Shown: positions 1 to 32,000, numbered from the stretch's first letter. The stretch: 32,000 nucleotides of DNA from Pseudomonadota bacterium (GCA_038745535.1 JBCDLI010000007.1:1-32000), one strand, 5' to 3'. Translations and numbers: made by a program. Notes: generated by a model not told the origin, from the letters alone.

Positions 1-70
1 GAGCGTAGGAAGTGACCGGTTCGACGCTGCTTACAATGCAAAACTACTTGGAGCACTTAGACGAGGATAG

Positions 71-89
71 TTCGAACACCTTGTTCGAA
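71..89. promoter_or_regulatory. Inverted repeat TTCGAACA-cct-TGTTCGAA upstream of mobC; candidate oriT-associated repeat
   Basis: A perfect 8-bp inverted repeat with a 3-nt spacer was read directly from the sequence. A second repeat, AGACCT-aaa-AGGTCT, lies at 125-139. MOBQ/MOBP-type oriTs usually sit just upstream of the mobC/relaxase operon. No nick site was identified. Confidence 0.25.
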
Positions 90-150
90 AGCCTCTCTGA
101 CTGGGAACGTCATCTCGCATCAATAGACCTAAAAGGTCTCGGATGCGACG

Positions 151-579
151 ATGGACCGGACTTCAAACCATGATTTCAATAAGATAGCTTCCGAAAGGGC
201 TGCGGAGAAAACGAAGTATCCGCCGCCGTTTTCGCTGCGCTTGACCTATGAAGAACGGGCATTTCTGGAAGCTGAAGCGGCTGGGAAACCACTTGGAGCG
301 TACATTCGCGACAAAATCCTTGGCGATAAGGCGTCTAACCGCACAAGGCGCGGCAACAGCCCTGTGAAGGACAAAGAAGCCCTTGGGCGCGTCATGGGCG
401 CGCTTGGGGCTTCTCGGCTGTCTGCGAACCTCAACCAGCTCGCACGGGCGGTTAATTCCGGCTCGTTGCCTGTCACACCCGAAACCGAAGCCGAACTAAA
501 AGACGCCTGCAAAGAAGTCGCCGATATGCGGGCCGATCTTTTGCGCGCGCTCGGCGGTGGCATGGAGAGCGGGCCATGA
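151..579 (+). CDS. mobC: MobC-family relaxosome accessory protein
   Basis: 142-aa protein with the MobC-type motif SANLNQLARAVN and an N-terminal RHH-like segment (FSLRLTYEERAFLEAEA). Its stop overlaps the relaxase start (ATGA at 576-579). Confidence 0.85.
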   Translation: MDRTSNHDFNKIASERAAEKTKYPPPFSLRLTYEERAFLEAEAAGKPLGAYIRDKILGDKASNRTRRGNSPVKDKEALGRVMGALGASRLSANLNQLARAVNSGSLPVTPETEAELKDACKEVADMRADLLRALGGGMESGP

Positions 580-1895
580 TCCTCAAGGCCCGCGAACGTG
601 GAAATGCACCCCAACTTGCAAGCTATCTCATGGATCAGCGCGACAATGAACATGTCGAGCTGCATGAGGTGCGCGGCTTTATCAGCGATGATCTGAACCA
701 AGCGTTCAGCGAAGCGCATGCCATCGCGCAAGGCACGCGGTGCGAAAACTATATGTTCTCGATGAGCTTCAACCCGCCTGAAGGCGCGCATGTCAGCACA
801 GATGATTTCGAGAAAGCCATCAATCAGGTCGAAGACAAGCTCGGCCTGAAAGATCAGCCGCGCGCGGTAATCTTCCATGAAAAGGACGGGCGTCGTCACG
901 CGCATGTCGCTTGGTCGCGGATCGATGCCGATCAGATGCGCGCGATAAATATCAGCCACTATAAGAACAAGCTTCGCGAGGTCTCGCGCGAACTGTTCTT
1001 AGAGCATGGCTGGTCCATGCCGCGCGGTCTAGAAGATCGCCGCTTGCGTGATCCGCTTGCCTTCACACGCGCCGAATGGGAACAGGCGCGGCGCGTTGGC
1101 CTCAATCCGAAGGAATTGAAAGCCGTTTTCCGCAAGACATGGGATACGTCCGACAATCGGGCGTCTTTCGAACAAGCCTTGAAAGAGCGTGGCTTCACCC
1201 TGGCCCAAGGTGATCGGCGGGGCTTTGTCGCCGTCGATTATCGGGGCGAGGTTTACGGCATTGGCCGTAAGACAGGCATCAAGGCAAAAGAGATCGCCGA
1301 TAAGCTCGGCGATCCGAAAGCCCTGCCCACCGTCGATCAAGCGAAAGCGGAAATCGCTGAGCGCATGACAGGCAAGGTCCGCGAGTTAATCAAACAGGCT
1401 GAGCGTGATGCGCGTCAGCAGATCGCGCATATCGAATTCCGCAAAGCCGACCTGGTCGCCCGTCACCGTGAAGAGCGCGAGACGCTGACCGAAAAACATG
1501 AAAAGCGGTGGCAGGCCGAAACACTGGCGCGCGCCGAACGCTTGCCGAAAGGCATGTCAGGCATCTGGCATCGCATCACGGGCCGCTATGGAAAGATCAG
1601 GGCGCAGAACGAAGCTGAAGCCTTGGACGCCATGCGGCGCGACCGCATGGAAAAAGACGAACTGGTATCTGGTCAGCTCGACGAACGTCAGAAATTGCAG
1701 GATCAGATGAAAACGCAGCGCGAAAGTGCGCAGCACGAGCTTCTGCAGTTGCGGGCAGATATCGAGTCCTACACGTCAAGCCTTGAGGCCGAAACCTCAG
1801 ACAGCACGATCAAGCCGGAGCATGAAAACAAGTCCGATCACGAGCCGGAGAATGCGCCGCGCATAACGCCACGCGGACCGCGCCTCGGCCCGTAG
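576..1895 (+). CDS. Relaxase / mobilization nuclease (MobA/VirD2 family)
   Basis: The N-terminal relaxase domain has the histidine triad HEKDGRRHAHVAWSRI. The C-terminal part is charged and coiled-coil-like. It is coupled to mobC. Confidence 0.9.
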   Translation: MILKARERGNAPQLASYLMDQRDNEHVELHEVRGFISDDLNQAFSEAHAIAQGTRCENYMFSMSFNPPEGAHVSTDDFEKAINQVEDKLGLKDQPRAVIFHEKDGRRHAHVAWSRIDADQMRAINISHYKNKLREVSRELFLEHGWSMPRGLEDRRLRDPLAFTRAEWEQARRVGLNPKELKAVFRKTWDTSDNRASFEQALKERGFTLAQGDRRGFVAVDYRGEVYGIGRKTGIKAKEIADKLGDPKALPTVDQAKAEIAERMTGKVRELIKQAERDARQQIAHIEFRKADLVARHREERETLTEKHEKRWQAETLARAERLPKGMSGIWHRITGRYGKIRAQNEAEALDAMRRDRMEKDELVSGQLDERQKLQDQMKTQRESAQHELLQLRADIESYTSSLEAETSDSTIKPEHENKSDHEPENAPRITPRGPRLGP

Positions 1896-2065
1896 GCAAG
1901 TGCACTTTGATACGCTTCTTTCGCAGCAGTCCTGTCACCCTCCTTTCTTGATTGGATGCGTCATCCCCAAACCATCAGGGGCCTTCTATGGCCGATGATG
2001 ATGTGTGCGAGGGCCGAAAGGCCCTGAGCGGTTTGGGGCCTCCGACACCTGAAAAGGAGGATGAC

Positions 2066-2245
2066 ATGAAGCTCATTACTCAATTTGAAGCGGCAAAGCT
2101 CAGCACTGTGCAGCTCTACGGTCTTCGCAAAGAGGCGTTTATCGCCCTAAGCGTTTCGCCCAAAGGTTCGCAATCACAGCGTGATGCTCTGGCATCGATG
2201 CGCAGCATCGAAGACGAGCTGTCCCGTCGCGGCCCTGCTCCCTAA
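2066..2245 (+). CDS. Small hypothetical protein (59 aa)
   Basis: An internal ATG at 2066 is preceded by the strong SD AAGGAGG (2054-2060). The longer 1952 start has no such signal. A hairpin terminator follows the gene. No recognisable family. Confidence 0.45.
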   Translation: MKLITQFEAAKLSTVQLYGLRKEAFIALSVSPKGSQSQRDALASMRSIEDELSRRGPAP

Positions 2246-2251
2246 CCTCTC

Positions 2252-2275
2252 GCTCACGGCATTCGTGCCGTGAGC
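2252..2275 (+). terminator. Rho-independent terminator hairpin
   Basis: A perfect 10-bp stem GCTCACGGCA/TGCCGTGAGC with loop TTCG is followed by the T-rich tract ttccttcatttctttctttc, directly after the 2245 stop. Confidence 0.6.
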
Positions 2276-2565
2276 TTCCTTCATTTCTTTCTTTCGGTTG
2301 CAGCTGCAACCGGACTAGGCACGCGCCAATGAGCGGGGGAAGCCGTCAAGACCGCAGAGAGCGGTGGGTATCACCCGTCCTGCACGAGCCGAAGGCGCGG
2401 AAGGATGGGGAGACCGCTGGCTGCGCCCAACGGGCTTGGCCTTGATGGATGATGGGCCGCAGGCCCGCTTAAGGAAAAGAGAGATAGCCCATACGGGCTG
2501 GCATTACTGCACGGAAAGGGGTGCGCAAATCACCAGGAAAAGGGCTCAGGAATGCCTGAAACAAT

Positions 2566-4080
2566 TCAGGTCAAAAAAAGAGGCGATGAATTTCTCCTCG
2601 GCAGGACCAGAGTGAGTGATCGCTTTGCGCGACTAATTGCGACGTACAATCGACATCTAGAATAGAGTGTTTGGGAGAATCGACCGTCGCATGGGAGTAT
2701 CAGCGCGTTATCGCACTGCAGGCCTTTTGCCTTGTGAATGGTGCTAATCGCTCTTGCTGGCGGCATCGGGTGAGCAAAGGATCGCCTTCTGCCGAGTTCG
2801 GCAAGACCGTCATGTGGATCGGCAAAATTGCCCAGACGGATCGCATCACGGTATTCGCTACGGTAATCGATTTTGATCCCCTCAAAGCCGACGGCGCTGT
2901 CTCGGCGGAAATCCGACAGCGTAGCAAGGCATTTGGCGACGCCGTTGTGGTCGGGTTCATCGAGGATTATGCGGGCGAGCTTCTGGATATTCGCAGGTTT
3001 GCCGCGCGCCGTTCTACTGCAGTTTTGGCTGACTTCCTGCACGAAGCGATTGCCGTGGCTAGAAGGACTGAAGCCCGTGGCAACGCTCCCCATAAATTCA
3101 ACAAAGGCATTCGCAAGCGCCACTGGGTTGCGGTCGGCAGCCTCACCCGCGGTGATAAGCTGATCAAGAGCTGGTCTTGTATGACCCTCCCAAATGGGAA
3201 TGGAGCGATTCCAAAGCGCGGCAAGTGCTTCGGTCAGGTCGTTTTGAGGGGTGAGGATCAGAAGCTCGCTGCTATTGCGCGCTACAGCGTCAATCGGCAC
3301 ACGCTCTGCATTGCTCAATCGGTAGCCACGACCGCTGGCGCAATTGTCGGCATTGATAAGCGTAAGACCTTGAGGAAGTGAGCCAGTCAGATCGATGGGG
3401 TGACCTTCCTTTAGGGCGGCGCGCGCTTCCAATATCCACCTGCCTAGCGCTGGCGTCCCGTCTCTCCACCGGTGCGGCGTCTGAAGCTCAGCAAATACGC
3501 CCGCTGACTTGTTTTCCTCCCATCGCGCCCGCGCACTTGTGGCTTCGTTACCTCGAGCGTAAATGCCCTGCATCGGATCGCCAAAAATTCGGAGTCTGGC
3601 GCCCGCTTCTCGTAATGCGACTAGAACACTATGCTGATCGGCACTAGCATCTTGGTGTTCATCGGCAATAATAACGGGGAAGCGTTCGGCCAAAGCTGCG
3701 GCTACAAATGGATGGCTCGCAAGCAGTTTTCCTACCTGGTTGGCCAAAGTGGCATAGGCCTCATTTCCCTGCCGCCGGGCCCACGCGGCTGGGTCAGGAG
3801 GAAGATCGAGCGCTTTGTGGTACGCGGCGGCGATTTGCACAATCAGGGAGTCGAGCGTCCTTATCTCGACTTTACGGTGCACGGTGCGTGTTGACTTAGC
3901 AAACGCCGCACACGCAGCGTGGGTATGGGTAAGTATCAAGACCCGCCCGGTCGAAAGCTTTGAAGCTGCACGCAGCGCATAACAAGCGCCCTGGTATGTC
4001 TTGCCGCATCCGGCAGGCGCTTCCACAACGACGAAAGGCGCATCTGAATTAAGTAGTGCTGCGACACCTTCATCCGTCAT
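2566..4080 (-). CDS. UvrD/PcrA/Rep-like superfamily-1 helicase (GajB-like)
   Basis: SF1 motifs are present: Walker A EAPAGCGKT, motif II IIADEHQD, motif III FGDPMQGIY, motif V TIHKAKGLQCD and motif VI LYVAISRAKRSL. I place the start at ATG 4080 (MTDEG...), which overlaps the upstream stop by 11 nt (ATGACGGATGA). This gives about 504 aa. Confidence 0.85.
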   Translation of the reverse strand: MTDEGVAALLNSDAPFVVVEAPAGCGKTYQGACYALRAASKLSTGRVLILTHTHAACAAFAKSTRTVHRKVEIRTLDSLIVQIAAAYHKALDLPPDPAAWARRQGNEAYATLANQVGKLLASHPFVAAALAERFPVIIADEHQDASADQHSVLVALREAGARLRIFGDPMQGIYARGNEATSARARWEENKSAGVFAELQTPHRWRDGTPALGRWILEARAALKEGHPIDLTGSLPQGLTLINADNCASGRGYRLSNAERVPIDAVARNSSELLILTPQNDLTEALAALWNRSIPIWEGHTRPALDQLITAGEAADRNPVALANAFVEFMGSVATGFSPSSHGNRFVQEVSQNCSRTARGKPANIQKLARIILDEPDHNGVAKCLATLSDFRRDSAVGFEGIKIDYRSEYRDAIRLGNFADPHDGLAELGRRRSFAHPMPPARAISTIHKAKGLQCDNALILPCDGRFSQTLYSRCRLYVAISRAKRSLTLVLPRRNSSPLFLT

Positions 4081-5863
4081 AGGCAATATCGGTGATCTCA
4101 GCCTGCCCGAGGGCCGCACGGATCGCATTGATGAACGGCAATAAATCAGATCGGAGAGTTGGCCAAACGCCAAGCGCAAACATCTTGTCAGCGAGTTCGC
4201 GTCCGCCTGTCACCGATTTGAACCAGCGTCCCCCGTGGCGGCTCCACATCTTTGCAACCTCGTTGTTGGTCGCACCATCTTTGCTGCCCGTGGCAGCCGC
4301 GATAAGCAGCGCCCGGAAATCACCAGTTGTCTGTATGATAGCCTCAAGGCTCGTGTCGTCGGTGCCAAGGCGGGTCGCCAAGGTAATACGCCGCTCTGCG
4401 GCCACGCCTGCATCGTTGTGGGCGATAAGCTCTGCAAGCCTGTCCTTCGGCACGAGCTTGATGATGGCTTCTTCAGTACAACCTGCCGTCCACTGGAACA
4501 GGCGGTCGCCCATCGTCGTTTTTAGCGCAGACCAGCGACCAGACGCATGGCCCTCGTCATCGGCGAAGCCGCCGAACGCGAGGCCTCCACCCGTCAGCGC
4601 TTCTAGAAGATCAAGTGTGGCGGGATTGCCCTGACCGTTGCAAACACGTACTCCGTGATCAGCAAAACTCCCATCGATAGCGCGTTCCAGCATCGATGAA
4701 AGGAACCCTACTTCGGTCGGGCCTTCGGCAATGACAGCAAACCGAGCTAGGAAGGTTTCGGGGTCGCGTTCTTGCTGCCTGGCGACCTTGGCACGTGGCA
4801 GTGCACCGATATGACCAGCGCCGTCAAGATACCATAGGCTTGCGTCGTCTGCCGCGTTAATCGCAGCGGCACTGTGCGTGGTGACAAAGCTTTGCGAGCC
4901 CTGGGCCTGCAAGCTTTTAATCAACTTGCGCTGACGGTAGGGTTCGAGGCCGCGTTCGATCTCATCAATTACTGTGATGCTGCTTTCGGCTTCGCTAGCG
5001 GCGGCAATTTGCAGTGCCGTCATTCGCCGTGTACCTGCTCCCCAGCTTGCAAGCGGAAGCGATACGCCGGAGTCGCGATCGGCCATTAGGCCGATTAATG
5101 CGCCGATAGAAAGACCTTGACTGGTCGTCAACGCCAAATCCAGTCCGCTCGGTAAAGCTTCAGCCTTTAGTGTGGCGTCAAGTTTTTCCATCGCCGTCTT
5201 GGCGTCATCGCCAAGGTATGCAGCGAGATCAATTTCTGACACGCGCTTCCCAATCCGGGCACGCAGGCCTTTGTCCGCCAACAAGCGATCAAGCGCGGAG
5301 CCGTAGACCAGCCGAAGATCGCGATCATTGCGGTCATCGCCGCTAAGGCGAACGATGCCGATGTTTCGGCGTACCGCAGCCGAAAGAAGATCGGTTTCAT
5401 CGTTGGGCTGGACAATCTCCCAATTTATTTCCAGCTCGGCGGTGCCTTGCACTTGCAGACGGTAAACGCGTTTACCCGACGATGAACCACCCTGCACATC
5501 ATCGTCTTCATCGCTGATAGGAGGAACGGCATCACTGCCGTTCCATTCCCAGGGCCACGCGAACTTCTGCTGCTGGCCGATTTCAGAGGACGCGGGCAGT
5601 TCGACAACCGCCTGAATCACGAACCCCTCTTCGACTTTACGCTGCCAGTAATCCGCTTCGGAAAGCACGATACTGTTTGTAGGACTGAACAAAAGCGCTA
5701 TCGCATCGAGGATGGTGGTCTTTCCGGCATCGCCGCCGCCAAGCACGATGTTCATTCCGCAAGACGGATTCCAGTCAAGCGACTGAAGACCGCGAAACCG
5801 CTCAATCTTAAGTTTTAGTACCCTTGGCGTCTCGGTCTGCTGAGCGGCGACGTAATCACTCAT
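4070..5863 (-). CDS. OLD-family ATP-dependent nuclease: ABC-type ATPase plus C-terminal TOPRIM (class 2 OLD / GajA-like)
   Basis: ATPase motifs: Walker A GGGDAGKT, signature-like SWGAGTRRM, Walker B ITVIDEIERGLEP and H-loop FVTTHS. TOPRIM motifs: glutamate in VIAEGPTEVGF and the DxD-like GFADDEG. 597 aa, immediately followed by a UvrD-like helicase. Confidence 0.85.
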   Translation of the reverse strand: MSDYVAAQQTETPRVLKLKIERFRGLQSLDWNPSCGMNIVLGGGDAGKTTILDAIALLFSPTNSIVLSEADYWQRKVEEGFVIQAVVELPASSEIGQQQKFAWPWEWNGSDAVPPISDEDDDVQGGSSSGKRVYRLQVQGTAELEINWEIVQPNDETDLLSAAVRRNIGIVRLSGDDRNDRDLRLVYGSALDRLLADKGLRARIGKRVSEIDLAAYLGDDAKTAMEKLDATLKAEALPSGLDLALTTSQGLSIGALIGLMADRDSGVSLPLASWGAGTRRMTALQIAAASEAESSITVIDEIERGLEPYRQRKLIKSLQAQGSQSFVTTHSAAAINAADDASLWYLDGAGHIGALPRAKVARQQERDPETFLARFAVIAEGPTEVGFLSSMLERAIDGSFADHGVRVCNGQGNPATLDLLEALTGGGLAFGGFADDEGHASGRWSALKTTMGDRLFQWTAGCTEEAIIKLVPKDRLAELIAHNDAGVAAERRITLATRLGTDDTSLEAIIQTTGDFRALLIAAATGSKDGATNNEVAKMWSRHGGRWFKSVTGGRELADKMFALGVWPTLRSDLLPFINAIRAALGQAEITDIAYDG

Positions 5864-6036
5864 AAGCTCGCCTCCAGCAGTCTTATCTCATCATCTGTCA
5901 GCCCGAACAGCCCATAAACGATAGAATTAATGCGTTCCTCGTTGGCTTTGATCTCCGCAGTCAGGCGCGCGATTGTCTTCGGATTGAAGAGATGAATTCG
6001 ATTTGCTGATTTATTCGCTAGTGCGGCCAAATTCAT
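5860..6036 (-). CDS. 58-aa ORF with a methyltransferase-tail-like C-terminus (VYGLFGLTDDEIRLLE); functional status uncertain
   Basis: Its ATG (6036-6034) overlaps the RHH gene stop as ATGA. Its TGA overlaps the OLD-nuclease ATG as ATGA (5860-5863). Only the last 58 codons of the 213-aa track ORF look protein-like. Confidence 0.4.
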   Translation of the reverse strand: MNLAALANKSANRIHLFNPKTIARLTAEIKANEERINSIVYGLFGLTDDEIRLLEASL

Positions 6037-6239
6037 TTTCGCGATCTTTTGTTGTAGTTTGGCCCACTGATTAAAGCGCGCTGCTTTTCGACGTACTCTC
6101 TCATGAACTCGCGCAAAACCTGGGCGGCTGGTTTGTCCTCCGCCTTGCAGGCGGCGACGAATTGCTCCCGCAATTCGCGCTGCACCCTGATTCTGAGACC
6201 GACATCCTTCATACCAAGAAGTGTAGCCAATGGATACAC
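6033..6239 (-). CDS. Ribbon-helix-helix (CopG/Arc/MetJ-type) DNA-binding protein
   Basis: The RHH pattern is a beta strand GLRIRV, then helices QRELREQFVAACKAE and PAAQVLREFMREYVEKQ. The track start at 6239 is a GTG. An internal ATG at 6212 (MKDVG...) is an alternative start. It is the first gene of the coupled operon. Confidence 0.7.
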   Translation of the reverse strand: MYPLATLLGMKDVGLRIRVQRELREQFVAACKAEDKPAAQVLREFMREYVEKQRALISGPNYNKRSRK

Positions 6240-6682
6240 AAATGTGAAGGGGAAATGGCGTTTGGATGGTTATGCTCTTGCGTACTTGGGTGCGATTAAT
6301 CGAGCGGGCGATTACGCATGGTTCGGTGCAGGTGGAGAGGCATATCTCCAAGTCCTGCGAGTGGGTATCGGGTCGCGAAAGACCTGATCGGCATCCAAAC
6401 GGCGGACGGTTGGTCTCGATGAAATCGTCTCCATGACATGGCGCGCATCCAATCCGCGCAGGGTTGGCCCCACGGCGTGGCCTCAATGGCGTTGTCTCCA
6501 TGAAATGGTCTGGATTTCACAAGGGCAGGAACGCCCTTTGATCGATGGGTGCAGGGAGAGCGAAGTCTCCCGCGAGTGGTGAAACGGCGATACGTTTTTG
6601 GCTTCAAAAGGCTCAATGCCTGACCGAAGCCACAAGCCGGGGGGATGCAACGGGGGCGCGCAGCGGGCCACCTTGCCAAGAT

Positions 6683-6765
6683 GTTTTGTACTACAAAACA
6701 CATCTTGCAGTGCGCCTACGGCCCGAAGCTGCCTTTGTACTACAAAGACATTATTGTATTACAAT
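6683..6765. promoter_or_regulatory. Cluster of three TTGTA-N-TACAA palindromes (putative operators)
   Basis: The three palindromes are GTTTTGTA-C-TACAAAAC (6683-6699), CTTTGTA-C-TACAAAG (6733-6747) and ATTGTA-T-TACAAT (6753-6765). Their centres are 49 and 19 bp apart. The patch is AT-rich and lies between the MarR 3' end and the defence operon. Confidence 0.45.
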
Positions 6766-6787
6766 GACTTGCGCTAGGTCTAGCTTG

Positions 6788-6824
6788 TTGCAGGGCTACG
6801 CTGAAACAATTGGGTAGCCTGCAA
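6788..6824 (-). terminator. Hairpin immediately downstream of the MarR stop (terminator-like, no clear U-tract)
   Basis: TTGCAGGGCTAC (6788-6799) pairs with GTAGCCTGCAA (6814-6824) with one bulged G and a 14-nt loop. The hairpin starts 1 nt after the stop codon at 6826-6828. Confidence 0.3.
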
Positions 6825-6825
6825 A

Positions 6826-7284
6826 TCACTCGGCTTTAGATTCCTCGTATGCCGATGCCGCATCACCGAGATACTTTACAGCATCGTTGAGCTCCTCCTG
6901 GGAGTAGCCTGTGGCACGTTCCTGAAGCCTTGAGACAGTGCTTCGATACAGCGGACCCACTGTTGCAAAGAGATGTTCAGTGGGATGCACAATCACGCCA
7001 CGACGGTCTTCTGGGTCTCGATCTCGACGTATCAGGTTAGCCTTTTCTAACCTGTCTAGAAGGCTAGTAACGGAGCCTGTTGTAAGGCCTAGCTCCTTGG
7101 CGATGTGACCAGGCTTAGAGGGCGCTTCAGCTAAAAGGTTCAAACACCGAAGGTCGTTACGGCTCACGTTCACCAGTGACGCGGCTTGTGTATCGAGGCG
7201 GTCGATAGCCGCGTAAAGCCGACGACAGACTTGAACCAAATCTTCGACGCTTCGATCCGCGCTATACTCCTTGCTTTCCGTCAT
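6826..7284 (-). CDS. MarR-family transcriptional regulator
   Basis: A winged-HTH core typical of MarR is present: LRCLNLLAEAPSKPGHIAKELGLTTGSVTSLLDRLEKANLIRRDRDPEDRRGVIV. The gene is divergent from the 7372 gene. Confidence 0.9.
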   Translation of the reverse strand: MTESKEYSADRSVEDLVQVCRRLYAAIDRLDTQAASLVNVSRNDLRCLNLLAEAPSKPGHIAKELGLTTGSVTSLLDRLEKANLIRRDRDPEDRRGVIVHPTEHLFATVGPLYRSTVSRLQERATGYSQEELNDAVKYLGDAASAYEESKAE

Positions 7285-7371
7285 GCCTTCAAAAATACCT
7301 TGTTTACCAAGTTAGTTGATAAGCTTATAATATACTAATGTTTTACAAATTGAACAACTGATCCGATCCAC

Positions 7372-7893
7372 ATGTCCTATTTTACGCACGAGTTTGAAGA
7401 CGTCATTGCCCTCCACGGTGTCGGCATAAAGAAGGTCCTAACGTATAAAGTCCTCTTCATGCCGCCACACTTTGAGAAGGCACTCCCCTTCGACGTCTAC
7501 CCACGCTTGAGGGTCGAAGGCGAGATCGCTGACGTCCCAGTGCGTGGTGCTTGGATGCCAGTTGGAGACGGGCGGCGATACTTCATCGTATCACCCGAGG
7601 TGAAGAAGCAGACAGGCTTTGACGTAGGTGATCTCGTTGAAATGCGATTTCGGATCGACGATCAAGACCACGTCGATGTCCCGCGAGCTTTGCAGATCGC
7701 ACTGGACGGCAATGCGGAAGCGAACGCTGCATGGGAAGCGCTGACGGCTGGCAAAAAACGTATGTTCACTTTCCATGTAGCCTCGGCAAAGACGGAGCCA
7801 ACAGAGGCCCGCCGTGTCGCTGAGGCCATCGAAGCCATTGGACGCGGCATCACATTGCGCGATCTGCAAAACGAAAGGAAATCAAAAAAGTAG
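7372..7893 (+). CDS. DUF1905 / YdeI (OmpD-associated)-family protein
   Basis: The N-terminal half is DUF1905-like (GRRYFIVSPEVKKQTGFDVGDLVEMRF). The C-terminal half is YdeI-like (AWEALTAGKKRMFTFHVASAKTEPTEARRV). Confidence 0.7.
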   Translation: MSYFTHEFEDVIALHGVGIKKVLTYKVLFMPPHFEKALPFDVYPRLRVEGEIADVPVRGAWMPVGDGRRYFIVSPEVKKQTGFDVGDLVEMRFRIDDQDHVDVPRALQIALDGNAEANAAWEALTAGKKRMFTFHVASAKTEPTEARRVAEAIEAIGRGITLRDLQNERKSKK

Positions 7894-7998
7894 CCTCTAA
7901 AATGATTGATTGACTTTACGTACAAGATACTTGATAATCAAGATATATCTTGAACGGATTTTCGCTGTGGCGTCAATTCCAAGCGTAAGGAGCTTTCA

Positions 7999-8631
7999 AT
8001 GCTATCCATTCTGACAACTATCGCTGCCATCATTGGATGCTTGGCGGTTATCATTATCCTGCTATCGGCCCTGTCCCCGACAAAGCTGGAGTACGAAGAG
8101 GTCATCACCATTAACGCGCCAGCTTGGCAGGTTTACGATGATATCCGGCTCCAACAGCGCCTTATGCGTTGGTCGGCTTGGCCTAAAGAAACCAAATCAA
8201 AATGCGCCGTCGATATCAGCCACACCATTGAAGGCGAGGATGGCACTGTCGGAACGCGCACAGTCTTCTTCTCAAAGGGGAAGCCAATTGGATTTCAGGA
8301 AATACAATCGCTACAACCTAACCATTCCATATCCTTCACCTTGGAAGGAGCTGGACCACCTCACTTTCCAACCATGATGTTCGCTCTTGAAGAGCTTGAT
8401 GAAGACAACACGAAAGTAGTCTTGTCGTTCATCAATCGCATGCCGCCACCATTCAACTTGGTTTGGAACTTTGCGGGCATCAGCAAGTGGACGCGCAAGA
8501 TGCATGTCAAAGACCTTGCTGGTCTGAAAGCATTCTCAGAGCCACCGCATTTAGATGCCGACGGCAACACTGTTGGGCGCGAGATGAACATCCCGAACCC
8601 GTACGAAATTGCCATGCCGGAGGCAGCATAG
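7999..8631 (+). CDS. SRPBCC (START/polyketide-cyclase-like) family protein with an N-terminal TM helix
   Basis: A hydrophobic N-terminus (ILTTIAAIIGCLAVIIILLSAL) is followed by an SRPBCC-like pattern (ITINAPAWQVYDDI...SISFTLEG...KVVLSF). Confidence 0.7.
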   Translation: MLSILTTIAAIIGCLAVIIILLSALSPTKLEYEEVITINAPAWQVYDDIRLQQRLMRWSAWPKETKSKCAVDISHTIEGEDGTVGTRTVFFSKGKPIGFQEIQSLQPNHSISFTLEGAGPPHFPTMMFALEELDEDNTKVVLSFINRMPPPFNLVWNFAGISKWTRKMHVKDLAGLKAFSEPPHLDADGNTVGREMNIPNPYEIAMPEAA

Positions 8632-8633
8632 CC

Positions 8634-9851
8634 ATGGCACAGGACACGCTCACCACCCCGGAAGCGCCATCCGCAGAGCAAAGAAAAAGCAAGGCGGCCA
8701 TTGGCATCCTCATGCTGACGATCTTCCTCGACCTTCTCGGGTTTGGGGTCGTGATACCGCTGTTGCCAGAGTACGCGCGTTCGTTTGGCGCATCAGCGGC
8801 CATGGTTGGCGCACTTGTGGCTGGCTATAGCCTGATGCAATTCATCTTTGGACCGATCTTGGGGGCGTTATCAGATCGGGTCGGTCGCAGGCCTGTTTTA
8901 CTCGGCACGATAGCCATCAATGGCTTTGCATTCGTTATCTTTGGTCTTGCCGGATCACTCGCGATGCTTTTCGCCGCGCGTCTGATATCAGGGATTGCCG
9001 CAGCAAACCTGTCGGTTGCACAAGCCTCGCTGGCCGACATGACGCCACCATCTGAGCGGGCCAAAGTGTTCGGCCTTATCGGCGCTGCGTTTGGCATGGG
9101 CTTTGTCTTCGGACCACCCTTGGGTGCCTTGATTGTAGCGACCCTGGGAACAGCAGCGGTTGGCTACTGCGTGGCGGTACTCTGCGCTTTGAATTTCGTA
9201 TCGGCGTTCTTTTTCTTGAAAGAAACCCGTGATCCCAGCGGCGCAAGCGCTCAAAAGAACAACGGTGGTATGTTCGCATCCTTGCGTGAAGTGCCTGCCA
9301 TTCGTCGGCTTTTTGGGGTCATGTTTCTCTTCACGCTTGGCTTCTCCGTAATGCCAGTCATTGGAGCGCTGATCTTTGCAGACAGGTTCAACCTGACCCC
9401 TGTTCAAATTGGCTATGTGTTTACGGTCATAGGAGTGGCAACAGCAGCCGTCCAAGCGGCCATTGGCCCATTAGCGAAACTCTTCGGGGAACGCAGCGTG
9501 CTTCTCGTAGGGCTTGTCTTTGTTGGTGTTGGTATCGCGGTTTTACCGTTCGTCCCAACCGGGTTGTTCCTTTGGGTCGGTTTGCCAGCTTTAGTGATCT
9601 ACGCCTTTGGTCATGCCTTCGTTTATCCAACACTTACTGCTCTCGTTGCCGCTGAGACCGATGAAGCAAGACAAGGCACCGTACTTGGACAACTGCAAGC
9701 GGCAGGCTCTTTAGCCTTGGTGATTGGTCCGTTGGGTGCAGGGTACCTTTATGACGCATCTTTGAGGACACCGTTCGTCGTCACAGGTATCGTGCTTGTA
9801 TGCGCGATTGTCTTGGCTCTCACCCATCCGCGCAACCGGATCACGATTTAA
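8634..9851 (+). CDS. MFS transporter (TCR/Tet-like drug:H+ antiporter family)
   Basis: The MFS signature GALSDRVGRRPVLL is present with about 12 predicted hydrophobic spans. The start is placed at ATG 8634 (MAQDTL...), 2 nt after the SRPBCC stop. The 8463 track start would overlap the SRPBCC gene with non-protein-like sequence. Confidence 0.9.
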   Translation: MAQDTLTTPEAPSAEQRKSKAAIGILMLTIFLDLLGFGVVIPLLPEYARSFGASAAMVGALVAGYSLMQFIFGPILGALSDRVGRRPVLLGTIAINGFAFVIFGLAGSLAMLFAARLISGIAAANLSVAQASLADMTPPSERAKVFGLIGAAFGMGFVFGPPLGALIVATLGTAAVGYCVAVLCALNFVSAFFFLKETRDPSGASAQKNNGGMFASLREVPAIRRLFGVMFLFTLGFSVMPVIGALIFADRFNLTPVQIGYVFTVIGVATAAVQAAIGPLAKLFGERSVLLVGLVFVGVGIAVLPFVPTGLFLWVGLPALVIYAFGHAFVYPTLTALVAAETDEARQGTVLGQLQAAGSLALVIGPLGAGYLYDASLRTPFVVTGIVLVCAIVLALTHPRNRITI

Positions 9852-9930
9852 CCACTGTCGTCTCTGACAGAGATGCGCTTGCTAGGCCGCTCCAAATCTT
9901 CAGCCTAATCCATTGCAGACGCTGGCTACG

Positions 9931-10272
9931 TTATTGCGCTCGCAAGATGTCATCGAGGCGAAACGTCACCTTCGACTTCAACAGCTCGATCAGCTCGGGA
10001 TCATCACGCTCATACTCATCGGGGATGCTGAGCGTGATGATCCGGTTGTCCGGTGGCCGCTGTTTCTTGAATTTGCGCCTGATCCGTTCGCGGTGCTGGT
10101 TTTCCATCGCAAAGATCAGATCAACACTTGCCACAAGCTCTGGGGTTAGAGGCACGGGCGCGCCTGCGTCCGTCCCTGCTGATAGCGCTTCGATACCGGG
10201 ATAGTCCCTGAAGACATCCTCGGCGGTCGGGCTTCGCAGCTTATTGGCGGTGCAGACGAACAAAACTCTCAT
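9931..10272 (-). CDS. Minimal low-molecular-weight phosphotyrosine-phosphatase-like protein
   Basis: A CX5R(S) P-loop is present at the N-terminus (VCTANKLRSP). The protein has a single Cys, so an ArsC-type thiol cascade is unlikely. The track start at 10281 is a TTG; I prefer ATG 10272 (MRVLFVC...). Confidence 0.7.
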   Translation of the reverse strand: MRVLFVCTANKLRSPTAEDVFRDYPGIEALSAGTDAGAPVPLTPELVASVDLIFAMENQHRERIRRKFKKQRPPDNRIITLSIPDEYERDDPELIELLKSKVTFRLDDILRAQ

Positions 10273-10311
10273 GTCCGGCAAGATACCGCAGATGATCTTG
10301 TGTCGGAATCC

Positions 10312-11124
10312 CTATTCCGCTTTCGGGCTGATGTCGGTCACCTTCACAAGCTCAACCTCGAAATCTGGATCGAATATCTGAAGGTCGTGCCTGCGCCGCG
10401 TCGCCGCGTGCAAGCCGTTGAACGTCAGATGGCCTTGGAGAGTCAGCGGCTCGTCGGAAACCGTGGTAAGCCGATAGAGCCGCGTTTCCAAAAGCGACTT
10501 CGTCACCATTAAGAAGCCGGATATGCCGAACGGCATAAGCACCCCTGAATTCGATATCGCGATAGGGTTTTCAGGGAATGTGTCTATTTCTGGATCGATG
10601 GCGACATTGGTCACAGCATCGGCAATCAATAGCGCGTTGCTGCGCTCAAGAGGCGTCATGGCGATGAGCGCATACGCGATATCAAATGTTGGCCGTGGTA
10701 GTTCAAAATACTCATGCGGGACGCTTCCAATGCCCTTTGGCGGTGGTGCTTTTGAAGCGGGCCGCATCGGACGCAAATAGGCTTGGTATCGTCCAACCAA
10801 ACCTGACAAGTCGGCGTTTTGGTCCTGCGCCTGAGAAAACAGCCGCGCAACGGCGATTGCACTTTCCTCGACACCTTCGGGCGCGACCTGATTCAGATAT
10901 GCCTCAACAGCCGCGATGAAGTCTTCGGGCTGTTTTCGGTTTTCTTTCAAAAAGCGCGCAATGCGCCTTTGCCCGCCGTAGTCGGCAGCGGCAAAGCCCG
11001 TCTTTTCGGTGATCTGATCCGAAATCCTCTGCGCGCTCAGCCCGTAGCGCTCCGCGTGCGCTTGTAGGCGCGCGCGAAGTCTTGCTCGCTCACTGTCTGT
11101 GTAATGGGCCGGGGCCTTCGCCAT
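10312..11124 (-). CDS. Hypothetical protein (270 aa): helical HTH-like N-terminus plus an unknown beta-rich C-terminal domain
   Basis: This is a long ORF with an ATG start and protein-like composition. No family motif was recognised. The segment YGLSAQRISDQITEKTG is HTH-like. It lies 30 nt upstream of the phosphatase-like gene and is divergent from traG/virD4. Confidence 0.6.
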   Translation of the reverse strand: MAKAPAHYTDSERARLRARLQAHAERYGLSAQRISDQITEKTGFAAADYGGQRRIARFLKENRKQPEDFIAAVEAYLNQVAPEGVEESAIAVARLFSQAQDQNADLSGLVGRYQAYLRPMRPASKAPPPKGIGSVPHEYFELPRPTFDIAYALIAMTPLERSNALLIADAVTNVAIDPEIDTFPENPIAISNSGVLMPFGISGFLMVTKSLLETRLYRLTTVSDEPLTLQGHLTFNGLHAATRRRHDLQIFDPDFEVELVKVTDISPKAE

Positions 11125-11216
11125 GCGTGTCTAACTTGTGTCCAAGCAATTCTGAGTTCCGTCGCCAATATTCGTCTGCAACGCGGCACGCCGTGTCAAC
11201 GAATGGACGGACGAAG

Positions 11217-12884
11217 ATGGCAGCTAAAGGCAACAATGGATCGGGGTATGGGACGCTACTTGCTGGCGTATCCATCTTTGCGTTCTCGACCTACTGGCCC
11301 GACATCTTCGGCGTCACCCCCGACACCTATGACACGCTGGTCAGCGGCTTTGGTCAGTTCATCGGAGGGCTGACAGCCCTCCAAGGCTTGGCGGAGGCCT
11401 ACCGCGCTATTCAAGCCAAGGAACAGCGCAAGGCGCTTGAACAAACCACTGGCACGTTTGGGACGGCTGACTTCGCGGATGCTGAAACCATCGAAGCCAA
11501 GGGCTTGTACGATCCAAACGGTCTGTATCTTGGCCTGCACAATGGTCAGCCAATCTTTAACAAAGGAAAGGCGCACCTTCTAACGTGTGCGCCTGCCCGC
11601 CAGGGCAAGGGTATCAGCGCCGTTATTCCGAACGCTCTGCATTATCCGGGATCGATGGTTATCACAGACCCTAAGGGTGAGCTTGCCGCCGTCACTGGCG
11701 AGCACCGCGAGGCGCGTTTCGGGCAAAAGATCGCGTATTTCAATCCCTACCGTTTGCACGGCCTACCGCAGCACCGGATCAACGGGCTTGAAGATATCTT
11801 GCTGAGCGCAGGCGACCCGCAGGGTCAGCGTGAGCTAATGGCGAAAGCACGCCGCAAAGCCTTTCAACTCTACCCGGAGCCAGAGGACGGACGGAACCGC
11901 GTGTTCCGCGACGGTGCGCGCGATCTGCTTGCTTTCTCGCCTGTGTTCAATGCGCTGTTCGAGCCTGAAAGCTGTACGCTGCCCGGCATCTATCGCGATA
12001 TTGCGAACCCAAGGCGGCTTCGGAAAAAGCTCCTGACTGCGCGCGACTCCGATGCGTTGGGCGGTGCGCTTGCCGATATGGCCGATGACATCCTTCAGCA
12101 AATGGAAGACACGCCAGAATTGTTCGGCAGCTTTCGTGCCGGAGCCATCCAGCAAGTCAGCATCTATGAACCAAGCGGCTATCTCGCCGATGCCGTTAGC
12201 GGGTCGGACATTTCGCTCGCTGATCTAAAGTCGGGCGATACGACGCTCTATCTCATGATGCCGCCTGAACGGATTGCCTCTGAAGGCGCTGCACTCGGCT
12301 TGATCGTGAATGAGGCCATCGCTGCCGTGTCGCGTTCTGAGGAAGATGGCGAAGCACTCTTTCTACTCGATGAGTTTGCGAACATTGGCAGGCTATCCAG
12401 TCTAGCGGAAAGCTTGACGACGCTACCTGGCCTGGGTGTTCGCGTCTGGATGATTGTGCAGGAAGAAGCCGAACTTGTGCGTCTGTATGGGCCAAACACG
12501 GCCCAAACGATCAAGTCGCAATCCGAAGTCCGGCAATACTTCGCTGTCAACAGCGCTGCCCTCGCGCAATCGCTTTCACGCGAGTTGGGCACGCGGACGG
12601 TTCGCACGCGCAGTCACAATCTCGGTCACGCCGTCACTGACGATGTCGGCGAAAGCATCGGCGAAGCGGGCCAGCCGCTCATGCGGCCTGAAGAGATCAT
12701 GCAGCTCGGACCCTCGGACCAACTGCTGATGGTCAACGGTCTCAAGCCAATCCTGGGGCAGCGCATTCCGTTCTGGCACGTCGATCCATGGAACGGCTGG
12801 GCCGCGACCAACCCCGTCGAAGGGGAAACGCCGAATGCCGAGACGCTCGTGCGGCTCCGATACACCCTCGACGAAGATGAATGA
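11217..12884 (+). CDS. Type IV secretion coupling protein (TraG/VirD4 family)
   Basis: An N-terminal TM segment is present. The Walker A context is CAPARQGKGISAVIPNAL and Walker B is LFLLDEFANIGRL. The start is set at ATG 11217 because the upstream 45 track codons are Cys/Pro-rich and not protein-like. Confidence 0.9.
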   Translation: MAAKGNNGSGYGTLLAGVSIFAFSTYWPDIFGVTPDTYDTLVSGFGQFIGGLTALQGLAEAYRAIQAKEQRKALEQTTGTFGTADFADAETIEAKGLYDPNGLYLGLHNGQPIFNKGKAHLLTCAPARQGKGISAVIPNALHYPGSMVITDPKGELAAVTGEHREARFGQKIAYFNPYRLHGLPQHRINGLEDILLSAGDPQGQRELMAKARRKAFQLYPEPEDGRNRVFRDGARDLLAFSPVFNALFEPESCTLPGIYRDIANPRRLRKKLLTARDSDALGGALADMADDILQQMEDTPELFGSFRAGAIQQVSIYEPSGYLADAVSGSDISLADLKSGDTTLYLMMPPERIASEGAALGLIVNEAIAAVSRSEEDGEALFLLDEFANIGRLSSLAESLTTLPGLGVRVWMIVQEEAELVRLYGPNTAQTIKSQSEVRQYFAVNSAALAQSLSRELGTRTVRTRSHNLGHAVTDDVGESIGEAGQPLMRPEEIMQLGPSDQLLMVNGLKPILGQRIPFWHVDPWNGWAATNPVEGETPNAETLVRLRYTLDEDE

Positions 12885-12899
12885 AGAAAGGAGGCACTG

Positions 12900-13259
12900 A
12901 TGAGGAGGATACGAGTTCAAGTGCTGGGCGGTATGCCGCCGCGTCGGCCCGATGGACCGATCAAAAAAGCCTGGCGGCTCTTACGTCAAACGGCTTGCGC
13001 CCTGCTGCGGCGACCAGGACTGGCCATTCTTGCCAGCGGCGTCGCCTTCATGGGCTTTGTCGGCACACCGCACATCGCTTGGGAGTACCAGTGCAGGCAT
13101 CAGACCCTCGGTCACGCATCCTGCCAGGAAGCTCTGTGGTGCGCCTACTACGGCATCGAAGGCCGCCGCGTCGAATGGATGGATCGCGGACAGCCCTGCA
13201 AGCTGATCACAATTCTACCAACCGACTGGATCGCTCTTATTGAAAGGAACACGCAATGA
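12900..13259 (+). CDS. Hypothetical small membrane protein (119 aa)
   Basis: A strong SD (AAAGGAGG) lies 5 nt upstream of ATG 12900. One hydrophobic helix is present (LAILASGVAFMGFVG). It lies downstream of the coupling-protein gene. Confidence 0.6.
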   Translation: MRRIRVQVLGGMPPRRPDGPIKKAWRLLRQTACALLRRPGLAILASGVAFMGFVGTPHIAWEYQCRHQTLGHASCQEALWCAYYGIEGRRVEWMDRGQPCKLITILPTDWIALIERNTQ

Positions 13260-13528
13260 ACGAAGCAAACCTGCAATTTCGCCTCTGCGACGAGCACGCG
13301 GACAAACTCGAAGACCTTGCGCACTACTTGGCAGGTGATCGCACTGAAGAGTTTTCGAAGATGCTTTTTATCATGGCGCTCGATGACTTGCACAAGCAGT
13401 TCGAAGCATGGGTGAACTTCCGTGCGCAGTACGATGACAAGAAGTTTCGGATCGAGACCGACGCGGGAAAAGGACCGAATGTGCCTTACCCGCACAACCT
13501 CGAAATCGATGATGAGATTCCGTTCTAA
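13256..13528 (+). CDS. Hypothetical protein (90 aa), possibly RHH-like
   Basis: It has an ATGA overlap with the preceding ORF. The pattern is LQFRL (strand), then helices DEHADKLEDLAHYL and EEFSKMLFIMALDDL. The family assignment is an inference. Confidence 0.5.
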   Translation: MNEANLQFRLCDEHADKLEDLAHYLAGDRTEEFSKMLFIMALDDLHKQFEAWVNFRAQYDDKKFRIETDAGKGPNVPYPHNLEIDDEIPF

Positions 13529-13571
13529 CCCGCAGAATTTGTGGGCTTTGAGCGGATCATGGTAAAATAAA

Positions 13572-13599
13572 AGTGGGTATTCGAAATAGAATACCCACT
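13572..13599. repeat. Perfect 11-bp inverted repeat AGTGGGTATTC-gaaata-GAATACCCACT
   Basis: Read directly in the AT-rich gap upstream of the 13620 ORF. No trailing T-tract is present, so a protein-binding site is more likely than a terminator. Confidence 0.5.
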
Positions 13600-13619
13600 C
13601 CCTTGAAGGGAAAAGAACT

Positions 13620-13925
13620 ATGAAAGATGAATTTAATACATTGAAGGGCAATGCGCCTTTCGAAAACGGGATCGCTTACTCAAAACCGTCGCTGGCGGTC
13701 GATGTCGAGAAGTATCAAGCTTACCTCGACGAGGCCGACATGACCGAAGAGCAAAAAGAAGAATTCTTACAAGCGCTTTGGTCCATCATCGTCTCCTTCG
13801 TTGACCTCGGCTTCGGCATTCATCCGATGCAATCGGTATGTGGAGAAGATGAGGCTGGCGACGATAAAAACCCACGAAAAAACATGGACATGCTAGTATC
13901 TGAAGAGTTCAACGCAGATCACTAG
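13620..13925 (+). CDS. Hypothetical, strongly acidic small protein (101 aa)
   Basis: An SD-like GAAGGGA lies upstream of the start. There are about 22 Asp/Glu against about 8 Lys/Arg. The central hydrophobic segment is FLQALWSIIVSFVDLGFGI. It sits immediately upstream of the recombinase. Confidence 0.6.
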   Translation: MKDEFNTLKGNAPFENGIAYSKPSLAVDVEKYQAYLDEADMTEEQKEEFLQALWSIIVSFVDLGFGIHPMQSVCGEDEAGDDKNPRKNMDMLVSEEFNADH

Positions 13926-13966
13926 AAGAAAAGGGTATTGGCTCAAGCGAGCCGTTTGGAGGCAAG

Positions 13967-15535
13967 ATGCGCGATTTTGAAAACGAAAACCAAGGACCGA
14001 CGAAGGCGGTCATCTACTGCCGTGTTTCCAGCACGAAGCAGACCGTGCGCGGCGATGGCCTTGGTTCGCAGGAAACGCGCTGCCGCGAGTTCGCAAAATA
14101 CAAGAGCTATGAAGTCGTGAAGGTCTTCACCGATGACAGTTCGGGGAGCCTCACGTCCCGCCCTGGCATGCAAGCCATGCTTGCGTTTTTGAGCGCCAAT
14201 CGGAAAGAGCCGCACGCTGTCATCATTGACGACATCAGCCGACTTGCTCGTGGCTTGATGGCCCATTTCGAGCTGCGTGTGAAAATCAGCGATGCTGGCG
14301 GCGTTCTTGTCAGCCCGTCGATTGAATTCGGCGAAGATTCGGACTCGCAGCTTGTCGAGAACCTTCTGGCTTCCGTGTCACAGCATCAGCGCCAAAAGAA
14401 CGGCGAGCAAACCGTAAACCGCATGCGTGCGCGCGTGCAAAGTGGCTTCTGGGTGTTTCAAGCCCCTATCGGTTACCGCTACGAACGCATGAGCGGTCGC
14501 GGTAAGGTCTTGGTGCGAGACGAGCCGCACGCGTCGATCTTGCAAGAGGCTCTGGAAGGCTATGCCTGTGGACGCTTCGAAACGCAGGTCGAAGTGAAGC
14601 GCTTCCTTGAAAGCCAGCATGCCTTTCCAAAGGATTTGCCGAACGGCGAAATCCGCAATCAGCGCGTATATGAGTATCTGACGCGTGCGCTTTATGCGGG
14701 CTATGTCGAAGCTCCGAAGTGGGATGTGTCGCTGCGCAAAGGGCAGCACGAGGGCCTGATCGACCTCGCAACCTTCGAAAAGATACAAGAGCGGCTTACG
14801 AGCACGGCGAAGGCTCCTGCGCGCAAAGATATCAGCGCAGACTTCCCGTTGCGCGGTTTCATCCTGTGCAACGATTGTGAGAAGCCCCTGACCGCATGTT
14901 GGTCTAAGGGCAAGAAGCAGAAGTATCCGTATTATCTCTGCCCGACCAAAGGGTGTCCGAGCTATCGCAAATCGATCAAGCGGGAAACGCTTGAAGGAGA
15001 GTTCGAAGACATTCTGAAGTCACTACAGCCCACAGAAGGACTGTTCACGCTTGTGAAAGCGATGTTCCGCGATGCGTGGGAAATGCGCAAAGCGCGTGCT
15101 TCCGAGTCTGCCAAGGGCATCAAGGCCGACATCAAGAAGATCGAAAAGCAAATCGATCAATTTCTTGATCGCATCGTCGATGCGAGCAACGACTCCGTTG
15201 TATCTGCTTACGAAAAGCGGATCGCAAAGCTTGAGCGCGAGAAAATGCTGGCTGAAGAGAAGATCGCAAAAAGTGGCAAACCTCGGCATACCTTTGAGGA
15301 GTCGTTCGAACACGCCATACGATTCTTATCAAGCCCTTGGGATATATGGAGAAAATCGGATTTAGCCCTGAAGAAAACCGTCCTCAGACTGGCGTTTTTG
15401 GAGCCTTTGCCATACAGCCGGGAAACAGGACTTCGAACACCTAATTTAGCATTACCTTTCAAGGCTTTAGGTGATTTTTGCAGCAACAAATGTGAGATGG
15501 CGCACCCGGGAAGATTCGAACTCCCGACCCCTTGA
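13967..15535 (+). CDS. Large serine recombinase (resolvase/invertase N-domain, recombinase domain, zinc ribbon, coiled coil)
   Basis: The catalytic-serine motif is AVIYCRVSSTKQ, and IIDDISRLARG is also present. The zinc-ribbon cysteines are CNDC...CPTKGC. A long coiled coil follows. An SD (GGAGG) precedes ATG 13967. The last ~12 codons are read from the antisense of the tRNA gene. Confidence 0.9.
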   Translation: MRDFENENQGPTKAVIYCRVSSTKQTVRGDGLGSQETRCREFAKYKSYEVVKVFTDDSSGSLTSRPGMQAMLAFLSANRKEPHAVIIDDISRLARGLMAHFELRVKISDAGGVLVSPSIEFGEDSDSQLVENLLASVSQHQRQKNGEQTVNRMRARVQSGFWVFQAPIGYRYERMSGRGKVLVRDEPHASILQEALEGYACGRFETQVEVKRFLESQHAFPKDLPNGEIRNQRVYEYLTRALYAGYVEAPKWDVSLRKGQHEGLIDLATFEKIQERLTSTAKAPARKDISADFPLRGFILCNDCEKPLTACWSKGKKQKYPYYLCPTKGCPSYRKSIKRETLEGEFEDILKSLQPTEGLFTLVKAMFRDAWEMRKARASESAKGIKADIKKIEKQIDQFLDRIVDASNDSVVSAYEKRIAKLEREKMLAEEKIAKSGKPRHTFEESFEHAIRFLSSPWDIWRKSDLALKKTVLRLAFLEPLPYSRETGLRTPNLALPFKALGDFCSNKCEMAHPGRFELPTP

Positions 15536-15574
15536 TTCGTAGTCAAGTACTCTATCCAGCTGAGCTACGGGTGC
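15498..15574 (-). tRNA. tRNA-Arg (anticodon ACG), 77 nt with encoded CCA
   Basis: The reverse complement reads GCACCCGTAGCTCAGCTGGATAGAGTACTTGACTACGAATCAAGGGGTCGGGAGTTCGAATCTTCCCGGGTGCGCCA. It folds as a cloverleaf with acceptor stem GCACCCG/CGGGTGC, anticodon stem CTTGA/TCAAG and loop CTACGAA. Confidence 0.95.
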
Positions 15575-15648
15575 TTGCAGTTGCCTGCGAGCCGCGTGGT
15601 ACGCGCTCGGTTTTCAAATTGCAAGAACTTCTATTGGGCCTTCGCAGA

Positions 15649-17121
15649 TTAAGCCGACTTCGCCGCGCGATGGCTAGCGAGCGAAACTGGGGCATCGGGC
15701 AACCTGATTTCAAAGTGTGTACCAACGCCGCGATCGCGCAACTCAATTGTCCCGCCCTGAGCTTGTACAAGCTCGTATGCGATCGCCAAACCAAGCCCCG
15801 TTCCGCCACTGCGCGCCGAGCCCTTAAACGCAGCAAAGAGGTTCTCGCGCGCCTTTTCAGGCAGGCCTGGCCCGGTATCTTCCACGGAGATAATTGTCGT
15901 CGAACCAAGCCGTGTCGCACTTAGCGTTAAGCGTTTGATCGCGTCGGGCGCATTGTCTTCCCGCATCGCCTGAACTGCGTTGCGAGAAAGGTTCATGAGC
16001 ACGCGAAAAAGATGTTCAGGGTCGCAATCAACTTCCATCTGCGGATCAAACATGCGGGCAAATTCAACATCGCCCTCCGTGCCAAGGCCGAGCAATTCTT
16101 CAACGTCATCAACGATGCCCGAAAAGCGGCAACGGCGACGATTGACCTTTTGCTCCGCGGCAGCGCCATACTCCAAAACTTCGCTGGTATAAGCGACCGC
16201 GCGATCAATTGATCGGACAAGTTTGGGTGCGAAGCGCTGGACAGATGGCTCATTGATGGTCGACAGACGATCCGACAGCAATTGCGCGGAGGCGAGTACA
16301 TTGCGCATGTCATGATTTATCTTCGAAACCGCCAGACCAAGGTCTGCGAGGTGTTTTTGGCCTTTGAGTGTGGAGTGCAGCTGCTCCTGCATATCCGCAA
16401 GCTCAGTTTCTATGATGCCCAGCTCGTCGTTCCTGCCCGTGGGCATGATAATTGTATCCCGGGTTTCCGGCTGGGCCGCAAATGCAAGCATGGAACCCGT
16501 GACGTTACGAACCGGCCGGATCATGATGCGGTTGATTGCAACGAAAACCAGCGCTGCTGTGATGAGTGAAATGGCCAGTGAAATCAGCGCAACATTGCGC
16601 GCATAAATAAATAACGCAGAGCGCAGCGGCTCCTCGTGGTAGACCATCTCAATGCGGTCCTGGCTTTCGCCGATATCGCCTACGACGCGAATGTTCCTAT
16701 CTCCGCCAAAAACCATGGTCTCAAACGCACCGGCAATGGCAGAGATTGCGTTGAAGTTGTCGACATCTACCATGTAGTCAGTGGCCGGTGGCATCTCAGA
16801 CACGACCAGCAATTCCGACATGCCATTGCGACGAAGCGCGATCGCCTTCGCGCCGGTGGCCATCAGCACATCATCTTGAACGGCACGGGGAAGCCGGTCA
16901 TCAGCTTGCGTAATCAGCACACTTGTGGCCGCGACCGTATCCAGCCGTTGATCGAGCCATGTGATGCGAAAATTTGCGACCGACGGGACAAATATTAGAA
17001 CCTCCGCAATCATCACGAAGAGAACTGTCAGCCACAAGAGCTTTGAAGATAGCCTTCTCTTTGGCTTGGGTGAAACGCGTTTTGGCTGCGCTTGATTTTT
17101 TGTTTTTATGTCGTTCGGCAA
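15649..17121 (-). CDS. Membrane-bound sensor histidine kinase
   Basis: Two TM helices are predicted. The H-box is KINHDMRNVLASA, the N-box LMNLSRNAVQA, and the G-boxes EDTGPGL and GGTGLGLAIA. Confidence 0.9.
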   Translation of the reverse strand: MPNDIKTKNQAQPKRVSPKPKRRLSSKLLWLTVLFVMIAEVLIFVPSVANFRITWLDQRLDTVAATSVLITQADDRLPRAVQDDVLMATGAKAIALRRNGMSELLVVSEMPPATDYMVDVDNFNAISAIAGAFETMVFGGDRNIRVVGDIGESQDRIEMVYHEEPLRSALFIYARNVALISLAISLITAALVFVAINRIMIRPVRNVTGSMLAFAAQPETRDTIIMPTGRNDELGIIETELADMQEQLHSTLKGQKHLADLGLAVSKINHDMRNVLASAQLLSDRLSTINEPSVQRFAPKLVRSIDRAVAYTSEVLEYGAAAEQKVNRRRCRFSGIVDDVEELLGLGTEGDVEFARMFDPQMEVDCDPEHLFRVLMNLSRNAVQAMREDNAPDAIKRLTLSATRLGSTTIISVEDTGPGLPEKARENLFAAFKGSARSGGTGLGLAIAYELVQAQGGTIELRDRGVGTHFEIRLPDAPVSLASHRAAKSA

Positions 17122-17206
17122 GGTTACACGCGCCCGGGTTCTAAATTTCCGAGATCAGTTAATCGCCGCCCACGATCAAGCAAGCGGCGGAAAGTTGAAC
17201 GCAGCG

Positions 17207-18682
17207 TTAGCCGAATTTGCGCAGGAAGGCGATCAGTTTGCGCACCCAAGGTTTACGGGTCATCGGCACGGAAAACTGGGTAGATGCGCGCTTCGTGATC
17301 TCGGTCATAGTCGGGTAAGGCGCTATGAAACCGCGGAGATCGCTGACCTTCATCTTCTTCGACATGGCCAGAGCAAAGATGTTGATCATCTCGCCAGCGC
17401 TTGCTCCAACAATGGACGCACCAAGAATTTTGCCCTTCTTGTCAGTCACGATTTTCACGAGCCCGGAGGTCTTTCGTTCGGCTTGTGCGCGATCATTCTC
17501 CGCATAGGGCCAGCGCAGCACGGTGATGTCTTTCGTCTCGTTTGCAGCCTGTTCCTCGGTCTGTCCGACATGCGCGATTTCAGGGTCTGTGTAGGTCGCC
17601 CAAGGCACGAGACCCGTATTTTCCTTGCCCGCCACGCGGAAGAGAATTGACTGAATGACCAGCCCGGCGTGGTAACCGGCAACGTGGGTGAACTGGAGCC
17701 CACCGGCGACGTCGCCAATGGCATAAACGCGCTTGTTGGACGTTCGAAGGTCCTTGCCGACCTTGATGCCTTTGCGGTCATAGTCGACGCCTGCTTCTTC
17801 CAGCCCCATGCCATCAACATTTGCAGCACGGCCTGTTGCGAGCAGTATATGCGTCCCGACAACGGAGCTTGCTTCGCCGTTTTGCTCAATGTCGACCTGC
17901 ACCCGCGTCTTCGATTTCTGGGATACTTTGACGACTTTGGTTTCCTCCAAAATCTCTACGCCGTCGCCGCGGATATTTTTCAAAGCGATGGCCGTCAGCT
18001 CAGGATCATCCTTTCCAAGCGCTTTTGCGCCTTCGATGACCGTAACCTGCGAACCGAGGCGACGGTGAGCTTGCGCCATTTCCATGCCGATTGGACCACC
18101 ACCAACGACGATCAGATGTCCGAGCCGTTTCGTTTCGTCGAAAAGGTTCTCGTTGGTGAGGTAGTTCACCTCTTCCAAACCCGGGATCGGTGGCACAAAG
18201 GCTCGTGACCCTGTGGCGATGACGAAGCGGCGCGCGCGGATTTCATAGTCGCCCGCGACAACTGTCTTACCGTCTTTAAACTTCGCGTAAGCCTCAATCA
18301 CCTTGACACCGAGCGACGTGAACCGCTCGACGCTGTCATTGGGTGCAATCGTGCCAATCACATTGTGCACGTGATCGTGGACTTTTTTGAAGTTCACCTC
18401 GGGCTCTACCGATTTCACGCCAAACTTGTCGGCGTGGCGCATGGTGTGAGCCGCTTTGCCAGCCGCGATGATCGCTTTTGATGGAACGCAGCCGTAATTC
18501 AGGCAGTCGCCGCCCATCTTGCCACCTTCAATGAGTACAACAGGGACACCGAAGGCGGCCGCTGCAGCGGCGACACTAAGGCCACCGGAGCCTCCGCCGA
18601 TGACACAGATGTCAGGGGTGAGGATCTCGCGCTCTTTTTGCGTGTTTGCTTTGTTTTGGTTGTAGGTTTCCGGACGCATCAC
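17207..18682 (-). CDS. FAD-dependent pyridine nucleotide-disulfide oxidoreductase (dihydrolipoyl dehydrogenase / mercuric reductase-like)
   Basis: The FAD-binding fold is VIGGGSGG. The redox-active disulfide motif is GGDCLNYGCVPSK. The NAD-binding site is VVGGGPIGMEMA. Confidence 0.85.
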   Translation of the reverse strand: MMRPETYNQNKANTQKEREILTPDICVIGGGSGGLSVAAAAAAFGVPVVLIEGGKMGGDCLNYGCVPSKAIIAAGKAAHTMRHADKFGVKSVEPEVNFKKVHDHVHNVIGTIAPNDSVERFTSLGVKVIEAYAKFKDGKTVVAGDYEIRARRFVIATGSRAFVPPIPGLEEVNYLTNENLFDETKRLGHLIVVGGGPIGMEMAQAHRRLGSQVTVIEGAKALGKDDPELTAIALKNIRGDGVEILEETKVVKVSQKSKTRVQVDIEQNGEASSVVGTHILLATGRAANVDGMGLEEAGVDYDRKGIKVGKDLRTSNKRVYAIGDVAGGLQFTHVAGYHAGLVIQSILFRVAGKENTGLVPWATYTDPEIAHVGQTEEQAANETKDITVLRWPYAENDRAQAERKTSGLVKIVTDKKGKILGASIVGASAGEMINIFALAMSKKMKVSDLRGFIAPYPTMTEITKRASTQFSVPMTRKPWVRKLIAFLRKFG

Positions 18683-19464
18683 TTGGCCCCTTTTAGCTTG
18701 CGAACAATGACGGGAATGGCAGCGACGACCGCAAGCCCTACAAACGCCAGTGTGATTTCAGTTGTAACGAGGTCGGCGATGGATGGCTCCGATCCAGACG
18801 CTTCGGCTGCATCGATTACACTGCCCACGCCCTCGCCCAGATAGGCGTACGCAAAGGTGCCAGGCAGTATTCCGAGAAAGGTGGCGATGACGTAATCGCG
18901 GACTTTGACCTTGAAGAGTGCAGGCGCAATGTTGGTGACAAAGAACGGGAAGACAGGCGCAATGCGCAAAACCAGAAGATAGCTAAACGCATCCTTTTCA
19001 AAGCCCTCTGCCATCGCCTTGACCCGTTTCGGCATCTTTTCGCGAAGAAATGCGCCAAGCGTGGATTTGGCCGCGAGAAAAATCGCCGTGGCACCGACGG
19101 TAGCACCCACGGCTACCATCAAACCGCCTGCGAGCCAGCCAAATAGGAAGCCGGCGAAAACCGTAAGGATCGAGGCCGCAGGGAAAGAAAACGCGACGGC
19201 AGTTGCGTAAATGGATGTAAAGGCCATGCCTGAGAGAATGGGCTGTTCAGCAACAAAGCCGGTTAGCATGGCCCGGCTCTCGGCAAGATAGTTCAAAGAG
19301 AAATAGTCCTGAACGCCAGCCGCGTAGGCCGCGCCCAACCCGCCTATAATGACGGCGAGAGGCGCAAACTTTTTGATCAACGACTTCGACGGCTGCTTTT
19401 GGCCATCTTTCGCCTCCGGTACTGTGGTGTCGTCTTCGATGTCATCTTGCACGGTGGTGATCAT
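18679..19464 (-). CDS. DedA / TVP38-TMEM64 family membrane protein
   Basis: It is polytopic, with the family-typical segments FPAASILTVFAGFLFG and RIAPVFPFFVTN. Its stop overlaps the oxidoreductase start (ATGA). Confidence 0.8.
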   Translation of the reverse strand: MITTVQDDIEDDTTVPEAKDGQKQPSKSLIKKFAPLAVIIGGLGAAYAAGVQDYFSLNYLAESRAMLTGFVAEQPILSGMAFTSIYATAVAFSFPAASILTVFAGFLFGWLAGGLMVAVGATVGATAIFLAAKSTLGAFLREKMPKRVKAMAEGFEKDAFSYLLVLRIAPVFPFFVTNIAPALFKVKVRDYVIATFLGILPGTFAYAYLGEGVGSVIDAAEASGSEPSIADLVTTEITLAFVGLAVVAAIPVIVRKLKGAK

Positions 19465-19790
19465 TATCGATTTCCCAAAATAAATGAATGGCTATGCATT
19501 CGTTAGGTTTCACTTGAGATCGAAATGACATCGTGAGCAAACAACAGGAACTGACATACGTGTGAAGCGCAGAGGCGTGAAATAAGATGTGATCACGCTC
19601 ACGCGGGTGTGATGCGAAGGTCCAGCCGGCAAAAGCGAATAGCGCGCCGCAAACAAGACCACTGCTTCAATTGACTTTGACGGGCGCATCGCGCATAGCC
19701 GCCGGACATCGGCGATACCGCGTGTCGCCGCCCAAATTTCATCGAAAATTAGGCCGCTTTGGCCGTCCTCACCGGAAGGCGGAGAAAAAC

Positions 19791-19931
19791 ATGTCAACGA
19801 AACGCACATTCCAACCCTCACGGCTCGTTCGTAAGCGCCGTCACGGTTTTCGTTCGCGTATGGCGACTGCAGCAGGACGTAAGGTCCTCGCTCGTCGTCG
19901 CGCAAAGGGTCGCAAGAGCCTTTCAGCCTAA
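19791..19931 (+). CDS. rpmH: 50S ribosomal protein L34
   Basis: The translation is [46 protein letters not shown]. An SD (GGAAGGCGGAG) lies upstream of ATG 19791. Confidence 0.95.
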
Positions 19932-19948
19932 CTGAGCCCTATGCGGTC

Positions 19949-20320
19949 ATGCATTTGAATGACCATCGCAAAAATCAGAAGATCGCTCGCTTGAAAAAGC
20001 GCAGCGATTTTTTGCGTGCGCGAGAAGGTGGCCGGGCGCATGGAAAGCACTGTCGCGTGCAATTCCTGCCACTCACCGGCCATGCCGACATGCGAGCTGG
20101 GCTCACAGTCACCAAACGGGTTGGAAATGCGGTCGTGCGTAATCGGATAAAACGCCGCCTTCGCGCAGTGCTGGATAGCGGAACGCCGACAAATATGCCG
20201 ACGTCGGCAGACTTTGTCGTTATCGCGAAAGACACCGCCATCTCTGCACCCTTCAAAGAATTGCGTGCCGACGTGTATGACACCATCTCTAAAGCGGCCA
20301 AGCGCGCCAACAAACGCTAA
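19949..20320 (+). CDS. rnpA: Ribonuclease P protein component
   Basis: The RNR motif GNAVVRNRIKRRLR is present. It occupies the canonical position after rpmH. The start codon is uncertain. Confidence 0.85.
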   Translation: MHLNDHRKNQKIARLKKRSDFLRAREGGRAHGKHCRVQFLPLTGHADMRAGLTVTKRVGNAVVRNRIKRRLRAVLDSGTPTNMPTSADFVVIAKDTAISAPFKELRADVYDTISKAAKRANKR

Positions 20321-20349
20321 AAGCGAAGACCGGAAAAGACGGATCAAAA

Positions 20350-22146
20350 ATGGAAAACGGCAAAAATCTTCTGCTCACGATCGTCTTGTCTGTCGGCGTC
20401 TTGCTGCTCTGGCAGGTGTTTTTCATCAATCCCCGCCTTGAAGCTGAGCGGCAGGCACAAATTGAACAGGCCGAACTTCAAACTTCGACCGAAGAGGGCC
20501 TACCCGCCGCAGCCGTTTCCGGTGATGCAGGCATTCCACAGGCTGTGGCAGGCGATGGGATTGCCTCGCTGGATACCGAAGCTGCGATCAGCACCGGGGC
20601 GCGCGTGGCAATCGAAACAGAAACGCTCAGCGGCTCAATTAATCTTGCGGGCGCGCGCATCGACGATCTTTCGTTGAAACAATATCGCCAAGAGAATGAA
20701 GACGGTTCGCCGATTGTCGAGCTTTTAAAGCCGACCGGAGGTACAAATGCTTACTTTGCAGAGTTTGGATATGCCGGCTTTGAAGGCGCACCCGCTGCCG
20801 AGGCTGTATGGACGGCACCGGCTGGCGCGACGCTAACTGCGACCACGCCTGTTACCCTGTCGTACACAGCGGGGGATCTCACGTTCGAACGAACAATCTC
20901 CGTCGATGATCGATATATGTTCACCTTCGCAGACACTGTGACGAACGGTGGTGTTGGCGCAACCTCACTGCAGAACTACGGGCGCGTTACGCGCTACTTC
21001 AAACCCGCGGTACCGAGTATCTTCATCCTCCACGAGGGCATGATCGGTGTAACCGGGGAGGAGGGCCTACAGGAACACAGTTTCGGTGACATGGAAGACG
21101 AGCCGCGCATTACGCCTGGCAAATCAAACGATGGCTGGGTTGGCATTACGGACAAGTACTGGGCCGCAGCGTTGATCCCTGAGCAGGGCACGACATTTCA
21201 GCCGCGATACGCATACTTCGATCAGGGCGCTGTGCGTTGGCAGTCAGACTTCCTTGCCGATCCGATCGTGATCAATGCAGGCCAATCGGCAACTGTAACC
21301 AACCGCCTGTTTGCTGGCGCGAAGGTCTCCAGCATGATCGACGATTATGAGGCTGATCTGGGCATCCGCAGTTTCGAACTGCTGATCGATTGGGGATGGC
21401 TCTACTTCATCACCAAGCCGATGTTCCAAGTGCTCGATTGGCTGTTCAAACTCGTCGGCAATTTCGGCGTCGCCATCTTGCTACTAACCGTTGCTGTGAA
21501 GGCGGTATTTTTCCCGCTTGCCAACAAGTCATACGCGTCCATGGCGCGGATGAAAGTTGTTCAGCCGCAAATGCAGGAAATCAAAGAACGGCATGGCGAC
21601 GATCGCGAGAAGCTCCAAAAGGCGATGATGGAGCTTTACAAGAAAGAGAAGATCAATCCGATTGCCGGTTGTTGGCCAATTTTGATTCAAATCCCCGTTT
21701 TCTTCGCGCTCTACAAAGTGCTTTTCGTCACGATCGAAATGCGTCACGCGCCATTCTTCGGTTGGATTCAGGATTTGTCGGCGCCCGACCCCACGTCAAT
21801 TTGGGAGCTATTTGGCTTGATCCCTTGGGGCGCTGCTGAAATCCTGCCTGCATTCCTGCTTTTGGGAATTTGGCCTATCGTCATGGGCATCACGATGTTT
21901 GTGCAGATGCAGATGAACCCGGCGCCGCCGGACCCCACGCAGCAGATGATATTCCGCTGGATGCCAGTCATCTTTACGTTCATGCTCGCAACGTTCCCGG
22001 CAGGTCTGGTGATCTATTGGGCTTGGAACAATTTCCTTTCGATCCTTCAACAGGGCGTGATCATGAAGAAGAACGGCGCTGACATCGCGCTATGGGACAA
22101 TATTAGGGGCATGTTCTCGAAGAAGGCAAAGGACGGCGGTACCTGA
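20350..22146 (+). CDS. yidC: Membrane protein insertase YidC
   Basis: It has an N-terminal TM helix, a large periplasmic domain and a conserved C-terminal core (MARMKVVQPQMQEIKERHGDD...GCWPILIQIPVFFALY). Confidence 0.95.
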   Translation: MENGKNLLLTIVLSVGVLLLWQVFFINPRLEAERQAQIEQAELQTSTEEGLPAAAVSGDAGIPQAVAGDGIASLDTEAAISTGARVAIETETLSGSINLAGARIDDLSLKQYRQENEDGSPIVELLKPTGGTNAYFAEFGYAGFEGAPAAEAVWTAPAGATLTATTPVTLSYTAGDLTFERTISVDDRYMFTFADTVTNGGVGATSLQNYGRVTRYFKPAVPSIFILHEGMIGVTGEEGLQEHSFGDMEDEPRITPGKSNDGWVGITDKYWAAALIPEQGTTFQPRYAYFDQGAVRWQSDFLADPIVINAGQSATVTNRLFAGAKVSSMIDDYEADLGIRSFELLIDWGWLYFITKPMFQVLDWLFKLVGNFGVAILLLTVAVKAVFFPLANKSYASMARMKVVQPQMQEIKERHGDDREKLQKAMMELYKKEKINPIAGCWPILIQIPVFFALYKVLFVTIEMRHAPFFGWIQDLSAPDPTSIWELFGLIPWGAAEILPAFLLLGIWPIVMGITMFVQMQMNPAPPDPTQQMIFRWMPVIFTFMLATFPAGLVIYWAWNNFLSILQQGVIMKKNGADIALWDNIRGMFSKKAKDGGT

Positions 22147-22164
22147 TCGACGGTTCGCCGAAAG

Positions 22165-22821
22165 ATGTCTGATTACGATGCTGCCCTTCGTGCACTCGGT
22201 GCGACCGGAAACTGGTCTTTCCTGAAAAGCGTGCCGTCGATGGAATTTCTGCCTCCGTCCGGCCCGGCTGAGGTGGCCTTTGCCGGTCGGTCAAACGTCG
22301 GAAAGTCTTCACTCATCAACGCGCTGACGGGAAAAGGCGGGCTGGCGCGAACGTCGAACACGCCAGGCCGCACGCAAGAACTAAACTACTTTATCCCAGA
22401 TGGTTTTTCTGGATCAGAAGATGATCTGCCGCCTGTGGCGATTGTGGACATGCCGGGCTACGGCTACGCCCAGGCGCCCAAGGAAACCGTGGAAAACTGG
22501 ACGCGCCTCATCTTCGATTATCTTCGTGGACGAGTGACGCTCAAGCGGGTCTTTGTTCTCATCGACAGTCGCCACGGCGTGAAAAAGGTCGATGAAGAAG
22601 CACTTGATCTTCTCGATCAGTCAGCTGTTTCATACCAACTCGTGCTGACAAAGATCGACAAAATCAAGCCACCGGCGGTGAAGCGGGTTTTGTCTGAGAC
22701 CGAGAAGGCTATCGCAAGACGACCGGCAGCCTTTCCCGGGCTCATCGCGACCTCATCGGCGAAAAACACGGGGATGGATGACTTGCGCCGAGCCATCGCC
22801 TACGCTGTTGAGCCGCGCTAG
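22165..22821 (+). CDS. yihA: Ribosome biogenesis GTPase YihA/EngB
   Basis: The G1 motif is [15 protein letters not shown]3 is DMPGYG and G4 is TKIDK. Confidence 0.9.
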
Positions 22822-23333
22822 CCGACGACCGCTTCGGACCCGTCAGCTGGCTTGAACACCATCGCGACGCCGTTGATGCAGTGGCGCTTGCCCGTTGGTC
22901 GTGGCCCGTCATCGAAAACGTGGCCTAGATGCCCGCCGCAATTGGCACAGTGCTCTTCGGTGCGCACCATGAACAGGGACCGGTCTTCCTGATAACCGAT
23001 CTGACCTTCGATCTCCTGCCAGAAGCTCGGCCAGCCCGTACCGCTGTCATATTTGGTCTCAGACAAGAAAAGCGGTTCGTCGCAGGCAGCGCAATGGAAA
23101 ACACCCGCTCGTTTTTCGTCATTGAGAACTGACGTAAAAGGTCGCTCGGTGCCGTGTTCACGCAGCACATAATACTGCATTTCGGACAACGTTGCGCGCC
23201 ATTCGGCGTCGGTCTTCATTAGAGGAAATTCGCCAGAGGTTGCGGCCACAGCATTTTCAGACCCGGAAAATTTCGCGAGCCCAAATGCGCCAGCGGCGGC
23301 TCCGAACGTCGTCAGAAACTGTCTTTTATTCAT
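22818..23333 (-). CDS. msrB: Peptide-methionine (R)-S-oxide reductase MsrB with an N-terminal export signal
   Basis: The SelR motifs GTGWPSF and [10 protein letters not shown] are present, with zinc cysteines CAACDEP and CANCGGH. The N-terminus [20 protein letters not shown] is Tat-like. Confidence 0.9.
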
Positions 23334-23496
23334 TCTTCAGCTCCAATCTTCTGCGCTTCATGTGGTGGCTTAGACCTCGGAACCAAAACACACAGAAGCA
23401 AACTTTCTGTGATCCCGATGTAACGAGAACTCGCTTTTTCGTTGTTGGTTGCACACCCATCCGCTAACCCGTTGGCAATCGGGGAACAGACTGAAC

Positions 23497-24399
23497 ATGC
23501 CGGATAGTAAAATCGCACCCACGCTTGAAGCGGCAATTCTCGCAAACGCCCTGCCCTACATGCAGCGCTATGCGGATCGAACGGTCGTGGTAAAATACGG
23601 CGGCCACGCCATGGGCGATGCGGACCTTGGCCGGGCGTTTGCACAAGACATCGCGCTTTTGAAACAGTCCGGCGTCAATCCCGTGGTCGTGCATGGAGGC
23701 GGCCCACAAATCGGCAATATGCTTTCCAAACTCGGCATCGAGTCCAAATTTGAAGGCGGCTTGCGCGTCACCGATCAAAAAACCGTCGAAGTGGTCGAGA
23801 TGGTATTATGCGGCGCGATCAATAAGCAGATCGTTGCGATGATCAATGCCGCGGGCCAGTGGGCAATCGGTCTATGCGGTAAAGACGGCAACATGGTCTT
23901 TGCGCGAAAAACGGAAAAGCGGGTTGTCGATAAAGAGAGCAATATCGAGCGTATTCTCGATCTGGGCTTTGTCGGCGAGCCTGCCGAGGTCGATCGCACC
24001 CTGCTCGATATGCTCGCTAAATCAGAGATGATCCCCGTCATCGCACCGGTCGCGCCGGGGCGTGATGGCCATACCTACAACATCAACGCAGACACTTTTG
24101 CTGGCGCCATTTCTGGATCGGTGAACGCTGAACGGCTTCTATTTTTGACCGATGTGCCGGGCGTGTTGGACAAAGATGGTAAGCTCATTGATGAACTCAC
24201 GATCTCAGAGGCACGCGCATTAATCGATGACGGCACGATTTCCGGCGGCATGATCCCCAAAGTGGAAACCTGCATCGACGCGCTGACGCGCGGGGTAAAG
24301 GGTGTGGTCATTTTGAACGGCAAGGTCGAGCATGCCGTGCTGCTGGAATTGTTTACCGAGCACGGCGCTGGAACATTACTCGTCCATGACCGCGGGTGA
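23497..24399 (+). CDS. argB: Acetylglutamate kinase
   Basis: Conserved segments are [22 protein letters not shown] and [12 protein letters not shown]. The start is placed at ATG 23497 (MPDSKIAP...). Confidence 0.95.
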
Positions 24400-24400
24400 A

Positions 24401-25153
24401 ATGCGTCTGGGCAGCGATATCCCGATCTTTGTCATCAACCTAGATCGTGCGCCGGAACGTTTTGAAACTGTTTGCGGCAGCGCGCGCGATTACGGTCTTT
24501 CTCTCACGCGGGTTTCAGCAATCGACGGTCAACTTCTTCCGCCTCAACACACCCTTGCTGTAGATCTAAAGGCATTTCGAAGACAGCACGGTCGGGTTGT
24601 TCTTCCGGGAGAAATTGGTTGTTATCACAGTCACCTAAAGGCTCTCGGCGCCTTTTTAGATTCTCCTGCCAAATTTGGGCTTATTCTCGAAGACGATGTC
24701 AAATTTAGAGAGGATTCTATTTCCCGAATTTCAGCAATTGTCTCGAGGTGCGGTCAGTTTGGGGTCGTTAAGCTCGTCAATCATCGGTCAAATGGTTTTA
24801 TAACGCAGACCCAAACGCAAGCAGGCGACCAAATCGGTCGGACCATGTTCGGCCCTCAAGGCTCGGCAGCTGCTTACCTTGTGTCGCGCGAGGGAGCCCT
24901 TGAGCTTCTGGAAAAGATGGCACTTATGAGCTTGCCTTTTGACGTCGCTTTAGAACGCGGATGGACGCGTCTTAGCCCCTTTTACTCCGTGAAAACGCGC
25001 GTATTCAGTTTTTCAAAGCACCGTTCGTCTTCCGCTATCTCGGGCAAGAAGGAATACGCGAAGTCAAAGCCGCGCTGGTACTATCGAATACCGACCGCCT
25101 TTTTTCGGACGCTTGAGCAGTTTCAACGGCTCATCTACGCTCTAAGACAGTGA
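24401..25153 (+). CDS. Glycosyltransferase family 25 (LPS/LOS biosynthesis)
   Basis: The N-terminus IPIFVINLDRAPERFE and the segments GEIGCYHSHLKA and ILEDDV are typical of GT25. ATG 24401 is preferred (1 nt separates it from the argB stop). ATG 24386 is an alternative. Confidence 0.8.
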   Translation: MRLGSDIPIFVINLDRAPERFETVCGSARDYGLSLTRVSAIDGQLLPPQHTLAVDLKAFRRQHGRVVLPGEIGCYHSHLKALGAFLDSPAKFGLILEDDVKFREDSISRISAIVSRCGQFGVVKLVNHRSNGFITQTQTQAGDQIGRTMFGPQGSAAAYLVSREGALELLEKMALMSLPFDVALERGWTRLSPFYSVKTRVFSFSKHRSSSAISGKKEYAKSKPRWYYRIPTAFFRTLEQFQRLIYALRQ

Positions 25154-25198
25154 CTCACTCAGCAAACCGAAGCTTGCTGGACCTTCTCAGGGGCAAGA

Positions 25199-26536
25199 AT
25201 GATTTCAACCGTCTTAAGAAATGCTGACGACCTCACAGCATTGCTGAGTTCGGCTGGTGTTATCGTTTTCCTCTCAACGCTGTGGGTGGAGAGCGATGCT
25301 TATCGCTATGTCGGCCTTTTGTTGGTGCTTTCCGCGCTCGCGATCTACCTGCGAAACATGCTGGGCGATCCCGCAAGACCACGAATTGGCTATGCCGGAA
25401 TTATCTGCTTGGCTTGGACGATTCTTGTGGCTTTCAAGGTATTGCTGGCGGCAGGGGAGACTGGCAGTTTCGATGTCGGATCAGCTGAAGGCATCTATTT
25501 GTTTGCTGCTTTGTATCCAACGCTTGGGCACAGTTTTGAAATGCTTCGCGTCGATTGGCAGCTCGTCTCAAAGAGCTTTATTATTTTCACGAGCGTAGCT
25601 CTGGCCGCCTCATTCGACACGGCATATTTTGACGCGCAGAACGCTATTCCGCCGTTGTTCTTCAACAACCCGATCCACGCGTCGTTTGCCTGTGCAGTGC
25701 TTTTGATCGCCCACATTCAGCTTTTTGTGACAGCGCCACGGGCAGCCCCGGCTTTCTTTGGTCGTGCCTGGGTGGGCAAAACCTTGATCGCCGTAAATAT
25801 TGCGTTGGCAGGGTTTTACATTTTGATGCTCAATTCAAAGGGCGTGTGGCTTGCGCTTGCGATCACGGTGTGTGCGACCTTGCCGATTTCTCTCATCGGC
25901 AGGAAAATCACCCCAGTGTTTGTAGCATCTGGCTTCGCATTGGTGGTCGTGGCGACCTCTGCGCTTCTTTTCTCACCCCGCGTCGAACGGGTTGCTGGCG
26001 AAACTGTCGCATCGGTTCAATCGTTTGTGGAGCAAGGCGTTTCTGGCGAAAGCGTCACCGACGCGATGCTTGAGACCGTTGATAACCCACAAACGCCGGA
26101 GAGCCTTAGGATACGCATGGAGATCATGTATGACGCAGTCCGCATTTGGCAGCGGGCCCCAATCCTCGGTCACGGCCCGTCGTGGGAAACCCTATGGGAG
26201 GACAGGCGCTTTCAGGAACATGACTTCAATCTTCTCCACAACGGTTATCTGGAGATCATGGTCCGTCACGGGCTTTTCGGCATTGGTTTCTATACCTTTA
26301 TACTGGGCTGGTCCCTTACGCAGATGATCAAGGCGGCACGCCACGGGCTTACGAGCCATACCGTCTGGAAAACCGCTGCGCTTCTTTTGGTGTTTTTCGC
26401 ATCAGCGCAGATGACCAACTCCTACACAAGGTTGGCAGCGGGGGAGAGCTTCATGTGGTTGTTTTCGGCTGTGGGCTTCTATTTCGCATACAAAATGCAA
26501 CAGGCTGGTATCATACGACCACGCACATTTATCTGA
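25199..26536 (+). CDS. O-antigen ligase / Wzy-like polytopic membrane protein
   Basis: There are at least 10 hydrophobic spans. A Wzy_C-like region has a periplasmic loop and the segment LLHNGYLEIMVRHGLFGIGFYTFIL. It lies next to the GT25 gene. Confidence 0.7.
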   Translation: MISTVLRNADDLTALLSSAGVIVFLSTLWVESDAYRYVGLLLVLSALAIYLRNMLGDPARPRIGYAGIICLAWTILVAFKVLLAAGETGSFDVGSAEGIYLFAALYPTLGHSFEMLRVDWQLVSKSFIIFTSVALAASFDTAYFDAQNAIPPLFFNNPIHASFACAVLLIAHIQLFVTAPRAAPAFFGRAWVGKTLIAVNIALAGFYILMLNSKGVWLALAITVCATLPISLIGRKITPVFVASGFALVVVATSALLFSPRVERVAGETVASVQSFVEQGVSGESVTDAMLETVDNPQTPESLRIRMEIMYDAVRIWQRAPILGHGPSWETLWEDRRFQEHDFNLLHNGYLEIMVRHGLFGIGFYTFILGWSLTQMIKAARHGLTSHTVWKTAALLLVFFASAQMTNSYTRLAAGESFMWLFSAVGFYFAYKMQQAGIIRPRTFI

Positions 26537-26585
26537 TGGGTGCACGGAACTTATTCCGTTATCCCGACAAGAAAGCCCCACAACT

Positions 26586-27293
26586 ATGCTGACGCAAACC
26601 GAGACAAGTAAGACCACAGAAGAATTCGCTCACATTCGCGAATGGGTGTTTGATCTCGATAATACGCTCTATCCTGCGCATACGAACCTGTTTTCGCAGA
26701 TCGACGTGAAGATGACGTCATACGTTTCGGAGCTTCTTCAGTTGCCGCGCGATGAAGCGCGCAAAGTGCAGAAAGACTATTATCGCGAATTTGGCACAAC
26801 GCTCGCGGGTCTCATCGAGCGTCATGATGTGAGCCCGGATGATTTTCTGGAGAAGGTTCACGACATCGACTACTCGTGGCTCGACCCCGATCCTGCTCTT
26901 GGCGATGCAATCAATGCGCTTCCCGGACGAAAATTCATCTTTACCAATGGTGATCGAGGACATGCAGAGCGCACAGCACGTCAGCTGGGTATTCTCGACC
27001 ATTTCGACGATATCTTCGATATTGTCGCCGCCGATCTAGTGCCAAAACCGGCAGGCGAGACCTACGACAAGTTCCGCGCTCTGCACCGGGTCGATTGCGA
27101 AAACGCGGTCATGTTTGAGGACCTGGCCCGAAATCTGAACGTGCCCAAGGCTCTGGGCATGAAGACCGTGCTTATTGTGCCTCGCAACTTCGAAGCAACG
27201 TTTTCAGAGCTTTGGGAGCGGGACGATATTGGTGGCGTCGTCGATCACATTACAGATGATTTGACGGGCTTTTTGCAAAATTTCGCTTCCTAA
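26586..27293 (+). CDS. HAD-superfamily pyrimidine 5'-nucleotidase
   Basis: HAD motif I is WVFDLDNTLY, motif II is IFTNG, and the KP...FEDL segment matches motifs III/IV. Confidence 0.85.
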   Translation: MLTQTETSKTTEEFAHIREWVFDLDNTLYPAHTNLFSQIDVKMTSYVSELLQLPRDEARKVQKDYYREFGTTLAGLIERHDVSPDDFLEKVHDIDYSWLDPDPALGDAINALPGRKFIFTNGDRGHAERTARQLGILDHFDDIFDIVAADLVPKPAGETYDKFRALHRVDCENAVMFEDLARNLNVPKALGMKTVLIVPRNFEATFSELWERDDIGGVVDHITDDLTGFLQNFAS

Positions 27294-27301
27294 CAACTGG
27301 C

Positions 27302-27763
27302 ATGGAACCGATCATCCTTTATCCATCGCGCTGGAAGCTCGTCGTACTTGTCGCGGTCTGTCTCGCATTCGTAGCGCTCAGCATCGGACTATTAATGGTC
27401 GGCCAAACGGAAATGGGCTGGCTCGGCGTTGGACTTTTTTCAGCTTGCGCGGTGGTGTTCACCGCACAGTTCCTACCGCGTTCAAACTACCTCATTGTTG
27501 ATGGCGAAGGTTTTGAATTTCGGACATGGCGGCAAGGCGGGCGGTACCATTGGTCCGCGGTCAGCGGCATTGCGTCGCGAAATATCAAAAGCAATCGGCT
27601 GGTGATTGTTGATCTGAAAGACGACGCAGGCGCTAGAGAGATAGCGCTACCGGATACCTACGGATTGAAGGCAAATGTGCTGGCCGAACTGCTCGGCAAA
27701 TATCTCGAAAATTGGCACCGAACGGCACGCACCGGCATGAAGCTGGATCAATCCAGATCGTAG
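27302..27763 (+). CDS. Hypothetical membrane protein (2 TM helices plus a small soluble domain)
   Basis: The ORF has two N-terminal hydrophobic helices. No family was recognised. Its 3' end overlaps the convergent LOG gene by 16 nt. Confidence 0.5.
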   Translation: MEPIILYPSRWKLVVLVAVCLAFVALSIGLLMVGQTEMGWLGVGLFSACAVVFTAQFLPRSNYLIVDGEGFEFRTWRQGGRYHWSAVSGIASRNIKSNRLVIVDLKDDAGAREIALPDTYGLKANVLAELLGKYLENWHRTARTGMKLDQSRS

Positions 27764-28593
27764 AAATTCGCGATTTCGCGCCATGCTTCTTGTGCGGTAT
27801 CCACAGTTACGAACAGGTCGGGATCATCAGGCGAGATCGTGCCCTGGGCGGCGAGGAAATCCAGATTGATAGCGTTTGCCCAGAAATCTTTGCCAAACAA
27901 AATGAACGGCACTGGCTCCATGCGTTTCGTCTGGATAAGTGTCAGCGCCTCGAACATCTCGTCCATGGTCCCAAAGCCCCCGGGGAAGACCGTGATGGCT
28001 TTCGCGCGCATCAAAAAATGCATCTTGCGGATAGCGAAATAGTGGAAGTTAAAACAAAGGTCTGGCGTAACGTAGGGATTCGGCGCTTGTTCGTGGGGAA
28101 GCACAATATTTAGCCCGATCGACGGCGCTCCAACATCTTCTGCCCCGCGGTTGCCCGCTTCCATTACGCCCGGGCCACCCCCAGTAACGACCACAAATTC
28201 GTGGCTGTCCGTTTTCTGTGAATGCTCGGAACATATGCGCGCAAATTCCCGTGCCTCAGCGTAAATCGTGGAAAGTTTTGTCAGGTTTTCACGTTGCGTC
28301 TCGTTCTTCGCGGCCCACGCATCTCCGCCCGGCTCAGGGATACGCGCGCCGCCAAACATCACGACTGTCGATTTGATGCCGTGCTCTTCCAGCAGCATTT
28401 CCGGTTTGAGCAGCTCAAGTTGTAAGCGCACCGGCCGCAGCTCATCGCGACACAGAAAATCATGATCATCAAAGGCAAGGCGATAGGCCGATGCGCGGGT
28501 TTGCACCGTATCCTCCACTTCTTTCGCGCGCGACCGATCGCGGCTGGACGGAACGAGCGGGTCCCACACATCTCTTGTTCTTTTTGCGCTCAT
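27748..28593 (-). CDS. LOG-family (TIGR00730-type) nucleotide 5'-monophosphate nucleosidase
   Basis: The motifs VVTGGGPGVMEAGNRGA and FPGGFGTMDEMFEALTLIQT (PGGxGTxxE) are present. Confidence 0.85.
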   Translation of the reverse strand: MSAKRTRDVWDPLVPSSRDRSRAKEVEDTVQTRASAYRLAFDDHDFLCRDELRPVRLQLELLKPEMLLEEHGIKSTVVMFGGARIPEPGGDAWAAKNETQRENLTKLSTIYAEAREFARICSEHSQKTDSHEFVVVTGGGPGVMEAGNRGAEDVGAPSIGLNIVLPHEQAPNPYVTPDLCFNFHYFAIRKMHFLMRAKAITVFPGGFGTMDEMFEALTLIQTKRMEPVPFILFGKDFWANAINLDFLAAQGTISPDDPDLFVTVDTAQEAWREIANFYDLD

Positions 28594-28705
28594 GTCGCCT
28601 TCTCCCGCTTTGTTTTTCTCGTCTGTGATTGACCTCTATGCCAAGCTTTGCCTATTGCACCGTTAATTCATCCCGACCCACTTCCCGCCACTTTGGAGAC
28701 TACCC

Positions 28706-29569
28706 ATGCCGACCACAGCGGACCTCGCTCAGCTTGAAAGCACGATTGAAAAGGCTTTTGACAACCGTGACGACATCTCGACCTCCACGACCGGCGAGGT
28801 TCGTGAAGCTGTCGTCGAAACGCTTAACGCGCTAGATAGCGGTGCGTTGCGCGTTGCCGAAAAATCAGCTGACAGCGAAGACTGGCATGTGAACCAGTGG
28901 GCAAAGAAGGCTGTGCTGCTGTCATTCCGCTTAAACGATATGGCACCGATCAAAGGCGGTCCGGGCGACGCTGGAACCTGGTGGGACAAAGTTCCATCGA
29001 AGTTTGAGGGCTGGGGCGATAATAAATGGCGGTCAGCAGGCTTTCGTGCGGTGCCAAACTGCGTCGTGCGTCACTCGGCATTCATCGGCAAAAACGTGGT
29101 CTTGATGCCATCATTTGTAAACCTCGGCGCTTATGTCGACGAGGGAACCATGGTGGACACGTGGGCGACCGTTGGCTCGTGCGCGCAGATTGGCAAGAAT
29201 GTGCACCTGTCGGGCGGCGTCGGTATTGGCGGGGTGCTGGAACCCATGCAGGCAGGTCCCACAATTATCGAAGACAATTGCTTCATCGGCGCACGATCAG
29301 AGGTGGTTGAGGGCTGCATTGTCCGCGAAGGATCCGTGCTCGGTATGGGCGTGTTCATTGGCAAATCAACAAAGATCGTGAACCGCGCGACCGGTGAAAT
29401 TTCCTACGGCGAAGTGCCGCCCTACTCGGTCGTTGTCGCAGGAACGATGCCGGGAAAGCCTCTGACAAACGGTGAGCCCGGTCCGAGCCTTTATTGCGCG
29501 GTTATCGTGAAGACTGTCGACGAGAGAACCCGCTCCAAGACCGGCATCAATGAACTGTTGAGAGACTGA
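28706..29569 (+). CDS. dapD: 2,3,4,5-tetrahydropyridine-2,6-dicarboxylate N-succinyltransferase
   Basis: Left-handed beta-helix hexapeptide repeats are present ([19 protein letters not shown]...[17 protein letters not shown]). The N-terminus is a typical DapD N-terminus. Confidence 0.95.
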
Positions 29570-29610
29570 CGATTACCCAACCGGTTCCACATCCGCTGAC
29601 GATCAAATGG

Positions 29611-29982
29611 GTGCTGTTCGGCTTTCAGGGCCGGATCTCACGCAAGTCATTTATGCTGGGGGCGGCAGGTGTGCTGCTGATCCAAGCGACACTCATCGCC
29701 TATTTTGCTTCAACCTTGGAAGCGGGTCCGGACAACAACTATGTGGGCGGCGGCGATGGCAAGTGGATCCTCGCGTCGCTTGCCATGATCGCCTTCGTTC
29801 CGCTGATGATTTGGTCGGCATTTGCGCTTGCAATCAAGCGATTGCATGATCTGGACCTACCTTGGCAACTGGCGATCCTGCTGGTGTTTCCGCCGATCTG
29901 CTATGTCACCTTTGTCTATTTAGCTATGAGACCAAGCAAACAGGTCACCAACCGACACGGCCCGCCACCATTCCCCGAATAG
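29611..29982 (+). CDS. DUF805 family inner-membrane protein
   Basis: The motifs GRISRKSF and AIKRLHDLD are present, with 3-4 TM helices. The start is non-ATG, so its position is uncertain. Confidence 0.75.
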   Translation: MLFGFQGRISRKSFMLGAAGVLLIQATLIAYFASTLEAGPDNNYVGGGDGKWILASLAMIAFVPLMIWSAFALAIKRLHDLDLPWQLAILLVFPPICYVTFVYLAMRPSKQVTNRHGPPPFPE

Positions 29983-30027
29983 TGGCCAGCTAACGCGGAA
30001 TTAAACTGAGCCTGCTACCACGCCTTT

Positions 30028-30738
30028 ATGCCGTATCGTACGCTCGACCGGGCCAAAATCGCCAAAACTGCTGAAAAGCTGGAACGCCGGATTGCCGACC
30101 GCTTTCCGCAATCGAGTCTGCGCAATGTGGCGCGGGAAACGTCAGAAATTGTTCGCGATCTTGGTCGGCACGCCGAAGAGCTTGCGCGACCACTTTGGTG
30201 GGTGCGTATCTTGCTTGGCGCATTCGTGATCGGTTGTATCTACCTTTTTTCGCAGGTGGGCACCCTGATCCAGATTTCCGGCATCAACGAAGACGCGTCA
30301 AACGTGATCCAAGGGCTGGAGGCCGCAATTAACACGATCGTTTTCGTGTGCGTTGGTATATATGGTCTGGCGACATTCGAACAGCGGATCAAACGGTCCC
30401 GAAGCTTAAAGAAGCTCCATGTATTGCGCTCGGTCATCCATATCATCGACATGCACCAGCTGACGAAAGACCCGGCCGTGCTTGCTTCAAACTACGAGGC
30501 AACGAAAAATTCACCCGAGCGCATGCTTACCCCTGCAGAACTTGCGCGGTACCTCGACTATTGCTCAGAACTCCTTTCGATCACCGGCAAGGTCGCCGCG
30601 CTTTATGCACAATCGGTTGATGACGATGTGGTTGTCGGCGCTGTGAACGATGTGGAGTCGCTCGGCACCAATCTCTCGCGAAAAATCTGGCAGAAGATCA
30701 TGCTGATTGAGGCGGAAGGCCGCCCGTTGTCAGCTTAG
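30028..30738 (+). CDS. Hypothetical membrane protein
   Basis: 236-aa ORF with two hydrophobic helices and protein-like composition. No family was recognised. Confidence 0.55.
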   Translation: MPYRTLDRAKIAKTAEKLERRIADRFPQSSLRNVARETSEIVRDLGRHAEELARPLWWVRILLGAFVIGCIYLFSQVGTLIQISGINEDASNVIQGLEAAINTIVFVCVGIYGLATFEQRIKRSRSLKKLHVLRSVIHIIDMHQLTKDPAVLASNYEATKNSPERMLTPAELARYLDYCSELLSITGKVAALYAQSVDDDVVVGAVNDVESLGTNLSRKIWQKIMLIEAEGRPLSA

Positions 30739-30774
30739 CGTGACAAAGGCGAACGGTTTCGATAAGCGCGCGCC

Positions 30775-31977
30775 ATGTCCACTTTGCCCATCGATCCCGT
30801 CGAAAATCTCACCAAACTGATCCAATGCGCGTCTGTGACGCCGGCAGATGCAGGCGCTCTGCAGACGCTTGAAAACATGCTCGCGCCGATGGATTTCACG
30901 CCGAGGCGCATCACGTTTTCTGACGACCACACGCCCGATATCGAAAATCTTTACGCCAAGCGTTCTGGCGACGGTCCTCATCTGATGTTTGCCGGCCATA
31001 CGGACGTTGTTCCCGTCGGCAATGAAGGTGATTGGAGCCACGCGCCTTTTTCCGCGGCGATCTACGATGGCGTTTTGTTCGGTCGCGGCGCGGTCGACAT
31101 GAAAGGCGGTATTGCCTGCTTTATCGCGGCGCTCGCGCGCGTTCTTAAAAAGCGCACATTGCCGGGAAGCGTTTCCCTGCTGATAACGGGCGACGAAGAA
31201 GGTCCCGCGATCAACGGCTCAGTGAAGCTGCTGGAATGGGCGAAGCAGCACGGCGAGCATTGGGATGGCTGCATCCTTGGTGAGCCGACAAATCCGAATG
31301 AGATGGGCGACATGATCAAGATCGGGCGGCGAGGCTCGCTTTCCGGACAGTTGATCGTGACCGGTGTGCAAGGCCATGCGGCCTATCCGCATCTGGCAGA
31401 CAATCCGGTTCGTGGCATGGTCGCGCTCAGCCAAGCGCTGCTCTTTCCTGCACTTGATGAAGGCACCGAGAACTTCGAACCGAGCAATCTGGAAATTACG
31501 AGCATCGATGTCGGTAATCCCGCGACAAACGTGATCCCGCAAGAAGCACGAGCGACGTTCAACATACGCTTCAACGATACGTGGGATGAGAATTCGCTGA
31601 AAGCAGAACTCACGCGTCGCCTCAACGAAGCCGCGAATGCAAATGACCTTCGACCGCATGCCAAGGGCGCAGTGAACTACCAAGTGGTATGGAAAGAGCC
31701 GGTGAGCCAAGTGTTCCTTACCCGCGATGACGCACTGATCGACACGCTTCAATCGGCGGTGAGAAGCGTGACCGGACGAACACCCGTTCTCGCAACCGGC
31801 GGCGGCACGTCGGACGCGCGGTTCATCAAAAATTACTGCCCAGTTGTGGAATTCGGTCTCGTCGGCAAGACAATGCACATGGTCGATGAACGCGTTGCAC
31901 TGGACGATTTGGAGACACTTACCCAAGTCTATCAAAGGTTCATTACAGACTGGTTCGACAAAGCCCAAGGAGCTTGA
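30775..31977 (+). CDS. dapE: Succinyl-diaminopimelate desuccinylase (M20 peptidase)
   Basis: The metal-binding motifs are FAGHTDVVP, GRGAVDMKG and ITGDEEG. The gene lies in the dapD neighbourhood. Confidence 0.95.
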   Translation: MSTLPIDPVENLTKLIQCASVTPADAGALQTLENMLAPMDFTPRRITFSDDHTPDIENLYAKRSGDGPHLMFAGHTDVVPVGNEGDWSHAPFSAAIYDGVLFGRGAVDMKGGIACFIAALARVLKKRTLPGSVSLLITGDEEGPAINGSVKLLEWAKQHGEHWDGCILGEPTNPNEMGDMIKIGRRGSLSGQLIVTGVQGHAAYPHLADNPVRGMVALSQALLFPALDEGTENFEPSNLEITSIDVGNPATNVIPQEARATFNIRFNDTWDENSLKAELTRRLNEAANANDLRPHAKGAVNYQVVWKEPVSQVFLTRDDALIDTLQSAVRSVTGRTPVLATGGGTSDARFIKNYCPVVEFGLVGKTMHMVDERVALDDLETLTQVYQRFITDWFDKAQGA

Positions 31978-32000
31978 GGTGACCCTCACCGAATACGCGA

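Follow-up and report, generated by a model that had tools for sequence, protein, structure and literature searches.

A standard two-gene Gabija system behind an RHH gene and a restriction-modification stub in a probable decayed composite defence operon

Gabija, as defined in PMC10568477, is exemplified by the system of Bacillus cereus VD045, where adjacent genes encode GajA, an ABC ATPase-TOPRIM nuclease of the OLD family, and GajB, an SF1 helicase. Only for the B. cereus proteins is it known that they assemble 4:4, nick DNA site-specifically under inhibition by nucleotides and protect against phage (PMC10781630, PMC8136825); these three sources underlie what we say here of the Gabija mechanism. 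Regulators at the head of defence operons have been described separately. The C proteins of type II restriction-modification systems are small DNA-binding proteins, encoded first in the operon and overlapping the downstream restriction gene, with a palindromic site near their own start codon and a geometry suggesting a leaderless mRNA (PMC2632904). RptR, encoded beside type I restriction-modification genes (PMC12255303), and BrxR/CapW (PMC9122601) are small, widespread regulators heading defence islands, in which protein and binding site are conserved and the cargo varies.

We analysed a window of 32,000 nt from a Pseudomonadota bacterium (GCA_038745535.1, JBCDLI010000007.1:1-32000), in which four ORFs follow one another on the minus strand at 6033-6239, 5860-6036, 4070-5863 and 2566-4080. 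An earlier note on this DNA had described them as chained by three overlaps, and ORF and sequence reading found all of these in place. An ATGA at 6033-6036 joins the stop of an RHH gene to the start of a 58-aa ORF, a second ATGA at 5860-5863 joins the stop of that ORF to the start of gajA, and gajA and gajB overlap by 11 nt (ATGACGGATGA, 4070-4080), an overlap also seen in seven close relatives. The same note had placed the genes on a mobilizable island, and the element they lie on does encode a large serine recombinase and, for mobilization, a NikA/MobC-like protein, a MobA/VirD2 relaxase and a type IV coupling protein. Its reading of the whole as a four-gene Gabija variant did not hold up. 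Analysis of gene identities, synteny, the deletion and operator conservation indicates that the locus, carried by a mobilizable element, is very probably a composite defence operon that has decayed, with a standard Gabija pair behind an RHH gene and a deletion stub. Just 3' of the gajB stop codon, a consensus scan marked a weak terminator-like hairpin (2545..2560, minus strand), of which only the position is suggestive, because terminator-like sites in the region did not exceed the shuffled expectation in number.

The two large genes are an ordinary two-gene Gabija, or class 2 OLD, pair, as had been proposed: PADLOC and profile-HMM searches gave full-length GajA and GajB matches, with Pfam domains and OLD/GajA fold matches in agreement. 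GajA (4070..5863, minus strand, 597 aa), an OLD-family ABC ATPase and TOPRIM nuclease by PADLOC, Pfam and Foldseek, matched model PDLC04168 over residues 14-563 (model positions 3-546 of 570; E 2.3e-67). The predicted ABC-type motif set (GGGDAGKT, SWGAGTRRM, VIDEIERGLEP, TTHS) was read in the protein, and Pfam AAA_21 (E 1.4e-17) and AAA_15 agree with it. The TOPRIM assignment was likewise upheld, with AEGPTE and FADDEG present and the acidic residues E380, E384 and D435 invariant in a 24-sequence family alignment, in which the motif residues as a whole are mostly invariant. Pfam OLD-like_TOPRIM scored 21.5 bits, just under its cutoff of 23.2, and is annotated on record for many homologues. The top PDB matches of the GajA model in Foldseek were TsOLD (6p74), BcGajA and the C-terminal regions of BpOLD and XccOLD, with E values of 6.5e-11 to 4e-5 against the TsOLD and GajA structures and target-normalised TM scores of 0.54-0.56 against the BpOLD and XccOLD regions. 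Residues 370-590 of the model have pLDDT above 85, and its ATPase half is of low confidence. A phmmer search of the PDB with GajA recovered no GajA, and the family profile matched BcGajA at the N-terminus alone (E 4e-4). As judged by these comparisons, this clade is very distant from every characterised GajA, and its nuclease specificity and nucleotide sensing may for that reason differ from theirs.

GajB (2566..4080, minus strand, 504 aa) is an SF1 UvrD-like helicase, as claimed, by its motifs, by Pfam UvrD-helicase, UvrD_C_2 and AAA_19, by PADLOC model PDLC04173 (residues 17-494, model positions 12-463 of 471; E 7.2e-57) and by PDB sequence matches that include BcGajB. The P-loop APAGCGKT and motif II DEHQD, which had been listed as deviations from the usual consensus, are present as read, but they are no oddity of this protein: both are clade-wide, with the P-loop G, K and T and the motif II D, E, Q and D invariant in 77/77 relatives and the motif II H kept in 75 of the 77. 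Hundreds of full-length homologues were found for each of the two large ORFs. Both genes occur in 80/80 related genome loci and are adjacent in nearly all of them, a few gajB copies being displaced, disrupted or cut short. Compared with B. cereus Gabija, the locus shares the adjacent genes and the pairing of an ABC ATPase-TOPRIM OLD nuclease with an SF1 helicase. It differs in its very distant sequences, in a shorter helicase with DEHQD as motif II, in the conserved 11-nt gajA/gajB overlap, and in that the pair is often distal in a longer operon in this clade, behind restriction-modification, Fic and other defence genes.

The 58-aa ORF (5860..6036, minus strand) is, by alignment and PADLOC matches, what an in-frame deletion has left of a type IIG (Eco57I/MmeI-like) restriction-modification gene. 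Enzymes of this type combine nuclease, N6-methyltransferase and target-recognition domains in a single polypeptide. The closest guide is locus L081, the only intact syntenic relative found, where an RHH gene with the ATGA overlap is followed by an intact 1071-aa type IIG enzyme, gajA (82% identical) and gajB. DNA similarity between the window and L081 covers gajAB, the RHH gene with its operator and an upstream block, and skips the body of the restriction-modification gene. Residues 22-58 of the stub align with residues 1035-1071 of the L081 enzyme at 68% identity (E 2e-12), and residues 1-24 align with residues 1-24 at 54%, a short match (13/24 residues, E 0.007 against the fetched loci) that draws its weight largely from position. 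The stub also matches the tail, and only the last ~50 positions, of PADLOC type IIG models including REase_MTase_IIG (PDLC03609), a model that the L081 enzyme matches along its full length (E 7e-138). It thus begins like that enzyme, ends in its conserved C-terminal tail (...INSIVYxLFxLTxxEIxLLE) and lies in the same slot between RHH and gajA, but is without ~95% of the gene, including the nuclease, methyltransferase and target-recognition domains, and cannot restrict or modify DNA. No Pfam domain was found in the ORF, a word-index search returned only the ORF itself, and searches of 5.8 billion clusters and of 1.84 billion representatives gave no full-length homologue.

Comparison with L081 and L215 places the deletion junction at ATCGCGCGC (5965..5973, minus strand), codons 22-24 (I-A-R). 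In L081 the 5' side of the junction reads GTTGCGCGC followed by CAT and the 3' side ATCTCCCGC followed by CTG; the 3' side in L215 reads ATCGCACGC. The two deletion endpoints have a 9-nt imperfect direct repeat in common. Within the kept 3' end, sequence reading finds a GGAGG Shine-Dalgarno-like site (5871..5875, minus strand), 7 nt before the gajA ATG, and the intact L081 gene has the same GGAGG within its LLEA codons. Related loci show comparable decay. L215 has the last ~75 residues of the same restriction-modification lineage joined to a fragment of RHH, ahead of HamA and HamB (Hachiman); in L216 the same tail is joined to an Mrr_N domain, and the defence gene that follows is PDC-S37. Both are stubs of this gene lineage that arose independently. 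In L188, a methyltransferase is split into fragments before gajAB.

Could the stub have gained a function of its own, for instance as a modulator of Gabija, or in titrating out a protein with which related restriction enzymes partner? Its reading frame, start and stop codons are intact, the tail helix conserved at the C-terminus of type IIG enzymes is still present in it, an exhaustive search returned many short ORFs (47-105 aa) with the same terminal tail motif, and the 103 nt that the window shares with L215 at the 3' end (90% identical) differ at 10 nt but only 2 amino acids. We nevertheless regard such co-option as improbable. An in-frame outcome has a 1-in-3 chance, and the low rate of amino-acid change can predate the deletions. 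A simpler reason for the 3' end having been retained is that it holds the ribosome-binding site of gajA and the overlap with the gajA start. Some of the short ORFs probably represent genes cut off where contigs end, and since the other stubs differ in junction and length, no common small protein is conserved.

The RHH gene (6033..6212, minus strand; 59 aa, MKDVGLRIRVQRELREQFVAACKAEDKPAAQVLREFMREYV plus a basic tail) was assigned from Pfam RHH_9 in an orthologue and from the core shared with homologues. The earlier note had begun it at GTG 6239; we moved the start to ATG 6212, as homologues begin MKDVG, and GTG 6239 forms the opening three bases of a 19-bp palindrome that is conserved. RHH_9 (PF19839) scores 15.5 bits on the window protein (E 0.016), below the cutoff of 23.4, and 24.8 bits, above it, on the L004 orthologue (64% identical); many homologues carry PF19839. 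The family numbers 821 homologues with a near-invariant 41-aa core. An AF2 monomer (pLDDT 80) has two helices, with the expected N-terminal strand modelled as helix. The best PDB folds for this model are all RHH proteins, but with Foldseek E-values above 1, and the nearest are RHH antitoxins such as CopA(SO), TacA and AtaR, also at weak E-values.

Members of this family mostly head restriction-modification operons on mobile elements, without Gabija. They precede type I systems (L004, L084/85, L218), MmeI-type systems (L090) and another Gabija clade (L219); among 41 first genes after RHH, 10 were MmeI-type, 13 ResIII (including HsdR) and 5 C5 methyltransferases, with Mrr and GmrSD also found. 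RHH and this Gabija clade occur together only in L081, L004, L188 and L093, with restriction-modification genes between them in all but L093, where a divergent RHH directly abuts gajA. These contexts mark the RHH gene as one that leads defence operons generically, those for restriction-modification and others, and that does not belong to Gabija.

A genuine four-gene Gabija variant, with the RHH and 58-aa proteins as dedicated regulatory or accessory subunits, would agree with the start/stop overlaps that chain all four ORFs and with the RHH gene directly abutting Gabija in L093 and, with a frameshift, in L219. It is less likely still than co-option of the stub. A survey for a conserved RHH gene and small ORF found neither adjoining gajA in any of the 80 related genome loci, the 85%-identical L006 included. 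The upstream neighbours of this clade are instead a varying set of other defence genes, and the genes upstream of gajA in related loci fall into 69 unrelated clusters. The 58-aa ORF, for its part, has no full-length homologue in the databases searched and is collinear with both ends of a type IIG enzyme.

There is an even smaller chance that assembly or binning created the apparent deletion and that the true genome has an intact restriction-modification gene. The contig behind the window, 68.9 kb long, does belong to a metagenome-assembled genome, and assemblers can be misled by short direct repeats; the junction, however, is clean and in frame, the 9-nt repeat is far below assembler k-mer length, and comparable stubs with different junctions occur in independent samples. 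Least probable of all is that RHH and the small ORF have nothing to do with the adjacent defence genes and act as a pair for plasmid stability or in the manner of a toxin and antitoxin, an idea suggested by the mobile element, by the frequency of RHH proteins among antitoxins and by the structural neighbours named above, but opposed by a partner ORF that is a restriction-gene remnant without a toxin domain and by the gene that follows RHH elsewhere, which is no small toxin but a large gene for restriction-modification or another defence.

Returning to the decayed composite operon, a promoter scan marked a promoter-like site before RHH, TTCACA-17 nt-TACACT (6220..6248, minus strand), and the 19-bp palindrome lies within it. 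The palindrome itself, GTGTATCCATTGGCTACAC at 6239-6221, is the presumed RHH operator; it occurs once in the window (0 expected by chance) and overlaps the RHH gene's own -10 hexamer. As GTGTATCCATTGGNTACAC, it overlaps the promoter-like site and precedes each RHH family member examined, in the same place before the homologues in L004, L081, L084-L090, L188, L215, L218 and L219, and the ATG follows it by 7-10 nt in 81/87 unique metagenome loci. The mRNA is probably leaderless, because the RHH ATG lies 7 nt beyond the end of the -10 hexamer and no Shine-Dalgarno sequence is present. From this sequence geometry we infer a single transcript, RHH repression and the leaderless start. The suggestion that RHH is a dedicated regulator thus survives in part: it probably regulates the Gabija transcript, but it is not a Gabija-dedicated part, as it heads mostly restriction-modification operons.

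This arrangement resembles that of the C proteins in its small first gene overlapping a restriction gene, its palindrome near the start codon and its leaderless geometry, with DNA binding by RHH being predicted. C proteins, however, are helix-turn-helix proteins whose C-boxes lie about 17-18 nt from the start codon, whereas here a 59-aa RHH_9 family member is paired with a different palindrome ending 7-10 nt from the ATG, and the defence genes behind RHH include type I, type IIG and type IV systems as well as some outside restriction. With RptR and BrxR/CapW it shares a conserved protein and site, here putative, before variable cargo. RptR, in contrast, is a 79-aa four-helix protein of Gammaproteobacteria that binds TAGCTA repeats (PMC12255303), and sequence comparison detected no relation to RHH; BrxR and CapW are WYL-domain helix-turn-helix proteins (PMC9122601).

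Very probably the ancestral order was promoter/operator, RHH, a type IIG gene of ~1070 aa, gajA and gajB, as kept in L081, and ~1010 codons (roughly 3 kb) were lost in frame between the two copies of the 9-nt repeat. The 58-codon stub left behind keeps the ATGA on the RHH stop, the ATGA on the gajA start and the GGAGG ribosome-binding site for gajA. Ribosomes would travel from RHH through the stub to gajA and gajB. An RHH dimer would bind the palindrome over its own -10 hexamer, and in this way RHH most likely controls the single transcript to which it belongs and from which Gabija alone is now expressed. Homology suggests that GajA and GajB would form a complex in which GajA cuts DNA when nucleotide levels drop in infection and GajB supplies a DNA-end-stimulated NTPase. 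The two-gene Gabija, with its presumed anti-phage activity, would be the sole effector left in the operon.

The four consecutive minus-strand ORFs described in the earlier note (6033-6239, 5860-6036, 4070-5863 and 2566-4080) are present in the window, chained by overlaps of ATGA, ATGA and 11 nt, and all of the ATPase, TOPRIM and helicase motifs cited for the two large products were found in their translations. These products, GajA (597 aa; 4070-5863, minus strand) and GajB (504 aa; 2566-4080, minus strand), are an OLD nuclease and a UvrD-like helicase, an assignment on which PADLOC, Pfam and, for GajA, fold comparison agree. Full-length matches were obtained to PADLOC models PDLC04168 for GajA (E = 2.3e-67) and PDLC04173 for GajB (E = 7.2e-57); in Pfam, GajA matched AAA_21 and AAA_15, with the OLD-like TOPRIM domain near threshold, and GajB matched UvrD-helicase, UvrD_C_2 and AAA_19. 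Since class 2 OLD systems, or Gabija, are defined by an OLD nuclease beside a UvrD-like helicase (PMC10568477), the pair is a Gabija member. The strings APAGCGKT and DEHQD in the helicase, which had been read as deviations from consensus, are shared across the clade with the catalytic residues kept, and we see in them no anomaly specific to this locus.

The GajA family is large, with at least 1770 proteins at E ≤ 1e-10 (8000 candidates scored) spread over many phyla, and the window's clade lies far in sequence from all characterised members. A sequence search of the PDB with GajA returned matches to PtuA-type ATPases only, and the family profile reached Bacillus cereus GajA weakly; we therefore relied on fold comparison. 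The AlphaFold model of GajA (24 relatives) had a mean pLDDT of 70, with residues 370-590 above 85. Its best match among solved structures was the Thermus OLD protein (E = 6.5e-11), B. cereus GajA matched at E = 5e-6 to 4e-5, and the TOPRIM regions of BpOLD and XccOLD gave target-normalised TM scores of 0.54-0.56.

The two small ORFs upstream, a presumed ribbon-helix-helix (RHH) regulator gene and a 58-aa ORF, had been proposed as dedicated components of a Gabija variant, and this part of the interpretation did not hold. A genome scan with one genome per species yielded 80 loci with GajA 48-85% identical to the window's, and GajB lay directly behind GajA in nearly all of them. By tblastn, neither small ORF adjoined GajA at any of the 80 loci, the sole match being an RHH gene 5 kb upstream in L004. 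The same-strand genes upstream of GajA fell into 69 unrelated clusters, among them type I restriction-modification systems, methyltransferases accompanied by type IIG-like enzymes, a SoFic-like Fic-domain gene, a retron reverse transcriptase together with a PRTase, an AAA_13 ATPase with ChaC, and PbeA. Neighbours this varied point to a defence island and not to a fixed four-gene system.

A conserved upstream gene of another kind was also considered and rejected: only the Fic-domain gene recurs, at nine loci of a more distant subclade, and it is absent from the window. At those nine loci (L029, L030, L031, L036, L041, L043, L048, L051 and L058; for example, L030 4622-6004), where GajA is 49-53% identical, the gene for a ∼460-aa Fic-domain protein (PADLOC SoFic / PDC-S04-like) runs into the start of GajA, the overlap being 4 nt at seven of the nine; the three genes may represent a real Fic-Gabija arrangement. 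Other upstream neighbours were seen as well. L094 (3888-7767) carries two OLD nucleases in tandem, the second OLD-family gene (696 aa; AAA_15 and OLD-like TOPRIM) lying directly upstream of GajA and being preceded by a 65-aa ORF, an N4/N6 methyltransferase and a 271-aa ORF. L091 (2398-6004) has four uncharacterised genes (74, 614, 254 and 260 aa) before GajA, the last of which shares 4 nt with its start; the 614-aa product gives a weak match to the PADLOC candidate PDC-M33A. In the closest relatives (L006, L082, L083 and L092; GajA 80-86% identical), a ∼700-720-aa methyltransferase and a ∼1080-aa type IIG-like protein precede GajA with a 4-nt overlap (for example, L006 603-6007), forming another restriction-modification-then-Gabija operon with a different restriction module. 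The window's Gabija clade is often the distal part of a longer operon with restriction-modification genes in front.

The 58-aa ORF (5860-6036, minus strand) is a remnant of such a gene. A longer gene in its place, the 213-codon open frame at 5860-6501, was rejected: it overlaps the conserved RHH gene in a different frame, and its composition is that of a typical off-frame translation. A word-index search with the 58-aa ORF returned nothing but the ORF itself, and an exhaustive HMMER search of 1.84 billion representatives contained no full-length homologue. The sole domain-level signal fell in the last ∼50 positions of models for type IIG enzymes (PDLC03609, E = 1e-5). The syntenic relative L081, whose GajA is 82% identical to the window's, has the order RHH, 1071-aa type IIG enzyme, GajA, GajB; the enzyme carries Eco57I, MmeI_Mtase, N6_Mtase and TaqI_C domains (PDLC03609, E = 7e-138), and its ATG is overlapped by the RHH stop just as the 58-aa ORF is in the window. 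The ORF aligns without gaps to both ends of this enzyme, being identical at 13 of 24 positions to residues 1-24 and at 25 of 37 to residues 1035-1071 (E = 2e-12). DNA similarity between the two loci covers 2561-5827 (77%), 6083-6239 (81.5%) and 6523-6708 (79%) of the window and skips the enzyme body.

The junction of this stub lies at codons ATC GCG CGC (5973-5965), whose counterparts in the L081 enzyme gene are GTTGCGCGC (5' end) and ATCTCCCGC (3' end), and in contig L215 ATCGCACGC (3' end). The deletion endpoints share a 9-nt microhomology, and the restriction-modification gene lost about 1010 codons in frame. The 58-aa ORF is a remnant of a type IIG enzyme and no member of that family. In the window, GajA has CAG where its relatives have their start ATG, and it starts instead at the ATG overlapping the stub stop, 7 nt past a GGAGG within the stub's LLEA codons. 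We infer that the 3' end of the dead gene has been retained because GajA translation needs this overlap and the GGAGG. The locus is a standard Gabija pair ending a decayed "RHH, restriction-modification, Gabija" operon; the observation in the earlier note stands, and its interpretation holds in part.

Similar remnants of the same enzyme lineage were found among short proteins, ending in the stub's tail, that the exhaustive HMMER search (1.84 billion representatives) recovered. P0242 (105 aa) fuses the first ∼30 RHH residues to the last ∼75 residues of the type IIG lineage, and its tail is 89% identical to the window stub in amino acids and 90% over 103 nt; on contig L215 (275-4156) it lies behind the palindrome described below, with one mismatch, and overlaps the start of HamA-HamB, a Hachiman system. 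P0243 joins an Mrr_N domain to the same enzyme tail and overlaps a PDC-S37 helicase gene (both within L216 2368-7610). In L188, an Eco57I/MmeI-type methyltransferase in fragments and a ResIII protein stand, in that order, between RHH and GajAB, the latter at 66% identity. In L093, whose GajA is 79% identical, the palindrome is degenerate and a divergent RHH of 62 aa ends 3 nt before GajA; a relaxase downstream is convergent with the Gabija operon, as in the window. To judge from these sequences, the front restriction gene is lost recurrently, and its 3' end abutting the next gene is kept each time. We also note P0244-P0257, ORFs of 47-104 aa from public assemblies with hardly more than the type IIG C-terminal tail (...INSIVYxLFxLTxDEIxLLE); these may be additional stubs, or genes broken off at contig ends.

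The RHH gene is a real ORF, with its start at ATG 6212 (6033-6212, minus strand; 59 aa) and not at the GTG at 6239 proposed earlier; its homologues start MKDVG, and that GTG is the opening triplet of a conserved 19-bp palindrome. The 821 homologues agree almost completely over a 41-residue core and vary in the basic tail. RHH is the most likely fold, as judged from the family profile (Pfam RHH_9 above cutoff in orthologues) and not from the monomer model, which is weak and does not show the N-terminal strand; its best structural neighbours are all RHH proteins, with weak E-values. RHH usually overlaps the downstream gene by ATGA, and it heads HsdM, HsdS and HsdR in Rhodopseudomonas palustris HaA2, HsdR, HsdM, HsdS and then GajAB in L004, an MmeI enzyme just past a relaxase in L090, and, on a conjugative Sphingobium plasmid, a type I HsdR close to MobC and a relaxase. 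Among 41 first genes behind RHH, 10 were MmeI-type, 13 carried ResIII (at least 5 HsdR, 5 SNF2) and 5 were C5 methyltransferases, with single cases of an N4/N6 methyltransferase, HsdM, Mrr, GmrSD and an AAA_15 ATPase. Genes of type I, type IIG, C5-methyltransferase, Mrr, GmrSD, Gabija and Hachiman systems are all found behind it.

The palindrome GTGTATCCATNGGNTACAC lies just upstream of the RHH start at all these loci, with a mismatch in a few copies (L215, L218), and the presumed operator sequence is GTGTATCCATTGGCTACAC. Copies accompany RHH at 6220-6248 in the window, L004 576-594, L081 1413-1431, L085 6972-6990, L090 6974-6992 and L188 4414-4432, and also in L095-L214. In metagenomes the palindrome occurs at no fewer than 120 loci, and among the matches listed RHH stands behind it at 87 unique loci, in 81 of which the start codon is 7-10 nt past the palindrome; this spacing suggests a leaderless RHH mRNA. 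The flanks in the metagenome loci listed (cTAcACAaat|palindrome|T) give a −35-like TACACA, a 17-nt spacer and a −10 TACACT, the window version being TTCACA-17-TACACT. As a separate case, Methylocystis bryophila plasmid p1 (L219; NZ_CP019949.1, 8003-12055) carries, behind its own palindrome, an RHH gene that is missing from the annotation and has a 1-nt frameshift. A Gabija of another clade (PDLC00062 and PDLC00114) follows this gene directly, and in the unshifted frame the RHH stop and the GajA start would overlap as TAATG.

The window also encodes a NikA/MobC-like protein, a MobA/VirD2 relaxase, a VirD4/TraG coupling protein and a large serine recombinase (151-1895, 11082-12884 and 13967-15535), and these mobilization genes and the recombinase indicate an integrative mobilizable or conjugative element. 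Megablast against a plasmid collection gave a 102-nt match in Tritonibacter and nothing else, and an Rfam scan of 2300-7000 gave no credible structured RNA. The 186-nt non-coding block at 6523-6708, 79% identical to L081, holds a GGGAGA-N6-TCTCCC hairpin, and 39 nt of it match, at 90% identity, a site upstream of the L090 mobilization genes. A 13-nt palindrome, TTTGTACTACAAA, occurs twice in or near this block (6685-6697 and 6734-6746); the region 6523-6750 may be an oriT or a regulator-binding site.

RHH dimers would bind the palindrome over the −10 hexamer, together with a third TACAC half-site at −35, and thereby regulate their own gene. The transcript would start at or beside the ATG, since a Shine-Dalgarno sequence is absent and 7 nt separate the end of the −10 hexamer from the ATG; many C-protein genes have a similar ATG-proximal start (PMC2632904). 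Translation would then pass down the overlapping chain as far as GajA and GajB, whose complex would act as in B. cereus, where nucleotides inhibit DNA cleavage by GajA and infection releases it (PMC10781630, PMC8136825). In function RHH may be likened to C proteins, RptR (PMC12255303) and BrxR (PMC9122601), to which it is unrelated in sequence; a direct comparison with RptR showed no sequence relation.

We tentatively suggest, at somewhat less than even confidence, that RHH and its palindrome form an undescribed, highly mobile "controller cassette" for swappable defence cargo, in which stub ends are kept for translation coupling. A literature search found no description of this RHH family, which is weak evidence given its incomplete coverage. 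As a counterpart of C proteins and RptR with an RHH fold, the cassette may provide conjugative and mobilizable elements of Proteobacteria with a self-regulated, probably leaderless promoter for such cargo, which at the loci seen included type I, type IIG and type IV restriction systems, Gabija and Hachiman. In stacked operons, with restriction-modification first and a second system behind, the restriction gene may be repeatedly lost, and we propose that both its ends, 5' and 3', are retained for the translation-coupling signals they contain, which the downstream system needs.

A short ORF lodged among defence genes can be the two-ended scar of a deleted gene and no new subunit, and a false annotation lead of this kind was removed here by aligning the ORF with the first and last residues of the neighbouring gene in a syntenic relative. 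Decay of the front gene leaves an operon with its regulator, promoter and translation-coupling signals. The parts worth following are the RHH-operator cassette and the recurrent two-ended stubs. RHH with its invariant presumed operator is a compact candidate for the regulation of many operons that carry restriction-modification or other defence genes and, if confirmed, would join C proteins, RptR and BrxR in the control of toxic defence cargo on mobile elements.
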